This document shows, piece by piece, positions 1-64,000 of a DNA stretch of 64,000 nt. The notes under the pieces are model-generated. The model did not search any database, was not told the origin of the DNA, and saw only the letters and a list, made by a program, of their open reading frames with translations. Origin of the DNA: Adineta vaga (taxonomy: Eukaryota > Animalia > Rotifera); NCBI GenBank assembly GCA_021613535.1, contig CP075497.1, positions 7,316,001 to 7,380,000 on the forward strand, read 5' to 3'. How positions within the stretch are numbered: the stretch's first letter is position 1; each line of letters begins with the position of its first letter. The translations under genes were made by a program, and so were the position numbers.

Positions 1-1810
1 TATTGCGGATAAATCTCGTCGATTTATTTTAACATTTAATCTTCTTTTGCTTCTCGTTATTCTTTCAATTACAAGCTTATTTTTCTTACCACATATTAAA
101 TCTTATCATATTCAAGCAACTTTACATTCCATAAAATCCTCCGAATATATCTTAGATTTTTGTGCGAGTCAAGAAGTTGTTACTAAATGTTCATCAAGAT
201 CTGAATGTGGATGTTCCTATCAAGCTTTTTGTAAAACAATGAATGTTTCATTAAATTTTTCCTTTACTATGAATTCGTATACAACAGAACATCATTTTTA
301 TCAGAACGAACAGTTCATATGTGATATTAATTATCGAGTACCTATCAACAACAGTCTTCTGCGTAAGTTTAATTATCATATAAAGATAAATCCATAGCTG
401 AACTTTTTATTAAGATAATCACAATCTTTCGAAAATGAAATGTCGAATAACTTGTTCTATACCGTATTTTTGTCATGGATTACGTTATTCTAAACAAATG
501 ATATATATTATACTCTATTCTGTTTTGTATATCTTCGGTGCTAATCTTCTTTCAACAGATAATGCGTTGGCAACATCGATTGGCTTTGCTAGTTTACCTC
601 GTGCTGATCTATTTGGCAAACAACGTGTTTGGGGAACAATTGGTTTTGGCATTGCAGCATTTACGGCAAGTCGAATGTATGAATTTTTCCATAGTGAATA
701 TGTTTACATAATAATGTTTAATACGTTTGCTATATTAACAATTTTAATAACAATTTTCATACCAATACGAAAGATTGAGAAAACAAATGAGAAGAAAGAA
801 ACGAAATTTAATCTTTCAATGTTAATTCCATTATTGAAAAAAGTTGATGTTTTGATTTTTCTATCAATAGCATTCATTTGGGGAATGTGTTTTGGATGTC
901 TTCAACCGGTACGAACGAATGATTCACTTTTACACATTATTTTATGATCTGTTTTAGTATCTTGGATTATATATTGATGAAATTGCTCCATGTCATTCAC
1001 GTTCAATTATTGGTTGGATGTTATTGATATCTGCATCGTCAGAAGTGATTGCATTCTATGCTGCAAGAAGAGTTATTCGATTTTTTGGTAGTAATTTCTC
1101 ATGTATAATCATCTTCTTGGCATTCGCTATACGATTCAGTGGATATTATTTTCTTCCTAAACCGTTTTTTTACTTACCGATGGAAACAATGCATTTTTTT
1201 AATTTTGGTATACTTAATGTTTTGATTGCGGAAAGAGCTGATACAATCGGTATATGAAGAAATTCTTATTGATCAAAGTTTATCTCTTTGATTATTTATC
1301 CTAGCACCATCTGGACTTTCTGGGACACTTCAAGGAATTGCTCATGGGATTACACATGGTTTAGGTAATGATTAATCAAATATAGAAGATTTATTAGATA
1401 GTTTCAATTGAATTCTAATTAAAAAAGATTGATTTATCGCCTTTTTTATTATCTATCGTGCAATGAATACTAATCATTTCCATTAATAAAGCTCAATTTT
1501 TTTCATTTTCTAAATAGGTCGTGGATGTGGTTTACTCATTTCTTCCTTTATCTATATTGTTGTTCAACAGCGTCTTCTTTTTCTTATTTTTGCAATTATA
1601 AATCTAATTGCTGCCATTATTTATTCAATCTATTTCTTTCTCACCCGACAATCTTCAGGCAAGAATGTTTCGACATCAAAAAATGATAATACTGTTATCT
1701 TGGAAGCAGGTAATTTGATTTATTGATTAGAATAAGTCAATTTCAATCGATGTTTAGATCTTGAATGTTTACCATCATTACCGATGATAAAAGTGAATAA
1801 TGAACAGTAA
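1..1810 (+). CDS. MFSD6-like major facilitator superfamily transporter, copy 1 (5' end lies before the window; multi-exon)
   Basis: ORFs 47-397, 435-947 and 1018-1257 join through short GT-AG introns (e.g. 363-414). Contains the MFSD6-type motif FGKQRVWGTIGFG and the C-terminal half motifs (ASSEVIAF, METMHFFNFG, GLSGTLQGIAHG..GLGRGCG). Last exon ends with TAA at 1808-1810. Confidence 0.85.
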
Positions 1811-3497
1811 AGGCAAACAATTTCTTTTTTTAACCGTTAGATTTGACAAAGAAAAAGAACAGGTCAAAGAAATGAAATTTTTTATTAGTTTTATTTTATA
1901 TTTTATTCATTATGAAAAAAGAAAATCTTTGAATGCAACATTATCCTTGAATAAAAAATGAGGAGGTTATAAGTGTTAGTTTTCATTTATTTAAACAGTT
2001 GATATTTATTCTCTTTCTTTCGTTCTAATATGATTATGTCGATTATGAAAAGAAATAAAGAGTACATTAATGTCTGAATATGTCGATGTTTTCTATGTGT
2101 ATTTGATTGCAAATGATCGACATTATAATTGAGGTATGAAAGATGTTAATATAATGTACTCGAACATCAATAGAATCGTTTTTTTTCTATGTAGATAATG
2201 AGAGTATCGTGTTCTTGAAGCTTGATTTTTTTTCTTTCTCGTAGCGAAATGTAATTTAACTTTGAGTATTATTTATCTTAAAAATGTTATGAATTTTAAA
2301 AGGAAAATTAAAACGAGAAAAATTCTAGTTAAATATATACCTTTAAATAATTCAATTTGACAATATATATATATATATATTCTTCCGCTCGTTTTTTTTT
2401 GTTCTATGATGATGCGAGAAGTTAATCCTTTCTAGCAGACATGGAAGGAACAAATATAATGCAGTTGTGTATGCTTTTCCTCGTTTTTTTCTTCTTTCCT
2501 CTGTGTGTGCTTAGAGAGAAATGTTTGTCAAGAAAGAAAAAGTAACAAGGACATGTTCCGTTTCTATTTTTATTAGAAATTTTCAATCTAGCATCATGTC
2601 TATTATTTAGATATAGTTTTATGGAAATGACATTGAACCACTCATGAGAAAATTCTTAGTTCTATTTAATTATGACGAGAAAAGAAAAACTTATGTTCTA
2701 ATCAATATGAGATTTTTTTCCTTTCAGCAATAAATAATAGCAAGAGATTCTTGATCTATTACGAAGTATAGACTTTGGAGTCTTTCGTTCTCGAACTAGA
2801 GTCGAGAATAAAATAGCTTCTCAAATGTTCTTGAAAAAAAGATAAGAAATATCAGAAAACATTTTTCTAGTTCGCTTCTAAAGTTCACAATTGGTTTGAA
2901 TACTATCTTTTCTCGTTCTTTTTTTTATCTCAAGGCATAACTATGTGTGATGAGAGTATTATTAAAATGAGATTCTTTCTAATAGATAGATCGCTTTCGT
3001 CAGATTAGTATTTTTTTACACAATTATTATCTTAGTAAATGTTGAAAAAATGACCAAAGTAGAAAATGTCTACGTGCAAAACTTCGAAGGTCTAAACACA
3101 TTCATCATCTCATCATTCTCTTTTCTTATATCTAAAGAAAAGAATCGGTTTGAAGACGGTATCACGATGTCTGTTTTTTGAGAGAAGATTTTTTTCTTGT
3201 TTTTTGACCTTGATACTTCTTTTTTTCCTTTATAACCAGCGTATTACACAACGGTTGTTCTTTCCATCATATTCTTTCTTTTCTTCGAATAGAATAGAGA
3301 ATGACATAGAACGATCATTATTGTGCAACTTCTCATCATTACATTTTATGTTTTTTTTTATTCTAGTTTATGAATATGAGTTACAAGAGTAAATAATAAA
3401 CTATAAATAACAGGAAAAGAAGAAAAAAACGAGTTGATGTTACTAATATGAATTATTTTCTAGATGTAAAAATAACTGTGTTAAAATTCATACAAAC

Positions 3498-5569
3498 ATG
3501 GAATCTCCATCAATGTTGGCACCAACGGCACATGTCGTTGGTTCATCATCACCATTTGTTTCATTCGTTCATCGTGGTCATATTTTATTAAAGGCACATT
3601 ATTTTCTTTTTTTCTCAGCATTTGGTGTTATATATCCAATATTAAGTATTACGTTACGTAGTCGTGGTTTATCCAATACAGAAATCTCATATATTAATTT
3701 AATTATTCCATTTTTAGTCTTTTTTACCAATCCACTAGTAGGTTTCATTGCTGATCATTCGCGTCGTTATTTATCAACATTTAATATTATTCTTATGACA
3801 GTAACCATTTTATATGGTATTATGTTTCTTCTACCATCAATTAAAACTGAACACATTCGAGCAGAAATGACACGTGATCAATCATTAGGTCATGTATTAG
3901 ATTTTTGTGCGAGCCAAGAAGTTGCAACAAAATGTTCATCAAGATCAGAATGTGGATGTTCCTATAAAGCTAATTGTAGTACGAATAATGCTACACTTCA
4001 ATTTGGATTTACAATGAATGCAACAGATACTCGTCAAAGTTCTCATGAATCTATCGGCACAAGTGAACCATCGACTTGTGGAATTCAATATCGAGTACCG
4101 ATTAATAAATATATTCAAAATTTAAGTTATAATTTCCCATCAAATGTTGAAAGTACATCTTCATTAGCAATTTGTGAAATAACTTGTTCAGTAGCACATT
4201 TTTGTCATGGAAATCGTTATCCTCAACAAACACTATATCTTCTTCTCTATTCATTATTATTCATTATTGGTACAAATCTTCTTTCGAATACGATTACAAT
4301 TGGAGCATCAATTGGTTTTGCTAGTTTACCTCGTGCTGATATGTTTGGAAGACAACGTGTTTGGGGTACGATTGGTTTTGGTGTTTCAGCGCTTGCTGCT
4401 AGTCGTCTTTATGGATACTTTCAAAGTGAATTTGTCTACATAATTATGTTTTCAATAGCAGCATGTATATGTATTTGTGTGACATGTTTCATTCGAATTC
4501 AATCACAAAAACAAAAACGAAGTTCGGCTGGTTTAGAATCAGCTGCTGCTGAAGAAGTTGCACTTGACCAATCTACAAAAAATTCTACACAAGAGACAAC
4601 AAAGACGAAATTATCACAATCTGGCTTGCCAGCACTTATTCCATTATTGAAAAGAGTTGATGTTATTGTTTTTCTGTCGCTTACATTCATTTGGGGAATG
4701 TCTTATGCAGGTCTTGATCCGGTAAGTTACTTTCACTAAAACAAACAAATTAAAACATACACTCATTATTTTAGTATGTTTATTTATACATCGATGAAAT
4801 TTCTCCATGTCAATCTCGTTCCATTGTTGGTTATATGTCATTTATATCTGCGTCTGCAGAAATTCTTGCTCTTTTTCTTGCGGGCAGAATGCTCAAACTC
4901 TTGGGAACAAATATTAATTCCATAATAATTCTCATCGCTTTTGCAATTCGATTCGCTGGTTATTATTATATTCGTCGACCATACTTTCTTTTATTCATGG
5001 AAACAATGCATTACTTTAATTTTGGTATTCTCTATATACTTATCGCTCAAAAAGCTGATGCAATTGGTAAATTAAAAAATCTTTTTTTTCTTTGGATTTT
5101 TAAAGAGAATTTCTGATTTTTTTAAAATGTTTTATAGCACCACCAGGACTTGCCGGTACACTTCAAGGTGTTGTCTATGGCCTTTCATTTGGTTTAGGTA
5201 AGAAATTTGAAATTGTGATCTATAAAATAATATTTGAAATATATAATTCCTTTCATGTAGGTCGTGGGGTTGGTTTAATTGTTTCATCATATATTTACAC
5301 ACGTCTACCACCAAGAACTCTCTTTTTATTCTTTGCATGTTTTAACGCAACAGCTGCTATTATTTATAGTCTACTTTTTTTCATTCTGAAAAAACGATCA
5401 CAGAAAAAAGATGTTAGAACAAATTTCACCGCTAACGTGCCAAAAATCGTCATTGATTCAGGTAGATATCTTTATGGAGTGCATTTCATTTGATATCACT
5501 TTCTTTTTCTCTTTAGATACGAGTGTCCATGAAGATCCATTTTTAGTCCCAGCATCAGCATCATCATAA
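3498..5569 (+). CDS. MFSD6-like MFS transporter, copy 2 (tandem paralog; multi-exon)
   Basis: N-terminal LKAHYFLFFSAFG..P.LSI...SRGLS, then GFIADHSRRY, FGRQRVWGTIGFG and GLAGTLQGVVYG..GRGVG. Five introns after 4721. First in-frame stop is TAA at 5567-5569. Confidence 0.88.
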
Positions 5570-6416
5570 TCATCACAAATTAAAACAGACAATCGAATTA
5601 ATGAATAGTAGAAGACAAACGAAATTCCGTTTCGTCCAATATGACAAAAAAGGGAAATTTTCTGAATTCAGATATTTCGATACAGTGATGGCGAGAAATA
5701 AAAATAGTGTTTTTATCCTTTTTCTTTTTCTTCTTTTTCTTTTCATGTTTTGTTATTTGCTTTTTACTCTATTTTCTTCAGTGGATGTTATATCTGTGTT
5801 ATTCCAATCTCATGACTATAACAGAAAAATGAACAAAAAAAACAAACAAACAATTGCAAGAGGCATTTTATTAGTGATATCTTAGAAGTTTTGTCTTTTG
5901 GCTTTTCTTTTTTTTTATGAATAAACTTTTTTCAGCTCATCATCAATGATTTACGTCATTTCGAGCGATAAAATGTTAAGAGAGATAATCTCTCTTCGTG
6001 ATCAAAGCAGATTTTTACACGATCATAAATAAGATATACAGTTAAGTTGTTATGACTGTAATATTTAAAAAGAAGTTTTGATGGAATAGATTGATATGAC
6101 AAAAGTAAAGTTAGTAAAGATAGTAGATACAAAGTATTGATAAACTTTTTGAAGAAGAGAAACAATTCTAATCGTGAAATTTAAGTTTTAAATATTCAAT
6201 TTTGGGGTAAAATCTTTACATAGATTTATTTATATTGATATTTTCCACGTGGAAAAACAATGATACTATGTGCACATCACAAACAAATTCAACTATAATA
6301 TTCGTACCTGTTCTTATCGCATTATTATGCCCATTTTCTTGAATATCGTTTGATATTATCCAATATTCCTTTCCATTTTAGCACTAAGCTTTCTTTCAAT
6401 TGTTTATTATGGTCTT

Positions 6417-7670
6417 TCATTTTTTGCTAATTGTACGAAAATCTGTTGTTTTCAGTTTCTGAATTAGATCATCCGTTGATTCATAATAGGTAATATGTGG
6501 CCATTGATAGAAATCTGAAAAATTCAACCAGTAACGAATTGATGTTCGATCATGATCATTATTTGGATCTGGAACATCTGATAAAACACCACGAATGCGT
6601 GAACCATCAGGTATATCATTATGCAAAGCTTGATCCCACGTTTTTTCATTGACTACATTGTATTCGAAATGCCATTGTGTTAGAAGATCAAGTGATGGAA
6701 AGAGGAGTGGTATATTCATACGATATTGTTCGAATAAACTCATTACTGAAACTTGATATGGAACATGAATGATAGCGGGATGACTAGCTAAATCCGAATA
6801 TTCATAATTAGGATAGATTTTTCTAATAGGGACAATTTCTATTTCATGCTCTTGATGTGATTGCAAAGATTTCTTAATCAATGCTCGAAAGTAGGTATCG
6901 AATTCGGATTCATGAATAGGTGCAACTAAAAATTCTTTTCTTGTTGGATTATAATCAACATTAGTATAGTCACATAAACTTGGTAGCAGTGTAACATTCA
7001 GTCCAGTAAAATAACGAATATATTCGACATCATATAGATTATTTGCAGCAATGATATTCTTTGGATCTTGTGCAATTTTCTTGAGATTATCGTTCAGTTT
7101 TGTCCATCTTGTTGGATCGAATCGCCAAAGTTCATAACGTGTCGAAGCAATAATGATGATAGTACGATTGAATGGCATGTAGAGTTCACACATGCCTACT
7201 GGATGAAAACAAACGAATGCATCGACAAGATTCATTTCTGGTTGATCTTTATAGAAATCATAAAATTTTGAAGCAAGTTCTTCGGATGGATTTACAGCAT
7301 TCTGTTGTGTTAATACACGAAGATGAGAATAACATGTCCTAGTTCGTTCACAACTATATGAAAGACTTTTATCGAAAAATTTGACTCCAAGTGGTATGAG
7401 TATAGTTTTCAAATCTTGAATAGGACTAGAAAATGAAGAATTCTTGTAAACATTGATCATGAAATTGGCATACCTTATATGAAAATCAGTACTCCAGATG
7501 GTGACTGAATCTTGGTATGACTGTAAATGTACTATTCGTATATATATTTGATAGCTGATTGCCTCCCAAGAAGATACAATATAGATAAGAACGGCCAAAA
7601 TGAATATTGTACAACTACAGATTCGACCAAGACAATAAGAGAAACGTCGTAATCTACGATAATTACGCAT
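6417..7670 (-). CDS. Type II membrane protein, putative glycosyltransferase-like (uncharacterised family)
   Basis: N-terminal basic tail plus a TM helix (CTIFILAVLIYIVSSW), then a globular domain with HVPYQVSVMSLFEQYRMNIPLLFP. There is an in-frame 48-nt intron at 7426-7473. A natural C-terminus continues in another frame to ~6325. The glycosyltransferase function is inference from topology and the GT-B-like motif. Confidence 0.6.
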   Translation of the reverse strand: MRNYRRLRRFSYCLGRICSCTIFILAVLIYIVSSWEAISYQIYIRIVHLQSYQDSVTIWSTDFHIRYANFMINVYKNSSFSSPIQDLKTILIPLGVKFFDKSLSYSCERTRTCYSHLRVLTQQNAVNPSEELASKFYDFYKDQPEMNLVDAFVCFHPVGMCELYMPFNRTIIIIASTRYELWRFDPTRWTKLNDNLKKIAQDPKNIIAANNLYDVEYIRYFTGLNVTLLPSLCDYTNVDYNPTRKEFLVAPIHESEFDTYFRALIKKSLQSHQEHEIEIVPIRKIYPNYEYSDLASHPAIIHVPYQVSVMSLFEQYRMNIPLLFPSLDLLTQWHFEYNVVNEKTWDQALHNDIPDGSRIRGVLSDVPDPNNDHDRTSIRYWLNFSDFYQWPHITYYESTDDLIQKLKTTDFRTISKK

Positions 7671-7771
7671 AAGTCGAGTGAAGGTGCGAAAGATACAGAT
7701 GACAAATTCAGACTATGAAAAAAGAACATTTTCTTTCAATATAATTCTCATTAATATAGCGAAAGAAAGTA

Positions 7772-7910
7772 CTCCTCCTCAAGGATAAAAAAACTCAGTT
7801 TTGAGTTTACATTTTAAACTGTGCACGGAAATAGGCTTTGCTGAGAGTAGTTTATTGTAAAAGTTTCAAATCAAAACTAGAAACTCATTTTTTTCTATCC
7901 TTCAGGGGAA
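7772..7910. mobile_element. MITE-like element with imperfect ~35-bp terminal inverted repeats
   Basis: Left arm ctcctcaaggataaaaaaactcagttttgagttt matches the reverse complement of the right arm (cccctgaaggatagaaaaaaatgagtttctagttt). Non-coding, about 140 bp. Confidence 0.45.
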
Positions 7911-9671
7911 TCATAGTCATCTACCCAATTGACAATATTATAAAAATGTAGTATCTCGACGGCAGTAAGCTAGAGGCACGAACTCGTTTAAGAGTATTCA
8001 TAGCTCATTAGGTAAACACAATGCATATGGTCCCGACTCAAAAGTTATTTGACAGTTGGTGCTCCCCCCCCCCCTCAAGAGTATACACACACATGCCTAA
8101 GATGATGAAAGATACAAAAGATGATTCATAGTCAATCAGAAACTTACACAAAATTTAGTTTCTATAGCGTTTATAGTTCTTTGTTACATATCTATTGAAA
8201 TTCATCTATCTTCATACTATATAATTTTCAAATCATTGATACAATACCAAAGATTTATTTGACAAAAGAGGTGTTTATCGAACTAAAGAAAATAAGCAAC
8301 CAAACCGTATTCTTTTTCATATTATTTGCATTTTCATCTGCGATATCAGTCATTTAACTGTAACGAACTTACAAAAAGTCTTGAGTATTTCATAGTATAA
8401 ATAATACAAGAACTACGATGAAAATTTAAAAGCAAGACAATAATCATAAAGAGAAAAAAGCTACGAATCTTTTTCTTTTTCGTTCTTGACAAAATAAAAG
8501 AGAATTGTTTATTTAAATCATATGCATACTTATACAACAAATATCATTCCGTTTTCAATTTTTTCAGTTGTCATGGTACTTTTACTTTTCTCTTCTACTA
8601 TCTCGTTCAGCATAGAACTCAAATAATGAAATGAAAAGAATTCAAAAGGAAGAAACAGACATTGATACAGAGCTGACTTTTATGTACTTATCTTTCACTG
8701 GAACAGTCTTTTTAGTTTACAAAAGAGAAAAAATGATATTTCAATACTTCGAAGTATATGAGAAAAAAACAATACGTTTAATGTCAACTCGAGAAGAAAA
8801 AGAGAAAAAAGAATAAGAATGAAGATAAAATTTTTTTAAATAAAAAGTATAGGAGTAAAGCAAGTGAGAATTATATTATTGACGACAATATGAGATCGGA
8901 TGTTTAGTAATCAATCTGAATTAGCGTGGAGAGGTAATAAAAAATATTCAACAATTCGAAATAAAGAATTTTATCAGATTGTTGAGCACCTTAAGCACAT
9001 GGAATGATGGATTCGTTTGCATAAAATAAAATGGCTTCAATTATGAATATCGGGTAGATAAATCATTTGTGACATTACATGAAGATATATAACAATCCAT
9101 GCGAATGTTTGCTCGTTCGTCGAGCGACTACCTTTTATTTGGATATAGATAGAATGACTATTTAACTAGTGTAATATACGTATATATTTACATTTGAAAA
9201 CAAAGAAAAGAAGAAGAAAGGATACATCGATACAATAGTAAATAATACATATCTTTATCTCATTAAGAGGGAACAATGATAGATCATAGGGTATATTAAT
9301 GACGTTTTATTTGTTTTCATTAACTTAAGATTATGTAGTAATAGTAACAGAAAATAGATAAGATATTTGCAAATTTATTGAGTAAAATGAAACTTCTCTA
9401 TCGAATAGAATTCGTCTAGTAATCATTTTCAGTTTAATTTCAACTATATATATATATATATATTTGTTGAAAAAAGACTATTACAGTTGACATTCGAAAG
9501 GTACGAACGGCAAAGAGAGAAAGAAAAGAAACCAATGTACCATTCATTAGTTGGTAAGCAAGGTGACTAATCATTGTTGTTCGAATGATGATGCAGATGA
9601 TAAGTGTTATCTATAAAACTGTGCTACTTTCCTTCACAATCGAATATCATATCGTTGTTATTTAATAATAC

Positions 9672-11558
9672 ATGGCTTTTTCTAATAATAAACAAGTTTT
9701 TGAATTAAACGCTGATTATTCTCTTGCATTAAAAGATGATTCAATGGAATATCTTAAAATGGAACTTTATCATAATCAAACATTGATTTCTCATGTTTCA
9801 TTAAATGATAACCAATGCTCGATGACTACACATTACTTGTGTGATGGAAGAAAAGAATTCTATGATTTGTTAATTGATTTACTCGGTACAACAGAATCTA
9901 GTATTCGATCTATTGATTCGAAATATTTGGAAATAGCATGTAACGTACATTTTGGTAGTCAGAAAACGTTTACTAAATTAAAGATATTTAAAATACAATT
10001 TATCTGTATTTCTCCTATGAATAATGACCAAAAAGATGAAGTTTCTCTGGATCCATCGAATTGGAATGATGTTCGTTCGTTAGGTCATCGAATTATGGAT
10101 GATATGATCGATTATTTACGTGATATTCGATTTCGACCTGTATGGCGTCAAATTCCATTAGAAATAAGGAGAACTATTGCAGACACTGATTTTCCTTTAC
10201 ATGGTCAATCAGCGTTAGAAGTATATGATGAAATATGTTCAAATGTACTTCCTTATCCTGTCGGCAATATTCATCCACATTTTTGGGGTTATGTTCAAGG
10301 AACTGGTTCAACAATAGGTGCATTTGCAGAACTAATCAGTGGAACAATGAATACAATGTCATGGGGCGGTCATCAATCGAGTATTTACATTGAACGACAA
10401 GTCTTATCATGGTTAAAAGTATTAATGGATTTTCCTAATGATGACACAAGTTCAGGTGTTTTAGTAAGTGGAACATCAGTTGCAACAATTATAGCAATGG
10501 CTATAGCTAGGAAAAAGTTTTCTAATCGAATAATGAAAGTCTATTGTACTAAAGAAACACATAGTTGTATTATGCGGGCATTAGATCTATTAAATATTGG
10601 CAAAGAAAATTTAATATTTATTCCAACTAATTCCGAACGACAGATCGATTTGAAGGTATAGTAAACAACTGCTTAGTCAACAGAATAATTCTATTTTCAT
10701 TCATTTTAGATTTTGGAAACAACGATTGATCCTCATTCATGCGGTTTCATTGTTGGTAGTGCAGGTACAGCTGGTACTGGTGCTATTGATGATCTTCAAG
10801 GTATAGCTACTATATGTATGAAGAGATCACATGATCTTTGGTTTCATATTGATGGTGCTATTGGAGCAGTAGCTCGTTGTTCCAAACGTCTCCGTTTATT
10901 ATTGAAAGGTTTTGAACATGCAGATTCAGTTGCATTTGATTTGCATAAATGGCTTTTTGTTCCATATGAATGTGGTTGTATTCTCATACGTGATGGTCAA
11001 TTACATAAATCAACATTTAGTCAACCACCTGCTTCCTATTTAACGTTAATGAATGGTGGAATAACGCCGAGTGAAGGTGAAGTCTTTTTTAGTGATTATG
11101 GTTTAGAATTATCTCGAAGTATGAAATCATTAAAAGTTTGGATGACATTAAAAACATATGGTATCGAAACATTTGGACAAATTATGGAACAAAATGTTGA
11201 TCAAGTGAAATATTTTACACAATTACTTCAACAACATTCGAATCAATTTCAAATCTTAGTAACAGGTCCTTTAAATATCGTTTGTTTTCGATATATTGCA
11301 TCTCAATCAAATATGATTGATTTGGAATTGTTGAATCGGTTCAATAGACAATTGTTGGTTACGATTCAAGAACGTGGTATTGCTGTGGTATCACCAATTG
11401 TATTTGATAGCGAGATATTTGGATTGCGAATGTGTATTACTAATCATCGTACGAAAATGTTTGATATGGATAGATTTATGACACAATTAATTGAATTGAC
11501 TAATGAATTTTTGAATTTAGAAGAGTATTTATCTATACAAAAGTTTATTTCGAATTAA
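9672..11558 (+). CDS. Group II PLP-dependent amino-acid decarboxylase (bacterial-type aromatic/DABA decarboxylase-like) with an N-terminal extension
   Basis: Two exons separated by intron 10656-10709. Motifs: HPHFWGYV, SGVLVSGTSVA, GTAGTGAIDDL, WFHIDGAIG, AFDLHKW (PLP lysine), PYECGC, ELSRSMKSLKVW, LRMCITNHRT. Confidence 0.92.
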
Positions 11559-11878
11559 AGAAATGAATAAACTAGATGTATTGTTATTTTCCTATTTCAC
11601 ATCAATGAGAAAAAGATCTTATCGCGCGTTTCACTATTTTATTTTCATAAATCATCTTTCACTATCTATTTTTTTCACAACTACGAAATGTTTTTTTTAG
11701 TTTGACGAGATGCTTACTTGGTAGGAGATAGATGGCGAGATCGAGTCATTTAATTATCAACAAGACACCTTTATCAAATCAATTTCATGGATCAGAAAGA
11801 CTAGTTCCGACAACAAATGTGTCTTCCCTTGTATGAATTACTTTAATTCCATGTCCTTAGTTTTACTGTTTTTTAATA

Positions 11879-13244
11879 GAGTAATCTTTCTTATTTAAAT
11901 TTATTACTTTCACAACAACCATCAAACAATGCTGTACCATCGAGAAATGTATCTTCAAATCAAGATAAACGATCTTCTCTATTACATAGTTTATTTGGAC
12001 GATCTTCGTCAAAAAGAAAAACACTTGTAGTTAATCGACCATTGAAAACTATAACAAATGAACATAGAAAAAGAATGATTAGTGGCGGAGATCAGGTCAA
12101 ACTTTCATCGACGAAAATAATCCATCTGGAACACCCATATAATATTGATATTCAAAAAGATGTTAATATAAATCAAAAGAATACTAATATAGATGTTGAA
12201 CATTCATATGCAGGTCTATGCTATGATTATAAACAAATAAAAAACAAAGTTTCTACGAATTCTACTGATCTGAAACAAGCATCGAAAGAGAATTGTAAAT
12301 GAATCTTGAATGTTTTCAATTACATGAAGGGGTAGTGATTATTTCTATATTTTTTCATTAGTAAATCCAATTCTATTTCCAAGTCATACACCTTTGGTAT
12401 TAGATGAATCTGTTTCATCATTATCTGATCCAACATCCATACGACAACCTATAAACGAAGAAAAAGCAATTGTTCAAAGTGTGCAAAGTACTGTTGGTGG
12501 TATACCGAAAATGAAACCATCTATCAATACAGTTGATAAAATCTCCTTTAATCCATATCAACATAAATATACTAATCAAACACCAACCTATCATTATCCA
12601 AAACGTTTATCTGCTATTGAAGTACTTGCAAAAAAATATTCATCTTCTTTTACTTCACGAAATAGTACAGGTCTCTTTTGGTATAATGCTAATCATCAAC
12701 CGGTATGCTTATTTCAAACAAAACTATGTTATCGAAATAAGAACTAAATTGTAGATGAACAGAGCAATATTACCTTTTCAACAAAATCATATAATTAAAC
12801 AAAACAAACGAGTACATTCATCTTCTAGTAGTCGTGATACTTCCACTTCGTCAAATACATCATCATCATCTTCATCTGGTACCAGTACGAAACCAATAAC
12901 TAATCATACATTGTCAAGTTCATCAACGACTTCAAGGAAATCTAGCTCAAATAGTACAACATCTAGTTCTCAATCTGAACAACAAACAATTAAAATTCTT
13001 GGACATTATAATCGTAATAATCATAATAAAAAAGATGATCTTATTGAAATTGATTTGAATTCGACGACAAGTCAAATGTCAACATCAACAAGGTAACATA
13101 AGATACAGTTAGAAGTGATGATTTTACAATAGACACTCTGATTCCAGTAGTACGAGTTTGCAATGCTGTCATAGACAATCTCTCTCTCAAAAACAAATTT
13201 CAAGAATATCTAGTACAACAACAACAACAACAACAACAAATTAG
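11879..13244 (+). CDS. Hypothetical Ser/Thr-rich low-complexity protein (multi-exon, ends uncertain)
   Basis: ORFs 12042-12302, 12394-12747 and 12755-13096 are separated by short GT-AG introns (e.g. 12704-12754 joins in frame). No recognisable domain. Confidence 0.5.
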
Positions 13245-14115
13245 AGTAACAGTTCTTCGTCAATCAGTATGGCAACAAATAATAATAGTAATCACTAGAA
13301 TAACAGCCAAAAGTTGGTAATTATCTCATGATATCTGTTTAAAATGTTTAAAAACATGAGTGTAAGTTTTTGTCACACACAAATTTTGTTAAAAGGCTAG
13401 AAAGTATTCAAAGACGTCTGTTAATAAGATATAAGTGTCAACAAATATTTCAATTTTGATCTTCTGATTATACAAATAGGTCACTTAAAGAACGAACACA
13501 AATCTGTTGAATCAATGAGTTTTATTAATGTATTTGCTTGAATTTTACAGAAAGTATTGCGAATTTTTTCACGATGAATATAGAATCACAGATGCAATAT
13601 CTTGTCTTATGTTCTAGTGCCATTAACAACAAATTTCTTTTCTTCGATAAACACTCCAAGAACACATGGTTTCAAAGTAAAACGACAACAAATTGATCTG
13701 AATATTCGTTTAATCATCTATTTCTTTTCTATTGTTATCTGACAAATATGTTTTTATTTATTTTATCATTATAATATTAAAAAAAAGAACCAATATTTCA
13801 TGTAGTTATCATATGTCTCTTCTATTTTCATTATTCCATACAAATCTACTTTTTTTTTTCAAAACTATTGGATGTTAATATTTTAATTGTATTTCTATTC
13901 GCTTTGTATTTGAAATCTTCTATCAAAGAGAACGACAGAGAGAAAGAGAGAGAGAAGGATAAGAAATAAACAACTAAATCATGTGATCGAGGGATGAATA
14001 ACATGTATACATACAAATATCATAGAGAAAATATAGACGTATAGTCTTTTTCTATGACGATAATACATAGATTTATGCAGATCTGTTTCACCTATTCATT
14101 TAACTTTTAGACAAT

Positions 14116-17100
14116 ATGAGTGAGCGTGGCCGTGCTCGTGGTCGGGGTCGAAGTCGTCCTGTTGTTCCAGGTGAAACAAGCGGTGAACCAAGTGGTGCTG
14201 CAGGTGTTACAGAACCTTCTGAAGAAGTATTCTTTTATTCTTTTTGAATTATTGCTAAATAAAAATCTTTCTTAGGCACCAATTAGTTCAACTTTAACTT
14301 CATTAATCCCAACACCTATCGTTCCAACAACTAGTGATACACCAACATCAGAATGGTCAACAACTGAAGCTGTACCATCAGTTCAACAAAGTGCTATACG
14401 TCGCATTGGTGGCGGTGGTACAATGAGTATTCCACGTGGTCGTGGTCTTGATAAATTAGCTCCACATATGGCTGGTATGTCCATTGGTGAACATCGTGAA
14501 GGTCGTTCTCGTGGTCTACCTATTCATGATGAATCTCAATCGCGTAGTGTCGATCCAACTCGAGTCAATTTTCGTGAACCAGGTTCAGAAAAGAAAGGAA
14601 CATCGGGAGATTTGATTCCATTAATTGCAAATTACGTTCGAATTTTATCGGCACCACAATGGTCACTTTATCAATATCATGTTACATTTACACCTGATAA
14701 TATCGATTCAAGAAAAACACGTCGAGAATTACTCGGTAATAAATCATCTATCTATTTATTTTCTTTTTCTGTTGAAAAATTATTTGAATTTTCTTTTAGG
14801 ACAACATAAAGGTGATTTACAAGATGTTGCTTTCGATGGACAAACTTTATATTCATTTAATGATCTTGGTGATGTAAGATAAATAGATTTCAATTCTAAT
14901 AAGAAGAAACTGACGAATGAATATCATTTTTAGGATCATGAAATAAAATCACATCATGAAGCTACTAGTCAAGATATAACAATTCAATTACATAAAGTAG
15001 CTGTTCAAGGTCCTGAATCACCAAATTTTTTTCATTTATCGAATTTAATCATGAGAAAGTAAACTGCAAATTGTCCCGTTTTGAACATTTGTTCATCTTT
15101 TCGTTCTTTTTTTTTTGAAAATAGATTATTGGAATTAGCGGGTATGAGAATGATCGGTCGATCATATTATCAATTTGATAAAAAAATCGATATTGATCGA
15201 TTTAGTTTAACTTTATTTCCTGGTTTTGAAACAGCTGTTAATGTTTATGAAGGTGCTTTAATGATGAATGTTGATTTATCACATAAAGTTATTAATAATG
15301 TTAGTATTTATCAACGTTTACAAAATATTTTTGCACAATTTCAAGAATATAAACTTGCACAAGACACAGCCATGCGAGAATTAATTGGACAAATTGTAAT
15401 TACAACGTAAGAAAAAGAATTTAATTTGAAGATCAATTTTGATTTTGTTTCTTCTCTACTACAAATAGATACAATCATAAGACGTACAAAATTGATGATA
15501 TTGCATGGGATAAAACACCGCAAATCACATTTTCAAGACGAGATGGAAAGGATGTTTCATTAATTGATTATTATCAAGAGGTAAAAGAAAATATATTGAA
15601 GATTTGCGAATATAATTTTTAAATTTAGCGTTATCAATTACAAATTATTGATCATACACAGCCGTTATTGGTATCGAAACCATCACGACGAAATCGACGA
15701 GCAGGAATTACAGGACCAATTTTATTGATTCCAGAATTTTGTCGAGAAACAGGTTAGATGAGTTACTTTTTTTTGATTGAAAAGAATCAATTCAATTTAT
15801 CATTATTTTAGGTATTTCTGATTCAATGCGAAGTGACTTTAATTTAATGAAAGAATTGGCGTCATATACACATATCGAACCAACACCGCGTTATAAAGCA
15901 TTGATGGATATGGTCAATACAATTAATACGTATGTTATAAAACGAAAGAAACAATGATTCAATTAAATTTTATTTGATTAGATCACCGCGATGTCGACAA
16001 TATATGGCGAAATGGAATTTGCGATTAGATGATAATTTAACGGAACTTGAAGGTCGTATACTTGAACCTGAAGTTATTAATTATAGTGATAAATCAGTGA
16101 GATATAAACAACAAGAAGCAGATTGGAGTCGTGATGGTAAGAATAAATAACAATAATCATTGAGATTCAATCTATATATAATACATTTTTTCTTTTTCTA
16201 TTTAGGTCGTAGTTGTCGTCATATAAAACCTGGTCACTTAGATAAATGGCTTGTTGTATACGAAGGAAAACAAAAACCAATTGCTAATGAACTTATTAAT
16301 ACACTTTACAATGTGTGTACACCAATGGTAATTGACATTCGTTTTCGTAAAACTTTGAATCAATGTTTATTGTTTTAGGGTATGCGAGTAGAATATCCTG
16401 AATTGTAAGTTTTCAATATTTCAATTGAAAACTATCGTTTTTTTCTCCTCATCTTCATAGAGCTGAGTTACAGAATGATCGACCAGAAACATATTTAAAA
16501 GCAATAGAACAATTTTGTGTTAATCAACAATATAATCTTGTTCTTTGTGTTTTGAGTAACAATCGAAAAGATCGTTATGATGCATTGAAAAAATTCTTAT
16601 GTATGGATACTGGTATTCCATCTCAGGTAAATCTTTACTATTTCACAGAAGAATTATAGTTTTTGGTACAAGACTATCGGATTTTATTTAGATGGTATTG
16701 ATGAAAACTCTTACTAAACGTGGACAATTGATGTCCGTAGCAACTAAAATTGGTATACAAATTTCAGCAAAACTTGGTGGAGAAATTTGGTCAGTTCCTA
16801 TTCCGGTAAATAATTCAAATTATTGATTTTCATTGAAATTATTGCTTTTATATTTAGTCAAAAAGTTTGATGATTATTGGTATTGATTCATACCATGATA
16901 AGAAACGTAAACAAGTATCAGTTGCTGCATTTGTGGCAACAACAAATTCTCAATGTACATCCTATTATTCACGTATTGTTATGCAAACAACGACACAAGA
17001 ATTAGTTGATGGTATAAGTGTTTGTATTCGAGGTAAATACAAAAGGATGTTTATGAAAAAAACAAAACAAATGATTGTCTAATATATTTATTTTCAGATG

Positions 17101-17861
17101 CTTTGAAAGCATATTTTATGCAAAATAATACAATGCCTGAACGTATTGTTATCTATCGTGATGGTGTTGGTGATGGACAACTTCAAGCTGTGTATGAACA
17201 TGAATTACCACAAATTGAACAAACGTTCAGTAAAGTTCAAGAAGGTTATACGTAAGTAGAACAAAATTCAAGAGAATTATTTTCTATTTGAATAAACATT
17301 TGTAGACCAAAATGGGCTATGATTATTGTTAAAAAACGTGGTTGTTCACGATTCTTTTCCAAAAATAATGAACAGTTATATAATCCACCACCAGGAACAA
17401 TTATCGATCATACCGTTACACATCAAAATTGGTTTGATTTTTATTTAATATCTCAATGTGCAAGACAAGGAACAGCAGCACCCACACATTTTAATGTTAT
17501 TTGGGGTAATTTATCAAAATCTATCTTGATATTTTATCCAAATCTTCTTTTTTTGTAGATCGAACAACATTTAAAGTTGATCATATTCAACGATTGACAT
17601 TTAAATTGTAAGTAAACTCATGTTTGTTCTTGTATCTTCTAAGTAATTTTCTGATTCTTATTTAGATGTCATCTTTATTATAATTGGCCCGTAAGTAATC
17701 TATGATATATGAAATAAATAACCACAATTTTTTCTTCTTTCTAGGGAACTATTCGAGTGCCAATGGTTTGCCAATATGCTCATAAACTTGCTTATCTTGT
17801 TGGTCAATCTCTTCATCAAGATTTTCATCATGATCTTTCCAATAAGCTTTTCTATTTATAG
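14116..17861 (+). CDS. piwi: PIWI-clade Argonaute protein (many short introns)
   Basis: N-terminal [14 protein letters not shown] (Tudor-binding RG/RA motif); [13 protein letters not shown]; PAZ ([26 protein letters not shown]); MID ([13 protein letters not shown]); PIWI ([48 protein letters not shown]); C-terminal LFYL*. Confidence 0.96.
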
Positions 17862-19313
17862 ATTCATTGAATGTTGCATTTCTTTCGTTTTTTTTACTAT
17901 TTGATTTAGTTCGTTCAACCTACTTACATGATATTGTTAAAAATCAGATTAACATTTTTTTCTTCTTCTTTTGACAATGATTATGTGATTCTCTTGTTTT
18001 CTTTATGCTTTGCCATGCAACTATTGATCAGTGTTTTGTTTTATACCTTATATGTGCTCAAGTTTTTTAAGCTTATTTGGTTAACTTATATAAAGACTGT
18101 TTGCTTCATTAAACGTTTGTTGAACTAGATTAAACAGATTTAGGATTGAAACAAAATAGATATCAGATGTTGGAAAATATAATTTTGAGGAAACAAAAAA
18201 GGGTCGGAACGCGCAAGCAGCTTAACTTGATGCCTGATGTTATGGCGAAAATTGCTAATCATTGAAAGATCGGCAACTACGAAGTATTTGTGAAAGTCTC
18301 TGCAAAGAAAGTTTTGTTATTTTTTTGCTTTTTTGTAAGATATTGCTACCTTTTATGATTTTTTCATTATTACAACTGAATAATACGAAGTAACTGACTC
18401 GACACCAGCCGACCACCATTTACTTACTGAACGTGCGTACAATATATGTTGAAACGTTTTGATGTGGTGCAATAACCCGTAAAACAATGAGTGGTAAGAA
18501 AAAATAATTTTTCTTCACAACTCACTTACATAACTCCGTCTTATTCTATGCAATTTGAAATCAATTGATGAAAGAACAATATTATTTTTGTAGTTTTTCT
18601 CTCAGAAAGAAAATTCATTTGCGAAAGTCGTTCTGTTTTGAGATAATCGGAAGAATTGATTTTACGAGTGATCATTATTTCACTCTATTATAATTTGGAA
18701 TATGTAGATATCTTCCATACTTATTCCAATACTGAAATAAATAAGTACGAAGCTGTTTTTCTGCGGACAAAAACGCAACAGGCATGAACGTGAATATTAT
18801 CAATTTATATTATATGATGCAAAACAAATTCTAGCTAGGGGAATATACTGATTAGGTTTAGTTTTCATTTGAAACGTGTACATATTTAATAAATTCATAT
18901 TCGAATGAACCTGAATCGAAAGGCAAGGCAAATATATGATGTTTTTGATAATGAATGCTTATTGGTTTGAAATAAGTCAATAATAAGCTCAATGATATCA
19001 GCGACATTGCTTCAACTTAATTGGTGAGGTAAATCTACGACATCTGTTGAATTTTTCTCTTTTTCTTTATGATCCATTGGTCATCAGTGTAACAGAAAAT
19101 AAAAAAAAAGAAAATAAACAAAAACATTAACTAAACTTTTTATCCTTAAAATTATATCGAATATTAACTTGTAATTGATTATTTGTTTGAATTTAATAGT
19201 GTGTTACGAAAAGACTTTGTTTTGAATGAAAATATCAAAGATTTCTCTTGAATATGTTTTTTTCTCTTTAGATTCATTCATATTGAATAGTTTCTGCTAG
19301 CAAACTGTATCAG

Positions 19314-22300
19314 ATGTCGCAGGTGAACAACCGCGGTGTCGTCAACAAGCGGTTGCGAATATCCTCAACAGGCGCCTTTCGTTCGCATGAGAACCAGTCG
19401 TCATCATCGTCAATGAATGTCGCTCAATCTCAATCAAATTCATTTGGTTTATCCGTTGATGATGAAACAGAATTATCAGCAGATTCCATCAAAGACCAAT
19501 TAGATAGTGTTGATGATATTGTTACACAACCAATTATTGAAGTACCAACTAAACGTCTATTACATTTAAAAGAACTTGGTGGGAATTTATTTGTTTCATC
19601 ATCAACAAAAATCTATTCTAAAACTTTACAAAAACTAATTGATCGTGTTTTATTTACTAAATCATTAAACAATGATGTCAATACGAATATATCCGATGCT
19701 CATGTTTTTGAACGTGTACTTGCACGTTCTGATGATAGTGATGCATATTCAACATGTACATCTTTAGCGCAACCAACACCAGCAACCATTCTTTTACTTG
19801 GTTCAACAGCATGTGAACATGCTTTTGCTTGGAAATTATCACAACGTCGAAATTTTAAAATCTATTGTTCACCAGCAAATAGTGGAATTCATTTGGATCA
19901 TCCATCGATAATGATTACTAATATTTTTCAAACGGATAAAGATATATTAGATTTTGTTGATGGAAAAAAAATTGATCTTGTCATTGCATTAAATAAACAA
20001 TTTTATTATGAAGAACTTGAAGCCCAATTAGGTGAACGTGGTGTACATTATCTAGGTTGTTCAGTTGATACATTAGCTTTAAATGATGATCAATTAAATG
20101 CTAAACAATTTATGATAAAACATAAAATACCCACATTAGATTGGATTCAATGTTCAACATTCGATGAAGGAGAAAAATTCTTGAATCAGTAAGAAAATGA
20201 TTGTATTGAAATAGAAATCATTGTTTTTCCTTTCTACAGATATCCAGATCAACAACAATGGATTATTCGTACAATTAATGAAAATAAAAAGATTCATTGT
20301 CAAACACGTGATGAATCTTTACAAACACTGAAAGATGTATTTCAGGTAATAGTCATTTTCAGACGTCGATTGTATTATATTTCTTAATCGAATTTTGATT
20401 TAGAATCATTTATTTGGTGAAAACAATCAATCCATAATTATTGAACTTGGTTATTCCTTAGACAATAGTCACATATGTACACTTTATATTGTTAGTGATG
20501 GTGATGGTGACTATACTCAATTATCTACAATCGAATCAGAATCATCACCTTCTGGTGCGTATGGTCCAAGTCCATATTTAACAGCCAAACAATTATCATT
20601 TATTCGTCGACGTATTGTTGAACGAACATTACGTTGTTCACCATCGATTCGGCACATTTTTGGTTTTCGATTACTTATTCAAGGTACAAATTATAATGAA
20701 ATTAAATTACTCGATTATAAAGCCACATTGGAAGAACCTGAAGGTGAAGTACTTTTATCTCTATGTGAACCTGAAACAATTCTTCAATATGCACTTGATT
20801 TGCCATCTGTACCAATTCTATCGTTAACAAGTAAAAAACGACGTGTTCATTGTGTCAATATAGCAATAACATCAAAAACACATTTATTGACAATTTCAAA
20901 TAAGATTCTTTTAACAGCAATTAAAAATAATAAAGTGAAAATCTTTCATAATCAAACACATTTGAATACAGATGGAGAAAGAGATGGTTTAATAACCAAT
21001 GGAGAAAGAATTCTAAATGTACTTGGTTACGGTTCAACATTACAAGAAGCACAATTGCATTCTGTTCTCGCCTGTGAATATATCAAACAACATGCAAATG
21101 TTAATGATCTATCCTTTAAATCGGATATTGGTTCTCAAGCTATCGAATGGTAAGAAACATTACTCTTATGATATTTTGTAATATTGACTGTGAAGGCATT
21201 TTCTATCGTCTCGGTTGAAAAATATCTGAAACTAAATGACAGAATATAGTTGAAATATCGTATTTTTACTAGGTATAAAATGCATGGTGATGTGCATAGT
21301 TCCAAAGTACATGGTCTCACAAATGGGAAAAAGAAAAAACTCAAAAAGATGAATTCAAATTCGATATCATCCAAGAAAACGAATCATAGCTCAATTATAA
21401 GTCGTCAAAACGCTAAAAATACCAAAGATATAGATAAAGAAAGTGAACATACCAGTGATGATGGTGATGATAATGAAGACGACGATGATGAACATGAGCC
21501 AATGGATTTTGAACGTGCATTTGGTTCTACATTTGATAGTTTCAAAATTGAACATAAAGACATATATCAAAATAATGGTACTCTCAATGGATTGAATACA
21601 TTTGAAGGCGATTCCTTTTTTGATCTCACAAATAAGATTGATTTGAAAAATTTCACTCAACCAGTACTTGTTTCATCAACAACCAATTTAAATCCTTTAG
21701 CTGCTGTAAGTTACTTTTCTAAATGAACATTTCATTACACATTTTTATGCTTTTAGTTATTCAATTTAAATGATGGAAATATGAATGATAGTCAAACAAT
21801 ATTTGAATATCTTGGTCATGAATTAGCTGTTCGTTCTGCTAATGATCTTATCTGTGCTCGAGCATTATATGTTCAATGTTGTTCATTACCGACAACATCT
21901 TCTGAACGGTCTATTCAACGTTTTTATCATGGACTTGAACAAGCATGTCAACAATTAAATTGTACATTTCTTCAAACAACTTCGATTTCAGCATCATCGT
22001 CATTTAATGCATTATGTACAGGTGTATGTAATCGAGAATTGTTAACATTAAATAATGATATGAAAAATACGTTAATCAATGAAGGTGATTCATTGTTGGG
22101 TCTTCGTTGTAGTTTGGGAACAATAAATAGTCATGGATATGTACAATTAAAAGATTTATTTCAAAAGAAAAATGTGCATTTGAATGATATTTTACCATTT
22201 CGAAATAATGATGGAGATGAAGAAACATTTTTCTCATTATTATTACAAAAATCATTAATCTTAACATCAGATTTAGTTGCAATCATTAATGAACTGATTT

Positions 22301-23750
22301 TAAATCGAACAATTAAAGTTATACGATATTTAAAAGGTTTAGATATTGATACATTTGAATTATTTATTCATTCTAGTTTATTTAGATAATGGTTTGGTTA
22401 GCACAATTGAATCATTACTTGGATCATCGATTGGAACATTGACCGTACAATTAAATGGACAACAATGGCCAACTATGCCACCAATTTTTACATGGATTTA
22501 TCAACATGTAAGCCTGATTTTTTAAATCATAGAGCACAGTAGTGAAGAAAATTGATGACATTCTTTCAAATCATCGATTCATTTTGCTTTGATATTTTCA
22601 GAGTGGTTATAGTCAAGATGAAATGTTTGAATATTTCAATTGTGGTATTGATTATATACTCATCGTTGATCATACGAAAATATCGATTGAAACTCTACTT
22701 CAAAAATTAACACAAACACATACGACATGTTTTCAACTTGGCACTTTTACTTCAACAAGTAAATCATTGAATTTATTTAAAAATATCGAAACACTTCTCT
22801 CCTAGATTCGACGCCTACACGTAATAAATCGGTTCGTGTACCTCAACAATCTCAAACACGTACTGTTCAATTACAAAATATTCTATTCAAATATCCCAAA
22901 CCTAATCTCATTGCAAATAATACAAGTTCTGTCGTAATTAAAGATCGAATGAAACAACCCGTTGCTAATGATAAAACACGTTGTGCTGTACTTATCTCAA
23001 CGAATGGTAATATACATATATATATATATCGGAAAAAGATTCATTTATGTCATGTGCTTCTTTTAGATACAACATTACTTTCGCTTCTTGCTTATTCAAC
23101 TTCAACAATTGATTGTGCATTTGAAATTGTTCTTGTTCTTTCTACATTAGCTAGTTTATCTGATATAGCTCATGTAAATGAATCATATCCATCGGTTGTA
23201 ACAAAAGTGATTCAACCAAAAAAATATGCTGCAAGAAACTATGATTTAGTATAATTGAATTTTTCTTGAAAAACAATTCTAGAACATTGCTTCTTCGTCT
23301 ATTTAGGATCAAAAAATCGATGATGAACTACAATTTCATGGCTGTGAATTAGTTATTCTTGATCGTTATGCATGTCGTTTATCACCATCATTTATTCAAG
23401 CATGGCGAGGACGTTTACTAAATATCTATCCATCCTTATTACCATCATTCCGTCATAGTACATCACCTATTCGTGATGCTTTACAAGCTGGTGTTCGTAT
23501 AACAGGTGTTACAGTTCATTTTATTGCCGAATCAGATACAGATACAGATGGGCCCATTATTGCTCAAGAAAGTATTCATATAACACCGATTGAAAATGAA
23601 ACACAATTGGAAAATCGTTTACGTACACTTGAACAACAGTTATATCCAAAAGCAATTGATATGGTTGCATCCGGAAAAATTGTTTATCATGCAAAAAAAC
23701 GTTTTGGAAAAGTAAATATGACTCCGATACTTGGATCGTCTGCTTATTAA
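19314..23750 (+). CDS. GART: Highly divergent trifunctional GARS-AIRS-GART (PurD-PurM-PurN) homolog, probable pseudoenzyme
   Basis: Domain order: GARS (LLLGSTACEHAFAWKLSQ, AKQFMIKHKIPT, TNGERILNV, DIG), then AIRS (PVLVSST, NDLI, EMFEYFNCGI), then GART (CAVLIS, LLNIYPSLLPSF, GVTVHFIAE, GPIIAQE). Exons splice without stops to TAA at 23748-23750. Confidence 0.88.
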
Positions 23751-24226
23751 ACTTGGACTTTGTTCGATTAGACATTGATGTGTAGACATGTGTACTATTT
23801 GTTTTTGGAAATAGTGAAGTTAGTCTTTTTTTTCTGGTTTTGTTGTAATTCTGTTGTCTTGTTTAAAGAAAAAGGAAACAAAACAATACATATATGCATA
23901 GATTTATTATCGGAAATAGAACGAAATGATTTCATGATTTCAATAAACTTATCTATGAATTTGTTGCATAAATAGAAGAATAGTAAGATTTTAGATCAAG
24001 TTCATATCAGCAGAAATTATTAAATACTTTCGTTGATCAACTCTGATGATTGAATGTATACTTCATTTGTCTTTTGAAATAATTTTTCGATGATCAATGG
24101 GAAAATAATTATCCATAATTGTTATCAATTTTCTGTCTATTATAAGCATTATAATTTTAAAACTCAGCAAGTCACTACTATATATACAAACCTTTTATTC
24201 ATTTTTATCTATAAAAAAACAAGCGC

Positions 24227-24806
24227 AATGATGGTTTCATTCCATCCTGTCTGTTTTTTATTACTTGTAGCAATCTACGTTGATGGATTCAAATTGAGTA
24301 AAAAGAATCATGTTAGTAAACTGAACGATTATTAACTTTGTTTTTTGTACCTTAGGTTGTACAACTGGTTGTTTCTGCAAAGTGGGATATGTGCGTGAAG
24401 TCCTTGTGTTAGACATAGTCAATGTGTAGGACAAACCGATATTCTGAGATGTAAAGATAATGAAAATATATCAAGAATGTGGTTCGGCATGTCCATCAAC
24501 ATGTCAAGATTTTACTTATCCAATATCGAGGAATCCATATGTGTGTATAGCCGTATATAAATCTGGTTGTTTCTGTAGGGAAGGATACTATCGTACTAAA
24601 AATGGGTAATGTGTCCTTCCAAAACAATGTTGTACAGGCAGTAATGAGAACTATACAGAATGTGTTTCTACTTGTGTTAACACATTTAATTCTGTATCGC
24701 AGGTTTGTGCACAACAGTGTATCACAGGTTGTTTTTGCCCATGATTAGATTTTGTTCGCAAAGACAATCGCACTGCTAGTCCTTGTATACGTCGTGATCA
24801 ATATTA
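24227..24806 (+). pseudogene. Secreted multi-TIL (trypsin-inhibitor-like Cys-rich) domain pseudogene
   Basis: A signal-peptide exon (MMVSFHPVCFLLLVAIYVDG) is followed by TIL repeats (GCFCKVGYVR; YQECGSACPSTC..SGCFCREGYYR; NENYTECVSTC..CITGCFCP). These are broken by frameshifts near 24400 and 24465, in-frame TAA (~24607) and TGA (~24742), and Cys-to-Tyr/Phe changes. Confidence 0.82.
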
Positions 24807-25644
24807 ATTCATATGATGAAGAAGACATTAAACATATTGTCATTCTTTCAATTGAAATAAACAAATGAAGCGTGATTGAAGAAATTCTTTGACAAATAAT
24901 TATTCTATATTTATGACATTTAGTAGAAAACCCATATAAATACTATTCTCTGATTCATATTGTTTTCGATTTTGTTACTCTTTTGATAATAGTTATACGA
25001 ATCTACGCGTAGAAATATTTGTTAATTTTGGTAATTGCTTCGATGATCGTTGAATCATTATTAGATGGTTTGAAGTATACATTCATCAAAACACATTGAT
25101 ACGTTATGCACAATATTATTCTATCGATTGCATCATGAATGTATCACGAGAACTAAAAGGTAAAGTAACGTACAATGTTTTGACATGTATCTGATTTAAC
25201 TACAATCGTTTTTTTATCTATCATTTATTAATCGTATTGAAGAACGAGATTGACGATTTTACAAATACGATAAAAGTTTGTACTTACAATCCTATTGGTG
25301 ATTTGTTCTTTGCACAACAATATCTTAATCGACTACTAATTTGTATCGTCAATACATTTGATTCTTTGTTCAATGACATACGTCATACACGATGATGTAC
25401 TCGTATCATCTCTTTTCGTTTCGTTTAATCGACAGATCTTATTAAAAATGAACGATGAGTGCGTTTTTGTTATTCTTTTTATCGTTTCGCATCGTTAAAC
25501 AAAAGAGACAAATCCAGTTTACCTGGTGAAATCATCCAATGACGTTATACTATACCTTATGTAACAGTAAGAAGATATAAAATATATCTATTTCGTATAA
25601 ATATAATTTGTCATTGTATTATTTATTCATATTATAAACAAACA

Positions 25645-28600
25645 ATGTCTACCAGGTACAAAAAAAAGAAACGTTTTCTTTTGCGTTAAAAAATGATCTT
25701 GGTATTTTTAGCCCTGTGCCATCAGATCGAGTTCCTACGATAGATGAATCGTTAGAAGCCGATACGATTGTTTCTGTCACCCATGAACAACCAAAACAAA
25801 GTTTTACACGTCCTTTGAGAACTAAAAATGCTCATCGATCAGTTCCGACATTTACATCGATGTTAAGAACACCATCAGCAAGTGGTACTCGATTTTTTAG
25901 CAAGTAAGTAGATTTCCTAAAATCAAATCAATAAAAATGACATGGATTCTGTTTCAGTAAAATGCAACGAACGATAACAAATCGTCAGAAGGCAGAAATT
26001 CAATTAGAAAGTATTCTTAATGATCCTGAAGCGTCATTACCTGCATTTGCACGTCGTACTAGTAATAATTTTGATGACGAAATTTCTATTGAAGATGCAT
26101 CAAAACTACTCAATACTCAACCATTTATTATCAAACGTCTTGTTAATTCATTAAAATTTTCAAAGAATAATAAAGACATCGATGTTTTGGATAAAAGTCA
26201 AATACAAAAACTAACACGTGTATTAAATAGTACAATGGATGTTCGTGCACTTTTATTTTTCATGATGCTTGATGAAAGTGGAGATGGTTATGTTACTGAT
26301 ACTGAATTATCACAATTTTATGAAGAGTATTTCAAAGGCTTAAAAACATTTGATAATGAACGTTTACAAGAAGTTGATCAAGTATTACGTGAAAAATTTC
26401 ATCTTCATGATGCAAGTGAATATTTTCGATTCAATGAATAAATAATAAAGTTTTGTTTTTTGTTTGATAGAAGTCACGAATTGATTTTGAAGAATTTTAT
26501 TCGATTGTTACTAAAGATTCAATATTACTTGAATCTTTATCACAATTTACTGTGGATCCATCATGGTTTATTAAATCGGCATCACCAAAGCCAGAAAAAC
26601 AAACTATATTACAACGAATATTTGCGAATATATGTTGGCAACAATCTATTTATGAACAACAGAAAAAAAAATTAACGATGGATTATATTAAAGATAATAT
26701 CTCTCGTATTTTTGTTTTGATTCTTTATTTATTAGTCAACTTAGCATTACTTCTCTATGTTGTAATCTATCGTTCAACTGTAACAAAATCCAATGGTTTC
26801 GTCGTATTTGCACGAATCGGAGGGATGTTATTGAATTTCAATTGTGCGTTTATCATTGTACTAATGCTTAAACAAACAATTTTATTGATTCGAACGATTA
26901 AATTATTAAGAAAACTAATACCAGTTGATGATCATATTGATTTTCATCGAGTAGTTGGACGTGTCATTGCTGGTTTAGCTATTATACATACTATTGCACA
27001 TATGGCTAATTTTGGAATCATGACAGGTAAGATATAAAACAGTCCACTTTTCGATAACTTGATCCTATGAGTATGAATTATTTTATATGTTTTAGAACAT
27101 TCATGGGGAACTTATATGGTAAGTTTGGTTTCAATTTAGAATTCATTTTTCGAAAGAAATTTTTTAGTTTACTACTACTCCTGACATTGGATGGGTTGGG
27201 GGTTTTGCACCATTAAGTGGTGTCATTTTATGTATTCTTTTGGCTATTATCGTTATTTGTTCAATGCAATGGATTCGACGAGGTGGTCATTTTCAGGTAT
27301 GAATTATCATAGATATTAATAGATGATTTATTTTCTTTTATGTTAAAAGATTTTCTATTGGACACATTTATTATATCTTCCATTCTTTGTTTTTCTTATT
27401 GTTCATGCGGGCAATTTTTGGGTAAGTCTATTCTTATTCGATTAATTATTTCTTATATGAGTATGTTTAGAAATGGATTATTGGTCCTTTATCTTTATTT
27501 TTAATTGAAAAGGCCTATTCAATTTTAAAACGTTATTCTTCACATAGTGGTCTAACCTATGTTCGATCAATAACGATTGAACAATCTAAGGTGATCAGTT
27601 TAAATATTCATCGACCAAAGAATTTCACGTAAGATGATTTTACGAATTTTTGTCTTACAATCGTTTGATTGTCCGTTTGTCTAGTTTTAGACCTGGCGAT
27701 TATCTCACGATCAATATACCTAGTGTTGCATTGTATGAATTTCATCCATTTACGATTAGTAGTGCACCAGAAAATATTCATTATCTTACAATTCATATAC
27801 AAGCAGTAGGAAATTGGACTAAACGAGTTTACCAATATTTTCTTGATATGTCTGCGCAAGATGCGGAAGAAAATCAATTGAAAATTTTTCGCGCTGATCT
27901 TGATGGTGATCGCGAGCCGCTGAAATAGAAGAAAATAATCGAATTCCTATTGCTGATGCTAATAGCAGTGGATCGGATAGTGATACCAGTGATGATGATG
28001 ATGATAATACTTCTTCAAAAATTAAAGCAAGAGCAATGAAACGAGAACGTGTTATTATCAATGGTCCTTATTCTTCATGTGCACGCTATGTTTTTGATTG
28101 TAAACATGTTGTTTTGATTGGTGGTGGTATTGGTATTACACCTTATGCATCAATATTATCAAGTCTTATGGCACAATTTCGTGCATCACGTATTGTATGT
28201 AAAAATTGTGAACATATTAATTATTATAGCCGAGGTTTGATTGAAAATCGTCGTTTGAAAAAAGTCGATTTTATTTGGGTAAATCGTGATCAGAAAAATT
28301 TCGAATGGTTTCTTAATTTGCTTCGGCAATTTGAACAAGAACAAGAATATTATCTAGCATCGAATTCCGATGAAAAACGTTTTCTTGATATTCATTTATA
28401 TTTTACGGAAATTAAACATGATGAAAATATTGGTAATGCTCCATTAAATGTTGCAACAAAAGTTTGGGCAGAAATAACTAGAACAGATATATTCACAAGT
28501 TTACAATCGAAAACCCATATTGGTCGACCGAAATGGGAAGAAATATTTGATCAATTGGTTGCCGGTGAAAATGCTTCGACAGCGAATGATGTTAATGTAT

Positions 28601-28686
28601 TCTTTTGTGGACCTTCAACAATGGCACGCGCAATTCAAAACCATTGTGCAGAATATCGCTTTCGATTTTATGAAGAAAAATTTTAA
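25645..28686 (+). CDS. NOX5: NADPH oxidase 5-like (EF-hand NOX), with one apparent frameshift near 27914
   Basis: EF hand DESGDGYVTDTE; ARIGGMLLNFNC; haem histidines (DFHR..IHTIAH; WTHL..IVH); FAD site HPFTISSAP; NADPH site GGGIGITPYASIL; FFCGP; terminal FYEEKF. Confidence 0.92.
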
Positions 28687-29283
28687 ACCTTCTCGTCGTT
28701 TTTGTGCATGCAATTTGTTTTCCTTTTAATTGTATAAATCTATTCTAACGATTATGTTGCTTATCAATAATTAAGATACCTTATTTGTTTTTAGTTAGAG
28801 TTGCCTTCTAATTTATATGCATCATCATCATCATCATCATCATCATCGATCACCATATCAATATGATGAATTCGACTAGATTGAGAAATACAGATACAGA
28901 AAAGAAAAAGATATTTGTAAACACAAGTAGATGATGAAAAAAGAAGAAGAACAAGAAAAGAGTACTCGTACGTATACAATTCTAGAAGACAACAATATTG
29001 AATGATTAATTCAATCATTCTGAAATAAACTGCTGAAGATTATCATATACAATTGAAGACAGATAAACAAAGTCATCACACAAAACATTGAAATAAATAT
29101 GTACAATATTCGTGCACACATTGAAACGAAAAAAGAAGAAGAAAAAAACATCGAAAAATATTCGAACGGAAAAGAAAACAAAAGGCGTACGTTTAGGTAT
29201 ACACATGTTGAAGAACTAATTTAACAATACATACAGACATCTGACTACACCGTTTGTTCGATTCATTGTTATTCTATGCGATT

Positions 29284-31724
29284 TCATCTACCACCACTTG
29301 TAATATGTTGATGAAAATGTACACCTGGTGTAACTGTTATATCCGCAAATGCTTCCGTTTGTTCAACATCAACAGCTTGCAGTTTTTTCAAAACCAATAA
29401 TGTATAAAATTTTTGTGCTGTTAATTTTCTTGTATGATAATTTGGATTGCCCGATGATAAATGATCATGAAATGAAAGAGCATCAGCAGAATCAAATGCA
29501 CGTTCAAAAGCATTGAGCATTATTTTTGCACGACGATTTAATTTTTTACCAGATTCAAAATCCTACAAAATAATAAAGTATTGTTATCGATTATAGCAAT
29601 GGAGAATACATACTTCTTGAGCTGTCGTTGCTTGTCCATGCTCATCTTCATCATCATCTTGTTCTTCATGATTTTCTTTTGTTAAATGTCCCATACCCTT
29701 CTTACGACGCATATTGCCCGGTGTACGTGATGGAGACGGTGGTAATTGGTTCAATTCATGAACTTTTCGTCCACTTTTACGCGTTGGCGACATAGGACCA
29801 GGAATAACATCCATGAGATTATCCATTGATGTAGTCATAGGTGGAAAAAATAACGAATCTGAACGTTGATGTTTAGAAAGTTGATCTTCATCATTTGGAG
29901 ATAAACCACGTTTTCTTGAACGATTTGGTGAACTACTACCAGCACCGATAAATGATGGATCATGACCTAATACTTCAAGATAATGATGATGCGTAGCTCG
30001 CATTTGATCCATTGATGAATCATCTCGTTCACGTTCAAGTTGTTCCATAGCTAGATCATGCTGAATTTGATAATTGTCCGGTGGCATTTGATCTAATGAT
30101 TTTGTAATCAAATTACGTGTGATTAACTAAAAAGGTACAACAACAAAATAATAAATTTTCTATTCACAATCAGAAGTTATTATTTGTTACTTCTTGTAAT
30201 GTTTTTGAAAAGATCGAAGTAGCACTGAGTGAAAATAATTTTTCAATTCCACCAGTTTCTTTCAAATGCATTAGACGACGTGTGGGTGGTGCTAATTCAA
30301 GTACACCAACAATATCTGTTGTGTCGCTTAACTGTGTTTTCATTGATGCACTATCGATTTCTTTTACTTCATCGATAACTAATTTTCGTTTACGTTTAAT
30401 GGCTTGACGAACTGTTGATGTTTGAGCTGAAAAACAAACCGATGAAATTATATTTTAAATTATTCTATTTTCATGTTTACCTGCTGTAGAAATGGGTGGT
30501 AGAACGAATTCATCGGAAACATTCGATAAAAGTGTTGTATCATCAACACCTGGAATATGACCTTGTTCTATGTCCATTTGTTTATCGTCATTGACTGGTG
30601 CTTGATGATCATCAAGCATAGGTATGTCAGGAACATTTTCATCTTCTAAACAATGAGATTTAATATTAGATAATCAAAATGTTATTATTAAACTGTAAAA
30701 ACTTAAACTTACCATGAAACGGTGACATAACATGATCATATCGATCTTTTTCATTCGAAAGATCTGAATGATCACCTCCAATACCAATGACTGATGCTGG
30801 TGCAGCAACTAGAAAACAAAATCAACGAAAAATATGTTAAATATTGTGAGAAAAAAAGAGAAATTAAAACGTACAATCGCCAAAACCATCTAATGCAAAT
30901 GGATCATCACCGAGTGGTCGACTCATACTTTGTTCTTTGCGAATAATGGTATCTATTCAAATAAAATTATGTTTGAAAGAAAGAAAATAATGTATTTTCA
31001 TACTGTCTATATCCAAATTCGAATTCTGTGCATTCATATGTAATGATGGTTGTAGTTTACGAAAGAATTCAGGTTCATCAAGACCATTTGCATCACCTAA
31101 TCGAATAAGAGAAAAAAATAGATGAATATTGATCAAAAGAAAACAAAATTTCGTTCATTTACCAAAATCATCATCTAGTGGCATTGGTACGCTAATAAAA
31201 TCTTCCTTTAATGTTATTTCCTCTGCACGTGCTTGATGCATTTGAAAACGAGAAGGATCATCAATATAACTGAATGAAAGTAAATTATTTATGTTTGTCT
31301 TCGAATCAAAATCAACTTACTCGATATTGAGATCAATTAAATCGAAATCATGAAAATTTTCTGGTAATGTTATAGCAGCAATCGATACTTCTCGTGTATC
31401 AGAATCTTGTCCAGTATGATGATTGTTTGATCCTTCAATTCCAACCATACCTGGTCGAAAAGCCATTTTTATTTTAATGAATGCTTCATTACAATCGGCT
31501 AATAAATATTTTGTTTTACGAGAATAAATTCGTACAACACCAAGTAGTAAATGACCTTTTGTACGTAATGCTAATTTTAAACATGGTTCAAGAATTGATT
31601 CGCAACTAAGACGTATATCTGTTTCGAAGATTTGTGCTTTAGTTAATTTTTTATCCCAATGTGCTGCAAGCCAAAGTCGAGCTAATGGACCACGTTTGGT
31701 CAATATAGCATGCGTATAGAACAT
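29284..31724 (-). CDS. RAD21: Cohesin kleisin subunit RAD21
   Basis: N-terminal [27 protein letters not shown] and [20 protein letters not shown]; central [10 protein letters not shown] and LAPPTRRLM; C-terminal winged helix ([20 protein letters not shown]). Separase-type ExxR site EPEFFR. Confidence 0.96.
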
Positions 31725-32109
31725 GCTAACGGTATTAGAAAATTACCGTATGTAACAAGAAAATATGTCAATTGCTCAATGGCACTAAATATGAGATATT
31801 TATTATGTTCTTTGTTCTCTGTTGTCTGTCAGCGACATATTGACAGATGGTGATTAGAACTTTATCATGATGTCGAAATGAAAAATAAAACAGTAAAGAT
31901 ATATTTTAAAAAATAAGAAAATTTTCGATAAAATATTTATTCATGAAAAAAATATTGTCTTCTGAATTTTCTTAAATATTTAGAAACAAATGATAGATGG
32001 CGCACTTTTCCTTCTAACTTGTTTAGATATATAGCGGATAACTATAACCAATATGATGAAACGTTTTTTTTTCTTAATTTGAAATGCTTTCAAATAGAAA
32101 TGTTTTATT

Positions 32110-32792
32110 TTAGTTAACAGGAAGAATTGTTTCACGAGCAGGAAAACCAAGATCAAATGGTTCATCATCGGCTGGTGCATGATATGTATTAATAACTGTA
32201 TAACGATCGATACCTGCATCATTTTTTGTTGAACCATGTACAAGTTGATCAGAAAAAAAGATTCCTGTACCACGTTTCACGCTACATATAACAATATCAT
32301 CTTTATTGATATCATTATTGGCTATTTGAAAAACAAATTCACCATTTGGTAAAGCTTCATTGATCATTGTCCACTTCTTTTTATGACTACCACGAACGAC
32401 AGTCAATGTACCATTATCGCCAGTGGCATCATCGAATGGAATCCAAACTGAAAGTTTCGATCGAGTATTTGTCCAATAGAAACAATCCATATGCCAAGGT
32501 GTTGCAAAAGTTTTGTCGGCTGTTTTAACCACGATTTTATCACTTAAAAACATCACACCATCAGGCATAATCTTTTCTAAGATGTCTATTATATGTGGAT
32601 GTTTGTGAAATTGCTGATAGAGAGGACTGGCAACTGATGCATGTACAAAGACGGATCATCGGGTTTTGCTTTTTCATTTAAAATCTTCTTCGCTTCTAAT
32701 TTTAATTCATCACATTCGTCATCAGTAAATAAATCCGGAATAATAAGAAATCCTTCACGTTCATAACAATCAAGTATATTGTCAGATGACAT
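32110..32792 (-). CDS. PhyH-family Fe(II)/2-oxoglutarate dioxygenase, intronless, split by a 1-nt frameshift near 32656
   Basis: YEREGFLIIPDLF start; TPWHMDCFYW (HxD), SVWIPFDDA..DNG.L.VVRGSH, VHGS..N...DR. The two ORFs join if one base is added at ccc gat ga^ tcc gtc. Confidence 0.85.
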
Positions 32793-34675
32793 TGAATTGA
32801 AGTATAGTTAACTATATACACTCGACTTTTTCTTTACTTCTATTTAAATAAAGTTAGTTTATTTCTAGTATGCATAGCTGAATGGAGGATTAGATCTACC
32901 AATTACTTTTTTTCTATACCGATAATATACCATCGTAAAATGAAACATCTGTTAGCGTAACTAAGATGGTTTAATGTGGTTAGATTAAAAACTGTATTAG
33001 ATCGTCATCACAAGACAGTAAGAGATTGATTACACATCCTATAGAGCCCCAATTCGTAATAAATAAGTTTTGTCTGTATACTTTGTCAAATTCTATCTCT
33101 TTATCTACCATAATTTTACTACTCCATACAACAATGGGCACCGAATAAGATAAAGAATGCATGATATAAGAGATTTTTCTTATTTCAATTCTATATGAAT
33201 TGATGTAGTACTAAGAAAAATCCGAGGTCATTCTGAAGCATTATACATTGAAATTTTGAAAATGAATAGACTACGAAAACATTGCTTTTTTTCTCTTAGA
33301 AGAATCAGCTGATACAGTTACATTTAACTAGAATATATTTTACAATCAATTTAAGAAAATAGATGTGGAAATTGAATACTTGAGAGTGATGGAATGAATT
33401 CTTTTCCTTTTTTTACTTTGAATTGTTGGTCTCTCGGAATTATTCGATTCTGCATATATAAAACAATGTTCAACTCTACGGTTTGTTATGACTCAATAGA
33501 GAGACGAATGTAGTACATATCTGTCGATCAGTATATACATATGAGTGATTAAACGTATCGGTTGATCTTGTCTATAATTTGATGATGATTTTTATTCTGT
33601 TTTACACAATTGATATCTTTTTCTGAACAAATATGTGAAGATGTTAATACAAAAAAAACTAGTTCGATAAATAAATCATGAATGACATGGATTTTACATT
33701 ATTGGTACTATTGATCTATAACATAGTCCACATTTTCGCAGATAAAAATGCATTACTGTAACTTAACTTAAATGAATACATTTTTTTCTATGGATATGAT
33801 ATAATATTTTTGCAGTGTAAGAAGAAGAAGATTATTTTTGTTTCAGGAATAATTTCATTAGAGACACTTGTATAGTATCTCTATCACAAAATATTGTACA
33901 CTACTAACATATATGTATATATTTCATTATTGTACTGATTCTCTCTCTTTAGACAATGACATTTCATCTTTCTTAATCCAAACAAGTATTGTACATCGGA
34001 TTGATATTGCCAATGATCCAATCAAATCATACCAAGGTGTTTAATTATTAGACAAAAACATCAAACAAGATTTCTTTGTTCATTATGATTCTATTCAATC
34101 GATTATTATCATAATGTATAGAGATATGATGTGAAAAAAAAGTACACTAAGGTATTTTAATGAACTAATCATCAATTGATGTTAGAAAATGACATGCTGT
34201 TAAAGAGGATAATAACTACAGAAATAACCTATGACGGACGGTTTTTTCTATTCCACTGATAATATTCTCTTTTAGGTTTTTCTTTTTTAGTATAATAGAA
34301 CTTGTCGGTTAGATAAAGACAGATGTTTCACGATTATTTACAAATATCATAGGAAAAAAAAGGCACATCATTTCTCCACAGGATATGTATAATCACGATT
34401 ATAGACAGAATAATCAGACTGTCAGTCACCTTTTTCCTGATTCTTTCTTTCCTTATTCTCGTTGTCTGTATTATCCGTACATATCATGTCGAAAATCAAC
34501 ATCAATGCCTACGACACAATGATCTTTTTCTTCTTGAGATATGCCCAAGGTTTTCTCTTTTGTTATTATGTATTCCCTTCTTCTTCTTCTTCTCTTTTTT
34601 TCTTGATACCAAATAGTCACAATATACTAGGAGAATAACATTCATCTTCTACAGATAGAACAAGAATAACATCGA

Positions 34676-35438
34676 ATGGCTGATGTAAGTTTCTTGTTGA
34701 TATTATTTTCAATGAATGAATTTATTAATAAAATTTTTTATTTAGAAAAAAGCAAAAAAAGCTGCTCAACGAGCTAGTAGTAATGTTTATTCGATGTTTG
34801 AACAAAAACAAGTCCAAGAATTTAAAGAAGCATTTGGTTTAATGGATCAAGATCGAGATGGATCAATTTCATTAGATGATCTCAAAGAAGTCTATTCATC
34901 GTTGGGTAAAGCACCAAAAGAATCTGATTTGAAACAAATGCTTGAAGAAACTGGTGGACCAGTCAATTTCACGAAATTATTAACATTATTCGGTGATCGT
35001 CTTAATGGTTTGTTCGAAGATAGATTCATTTAATGCATTCAATAAGTTTTCTTCATTATCTTAGGTACTGATGCTGAAGACATTTTAATGAATGCATTCA
35101 AAACATTTGATGATGAAGGAAAAGGACAACTTAATCGAGATAAGTAAGATGGTCTATAATTGAATTTTATTTTTCATAACAAAAAAAACTTCTTTTTTGT
35201 TCACTAGTCTTCGTGAATTATTAACTGCGATGGGAAAACCTACAGAAAGACTATCTGATGTAGAGGTAAGAAACTGTTAAAAACAAAATCAACGATAATT
35301 TTCTTTTCTTTTCTTTTTATTTAATTCTTTGTATAGTTCACTCAAATGCTTGAAGGTGCCCCTGTGGATGGTAAAGGTCTTCTTGATTATGCAGCATTTA
35401 CAAAACTCATAAAACGTGGCAAAGAAGAAGATGAATAA
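34676..35438 (+). CDS. Myosin regulatory light chain
   Basis: MAD|[79 protein letters not shown]. Five exons. Confidence 0.95.
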
Positions 35439-35552
35439 ACTAATATCAATCACTTATTTCTCAATTTGTTTTTTACCTCTTTTTTTCCTCTAGATTTATT
35501 TTCAATTTTCTTTTTGATAGAATTTCAAATAAAATATAAGTTAGATTTTCAT

Positions 35553-37148
35553 TTAATAGACATAAGGAATAAGTGTATATTTTACATTCGTTATATATTG
35601 TTTATAAGCATCTTCTGTACATGTATTTCGAAGAGTACAATCGAAATAATGTGCTTTATAGATAGCCATACCGATGATATAGAATGTATAAAACCATGGT
35701 GCTAGATGACGTACACCGGCTGGTAATGTCCAACCGATGACCATGAATATTTCAGCTAAGAGATGAGGATTACGACACCATCGCCAACAACCACTAGTTA
35801 AAATTCGTTGCGTTTTATTCATCATAACAGAATCATCACCAGTCGAAGTATTTATTGCTTGAAATGTACTAATTAGACACAACTAATGTTTACTAACGAA
35901 GAGAAGAGAGAGAGAGATTTTAAAATTTACTCACACACGTTGATGTATAGAAAGTCGTTGCAATGCAAAACCAACTATGAACAAAATCATTGATAGAAGA
36001 AGAATATAGATATGAACAGGTTGATGACTTTTTCCAATGTAAAACTATAATTATAAAGATCACAATTATGTTTATTTCATTAGCGTACGTATGTGTCAAT
36101 AGACATACTGATGTTAATGTTGCCATAAATGGTACCCAACAAAGATTAGTAAAAATTGCATCGAAAGATGATGGTGGTGATATATCTAATGATTGACGTA
36201 TCATTGATGTTTCATTCGTAAATACATTAATAATGTAAATAGTTTGAAGAAGAATTGAAAGTGCAAAACGAACCGATATTTGACGATTATATTTTAAAAT
36301 TGTTAATAGTAAAAGAAAATTCAATGCAGGCCAAAGAATAATTCCTGGACGAATTGAAAGAAATAGATGAAAATCAAAGTTAGTTTGTTTCGGATGTTGA
36401 TTATGTCTATAATTCAATCATTAATTCGAATGTTATATATGAAATGATATACATACTCAAGATTTGGAATTGAACAATAACGAGAATACAATTTATTTGT
36501 TAACAAAATAATACTTAAAGTAAGTGTAAATCCAAGACTGAATAACGCCAGTAAATAATAAGATTTAGTTAATTCTCTCAATGGAATTTTCTCACGAAAA
36601 CTATACATTAGTAAACAGGTGATAATAAAGGCCAATAAACTATTGGAACGATGTTTATAATAAATACTCGGTTGAGATTCTTTAATATAGATAAGTTCTT
36701 CTGCACCCATATGTGGAAAATAACGAGCAAACATAAATTGTATTATGAACCATATGAGAAGATATTGAATGACTACGGAAGGATATTGTTGAAATCGTGC
36801 TTGTCTTATTGAACCTGTTGTATTATCAATATCTGGATGATAATGAAACCAATGCTGTATATATAAAAATATTGCTATCCATCCAAGTGATATAATCATA
36901 GAAGAAAATGATAGAGAACGATCAAGAAACATTTGTTCATTTCGCATTAAACTCAATTTCTTTGATGTTCGTTGAAATTTTTCTGGTAAATCAACATATT
37001 TTGATGGCAAAGCAATAACACTATCATCCAAAAATTGACAAACATACAGATTATCATCTGTATAATCGATAATACGAGCTTTATAATAATTTGATGTTGA
37101 CGGCCATTTTGCTAAGACCGATGTTCCGATTGGAATCAATGATGACAT
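35553..37148 (-). CDS. LBR: Lamin B receptor-like (N-terminal Tudor domain plus divergent ERG4/ERG24 sterol-reductase TM domain)
   Basis: Tudor GTSVLAKWPSTSNYYKARI..Y.CQFLD; RPGIILW; L.WVPF; LTSGCWRWCRNPH; KYTLIPYVY C-terminus. Four exons. Confidence 0.85.
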
Positions 37149-38535
37149 GGAAAATTGTTGTGTGTTTTTGTTTAATAGAAATTATATTCAGATTATACAT
37201 AGCAACGGCGCGTTTCATTTAAAGAAACATATCTATCTTCAAAATAATTACATAAGTTCTTTCATATTCTGATGGATAACCAGAGAAGAATACTAATTCA
37301 TAACACAATTGTTCGCATTGTGCTTCAATTATTTTCTTGTCTTTTTTTATTTTTGAGACAAATCGATTGGCATTTGATAGTCATGAACAACAAATAAAAG
37401 ATCAATATTGTCTTATAGAAGACTTTCCCTCACCATGAAAGAAAACTTTTATCATTAGAAGAGAAGGATACTACTTGGATAACTCAAAAATACTGTGAGA
37501 CGAGGAACAATTTATCCTTGATCAATAAAATTAGTTTGTTCATTTATAACAAATTGCTCATATATATTTGATTTATTGAAACAGTAATTTCCGAGCAAAA
37601 AAAGATTACATCTGTGCAAGAATATCACGTTGAAAATTTTTGATCAAACGGAGTAATTTAAAAGTAAATTTCATTGTAACAACCTAAAAAAAGATCGAAA
37701 TTTCAATTCAAAAAATAAATTTCAAGCAATAGTTTACCATGAAGATCGTTTGTGAAAAGGAGATAACTATTATTGTCAGAGTACTATAGAAACTGATTTT
37801 CTCTTCTTGATCAGTTGATTGATATTTAATCATCACAATAGTATTGAGAAACGCTTCAAAACACAATGAAATATATTGAAGAAAACCAAACCAAACAAAC
37901 TAATGCAAAGAAAAGAGATGATAGACTGAAAAATAAAACAGTCAATATCTTACTACATAAACTCCTATATGATGAATTAGATATATAACGATTAAACCAC
38001 AAGTATAGTAAATGAACGATAGAATGGCTGGTACTAAAAGACGAAGTCCTTGTCGATAATTACTATCTCTACCTTCAATCAATAGATGAATAGCAATTAT
38101 GAAGAGAATCACAGTTGAAATCTAAATATTTGTATTAATGTTAAAAACCAAAATTCGTCTTCAAACTTACCCATTGGTATACTAAAAGTGTTAGAAGATA
38201 TTTTCGTACGTGACAAATATTTCTATTCGTATGTAATGATGATGATACAATTTGACTTTCACCTGTTTCGGTAATGATCATCGACGAATCTTCTGTTAAT
38301 CTTTGATATCGCATTGTACACTTTGTTCTGAATGTCTGTTATACATGTGTATATCTCTATGCTTTTATTCAGACATTTTCTCATATTCGTTGTCAGTATG
38401 TTTGATGAATACCAACAGCTATACATATAATTTCATTTCTTAACAAAAATAACAAAAATGTTTTAATGTACGGTTTATATGTTTATTATCTTTAGAAAAC
38501 AATCATCATTTATAACTGTCAAGAATGATTAATGT

Positions 38536-39720
38536 TTAATTCATTGACAGTAAAATATTTAAATCATTTTCAGACATTTGAATTAAGAACTCGTCATGAA
38601 TTCTTTGCCGATTTTGATTTCGTTGTAGAAAGTCATCATGTCTTTTCAATGCTAAACGTGTAAATTTAACTATTTGAGGTTGTAATTCATAACGATATTG
38701 TTTGAGTAAGTGTTTTCGTTCTTGTTCATTCGATACATAACTTAAATGTGCATTATCAATTAATTTTTCATTCAAATATTCAGATGATATATCTCCAAAT
38801 GTTTGAGATATGATTGTTAGAAGATCTGTTATTCGATCGATATCAAGAACTTTAGATTTGAGTAAATTGATGATTAAGTCTCGATTAGAATTAATATCAA
38901 GTAGAAGAAATTCTTCTAAAATCCAATTGAATTGAAGGAGAAAAAAATCAGTGTTCTTTTCAGCTTGATATGCTAATTGATTAAATAGTTGCGAAAGAAG
39001 AATCCATTGATCTTGTATATCTTCTACTTGTAAAGTCATAGTAGTATCAGCGGTTATTGATGATAAAAGAGAATTTAGTTCGTGAAGAAGATTTGTTATA
39101 TCATTCATTTTTGTTTGAGAATTTTGAAATTTTGTTAAACTTTCATGAACTAAAATTTCACTTTTTCTGAGTAAATCAGGTAATTTTGTATTGATTGTCG
39201 TTTTATTTCCTTTCTTAATCAAAAGAAGAATTAATTTTAAATGAGTAGGGATATTTTGTAAGTGGATTTGAATACGATTGAAATCTTTATATATCTCGAT
39301 CAGAATATAACGTATTTTGTCAGTTAATTGAGAAATAGTTTGACGAAATGAATGAGGAGGTTTTATATATATCGTACATTGATTGGAATTGTTGAGAAGC
39401 GAAAAATCTGTTCTTGATGTATGAATGAGAAGAATATTTAGATAATTCGTAAGAATAGCATTGGTTAAAACATAATCTTGCCATTGATCAATCAAAATCT
39501 GATCATTTAGCTTCTTTTCAATTGTACTTCGAGTAGATATATTCTTCTTACTAACGTTATAGATATCATTCCTGATTGGATGTACTGTCATATAATTGTC
39601 CAGTGTTTCTCCAAGGATTGAACAGAATAAATTTAATAGAATCAAAGAAAATATACCAACTATATATGATTAAATATTGAAAATTTTATAATGAAAATAA
39701 AAAATGAAATACTTACTCAT
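38536..39720 (-). CDS. Secreted alpha-helical protein, cluster member A (short form)
   Basis: ATG A|gtaagt micro-exon at 39720 splices to give signal peptide MIGIFSLILLNLFCSILG. Core: QWQDYVLTNAILTNYLNILLIHTSRTDF..SFRQTISQL..IPTHLK..IQDQW. Confidence 0.8.
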
Positions 39721-39881
39721 GTTTAACATTATCAAAGGATGCGAAATTTATAAAGAAGAATATCGTAGATATATTCTAAAATCAAATAATACATACGATA
39801 TATGTTTTTGATTAAAAGAAAACTTCATTAATGATAAAACATGAAGATGAGATATTAATCTTTTTCTTTTTATTTATTTCT

Positions 39882-41133
39882 TCAACCGAGAAGATCTACT
39901 AAATCATTGATAGATATACTAGCTAAAAGTTTGTCATAATCTTTTTTTCGATTTCGATCACGTCGTAAGAATTTTGTATGACGATCTAACGCAATTCGTG
40001 CACTTTGAATAACCTGTGGTAATAGTTCATATCGAAATTGTTTCAAATATCGTTTTCGAATATCTTCATTCGGTAAGAGAAGTAAATGTCCATTGCCACC
40101 TATCTGTTCATCAGTATATTGAAATGATATGTCAGTATATGCTATTGTAATAATGCCAAGAAGATCAGATGTTTGATCAATTTCAATTATTTTCGGTAGA
40201 AGTAATGCAATCATAAAATCACGATGTGAATCAGCTAATGTCATTTCAGGTCGAATGAATTCATTTAAAATCCAATTGAATTGAAGTAAAAAAGCATCAC
40301 TGGTTGTTTTTGCTCGTTTTGATAATTCGATAATAAGTTCAGTTAAACATGTCCATTGAATTTTAATATCCTTTATTTGCCAAGAAATTATTAAATCAGA
40401 TGTTGCACTAGTTAGTAAATGATCGATTTCAGTCAAAAGATTTAAGACTTGTTGAAAAGCTTTTCCTGGTTTACTCAGCACAACTAAGCTATCATTTACT
40501 ATTTTTTCTATCTCCTTGAATGAATCTGGAAATGACATTAGAAGAAATTCGAAGGGTGCAATTTTCATATATACCAGTATATTTTTCAACTCAGTTGGAA
40601 CACGTTCCATACCTATATGAACACGATTTAAATCTTCACGAGCACCTCCGATGGCAGTACGCATCTCTAAAGCTAATTGAGAGATTGTTTGACGAAAAGA
40701 TCCAATATTTTTTATACATTTGACTGAATAACCCAATGGAATGATAAAAGCGAAGTCTTGACGTGAAGCAAGTACCATTAAACTATTCAGATAATTTACC
40801 ACGATTGGATTTGCAAGAACCCAATCTTGCCATTCTTTAACTAAACGTTCATTATCAATCTTCTCTTCAACTACATTCCTTGATACAATATCTAAACGCA
40901 ATTGCATATGAAATTTGTTCTTACTTTTCCATAACATTCATTTAAGTGATTTTATTGGATATTACCTGTGAAATAATCTATAGCAGGATCAATAGCACTA
41001 TTTATAACCATCGATTTGCCCACTATAAAATGTTGATTATTAGCTATAAGCCAAATTAATATAACTATAGAGTTATAAATCTGTCACTGTTCTTAAAAAT
41101 AGAGTTGATATACTTACTTAGAAAGGTTCGCAT
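39882..41133 (-). CDS. Secreted alpha-helical protein, cluster member B (short form)
   Basis: Spliced N-terminus MRTFLIILIWLIANNQHFIVG. Core: EWQDWVLANPIVVNYLNSLMVLASRQDF..SFRQTISQL..VPTELK..IKIQW. Confidence 0.8.
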
Positions 41134-41271
41134 ATTTTATGATTATGAAGACAAATAATATCTACAATATGAATAATTTTATTAGTTTTCTTTTTCAAAC
41201 TTCAAAAAATCATATCCACAAATTTTATTTTATCATTCAAAAACAGTTTTCCAAAGTTTTTCTACGTTGTT

Positions 41272-42496
41272 TTAGTTATTGCTTCTAATTGAAGCAGCAA
41301 GAACACTTTGCAAATAAGTCGAATATTCTGCATGTCGTTCAGGGCTTGTTTCTGCAAATTGATTTTGACGTTCTTGAGCAAGCCGTGCTACTTTCACCGA
41401 CTGTGCAATTGTATTTTGCCACAATTGCCGTTGACTTGTTGCACGCGCTGATTCGCCGCCAAGACCAAGGTAATTATTGCTGACGGTTATTTGTGTTGCC
41501 ATATGATCTTGTGAAATATCACTATAAGTACGTGCCATCATATCTAATAGATATGATGATTGATCAATCGCAATTGAAGCCGGAATAAGTTTATTGAGAT
41601 GATCTGAACGTTGTTTTTCAGTATCAAAACCCTTTTCTTTTTGTGCTTGATTAGTTGGATCAATAAAATTATTAATAACACTGCTTTGAGTAAGATCAGC
41701 TCGTTCTGAAAATTTTCGAAATAGTTTCACCAATAGATCCCACTGTGCTTTGATATCAGTAGCATAAGCGTTGGCTTCTGTCAAATAATCAACATCTTCT
41801 GCTGATGCAGATGATAATGTCGAGTCCAATAATTTAACAAGTTCTTCGAACCATGATCCAAGTGCAACAAAAAGTTCAAGAGTTGGTTTAGTAACAACCG
41901 ATCCTTCATTAGCAGCACGATCAACATTACGTAAAGTATAGGGTAGAAGTTTACTGAGAAGATCATTGGGAGCAGTTTGAATTAAAACCAAACCTGCTTT
42001 TATATGATCTGGAATTTGATCCATACTACTTCGAGTACGAATTAGATCATTACTAGCCAGTTTAAAAGCTGCTTGCATTTCTGCGGATATCCGAGTGAGT
42101 ATGCTACGTAAGGATTGAATATTAGGAAGATGTTTGACAATATATTCAGCAGGAGGAGTTAAAGCTTGATCTTTACGTGATACAAGTACCATAAATAAAC
42201 CGAGATAATTGACTACTGTAGGTCCAGCTAAGACAAGATCTTCCCATTCACGATCAACTTCGGGAGCCAATGTTGTGGTAGTTGTAGTAGTAGTCACTGT
42301 TGTGGTTGTTGTTGTAAGTTGTGCGGTAGTTGATTCTGTTGTTATGTCAAAACCATTAGTTGTATCAAAAGGAAAAGAGTAACTTGTACTGATGAATAGA
42401 ACGAAAAAGGTCAATAAAGTGACTAATGAATCTAATCATATCCAAATCAAAATTAAATCTTCAAGATCTACTGAAAGAAAATGTCAACTTACTCAT
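41272..42496 (-). CDS. Secreted alpha-helical protein, cluster member C (short form with Thr-rich linker)
   Basis: ATG A|gtaagt micro-exon gives MNSLVTLLTFFVLFISTSYS, then poly-Thr. Core: EWEDLVLAGPTVVNYLGLFMVLVSRKD..IPDHIK..IKAQW. Confidence 0.82.
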
Positions 42497-42595
42497 ATTA
42501 ATTGATTAAAGATCCTCACACTGTTGATAGATTAATTATGTAGTTTTTCTCTAGAGAAAGACTGAAAAAGTCGTTGTTAAACATGAACAGTATCT

Positions 42596-42620
42596 GTATA
42601 TATATATATATATATATATA
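42596..42620. repeat. (TA)n microsatellite
   Basis: Perfect TA run between cluster members C and D. Similar runs occur near 2363 and 9445. Confidence 0.8.
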
Positions 42621-43260
42621 TTGGTAGAAATATTTCTCTATTTATTTTTCATTACCAGAGGATTTGATTCTTTTTTCAATATCAGATGACTTGTATACGA
42701 ACAAATTATGTTTTAATGATTGTTTTTCGTTTAGAGATTAGTTTTCGTCGAAAATCAAAATTTAAATAATAGCAATTATCATTCACGGAAAATTTCGTAC
42801 TTCTTCGATTTCGATCATAATCCGACAAAGGAGCCATCTAAATTTCAATCTTTCAATATTCATGAAATTCATATAATTAATATCGATGTTTTTTTCTTCT
42901 ATTGATGATATCAAATATTCAATATGCATCTCAACAACAGCTGTGAAAATATTCATAATAGAGCAAAGGTTTCTTAGTTAAGCCCTTGTCCTGAAAAAGT
43001 ACTCGCAGAAAAGAAAATAATCTCTTGTACTGATATCTTTAGGGCATTCGTATCGATGACAAAATCACCTGTTTTTATCTTGAAGAGACATGAGGCATTA
43101 AAGCGTTAGATTTTCGTGGAAAGCTAAGCTTTATTTTTAGTCTATTGATCGAAAGATAGCAATTAAATGGTGTGATATCCTTAATAAAAATCAGCAATGA
43201 ATATTAGAAATTCTAATCTATCTACATAATTCGATTATTTATTCGAAATTCGAAAATAGT

Positions 43261-45231
43261 TTAACCAATCGAAACTTCTAAATCTTCCAGAGCTATTTTA
43301 GCTAAAAATTGTTCATATTCGTCTCGACGTTGTTTATTACGTAGACTATATTCATTTTGTCGTGCTTGAGCTAATTGAGTAATGCGTGTTGAAGTTAATG
43401 TAGTATTTGACGAAATAGATTTTAGATAAGCTGTTCGTTCAGTATCAGTTTGAAGAAGCAATAGTGTATTCATACTAGTAATTTGACCAATCATATATTC
43501 TGATGAAACATCATGGTAGGTTTTTGACATGACATAAAGTAAATGAGCACCTCGTTCGATTTCTTGGCATGTAATACTGAGAATTTCAACAAAGAGTTCT
43601 CGATCACTTGGATCCACCAATAAATTATGCTCTTGTGCTTCCTTCACAACACTAATCAATTCATGAACGATGACCTACGCAGATGAAACAAAGTACGGAT
43701 GATCATTTTACCTGATTTAATAATTATATTAGGTACCTGTTGTGTACTATCAGCTTGTACGGATAGCTTCGAAAAAAATTGAATTAAACGTCCCCATTGC
43801 TCTTTTATTTGATTCATTTGTAAGATCGATTCAATAAGTATATCAACAATTTCTTGTTCACTCATTCTATCTAAATCTAGGGCAGCAATTTTGTTAATAA
43901 TAGCCACAAGCTTTTGTTGTTCCATTGCTTGTTGTGCGGCAAAGTCGGCATGACGCTTTTCGGCTTCTTTTAATACTTGAAGCAAATGATTTGCTTTGGC
44001 AATTGCATTTTGTTTTGCTGTTTCAGCAGCTGCTAAGGCTGCATTCAGAGCAGCTTGATTATTATAGCATAGTCCTAATACGCATCCCAAAAGACGTATT
44101 GGTGCAGTGACTACGGCGACAACGGCTTGAATTATTCTACGAAAAATTTTCCTGAACCATCTACGAGCAGTTGGAATAGCATTGAATGCTTCTTGATATT
44201 CTTTACGCGCCTTTTCCATTTCACGTTTAGAATCTTCATATTGAGATTTGATAGAATTTATATTATTATTTAAATTAGTTTGGTCTTCTTTAGCTTTATC
44301 AATCTGTGATTGAATCTGTTGAACAACATTTGTTTGTCCAGAATGTGTGTTTGTATTTGCTTCAATAATTTCAGCAATAAGTTCTTGTAAGGATGTAAAT
44401 TTTTCAAAAGTTGTTCTTGCATCAGCAGCACTTTCATTAGCAATACGACCGATAGATTCTAATGCTTTTGGAAGCATGATTTCAATGAGCATGGGTGAAC
44501 CAGCAAGGACCAGTTTGAGAGCCGTTTTAACATGACTTGGCACTTGTTGCACATTAAGTTGAATACGATCCATAGCTGTATGTGCACCAATCAATGCTGA
44601 ATACATTGAACCTGATACTTGAGCAAGTGTTGCTCGAAAAGAATTTGGATCTTTAATATATTGAAATGTAAAATGCGGTGGACGAGTTAATGGAAAATCA
44701 CGTTTACTAGCAAGAACAAGAAGATTACCAATATAATTCACTGATAATGGTCCAGCAGTCATGAGATGAACCCATTCACTATCGATATTATCTTGTAATG
44801 CAAGTTGATCATCGAGTTTATCGTCGAAAATAACTTCGTACGGGTCATCTTCACTAGAGCGCGACAATGCACCTAGAACATATTTCAAAATCTATGATCA
44901 ATCTCAATCTTATTTTACTGAAAACAAAGCAACTTACCACCTAAAGTGTCATCACCACGTGATAATTGCATTAAAAATTCATCGTCACTCATTTGTGGAA
45001 TAGCATAAAGTTTCGTACGATCCATATTAATAATTTGTTGTATGAAAGGATCACTAAATGGATTTAATAATTTATCCGAAGGCAGAAAAAGTGTTGTTGC
45101 ACATATATGAGTTAGCATACCCATTGAATACAATAAACAGATCGAAAAAAGTACTAAATTAGAAATGTTATTCGTATCTTCAGTAAGAAATTCTATTTCT
45201 TTAAATCTAGTGACTTACATGTATTCATCAT
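43261..45231 (-). CDS. Secreted alpha-helical protein, cluster member D (long form with coiled-coil/hydrophobic hairpin)
   Basis: Four exons. Signal MMNTLLFSICLLYSMGMLTHICA. Core EWVHLMTAGPLSVNYIGNLLVLASKRDF..SFRATLAQVS. Insert contains RRWFRKIFRRIIQAVVAVVTAPIRLLGCVLGLC. The TQQ|VIV intron joins ORF 43261-43659. Confidence 0.85.
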
Positions 45232-45508
45232 TTTGATTATCAATAAAAAGGATATGAAATGTTGTTGTTTTTAAATCTCTGCATCTCTCATATATGAAGT
45301 AAAAATCACAACAGATGTATAAACAACAGAATTCGTCTCATTAATCACGCACTTTTTCGACGAAAAATATACCTCGTCTGATCGATGAGAACAAGAAACA
45401 TCAATGGCACCTGTTGTATATCACGCAATTCACCAGCTATAAAACGATTTGTCTAAACTGATGTAGTAATACAAGTTAGTTGTTCTATTTTACCAATCAA
45501 TCGTAAAG
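45232..45508. promoter_or_regulatory. Putative bidirectional promoter between long cluster members D and E
   Basis: 277 bp separates the divergent ATGs; TATAAAA at 45438-45444 on the + strand. Confidence 0.45.
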
Positions 45509-47465
45509 ATGCTTTATGGTAAGTATTCTTCTGAATGGATTGTTTATAAATGCTGTTTTTAGTTTATTTATATATTTTGATCATGAAGTTCTGGATTGGA
45601 ACATCAACATCTGTCCAAGCAACTGCTCATACTTTATTTATTGATCCATCAGAAGATCCATTTTTAGATCATTATATTGAAACTATTGCACATATGAGTA
45701 CCAAAGAAATCATGGCTCTTCCAAAAATGAATGATGACGCTGCAGAACATGGTAAGTACTTTTGTTTTCCTTACACAAACTGACTTGCTAATATTTGTCG
45801 ATTGTCAAATATATATTGTTTCGTTTTTAATAGGAGTTAAATTGCGTGTTGATACAAGTGTTTTCGATCCACTTCGTGACGATCAATTAAAACATCAAAC
45901 CGAAATCGATAAAGAATGGGAAACATTGATGGTATCAGGTCCCATTGTTGTTGGATATATGGGCAACTTGATGGTTCTTGCTAGCAAGAAAGATTTTCCA
46001 TTTCAAGCACCAGTTGGATATGTTTATCGATATATTAGGTGAGATAAAATAACACTCCATGTTTAGTATAGCTTTCTTTTCTTTGTTCATAGATATCCAA
46101 ACTCATTTCGTGCTACACTAGCACAAGTATCGTCAGATATGTATAATGCTCTGATGGGTGCGCATACTGCTATGGACGAGATCCAATTGGCTATTAAACA
46201 AGTTCCTACACATGTCAAAACAGCACTCAAACTAATTACTTCAGCAAAAGATGCAATGCTCAAATCATTACTTCCGGGCACATTAGAACGTATCGGAAAT
46301 TTAGCAACTGAAAGTGCAAATAAGGCTAATTCAACATTACTTCGTTTTAATCAATTACAAGATTTATTGGCGGAAATCATTGAATTAAGTGCTAGTACTC
46401 AATCCACCAACGAAGCTGATATCGAACGACTAAACGAACAACGAAAAAACTCCACCCTTGAACAAGAACGTTTAAAAGAAACTATTGAATCCATCAATAA
46501 ACAACATGATCAATCAAAAGCAAATCTTGAAAATGCGCGTAAAAAATATGCGGCAGCTATGGTAGATCTTTCGGCTTCATCATCACCTCAGATCATTGAA
46601 AGTGGAGGTTCTAAACATAATCTAGTGACTGTAGCTATTGGAATTGTATTTGATCCCATAAAAACAGTTGGTTGTTTACTCGGCAATTGTGGTAGTCCCA
46701 CGTATACTGTTGATAATACTAAATTTGAAAACGCTATGAAAATAGCTCAGATGGCTAAAGAAGAATTAGAACGGGCTGAACAAATCCAAAATGAACATTT
46801 TCTTCTTCAATTAGCCGAACAAAATGAATTAGCAAAAACAATGAATAATATGGCTATGTTAGATTTAAGTAAATTGAGTACAGAAGAAATCGTTCGTTTA
46901 TTAATTGAATTAGTTGATCAGATTAATTTAATCAAAGAACAATGGGCACGTATGATTCAATTTTTTTCCAAATTAGCTGCTCAAGCTAAAAGTACTCAAC
47001 AAGTAAGATCAGTATATTTTTTAATCTTGTCTTACATAGTTTTTATTTCAGGTTGTTGTCAAAGATTTCGTCGATGTTATTCAACAGGCTCAAAAAGACA
47101 ATTTATTAATTGATCCTTTTGATCGAGAATTTTTCATTGAACTATTAATACCTTCAGCAACAACAATTGAAAGTGGTGCACATCTTTTATATACTATGGC
47201 AAAAACATATTATGCAGTATCAAGTGAACATATGATTAATCAAATTGCAGGTATTGATAAAATGTTAATTTTACAAACAGATGAAGCACGACAAGCACAA
47301 CTTCAGATAGCATCAAATAATACTTTAAGTACTTCATTACAAATAACTCAATTAGCACAAGAACGACATGCACTTTATCTACAAGAAATGCAAAATCGTC
47401 AAGCAGAATATATAACTTATATCAACGATTCGATCATATTTGAACTTCAAGAAACTATTGGTTGA
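45509..47465 (+). CDS. Secreted alpha-helical protein, cluster member E (long form with coiled-coil/hydrophobic hairpin)
   Basis: Five exons. Signal MLYVYLYILIMKFWIGTSTSVQA. Core EWETLMVSGPIVVGYMGNLMVLASKKDF..YPNSFRATLAQVS. Insert contains LVTVAIGIVFDPIKTVGCLLGNCG. Shares the TQQ|V intron with D and ends ETIG* (D ends VSIG*). Confidence 0.85.
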
Positions 47466-47835
47466 ACATTAAAGCTTTTTCTGAAATTTATCAATTTCTG
47501 TTAGTTTCTCAGATGTTTGATCGAAATTGATTATTTTTAAATATTAGTTAGAAATTTAGTCTATGAATACCGTCGAATTCAATTCGATATAGTAAGTGTT
47601 TTTCTAAACTACAATTGAAAGTGATTATTGAATAAATAGAAGACAATCAGTCGATCATATACTAGTGAAACATTTAAGATCTACGAAATATCGAACTGAA
47701 TTGAGAAAAAACTTTACCTTATAATATATAATTTGTTATGAACTACTCTCTTATACACTCATGTTTGATTCATTAATGTAAATATAAATTAATGATAAAA
47801 TATTTCAACTTTAATCTTTAAGATCAAAACATATT

Positions 47836-48849
47836 TTATTCAATTATTTTCAATTCAATATAATCACACATTACTGAATATTTTCTATACGGTATCTGCC
47901 AAATTCGAATACCACAATAAATTTTCGATAATTCATATACAGTAATTAGTCCCATACGTTCTTCAAACCATCGAGAAGTATTACTTTCCATTGTATTATT
48001 CATTTCATTACTATTGCTCATAACATAATGTAAATCAAACCAATCTTGATCCCATTCGATTGAACTCATTATACCAAATTCTGGTATACATGTAAATTCA
48101 CCTGTAAATTGATCTTCATTACTTGGTTGTTCACAACGTAATAATTCTAATTTCATTCGACAATAAATTGCATATCGACCAGGTAAAATCAAATGAAATT
48201 CTGCTCGTATTGCAGCTAACCATCTCAAATCTAATATTGCAATTGCACCATAATCACTCGTAATATCATTGATACTTTTTGGACGATGTAATTCACTTAT
48301 TCGTGTTGTATTAAAACAAGTATATGTTTCATATGCAAATGATAAACGTATTCTTTTTGATAAATAATAATAAATAAGTTTGGATAGAACTGATTGATTT
48401 TGTGGATAAATCAATTCGCGAAATGTCTTTTCGTCGATAGCCATTTTCAAATGAGTAGAATATTTTGGTAAATAAAATTTTGCACGTTTAGCAGCAGCAA
48501 AACCTTTCAGATTTCCATTTTGTGCATCAGTTACAATTAAATTCCAACCATTACGTAAAATAGCTGAAGGTAATTGCAAATATTGTTTTTCAAATTCAAT
48601 AAGACATTCATTCGATGAGCATAAATATTCACAATTATTTTTATGCAAAAAAATTTCATCACAATAACGTTGTAATAAAACTGAACCATAACGTATTCGA
48701 ATTAGATGTCTCCAAAATGAATTATTTTCAATAAGATCATATAGATGTTGATTCGTATATGATAGATGAAGAATATCCGTTAGTTTTGGTAGATATTCAC
48801 AAATTGAATACCAAATTATATCAGGTAGAGTGGTCCAGTCAGTATTCAT
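47836..48849 (-). CDS. F-box protein with a C-terminal PP2/Nictaba-like beta domain; intronless
   Basis: F-box WTTLPDIIWYSICEYLP..DILHLSYTNQHLY......FWR. C-terminal motifs LPGRYAIYCRMKL, WFEERMG and DYIEL resemble PP2 domains (inference). Confidence 0.7.
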   Translation of the reverse strand: MNTDWTTLPDIIWYSICEYLPKLTDILHLSYTNQHLYDLIENNSFWRHLIRIRYGSVLLQRYCDEIFLHKNNCEYLCSSNECLIEFEKQYLQLPSAILRNGWNLIVTDAQNGNLKGFAAAKRAKFYLPKYSTHLKMAIDEKTFRELIYPQNQSVLSKLIYYYLSKRIRLSFAYETYTCFNTTRISELHRPKSINDITSDYGAIAILDLRWLAAIRAEFHLILPGRYAIYCRMKLELLRCEQPSNEDQFTGEFTCIPEFGIMSSIEWDQDWFDLHYVMSNSNEMNNTMESNTSRWFEERMGLITVYELSKIYCGIRIWQIPYRKYSVMCDYIELKIIE

Positions 48850-49147
48850 TGGCTTAGATTATAGTTTTCTCGTTTATTTCTGTCGATTATTTCTTTCTTT
48901 TGGATATCTATACCGTACATAGTTTATATGCGATTTTGTCATGAGACACATCTACAGAACAAAAGAAAAAGAACAAGAACAAGAAGGAAAAGGAAAAGGA
49001 AAAGATTCTTTTGCTTTCTCAAAGAGTCCAATGATTTTCTGTTAGATAGAATGCAATATTATCTTATTTGCACTCTTTTTTTGTAGTATATGCGTGTCAT
49101 AATGAATGTTTGAAGAAACGATAGATGTGGCTATAGAACAGCTTAGT

Positions 49148-49564
49148 TTATGCTGGATATTCATTATTTCGTTGATTACGACGATAAAAATATTTGAAAT
49201 AAACTATTTCACCGATGAGTAATATACTAATAAATGATATACCAAAGCCCATACCTAATTGTGCTGAACGAGTAGGTGGTGGTTCAACTAAATAAAACAA
49301 AATATATATATATAATACATTTTTTCTTTCTTAACAATAAAGAACGAAAATTATACCTGTTTTAAATACTCGAACAGCAGTCGTCGTGATTATTGATGAT
49401 ATATGATCTGTGAGAGTTGAATTTATGAGAAAAGTACTATTAAATGTATTCTCCATAGATGAAGAAGATGTTTCCGTGGTAATAGTTGAAAGCTGTGTGG
49501 ATTCTTCTGCTGAACGGGTACCCATCAATATATAAAAACTAGTCAGAAATAATAATTTCATCAT
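49148..49564 (-). CDS. Small mucin-like type I membrane protein
   Basis: Signal peptide and S/T-rich ectodomain. After an intron, the second exon reads VEPPPTRSAQLGMGFGISFISILLIGEIVYFKYFYRRNQRNNEYPA*. Confidence 0.7.
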
Positions 49565-49972
49565 GAAACTAAGCGATATTCGAAGTAACCAAACGAAGTA
49601 TAATAATAAAAGTTGATTTATATCAACTTTGAGTAAGATAAAAGAAGAAGAAAAGAAAAAATGTGTTCTATTAGTTTTTGGAATATTTTATCATGTCACG
49701 AAGGTAATCAATCAACAAAACGTCCTGAAATATTTGACAAACAATCAGGGGAGGAAAAAAACCAGTCAACAGTATTTCTAATATTAAATGGAGGATATGC
49801 TGATAACACTGACAGATTTAAATTGAATTCAGATGACAATATTTCAAGTATACAAAGACAGAAGGTTTTACGTTAGAGTAATAATAAAAGATAAAATTAT
49901 AGTTAAAATCATCGGAAGAGTTGTGCAAATTTTATGGAATCAAAAAACAAAAGTTAATTCTTTTTAAGTCCA

Positions 49973-50821
49973 TTAAAATAACTCTGAACTATTACTACCA
50001 GAATCATTATGTTCAGATATTGAATTAGTTTTTGACGCTCGTGTTTCAAACGATTGTAAATAGCTATTACGTTTTGGTTCTTTTTTCTCCGATCTTAATC
50101 GTCTATTATCATCAGAAAGTATTCTCTGCATAGTTGATTCGTCCAATGCCCAAATATATTCGCCATTACCACCTGGTATTCCATCAATAAAGTGTCCTCG
50201 ATATGAATCACCATTGGCCCAAGAAAATCTTCCATAACCATTTTTTAAATCATTCGCGTATTCACCCTCGTAAGAATCACCATTTACATAGGTAACTTTT
50301 GCATGTCCATGTCGTTGACCTTCATAAAAATCTCCTTCATAAAGATCACCATTTCCATATTCATATTGACCTTGACCGTGAAAAGCATTATGTTGCCAAT
50401 CACCTATATACACTGCACCTTTAACTTTCCATGTGTATGTTCCATGACCATGTTTTTCATTTTTTTCATAACTACCTTCATACACATCTCCATTGCTCCA
50501 TGTAGCTCTCCCTTGACCATGTCGTCTTCCATTATTCCAATTTCCTTCGTAAGTATCACCTGTATTTGTTACTAATTTTCCTGGTCCATGTGGACGATCA
50601 TGTTCATATTGTCCTACGTAAGTTGCACCGGACGCCCATTTATATACACCTTGACCATGTTTTTCATTATTAACAAAATCTCCTTCGTAATATGAACCAT
50701 TATTTAGGATAAGTTTACCAGAACCATGTCGTTTACCATTTTTATAACCTCCTGTATAACGTGCTCCACTAATATAATCAACAGATTGTTTTGTAGTTTT
50801 TTTGTTTGTCTCGGTGGGCAT
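49973..50821 (-). CDS. MORN repeat protein
   Basis: About nine tandem YxGxW/FxxGxxHGxG repeats. Confidence 0.92.
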   Translation of the reverse strand: MPTETNKKTTKQSVDYISGARYTGGYKNGKRHGSGKLILNNGSYYEGDFVNNEKHGQGVYKWASGATYVGQYEHDRPHGPGKLVTNTGDTYEGNWNNGRRHGQGRATWSNGDVYEGSYEKNEKHGHGTYTWKVKGAVYIGDWQHNAFHGQGQYEYGNGDLYEGDFYEGQRHGHAKVTYVNGDSYEGEYANDLKNGYGRFSWANGDSYRGHFIDGIPGGNGEYIWALDESTMQRILSDDNRRLRSEKKEPKRNSYLQSFETRASKTNSISEHNDSGSNSSELF

Positions 50822-52069
50822 ACTGTGTAATGATAAAATGTCTGAATGATGAAAGTATCAATATTAATAATGAATAGATATGCTTGACTGAATTTTACAT
50901 CGTTAGAGGAAAAAAAATAATCATGTATTCAGTAAATGAAAATCATAAAAAACAACAGAATGGCGACGTCCTCAATCTACGAAAATCTACATTCTTTTCA
51001 TTAGATCATTATTGATAATACACGAGTTTGGACATACCTTCGTTTTTCTACGAATTTTATTCATCAATGAAGGTACACCGGGGTGAATGTAGCGGCGAAA
51101 GGTAAATAGTTTGTCCTTGAAAAACGATCGAATGTATAATTCAACAAATATTTTGATGGTATCTTTTGCATTATATCGATTATCAGATGATCGATTGACG
51201 TAATTTGAAAATAAGTTAACGAGTATTGACCGTACTCTCCTAACCATTACTTTCGACGAAGAATCTATTGATGTGAACATTCACATACTATAACTTCCAA
51301 GTCATAAGAATTTTGCTCAATTATCGTAATGATTAGTATCAATTTTATGAGCAAGTCTAATATCAATAAAAAAAATACGGCAAATATTATATAATAACGT
51401 CTACTTTGGTTTTTTATTCCTAACCTACTTGAAAATAATAGTGATTCATCATTTACTTATTCAATAATACTGAGTCATCGTCATATGACAATAAAACGGA
51501 AATAAAATTCAAGTTTATAAACTTTAATACTAGCTAATCAGGTAAGTAAAATCGAGTTTTATTGAATCTATCTCATCCTAACCGAAACATAAGAATATAG
51601 AATGAAATGAAAAGGAAGAAAAGTTTTCACTATTCACTCAGTTTATATTAATTACGGAAACAAAATTTAGTGTTCGTACATTTCTGTATACGCATTAGTA
51701 AACCGATCTATTTTTTCTATAAATTATCTTTGAATTTTTTTAACAAATCATTCTTGGATATTTTAATTGCTCATACTGACAAATCAGGAGTTTTCAAATT
51801 GTCAGTTTGAAAGTTGTATACATTTTGTTCTATAAACAACGATCAAAGGTTAGTTCTCTTTGGTCAAATATACTTTTTTCTGCTCTTTCTTCTTCTTCTT
51901 CTTCGACAACTTTCTCTCACGTCGCAAAAAGATAAGACAAGCAAGCAAATTCTACATGTGACTCATATGACACTCAGTAGGTAGATATCAAAAGAAACAA
52001 ACAGTTAAAAAAGCAGCAGCATTATTATTATTACGTTCTTTCATCTCGGACCATTTCATCAAAATAATA

Positions 52070-52747
52070 ATGCGTCGTCCGGGACAATTCAAAATGGTTC
52101 TTTTAGGAGAATCAGCCGTTGGCAAATCTTCACTAGCACTTCGGTTTGCCAAAGGTCAATATCAAGAGCACGCAGAGAGCACTATTGGTGCAGCTTTTCT
52201 CACCCATACACTACAAATTGATGCAGATACCTCACTCAAGGTCGAACTATGGGACACTGCAGGACAGGAAAGGTAAATTCTATTAAAAGTATTTTTATTT
52301 TATCATTTAAAAATTTATTTTCAATATTATAGATATCATTCACTTGCTCCAATGTATTATCGAGGCGCTCAAGCAGCACTTGTCGTGTATGATATCACCA
52401 ATAATGAATCACTGCGACGAGCTAAATTGTGGGTCAAAGAACTCCGTCAAGTTAATGCCAATGATATGGTCATTGGTTTAGCCGGAAATAAAGCTGATCT
52501 GGCAACAGGAAATAAACGTCAAGTCGATACACGTGAAGTATCAGACTATGCTGATGAACAGGGCTTAATTTTCATGGAAACATCTGCAAAACGTGGCGAC
52601 AATGTCACAGAAATCTTCTTGAGCGTAGCTAGACAAGTTGCGTCCAAACAACCATCCGGCCCAACTCGACCTGACAGTGCTTTTCCAGCAGTAAAACCCA
52701 AAGGTAAAGAAGGTGGTGGTTGTTGTGGTAATGACACTAAAGCTTAA
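52070..52747 (+). CDS. RAB5: Rab5-family small GTPase
   Basis: [27 protein letters not shown]|[26 protein letters not shown]-terminal CC. One intron. Confidence 0.93.
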
Positions 52748-53071
52748 AATCAGTTCCTTTTTTTTTCATACTGTATTTCGTTTTTCTCTTGTGACAAATC
52801 ATGAAACACTTGTATTAATAAAGTTTTTGAAAGATTTAGTGTCATTTGATGAAAAATTATCTTCTCCTTTATTCCGAGATACAATAAAAAGTATGAAAGT
52901 ATTATATATATTTATATAAATATTCAATTTTTGTTTTGAACCGTACTATTTCCAGTGTACACTACATTATATAAAGTGGCGCTATTCATTTGATTAGTTT
53001 ACTAAGACGATTATTATTGTATTTTTGACTTTGATTTGAATTTATTCATTATATTAGACTTATTTCATACC

Positions 53072-53629
53072 ATGATTTTATCTTTTTCCGTTCTTGAATA
53101 TTTATTTTACACATTAACTATGTGTTATGTATCTACTACAATTAGCATATCTACATCTACTACAACAAGAACTTCAACTGAGACAACACGTAGTTCTTCC
53201 ACTGCGGCTCAAATTGTAGAGTCAACACCAGCAGATTATGAGTAAGTGATCGAAAGACGAATTCGCATCGAAAAAAATGTTCTATTTTTATTGAATAGTG
53301 ATGAATTATCAGAAAGTTCAACTGCTAAACAAAGATCTGCGAATCCATTGGACGAAATTAAATTAGTTCCTACCGTAACTAGTTTACCTTCTAGAAATTC
53401 AACATTAGTAATACGTACGGTTACATCTCGAATATCTCTTATTGTTGGCTTAGTTTTTGGCGGTCTTGTTCTTATAATTCTCATTGCATGTATAACTACG
53501 TATATTTTAATGAAAAAAGGTTATGTCAAAATGTCTGATCAACCTCGAACACGAATAAAAGATGTTGAACGAAGAAGAATCTATGATTCAACATCATCAA
53601 ATGGTGCTGCTAGTCCGTCTCAAAAATAA
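53072..53629 (+). CDS. Mucin-like single-pass membrane protein
   Basis: Hydrophobic N-terminus, T/S-rich region, intron at ~53242-53298, TM helix LIVGLVFGGLVLIILIACITTYIL, then a basic cytoplasmic tail. Confidence 0.7.
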
Positions 53630-53813
53630 ACGAATGAACATATACGAGATTGCTATTTTTTCTATTTATAACGATGACAACGAACGTTTTCTTATTAACT
53701 TTCTTAAAAATAATTTTATATCGAATAAAATATTTTTTCTTTATCGATCAATATTCCACTAGTTGACTACTTCATAGATATTTTTGTTATGAAAAATTGC
53801 ACATAAAAAGTCA

Positions 53814-54339
53814 TTAATTATTTGTATCATAGTCAGCTGCACTAGATAATGACATTGCAGGTTGATGAATAACAATCAATGGTGGTGGTGGATATCCTTT
53901 GCAAAAACATTCAAATAAAATAGTAACTTAACATAACAGAACAAAACATACCTCTAATTTTCATTTCTCGCGCTTCTTGACAAATGGCACATGTTGAACA
54001 ACAACATGTAATAAAACAATCACCACAAGCATCTTCAACTATACCATATCTTTCTCTGATTCGTCCACGTTTTACTGAATGAATTAGACAACAACAGCCA
54101 AACATACTCAACAATGTATATATACAACAATGAGTAAAACATCGAGAAGAATTTTCAATTTTAGCCACATTTTCACCGTATAAACAGCAACAACACCAAA
54201 ACCCGTAACAACATATGTGACCATCATGAAAACAGTCACATACAGCTTCTAAATCAATTCGAATGAAAGATATAACAATTTGTGGAAAAAAAAAGTGCAT
54301 TTCATTACCTTTCCATGGTTGCTGATAGTAGACGGGCAT
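53814..54339 (-). CDS. PLAC8/cornifelin family Cys-rich protein
   Basis: QQPW|..CDCFHD..ICCYGFWCCCCLYG..RGRIRERYGI..CGDCFITCCCSTCAICQEAREMK. Three exons. Confidence 0.9.
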
Positions 54340-54954
54340 CGTCGTTGAATGCGAGTAAGAAGAATGGAATAGGAAATGAATTTTCGAGCTGAATTGCTAA
54401 AATACTCATGAATAATTAAACAGCAATAAGAGCTCAGCTTTCACATATTCTAAAACGAAGGAAAAAAACAAGATATTACATGTTACTGTAGATCAAATAT
54501 CAATTAATCAGCCAAAAGAAATGTCGTTTATGTCTCATATCAGAAAATACAGAATATTTTTTGACATATCTTAATCGAAAAAGTCTCTTTCGTCTTGTCA
54601 AGATGTTTCGTATTTGACTGCATTAAACTCTCGTAGATGTTAATTATTGAGGAGGAGGAGGAGGAGGAAGAGGAAAGAATAAGCATTGAAAAACGATTCT
54701 ATTATCATTTCATGCTTCATTTAATTAAAACAGCTAATTTATTTACTTCCTCGATAAAATGTCTATTTTTAGTTCACATTTTTGAATATGATCTCTCCAT
54801 TGTTTCATCAAAATTTCTAGTTACAAAATTATTATAAATTATGAATTTCGCAATAGAAAAACAATCGTTTATTATTATCTATATATGTTCATTTCGTGTA
54901 GAAAAAAAAACGTGAAGAATTTATATTACAACAACACAATATAAACGTTTTGTT

Positions 54955-55632
54955 CTATGTTCTGATCTGATCAATTGGACGTTTTTTGATTTCATGACTT
55001 TTCACAGTATCATCTGGTGGTGCAACAAAACTAAGTACATTGAGTATAATAGCAAGAAGTAAAAGAAGATAATCAATAAAAATAAGAATATAAGCAGCTT
55101 TATACAAATTTCCGTGACAATATTCGGGTAAATTTGAGTCAAAAAATTCGACACTTAATTTTACACGAAATACAAAGACTTGTCCGGCAAAAAACCAAGC
55201 AATGATAAATAAGAGTATTATGATAAAGAATGGGATAAGAAGTTGTAAAACTAATAGATTAGAATGAGTTGATGATTGTTTACGTATTCGTGTATGAATA
55301 ATTAAACCAACAACAACGAGTAAAATTCCAAAAATACCACTAACAATCATCCAAGCAACAATAAGTTGTTGAATAGGACATTGACCGATATAGACAAATC
55401 CAATGACCAATTGTGCGATTGGAATTCCAACATAGAGAAGTAATGATACAGGAAAATAGATTGAACTAAAAAGACCGCTAGGTGGTGCTGAAGAAGGAAT
55501 TGATGAAACATTCTCAGAATATCTCGATTGTATTGGAATCGAAGATTTATATTCGTATTGTAATGGAACAAGATAATCAGTATTTTCATCAATCGGATGT
55601 TTATATGTTACTTTTTTATTATGAGATGACAT
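54955..55632 (-). CDS. Four-TM TMEM272-like protein
   Basis: IPIAQLVIG..YIGQCPIQ..I..WMIVSG..AWFFAG..YC...LY..AY pattern with four TM helices. Confidence 0.75.
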   Translation of the reverse strand: MSSHNKKVTYKHPIDENTDYLVPLQYEYKSSIPIQSRYSENVSSIPSSAPPSGLFSSIYFPVSLLLYVGIPIAQLVIGFVYIGQCPIQQLIVAWMIVSGIFGILLVVVGLIIHTRIRKQSSTHSNLLVLQLLIPFFIIILLFIIAWFFAGQVFVFRVKLSVEFFDSNLPEYCHGNLYKAAYILIFIDYLLLLLAIILNVLSFVAPPDDTVKSHEIKKRPIDQIRT

Positions 55633-57138
55633 GATAAATGTATTGATCTGAAATGAAAATCATAATTCTTTTTGATGATTATGTAATTCTATACGGAAAT
55701 ATTAATCTACAAAAGTTTCTTTTCTGAATTACTTATTTAAGCATGAAGTGTCATTCAAAATAGTAAACTACTCATTTCTTTTCTATCACTAGAGTTTCAA
55801 ACACAAATATTAACTAAGAACAGTTGCTGTCGAATAGAAAATCAGTCAACTTGTCAAAACTCGATCAAAACAATATATTATCAATTGAAAATAATCTGTC
55901 AAAGTGATTGATGATAACTATCGATGATAAGTAAGCAAAACATCTCACCTTTCTTATATCTTCTAAGTACTTTATATACAGTTATATAACTTGTCAATAT
56001 GCAACTACTTTCTTTGACCAATCGAGGAGTAATACAGCCTTGAGTATGACGTATGTTCATTTTTTCTCCTCCCTCAACATTTTTTTCTCTCCGTTCTGTT
56101 CCTACAAACTTTTTCTTACTTCAATATATGTATATGACTCTCACCTTTCATTTATTAGTGGCATAGAAAAAAAAATTGAATAATATAGTACATTGTACGT
56201 AGTAGGACGACAATGATAGATAAAAAAGTACAAAAAAGAAAAGAAAAATGCCAGAAGAGAAAGAGAAAAAAAGTAACGTGGGATACGACTTTGTAATATG
56301 TACGTGTGCAATAAAGTTCTAGTTACATGAAGAACAACTCGAAGGTCGTATACATGGGCGAGATGAATAACAAATACAGACAAACGATCGAACGAATGAA
56401 TGAACGAATGAATGAATGAACAGTGTACATACATATACATTTTAAAAAAAAGAAGGAGTTTTTCGTTTTTTTCTACCTCTTACGTCAAACCTGAGTAATC
56501 TCAAGAGAATTGACCTTTTGTAGTTGTTAGAAAAAAACCCTCAAATGGTTCAATCATGTTTTGTTTAGATTATTTCAACAAGAAGTTGTGAAAAATTAGA
56601 TTTCAAACATCTCTGAATAGTAGTTCATGCGTAATCATCTTGAAATCGTTTGACATATTGGCAACATATGGAATGTTTACTATAGAAATACATACAGATG
56701 ATTTTACAAATTCATTCAAAGAATATATTGAATAGTAAACGGAAAAAAGTATGATACAACCATACGAGATTGAATTGATGCGCCTATAATTTAGCAGACG
56801 ATTAATAATCATAGAATATGAATAGACAATATTTAACGTGATGTAAGCTTTTTCTTTTTCTTATGAAAGATACTGTTTTACAAAGAAACCATCGGTTACT
56901 TTCATATGATGAAATCAAACATAATCGTAACCTTTACACTTTATACTGAAATTACTCAAATACTAGACGATTGATAACACATACACTGAACTAATTCAGT
57001 GAGATATCGAGATAAGCTCTTCAACCACCATTGAAAATAAACAATCATTATTTTTCTTATATGTCACGTATAAAAGATGTATTCACTAGAAGTCAACCAG
57101 ATGATTTATTCTAATTTTTCTATATGTACGAAAACTGA

Positions 57139-57863
57139 TTACGTCGATTTATTTGAATTAATAAAAAACGCACAAATGACACTAATAAGTGAAAGAAATG
57201 AACCAACTAAAGCACAGATTGCCGCACCACCAACAACATCGCGTTCGAATTGAATAACCCAACTGATTCCATACAAAGAGCCGATGAGACCAAATAAGAA
57301 TGAACTAAGAAACAAGTCATCGGATCTGATCTTCTGATCAATAAAAAAAACCTTACAGGAAGGCCAAGATTAATCCAGCAATGTAGAGAAGTGATTTATA
57401 TTTCATTTTCGATATAGGTAAAAAAGCAAGACATATTCCTCCTATTCCTGAAGTAATGCAAGTCAAAACCATAAGGGTTCTAAATATAAATATTTCTTCA
57501 TATTCAATAAAATCTTCTTCTTTTCTTCTCTCATAATATTATACCGTGCTATGATCAGCTTCGTACATGGATTTCTTTCTAATGCACATCTGATTCTAAA
57601 TGTTACTGTTCTTGTACCATAGATTACACTTCGACGCCATAATCCACTGTAAACGGAACCAATATTTCGATATTCAAATGGAAATGTACTCCAACGAATA
57701 TATATATGACTGATAATGAAGAGTACACATGCAATAATTAAAAATGTACCAGCTCTAAAACAGAATCATTGAAAGTATTTCGCAGAATCGAATTGCAATG
57801 AAATATTTACAGCCAAGATCGAAATGATCTTGACGGACGTTCAAGTGAATGTATAGTCTTCAT
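57139..57863 (-). CDS. Claudin/PMP22-like tetraspan protein (4 exons; absent from the ORF track)
   Basis: Manual splicing gives MKTIHSLERPSRSFRSWL|AGTFLIIACVLFIISHIYIRW..YSGLWRR..C.....C.KLIIAR|TLMVLTCI..|..GAAICALVGSFLSLISVICAFFINSNKST*, with a W-GLW-C-C signature. Confidence 0.75.
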
Positions 57864-59590
57864 ACAATTAAATATTGAGAAAGAAACTATCGAAACAGTA
57901 ATCGATAAATAATCAACAACAAAAAAAGAATCAAATTATATCGTATTAAAAATAAGTTATTATATTTTCGTGTAACTAAGCAAATTGTATTCTCTACTTT
58001 TCCCTCATCGTTTTTCAAAACAATCGAGACAGACAAATATTATTCATCTGACAAATTATGATAATAAAATGTTTTATCTCCATCAATCGTGTAACATATA
58101 TCTTTATTTTCTAGAAAATGAATAACTGACATTTGCTTGATTCATTTATCGCACTCATTCTTGACGTGAGAAAAATGAATCAATATGACAAGGATAGATT
58201 TATATTTTTCTTTTCATGACATATTGACATGCAATATTAATTTCCTGACTAGTTAATTGTTTAATACTCTTATTGCTCGAACACATTCAAAGAAAATGTA
58301 TTCTGTTTGCATAAATCATTTTTGAACAAATATATTTAATCACAAAGTATTATTGATCTTTTACAATACATGCTGCAGTATTTTATCTGTTCAACATGCA
58401 TCACCTCTTATTGAACGAATAATATTTGCATACTATTCATTCCGTTCACTCGCAATTTACTAACAATGGCATGTATCTGGTGCATATATTCTATACCGGT
58501 AGTTATAAAATGACATCGATTTAACATATTCAATTCTTTATGCAAATTGACACATCAGTTTGATGTTACATATAAGTTCTCTTTTTCTACCGCCTACTTA
58601 TTTCAACAGTCAACATAGGTGATCGAAATCTTCCCATTCCCTTGTTTCTATTTCAGTAAATAATTAACTGCATTTCATATGACGTGCGAAAAATTCATGT
58701 TGAAAAGAAGCAAAAAAAAAGATAATGAGAAAAAAAAGTGAAGAACGCAAACAAAAAAAAAGAAAGAAAGACTAAAATACGATATATGATGATGATGATG
58801 ATGATAAATAAAAAGTTCTTTTTGATAGCAGTAAATATAGTCGATAAAACTCGTTTTATAACCAATAGATAGTCATTTTTTGTATTTTATTTAAAAAGAA
58901 AAGGGAATATTTTTTATGTGGAAATTTGAGTTCGACAAAAGTGTATTCATACGTATGTATTTTCAACAGAGTAATTATCTTTCATAATATTTGTCATTTT
59001 GTTTTCTTTCATTTGAGTTTGAACAATTAACAAAATGTCGATGATGATGATGATATATGCTTACGTCTATATCGATCATGATAAGAACTCTTGAATATGT
59101 CAAGTATTTACTTTGCTGAATAGTAGAATACAGACGAAATAATGTAATTTATGTAATCGCAAGTTTTGAGTGCTATTATCTTTAATAAGAAGAAAGTATG
59201 TTTGCTTTTTATGGAAAAAAAAGTGTTTAATGACAGAAATCTACATAGATATCGATTTGATATAATTATAATAATCAGAAAAGTCAAAAGATGTCCCTAA
59301 TAAACGTCAATTTCAATGTAAAATAAAAGATTACCTTTCAATCATACAAAGGTATCTTTAATAGTTTGAATATATACTTTGTCATTAAGCCGACAAAAAC
59401 GGCGAAGGTTTGATTTTTCACTCAACGAAGCAAAACCGAAATATTACTATAAATGATTGATATATTCTCTCTCATTCCGTCCTTGTGTAAGACAGAACCA
59501 ATGATCAACGAGCAAGCCACGTCAAGCAATGATTGCCATTGTGTGTTTCTCTGCGCATACATTTGAAAAAAAGAGTAACAACACGAAAAA

Positions 59591-60691
59591 ATGATGAAAG
59601 TTGGTGAAGTCTTTTTGCCTGATGATCAGGATTTTCGTCAATTTAAAAGCGAATGTACAACTGATCAAGGATGGACAGTCTGTTATGATAAATCGTCATG
59701 TCGTGTAGCAACAAAGAAAAATGCTTCGTCTCAATTCGATGTTATTCGTGTAAGATTATTTTATTGATTAATTAAATTAAATTAATTATCACATTCGTTT
59801 TGTTTATCTAGGTTCAATCGGAATTCACTGGTATATCAGGTGAATTACTCTATGATGTTCTTCATGATGGACAATTTCGTTCAACATGGGATACAGCTAT
59901 GTTAGAATGTTATGAAATTTGTTATGTTTTACCGAATAGTGATATAGGCTATTATTCACGTATGAAATTATTTATAGATTTTTCTGGAAAAGTTTTTATT
60001 CGAATCATTTGCGTTCTAGTTAAAAGTCCTACACCATTTAAAAATCGTGATTTTGTAACGCAACGTTGTTGGTTAGATTTTGGACATAACAGTGAGAAAT
60101 ATATTATTAATCATTCTGTTAATCATCTTGTATGTATTTTCTTAAAGAATATTTCATATCCAATTTGAATCTATCTTTAGCGTGAACCACCGCGTAAAAA
60201 TTGTGTTCGTGGAATTTCATATTTAACCGGTTATTTAATTGTACCAACAGGGCCAACATCATGTACGTTTTATTATATGACTCAATCTGATCCTGGAGGT
60301 TTGTTCGTTGTATATGAAAAGAAAAGATCATTAGTTCTATGTTTGCTTTAGGTAGTTTACCAGCTTGGCTAGTGAATAAAGTGTCAAAAGTACTCGTACC
60401 AAAAGTAAGTATAACTAATTCTATTAGAAAAACAGTGATATGTGTCTTGTTTTCTTGTAGTTAATGAAGAAATTGGCTAAAGCTTGTACAAAATATGATA
60501 AATGGAAAGCAACCAATCAACCACATCATAAACCATGGTTGAATCCCGAGCAGATGACACTTCCTCGTTACAATCCTAACGAAATCGGTACATTCGATGT
60601 TAATGAAACTTTAACAGCTTCAGCAAATACTGGTGAAGCAAATGTCGGTGAAAATGCAGTTGAAATTGATAGTTTTGTGAAAGACGATTAA
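59591..60691 (+). CDS. START domain protein (STARD10/PCTP-like)
   Basis: PDDQDF..FKSEC....GW; LYDVLHDGQFRSTWD; DIGYYS; PFKNRDFVTQRCW; INHSVNH; VRGISYLTGY; QSDPGGSLPAWLVN; HHKPWLNPEQ. Confidence 0.9.
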
Positions 60692-61198
60692 ATTTTTATT
60701 CTTCTGTGATATATTCAAGGTGACGGGATTCTTTCTCTATGCGAATTCATATTCTCAAAGGTTATTGTCACTGATATACTTATTTTTTTTCCAAAATTCA
60801 AGCTTGTTAAATTACTATGGATATGCGTAAACATCTTCGTTCTGTCTTTCTCCGTCATTTTTCTCTTTCTTTTTTCTTTATTGTCAACTACAGAATGTTG
60901 TGCGCCATAATGCCTGTACTGTGTGGGTCGTATGGAAGAGGAGTGACTAAATAAACTCGTCAGTAAAAAAAAAGCAACAAGAAGAGGACGACGACGATGC
61001 TGATGACGACGCTGATGAAACAAGAAAAAAATTTTACTATTAAATGACATTGAAATCAAGAAGGAGAGAACCGTAAGCAGTGTGGCAGCAAAAATAAGAA
61101 CGTGAAAAACTTTATGATTCACAAAAACTTAGTTTTATACTAATCTCTTCTCTTTTCAACGTTTAATAAGCGAATAAAAAAGAAATCATTTTCATTCT

Positions 61199-61771
61199 AT
61201 GTCTTGTCGAAATATTCTCCTTGGTTGTCTTATATTTGCTACACTTGTCATACCAATTGTACAATTATCCTTTGGTTTTCATTTTATTAATACACCAGAA
61301 CAATGTCCAATTCAACGTGATATTATGTTATTAATGGCGATCGGTGGCGTCTTTCAAGCGATATTTTTTGCTGCAAGTTTTGGTTTTCTTTATAAAGTTA
61401 CACCATCAAAATATAAGCAAAACAAACATCAATCAGCAGCACAACAAAGTGCCAAAGGCAACAATCGAGCATCTTCGATAATCATAGGTAAAATATTCAT
61501 GTTTTTCTATTTATCTTAATTCTTGATGGTTTTAGGTTGTATTACGGGTATCCTTGGTGCATGTGCTATCGTATTTTTTGTTGTTTTACAAGTCCAAGTA
61601 TATTCAATCTTTTCAACTGTCAAATCGGATAACGCAAGTGATCCATCGTATTGCTTTTTTACTATTTTCTCCAGTGCGTTCGGTTTGATTATTGCCACTT
61701 ATGTGGCATTTGTATTACTTTTTATAGTTGGTTTTATATTATTGTGTGGAATTTGTGCACCGAAAAAATAA
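61199..61771 (+). CDS. Four-TM TMEM272-like protein (second copy)
   Basis: IPIVQLSFG....QCPIQRDIMLLMAIGG..YC.FTIFSSAF. One intron at ~61487-61534. Confidence 0.72.
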
Positions 61772-62659
61772 TTTATTGAAATATTTCCTTTGTAAAATAA
61801 GAATTCTCTAGAAAATCATCGCGATCAGATGCAGTTTGTAATAAAAAAAGAAAACTAGGAAATCTTTCTTTTGTTTTCTTTCATTCTTAAAGATAATTCA
61901 ATTAACGATGTCATGCAAAAAACTTTCTTTGAATTCAGTTATATCAAATAGAATGTTCCTTATAATGATGATGTTATTGACAATGATTGCTAATTCAATT
62001 CACATGTAGATAAAAATTTACTATGAGAAAACGATGTTTTCACGAATAACATGATTCAATGAAAAATCATGTATTCTCTACTACCATTCATTTTTCCGAG
62101 GTGATGTCTAGTTAACATGATTTCCCAGAAGATCAACGAAAAGATTCACAATTGTACTTGTAATGAAAGAGATGACAAAAGTTGAATAGTAAAAAGATCT
62201 CTTCAACAATTCGACTGATATAAAAATATAACCGAAAATGTTTCTCCGTGAATGACTTTGAAATGAAGAAAAGTCGTGTTTATCAATAGTGACTTTCTCA
62301 TAAATTAGTAATTTCCAATAAAAATCTGACAAGGTTGAAAAAATAAATTTAAAAATGAAAGAACTTACTTTCTGACTTGTTGATATTAATCAATAGAAAT
62401 GAAAATTTTCTAACTGTTGAAATATATTTATTGATTGAAAGAACATTTAACTATTTCTATAGAATTTAACTATATCGAGCGTGTGTATTCCGATAAACGA
62501 TCGAACAGTAAACAGATGAAATAACAAAAAGAAAGAAATCAAACTATAAAATCATTGATAAAAGACTCAGATATTACTGATTTTCATTAAAAAGAAGGTT
62601 CTTATTCCGAAGATCTCAAGATAAATAGCGATATACTATCAAGTGGATTTATTTGAATA

Positions 62660-63654
62660 ATGTCAAGAAATTGTGACTATTATGGTAAGTTAATGTTTTC
62701 AGATGACAAATGATGTCTTCAATAATTTGTTTCCGAGTTGCTATGAAATCAAAGTTTTAGTAACGATGATTGTCAATTAATAATATGCTTTAATAGCAAA
62801 AGAAAAAAAAAGAAAGTAAAATAAAATATAATAGAAGAATTTTAATAGAAAGAGAAAATAAAATGCATATAAATTCTCGATAGTCAATGAAATCAATCAT
62901 TATATTTATATCGAGCGAAGAGGGTTGATATACTTATTCTTTGCAGAATCATCACCACGTACTGTTATTCCTGCGAATAAATATCATTCAGAAGAACATC
63001 AAATGGCTCGAGTGTATGTTTAGATCTATATACATATATATATATGTATCTTTACTCTATATGAATATTCTCAATTTCATTTAGAAATGTTGTTGTTATA
63101 CAACCAGGTAAAAGTGTTTGGCGTTTTGAACATTCATGGTCGCATTCACTTTATTCTTGTTGTACGGATGTTAAAGAATGTAAGTGTAGATATGAATAGA
63201 AAGAGTGAAGAGAAAATCGATTACCGTTGAAATTATTTAGGTTGTTATGCATTCTTTTGTCCATGCTGTTTCGAATGTGATATATCTAAACGTGCAGGTG
63301 AAAGTAGGTGGATATGTATGTGTCCTGGTGCAAGATTTGCACTTCGATCAAAGATTCGTACTGCATTCCGCATCGAGGTAATTTGTCTTTGTAAAGATAA
63401 TCTTAGTTGAGAAAAAAAAACATAGTTTTTCTTGCAATCATACGAAGATTAAATTCCATATAGTTAAAAGTTCTTGTCGCTGAAGTTTTGCCTCTAAATC
63501 TATCTTCTACTCTTTTATTATTTTTACCATTAATGGGATTTTCGTTGTTGTTGTTTTTTAGGGTGATTTAATTCATGATTGTTGCGCTACAACATTTTGT
63601 GGTTGTTGTGCATCCATTCAACTTAAGCGCGAACTTCATTATCAAGGTCTTTAA
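62660..63654 (+). CDS. PLAC8/cornifelin family protein (5 exons; absent from the ORF track)
   Basis: Spliced product VVIQPG..WSHSLYSCCTDVKEC|CYAFFCPCCFEC....AGE..C.CPG..ALRSKIRTAFRIE|GDLIHDCCATTFCGCCASIQLKREL. Confidence 0.88.
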
Positions 63655-64000
63655 TAAAATATTCACGTATGATTATCTTTATCTAAGTCCACTTCTATGT
63701 CTACCAAATAACAAGTCCTTATTTGATGCAAACAAATTCTGTTTTACAATACTTTTATTTTAATGTACAGAGTATATATTTATATAAAAATAAACATGCT
63801 CGATTACTTGATGTCTAGTGTTCAAAGTTGATTCAGACATGATTGTGCATCATATAATGATTGAGAACATTGTCGTTGAAAAAACAATTTCTTTAAATTA
63901 AGTTCGACAGATGATAATATGCGTTTATTAAACAATGTTTCCAAAGCTGTCCACATATAAGTTTGATAGAATTCATTTTTTGGTAGTTTGAAAGCTGTTG

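Follow-up and report, generated by a model that had tools for sequence, protein, structure and literature searches.

Introduction

The described systems closest to the locus analysed here are the trifunctional GART protein of animals, which carries GARS, AIRS and GART domains in that order, and the α-kleisin RAD21 (SCC1), which binds STAG (SA/Scc3) proteins. N106, H108 and D144 constitute the catalytic set of formyltransferases (available text of PMC4786211). Human SCC1(281-420) suffices for SA2 binding, and in the SCC1-SA2 complex I337 and L341, together with S334, belong to a pocket that recruits WAPL, SGO1 and CENP-U (available portions of PMC11182772 and PMC10279526). Bdelloid rotifers repair germline breaks during non-reductional meiosis (available text of PMC9710870).

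The window, meaning the whole stretch of 64,000 nucleotides of Adineta vaga DNA that was analysed, consists of AT-rich eukaryotic DNA with short introns. It contains a gene in which a RAD21-derived segment is fused to GARS, AIRS and GART domains (Table 1). Proteins of this kind are annotated as GART or "uncharacterized" because the segment is not represented in Pfam. A STAG-binding segment of kleisin type is, to our knowledge, otherwise confined to the kleisins themselves. In the titles and opening lines of abstracts of openly accessible papers, no description of a RAD21-GART fusion was found. The main text of PMC6264785, on bdelloid DNA-repair genes, contains no occurrence of RAD21, cohesin, fusion, purine or GART, while its supplements may list the gene; the available portions of PMC12337341 and PMC8494291 do not mention the fusion.

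Gene structure and expression

The nine introns of the chimera are all of the GT-AG type, measure 47-123 nt and, once removed, yield the 1281-aa ORF. The preliminary description had reported a stop-free frame over ~4.4 kb; the unspliced frame in fact holds 107 stops and is open only after removal of the nine introns. The NCBI protein I4U23_029544 corresponds to this gene model without its first 33 aa and is 100% identical to the window over exon 3. The domain order of a trifunctional GART gene, also proposed at the outset, was confirmed, whereas the reading as GART alone was not, the protein bearing a 157-aa N-terminal extension with the RAD21 segment and a linker of ~125 aa.

The gene is transcribed and spliced. 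Contigs of runs X13, X15 and X18, which come from two studies, lack all nine introns (four runs compared here; seven of the 24 listed runs examined in all), and two of the nine joints are spliced in run X20, which covers only part of the gene. Among the pieces listed for the DNA-like run X1, those covering 18900-21715 and 21717-23317 display no skip, a span that takes in the first eight introns. Run X18 has no coverage over 24144-25454. The RNA status of these runs is deduced from the spliced joints, no run being on record as RNA. The ohnolog of the chimera is also present in RNA-like runs, over exon 10.

Table 1. Position of the chimeric gene, its encoded domains and the neighbouring RAD21 gene in the window
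Feature	Position	Strand	Basis or remark
RAD21-segment/pseudo-GART chimeric gene	19314..23750	+	10 exons, 1281 aa; Adineta vaga I4U23_029544
Chimera exons 1-5	19314-20188, 20240-20345, 20404-21149, 21273-21705, 21757-22336	+	gene model
Chimera exons 6-10	22386-22507, 22602-22758, 22806-23006, 23067-23248, 23307-23750	+	gene model
Basic K-R-x-R motif, aa 12-15, NLS-like	19347..19358	+	position 12 in 12/12 chimera proteins scanned
RAD21-derived putative STAG-binding segment, aa 46-117	19449..19664	+	PDB match human RAD21 323-393
Pseudo-GARS (ATP-grasp), aa 158-575	19785..21147	+	Pfam GARS_N, GARS_A, GARS_C; ATP and substrate loops lost
Inserted linker, aa 576-700	21148..21645	+	alignments; stands in for N-terminal arm of canonical AIRS
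Pseudo-AIRS (PurM-like), aa 701-1005	21646..22754	+	profile match human AIRS 2V9Y, E 1.5e-16
Pseudo-GAR transformylase, aa 1064-1262	22976..23690	+	Pfam Formyl_trans_N, E 1.9e-32
Intact RAD21 I4U23_029547, 656 aa	29284..31724	-	translation, 100% match; Pfam Rad21_Rec8_N and Rad21_Rec8

Family and selection

Among 1381 candidates, 26 relatives of the chimera were retrieved, of which 15 are named bdelloid proteins from Adineta, Rotaria and Didymodactylos; no chimera was identified outside bdelloids among the named matches. A quick tree resolves two ohnolog clades, each containing Adineta and Rotaria (support of 99 and 83), with Didymodactylos as the sister group of the pair; the stem that leads to the canonical animal GARTs has ~2.3 changes per column.

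The identity of the chimera to canonical GART is low (23-38% by domain), as would be expected of simple decay or of an assembly chimera. Such an origin of the locus is extremely improbable, given that both ohnolog clades have intact spliced ORFs in Adineta as well as in Rotaria, the fusion lies in one frame in 7/7 metagenome loci, and single RNA-like contigs join the RAD21 segment to the enzyme domains. In addition, dN/dS (NG86) against these seven loci is well below 1, at 0.13-0.31 overall, 0.21-0.41 for GARS and 0.07-0.13 for GART, and synonymous changes make up 7 of the 11 differences seen within the species, where 22% would be expected (P 0.003). A dN/dS of about 1 without expression, which had been named beforehand as the mark of simple decay, is thus contradicted on both counts, and decay is excluded.

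The RAD21-derived segment

The N-terminus of the single A. vaga chimera matches human RAD21 residues 323-393 in the PDB (E 7.7e-5), while a profile of the chimera family matches residues 318-393 (E 3.7e-7); the N-terminus of the Didymodactylos chimera also matches RAD21 (E 1e-6). Conversely, a profile of 12 RAD21s, 10 of them known non-rotifer sequences, aligns with the window protein over aa 46-129 alone (E 3.4e-15, in a 6-sequence database) and matches none of three canonical GARTs. Alignment of the segment with RAD21 gave shuffle z values of 9.9-23.6, and for 4/4 RAD21s the local scores exceeded all 1000 shuffles. Over its 72 residues, the segment shares 33-38 identities with 11 bdelloid RAD21s, 21-23 with two Brachionus RAD21s and 22-31 with those of eight other animals.

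The homologous region falls inside the SCC1(281-420) fragment crystallised with SA2. I59 and L63 of the chimera are the equivalents of human RAD21 I337 and L341; the former is invariant in 15/15 chimeras and the latter is kept in 14/15, with Ile in one. At the position of pocket residue S334 the window protein has Ala56, and 12/15 chimeras have Ser. At the sequence level, the family displays the central STAG-binding segment with its pocket positions S334/I337/L341. The SMC-binding ends of kleisins are another matter, as Pfam detected neither PF04825 nor PF04824 in the three chimera proteins scanned (P0001, P0008 and P0376). Lacking Rad21_Rec8_N and the C-terminal domain, the chimera cannot close the SMC1-SMC3 ring. 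AlphaFold2 predicts disorder for aa 1-153 (pLDDT <50), with helices at 56-65, 79-87 and 103-119. An atlas search returned no usable match for the N-terminal segment, and only GART clusters for the whole protein. A STAG motif pattern matched no stretch in the genome contigs and one in the viral contigs; the latter match, on a phage-like contig, was dismissed as chance.

The segment is under strong constraint, with dN/dS of 0.09-0.12 in 6/7 loci (one is saturated; L003 and L004 are near-identical). Its identity to Didymodactylos is 74%, compared with 40-44% for GARS and AIRS, making it the best-conserved of the parts compared, a set from which the GART domain is missing. Within the chimera consensus, 18/32 near-invariant RAD21 positions are kept and 14/32 are changed; the changes include a two-residue deletion after GG, and the KRKR stretch that flanks the segment in RAD21 is not kept beside it. 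The stem branch of the segment is long (1.84 changes per column) and is followed by stasis. Together with the 14 changed positions, this long stem suggests that the specificity of the segment may have shifted. It could thus have been repurposed to bind another partner or the protein's own domains, within a scaffold unrelated to cohesin. The replacement residues are mostly fixed, as such repurposing would predict, and conservation of 82-90% extends to aa 118-157, past the part homologous to RAD21. We nevertheless regard repurposing as unlikely, since the homology coincides with the SA2-crystallised fragment and the pocket residues are kept, and since the segment is not packed on GARS-N in the AlphaFold2 model (aa 1-292 only folded).

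The protein carries two basic elements. The K-R-x-R motif near the N-terminus is NLS-like. The inserted linker contains a lysine cluster, KKKK (aa 595-598), an acidic run and the conserved stretch EPMDFERAFG, and has pLDDT <50 in an ortholog model; KKKK is present in 11/12 chimera proteins and absent in Didymodactylos.

Catalytic state of the enzyme domains

Most motifs expected of the three activities are replaced, and every change that the preliminary description had listed for GARS, AIRS and GART was found in place. In the window, GARS displays GSTACEH at aa 163 and PANSG at aa 187, and has neither a VVKxxGLAAGKGV loop nor an NTGGMG loop. AIRS has SSTTNLNP at aa 710 and no GGETAE. The GART domain presents ISTNDTTL at aa 1070, LDRYACRL at aa 1152 and NIYPSLLP at aa 1173, and the equivalent of H108 is Tyr1175 (codon TAT, 23427-23429), so that the window lacks the complete N106/H108/D144 triad. 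Across the family, the Gly-rich, ATP-grasp and NTGGMG motifs of GARS, the GTDGVGTK, GGETAE and HITGGG motifs of AIRS, and the phosphate loop (Gly to Asp) and LAGFMRIL of GART are replaced in 13/13 bdelloid proteins.

The protein might still be catalytic, working as a weak GART or as a formyltransferase that uses a new acceptor. The Didymodactylos ortholog retains the whole triad, which indicates that loss of the His postdates the fusion, and the other orthologs still have acidic residues in their D144 loop. Residual activity is nonetheless very unlikely, considering that His is changed to Tyr in 12/13 proteins and Asn to Ser in 3/13, within a triad that is itself the catalytic set, and that all 13 have lost the motifs of GARS and AIRS.

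The earlier statement that structural residues are retained holds in part. Where 10 canonical animal GARTs do not vary, the window protein has the same residue at 32/53 positions in GART, 32/99 in GARS and 27/70 in AIRS. A model of the AIRS and GART domains of a Rotaria ortholog (mean pLDDT of 67) superposes on human AIRS (2V9Y) and GART (1MEO) with TM scores of 0.74 and 0.89, respectively, in the kind of superposition suggested beforehand; 14/28 rows of the alignment behind this model were canonical GARTs. With folds kept in the models, catalytic residues lost, expression and purifying selection, the chimera corresponds to the pseudoenzyme under selection that was originally proposed, and its motif losses are common to 12-13 of 13 bdelloid proteins.

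Four orthologs share 84-94% identity over the GART domain, compared with 62% among canonical animals. Being more conserved than its canonical counterparts, the pseudo-GART domain is under new and strong constraint. This conservation, along with the retained PSLLP, E173 equivalent and fold, could reflect a metabolic sensor or scaffold in which pseudo-GART binds folate, a nucleotide or purine-pathway partners, and the segment only tethers the protein to STAG or chromatin. We find this quite unlikely in view of the phosphate-loop Gly to Asp change and the replacement of LAGFMRIL in 13/13 proteins. The selected non-catalytic role put forward in the preliminary description is supported, whereas the suggested scaffold or sensor overlooks the cohesin RAD21 segment, which points to chromosome biology rather than purine metabolism.

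The AIRS region is predicted to homodimerise, with a score of 0.43 against 0.00 for the best of three controls, at least 67% of contacts agreeing between runs and pLDDT of at least 73. The mark applied was reached by 21/30 microbial pairs and 0/23 single chains and, for eukaryotes, by 17/29 pairs (7/16 in animals) and 0/30 single chains, although by only 1/7 pairs without an older solved relative. Because AIRS/PurM dimers have already been solved, the pass may reflect memory, and indicates likeness rather than binding.

No canonical bdelloid GART was present among 78 matches of 1545 candidates, a search that is insensitive, as it returned no named monogonont GART either; the missing bdelloid GART is therefore no proof of absence. 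Similarly, there was no rotifer among the 12 named of 19 non-chimera representatives (from 150 listed).

Origin of the fusion

An intact RAD21 gene lies ~5.5 kb downstream of the chimera in convergent orientation. It is spliced in RNA-like contigs and retains a STAG-binding segment, at about 30385-30094. In L004 and L006, both of the loci that reach far enough downstream, the chimera is likewise followed by NADPH oxidase and then by a convergent RAD21. At the ohnolog locus, I4U23_013567 and I4U23_013564 are three locus tags apart, as are 029544 and 029547. A PIWI gene was observed upstream in L006 and L007.

Given this linkage, shared by other bdelloids and by the ohnologous region, the simplest account is a local partial duplication of RAD21 onto GART, which we infer to have occurred before the Didymodactylos split and the divergence of the ohnologs, the neighbouring gene being the candidate donor locus. 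Identity favours a bdelloid donor, which the tree does not prove. The segment groups with rotifer RAD21 with support of 73/57 in a 76-column tree, and the AU test, on a tree from which Acropora was excluded for its long branch, rejects neither donor topology (p 0.43 and 0.34). Retroposition was considered, as the window RAD21 has an intron in the segment and the chimera has none, and was set aside as uninformative, the L004 and L006 RAD21 genes also being without that intron.

Proposed function

The predicted dimer and the conserved basic motifs make a nuclear, two-armed STAG binder the most economical model. The chimera is probably a nuclear, dimeric pseudoenzyme acting as a ring-less kleisin mimic that would bind STAG in competition with RAD21. 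The basic motifs would direct nuclear import, and the AIRS-mediated dimer would display two RAD21-like arms, whose segments would occupy STAG off the cohesin ring. Chimera and STAG together may rebuild the composite STAG-RAD21 pocket used by human WAPL, SGO1, CTCF and CENP-U. A bivalent off-ring platform of this kind could titrate STAG or the pocket regulators and thereby tune cohesin. An additional binding partner or ligand is likely for the pseudo-GART domain.

Several observations sit uneasily with this model. Constraint is as strong on the pseudo-GART domain as on the segment, which a pure decoy would leave unexplained; the altered RAD21 positions, the loss of KRKR, the intact Didymodactylos triad and a donor unfixed by the tree also weigh against it.

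In a more elaborate and rather doubtful version of the STAG-binding model, the two-armed AIRS dimer would hold two STAGs, sponging WAPL or shugoshin or bridging STAG-bound chromatin, with this activity gated by a ligand-sensing pseudo-GART domain. Bdelloids would use it in their non-reductional meiosis and in the delayed repair of germline DNA, perhaps having given up canonical de novo purine synthesis in exchange.

If the STAG-binding model is correct, a housekeeping enzyme was recruited by fusion with a fragment of its neighbour and lost its active site stepwise. A lineage-specific candidate regulator of cohesin, present in both ohnolog sets, would offer a testable candidate for bdelloid meiosis and repair, a link that remains inferential. 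Should the segment lack STAG binding, the finding would be that of a conserved pseudoenzyme.

Comparison with known systems

The defining features tested set the chimera apart from both active GART and the kleisins. It shares with animal trifunctional GART (Pfam PF02844/PF01071/PF02843/PF00586/PF00551) the domain order, the predicted folds and the predicted AIRS dimer, and differs in the loss of catalytic and substrate motifs, the gain of the RAD21 segment and of the basic/acidic linker, and an identity of 23-38%. With RAD21/SCC1, as seen in SCC1(281-420)-SA2 (PDB codes 4PJU, 6QNX, 8K4D and 9J0A), it has in common the region homologous to 323-393 and the equivalents of I337 and L341. In contrast with that α-kleisin, it is without SMC-binding ends, and it occurs naturally, as a gene of its own built on an enzyme scaffold, rather than as an engineered subcomplex.

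The nearest functional analogy is provided by the FGARAT-like tegument proteins of gammaherpesviruses, likewise purine-pathway homologs that act on chromatin factors. They are homologs of FGAMS rather than GART, and viral, so the likeness is one of analogy only; we know of no kleisin-derived segment in them. Members such as EBV BNRF1 and ORF75 have no detected enzyme activity and act on DAXX-ATRX (available text of PMC3213115), and BNRF1 destabilises SMC5/6 (available text of PMC8981113).

Cohesin-free pools of STAG exist in human cells (available portions of PMC10238091). These pools, and the CES-binding proteins WAPL, SGO1, CTCF and CENP-U, resemble the proposed system in being centred on STAG and its pocket. 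The latter proteins insert a Y/F-x-F motif into the pocket, whereas the chimera would supply its RAD21 half.

N-terminus of the chimera

The NCBI model of the chimera, I4U23_029544, lacks the first 33 residues of the protein, including a conserved KRxR motif; RNA-like contigs over the gene start at ~19270. S/T-Q sites at residues 2, 39 and 71, which are possible ATM/ATR sites, are repeated in most Adineta and Rotaria orthologs, all three being present in 9 of 11. A scan of chimera proteins did not find these sites in the ortholog from Didymodactylos, the bdelloid sister to both chimera ohnolog clades.

Gene neighbourhood

Gene order around the chimera is shared with other bdelloid chimera-bearing loci, the upstream PIWI/Argonaute-family gene recurring in L006 and L007 and the NOX5-like oxidase in L004 and L006. 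At L004, the STAG segment of the neighbouring RAD21 displays likeness to the C-terminal half of the chimera.

The repeats of the small cysteine-rich gene are similar to TIL domains; this gene had no cover in X18, one of three sequencing runs whose RNA-like contigs have all chimera introns spliced. A Pfam scan of four ORFs from the tandem cluster gave no match for three, and weak coiled-coil matches, with nothing else, for the remaining one. The decarboxylase and the PhyH dioxygenase are possible candidates for horizontal acquisition.

Features of the window and of locus L004
Feature	Position	Strand	Remarks
Pyridoxal-dependent decarboxylase	9669-11558	+	Pfam
PIWI/Argonaute-family gene	14276-~17600	+	ArgoL1 and Piwi Pfam matches; directly 5' of chimera
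Chimera residues absent from NCBI model	19314-19412	+	
Chimera S/T-Q sites	19314-19530	+	
Chimera intron 3	21150-21272	+	Longest intron; immediately 3' of GARS; begins with in-frame stop
Cysteine-rich gene	~24229-24760	+	Small; secreted-looking; repeats
EF-hand NADPH oxidase (NOX5-like)	~25960-28686	+	Pfam; between chimera and RAD21
PhyH dioxygenase	32110-32655	-	Pfam
Tandem cluster	38536-47465	both	~6 genes of 350-430 aa, related to one another, helical or coiled-coil
STAG segment of neighbouring RAD21	L004:12092-12328	-	More diverged

Comparison with animal GART

Several of the GART relatives retrieved carry the label "GART-like", and among the vertebrate proteins so named that were compared, at least one shows motif changes, listed as minor variants in the motif table. 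The amphibian and crocodile GART-like proteins (P0080, P0247/P0372, P0252 and P0253) are possibly independent GART pseudoenzymes.

Intron 3 is spliced out in the assembled contigs of the examined runs, and a short isoform comprising the RAD21 segment and GARS therefore remains an unproven candidate. Several database relatives of 573-579 residues terminate near this intron. Animal GART has a GARS-only isoform, of which these relatives are reminiscent.
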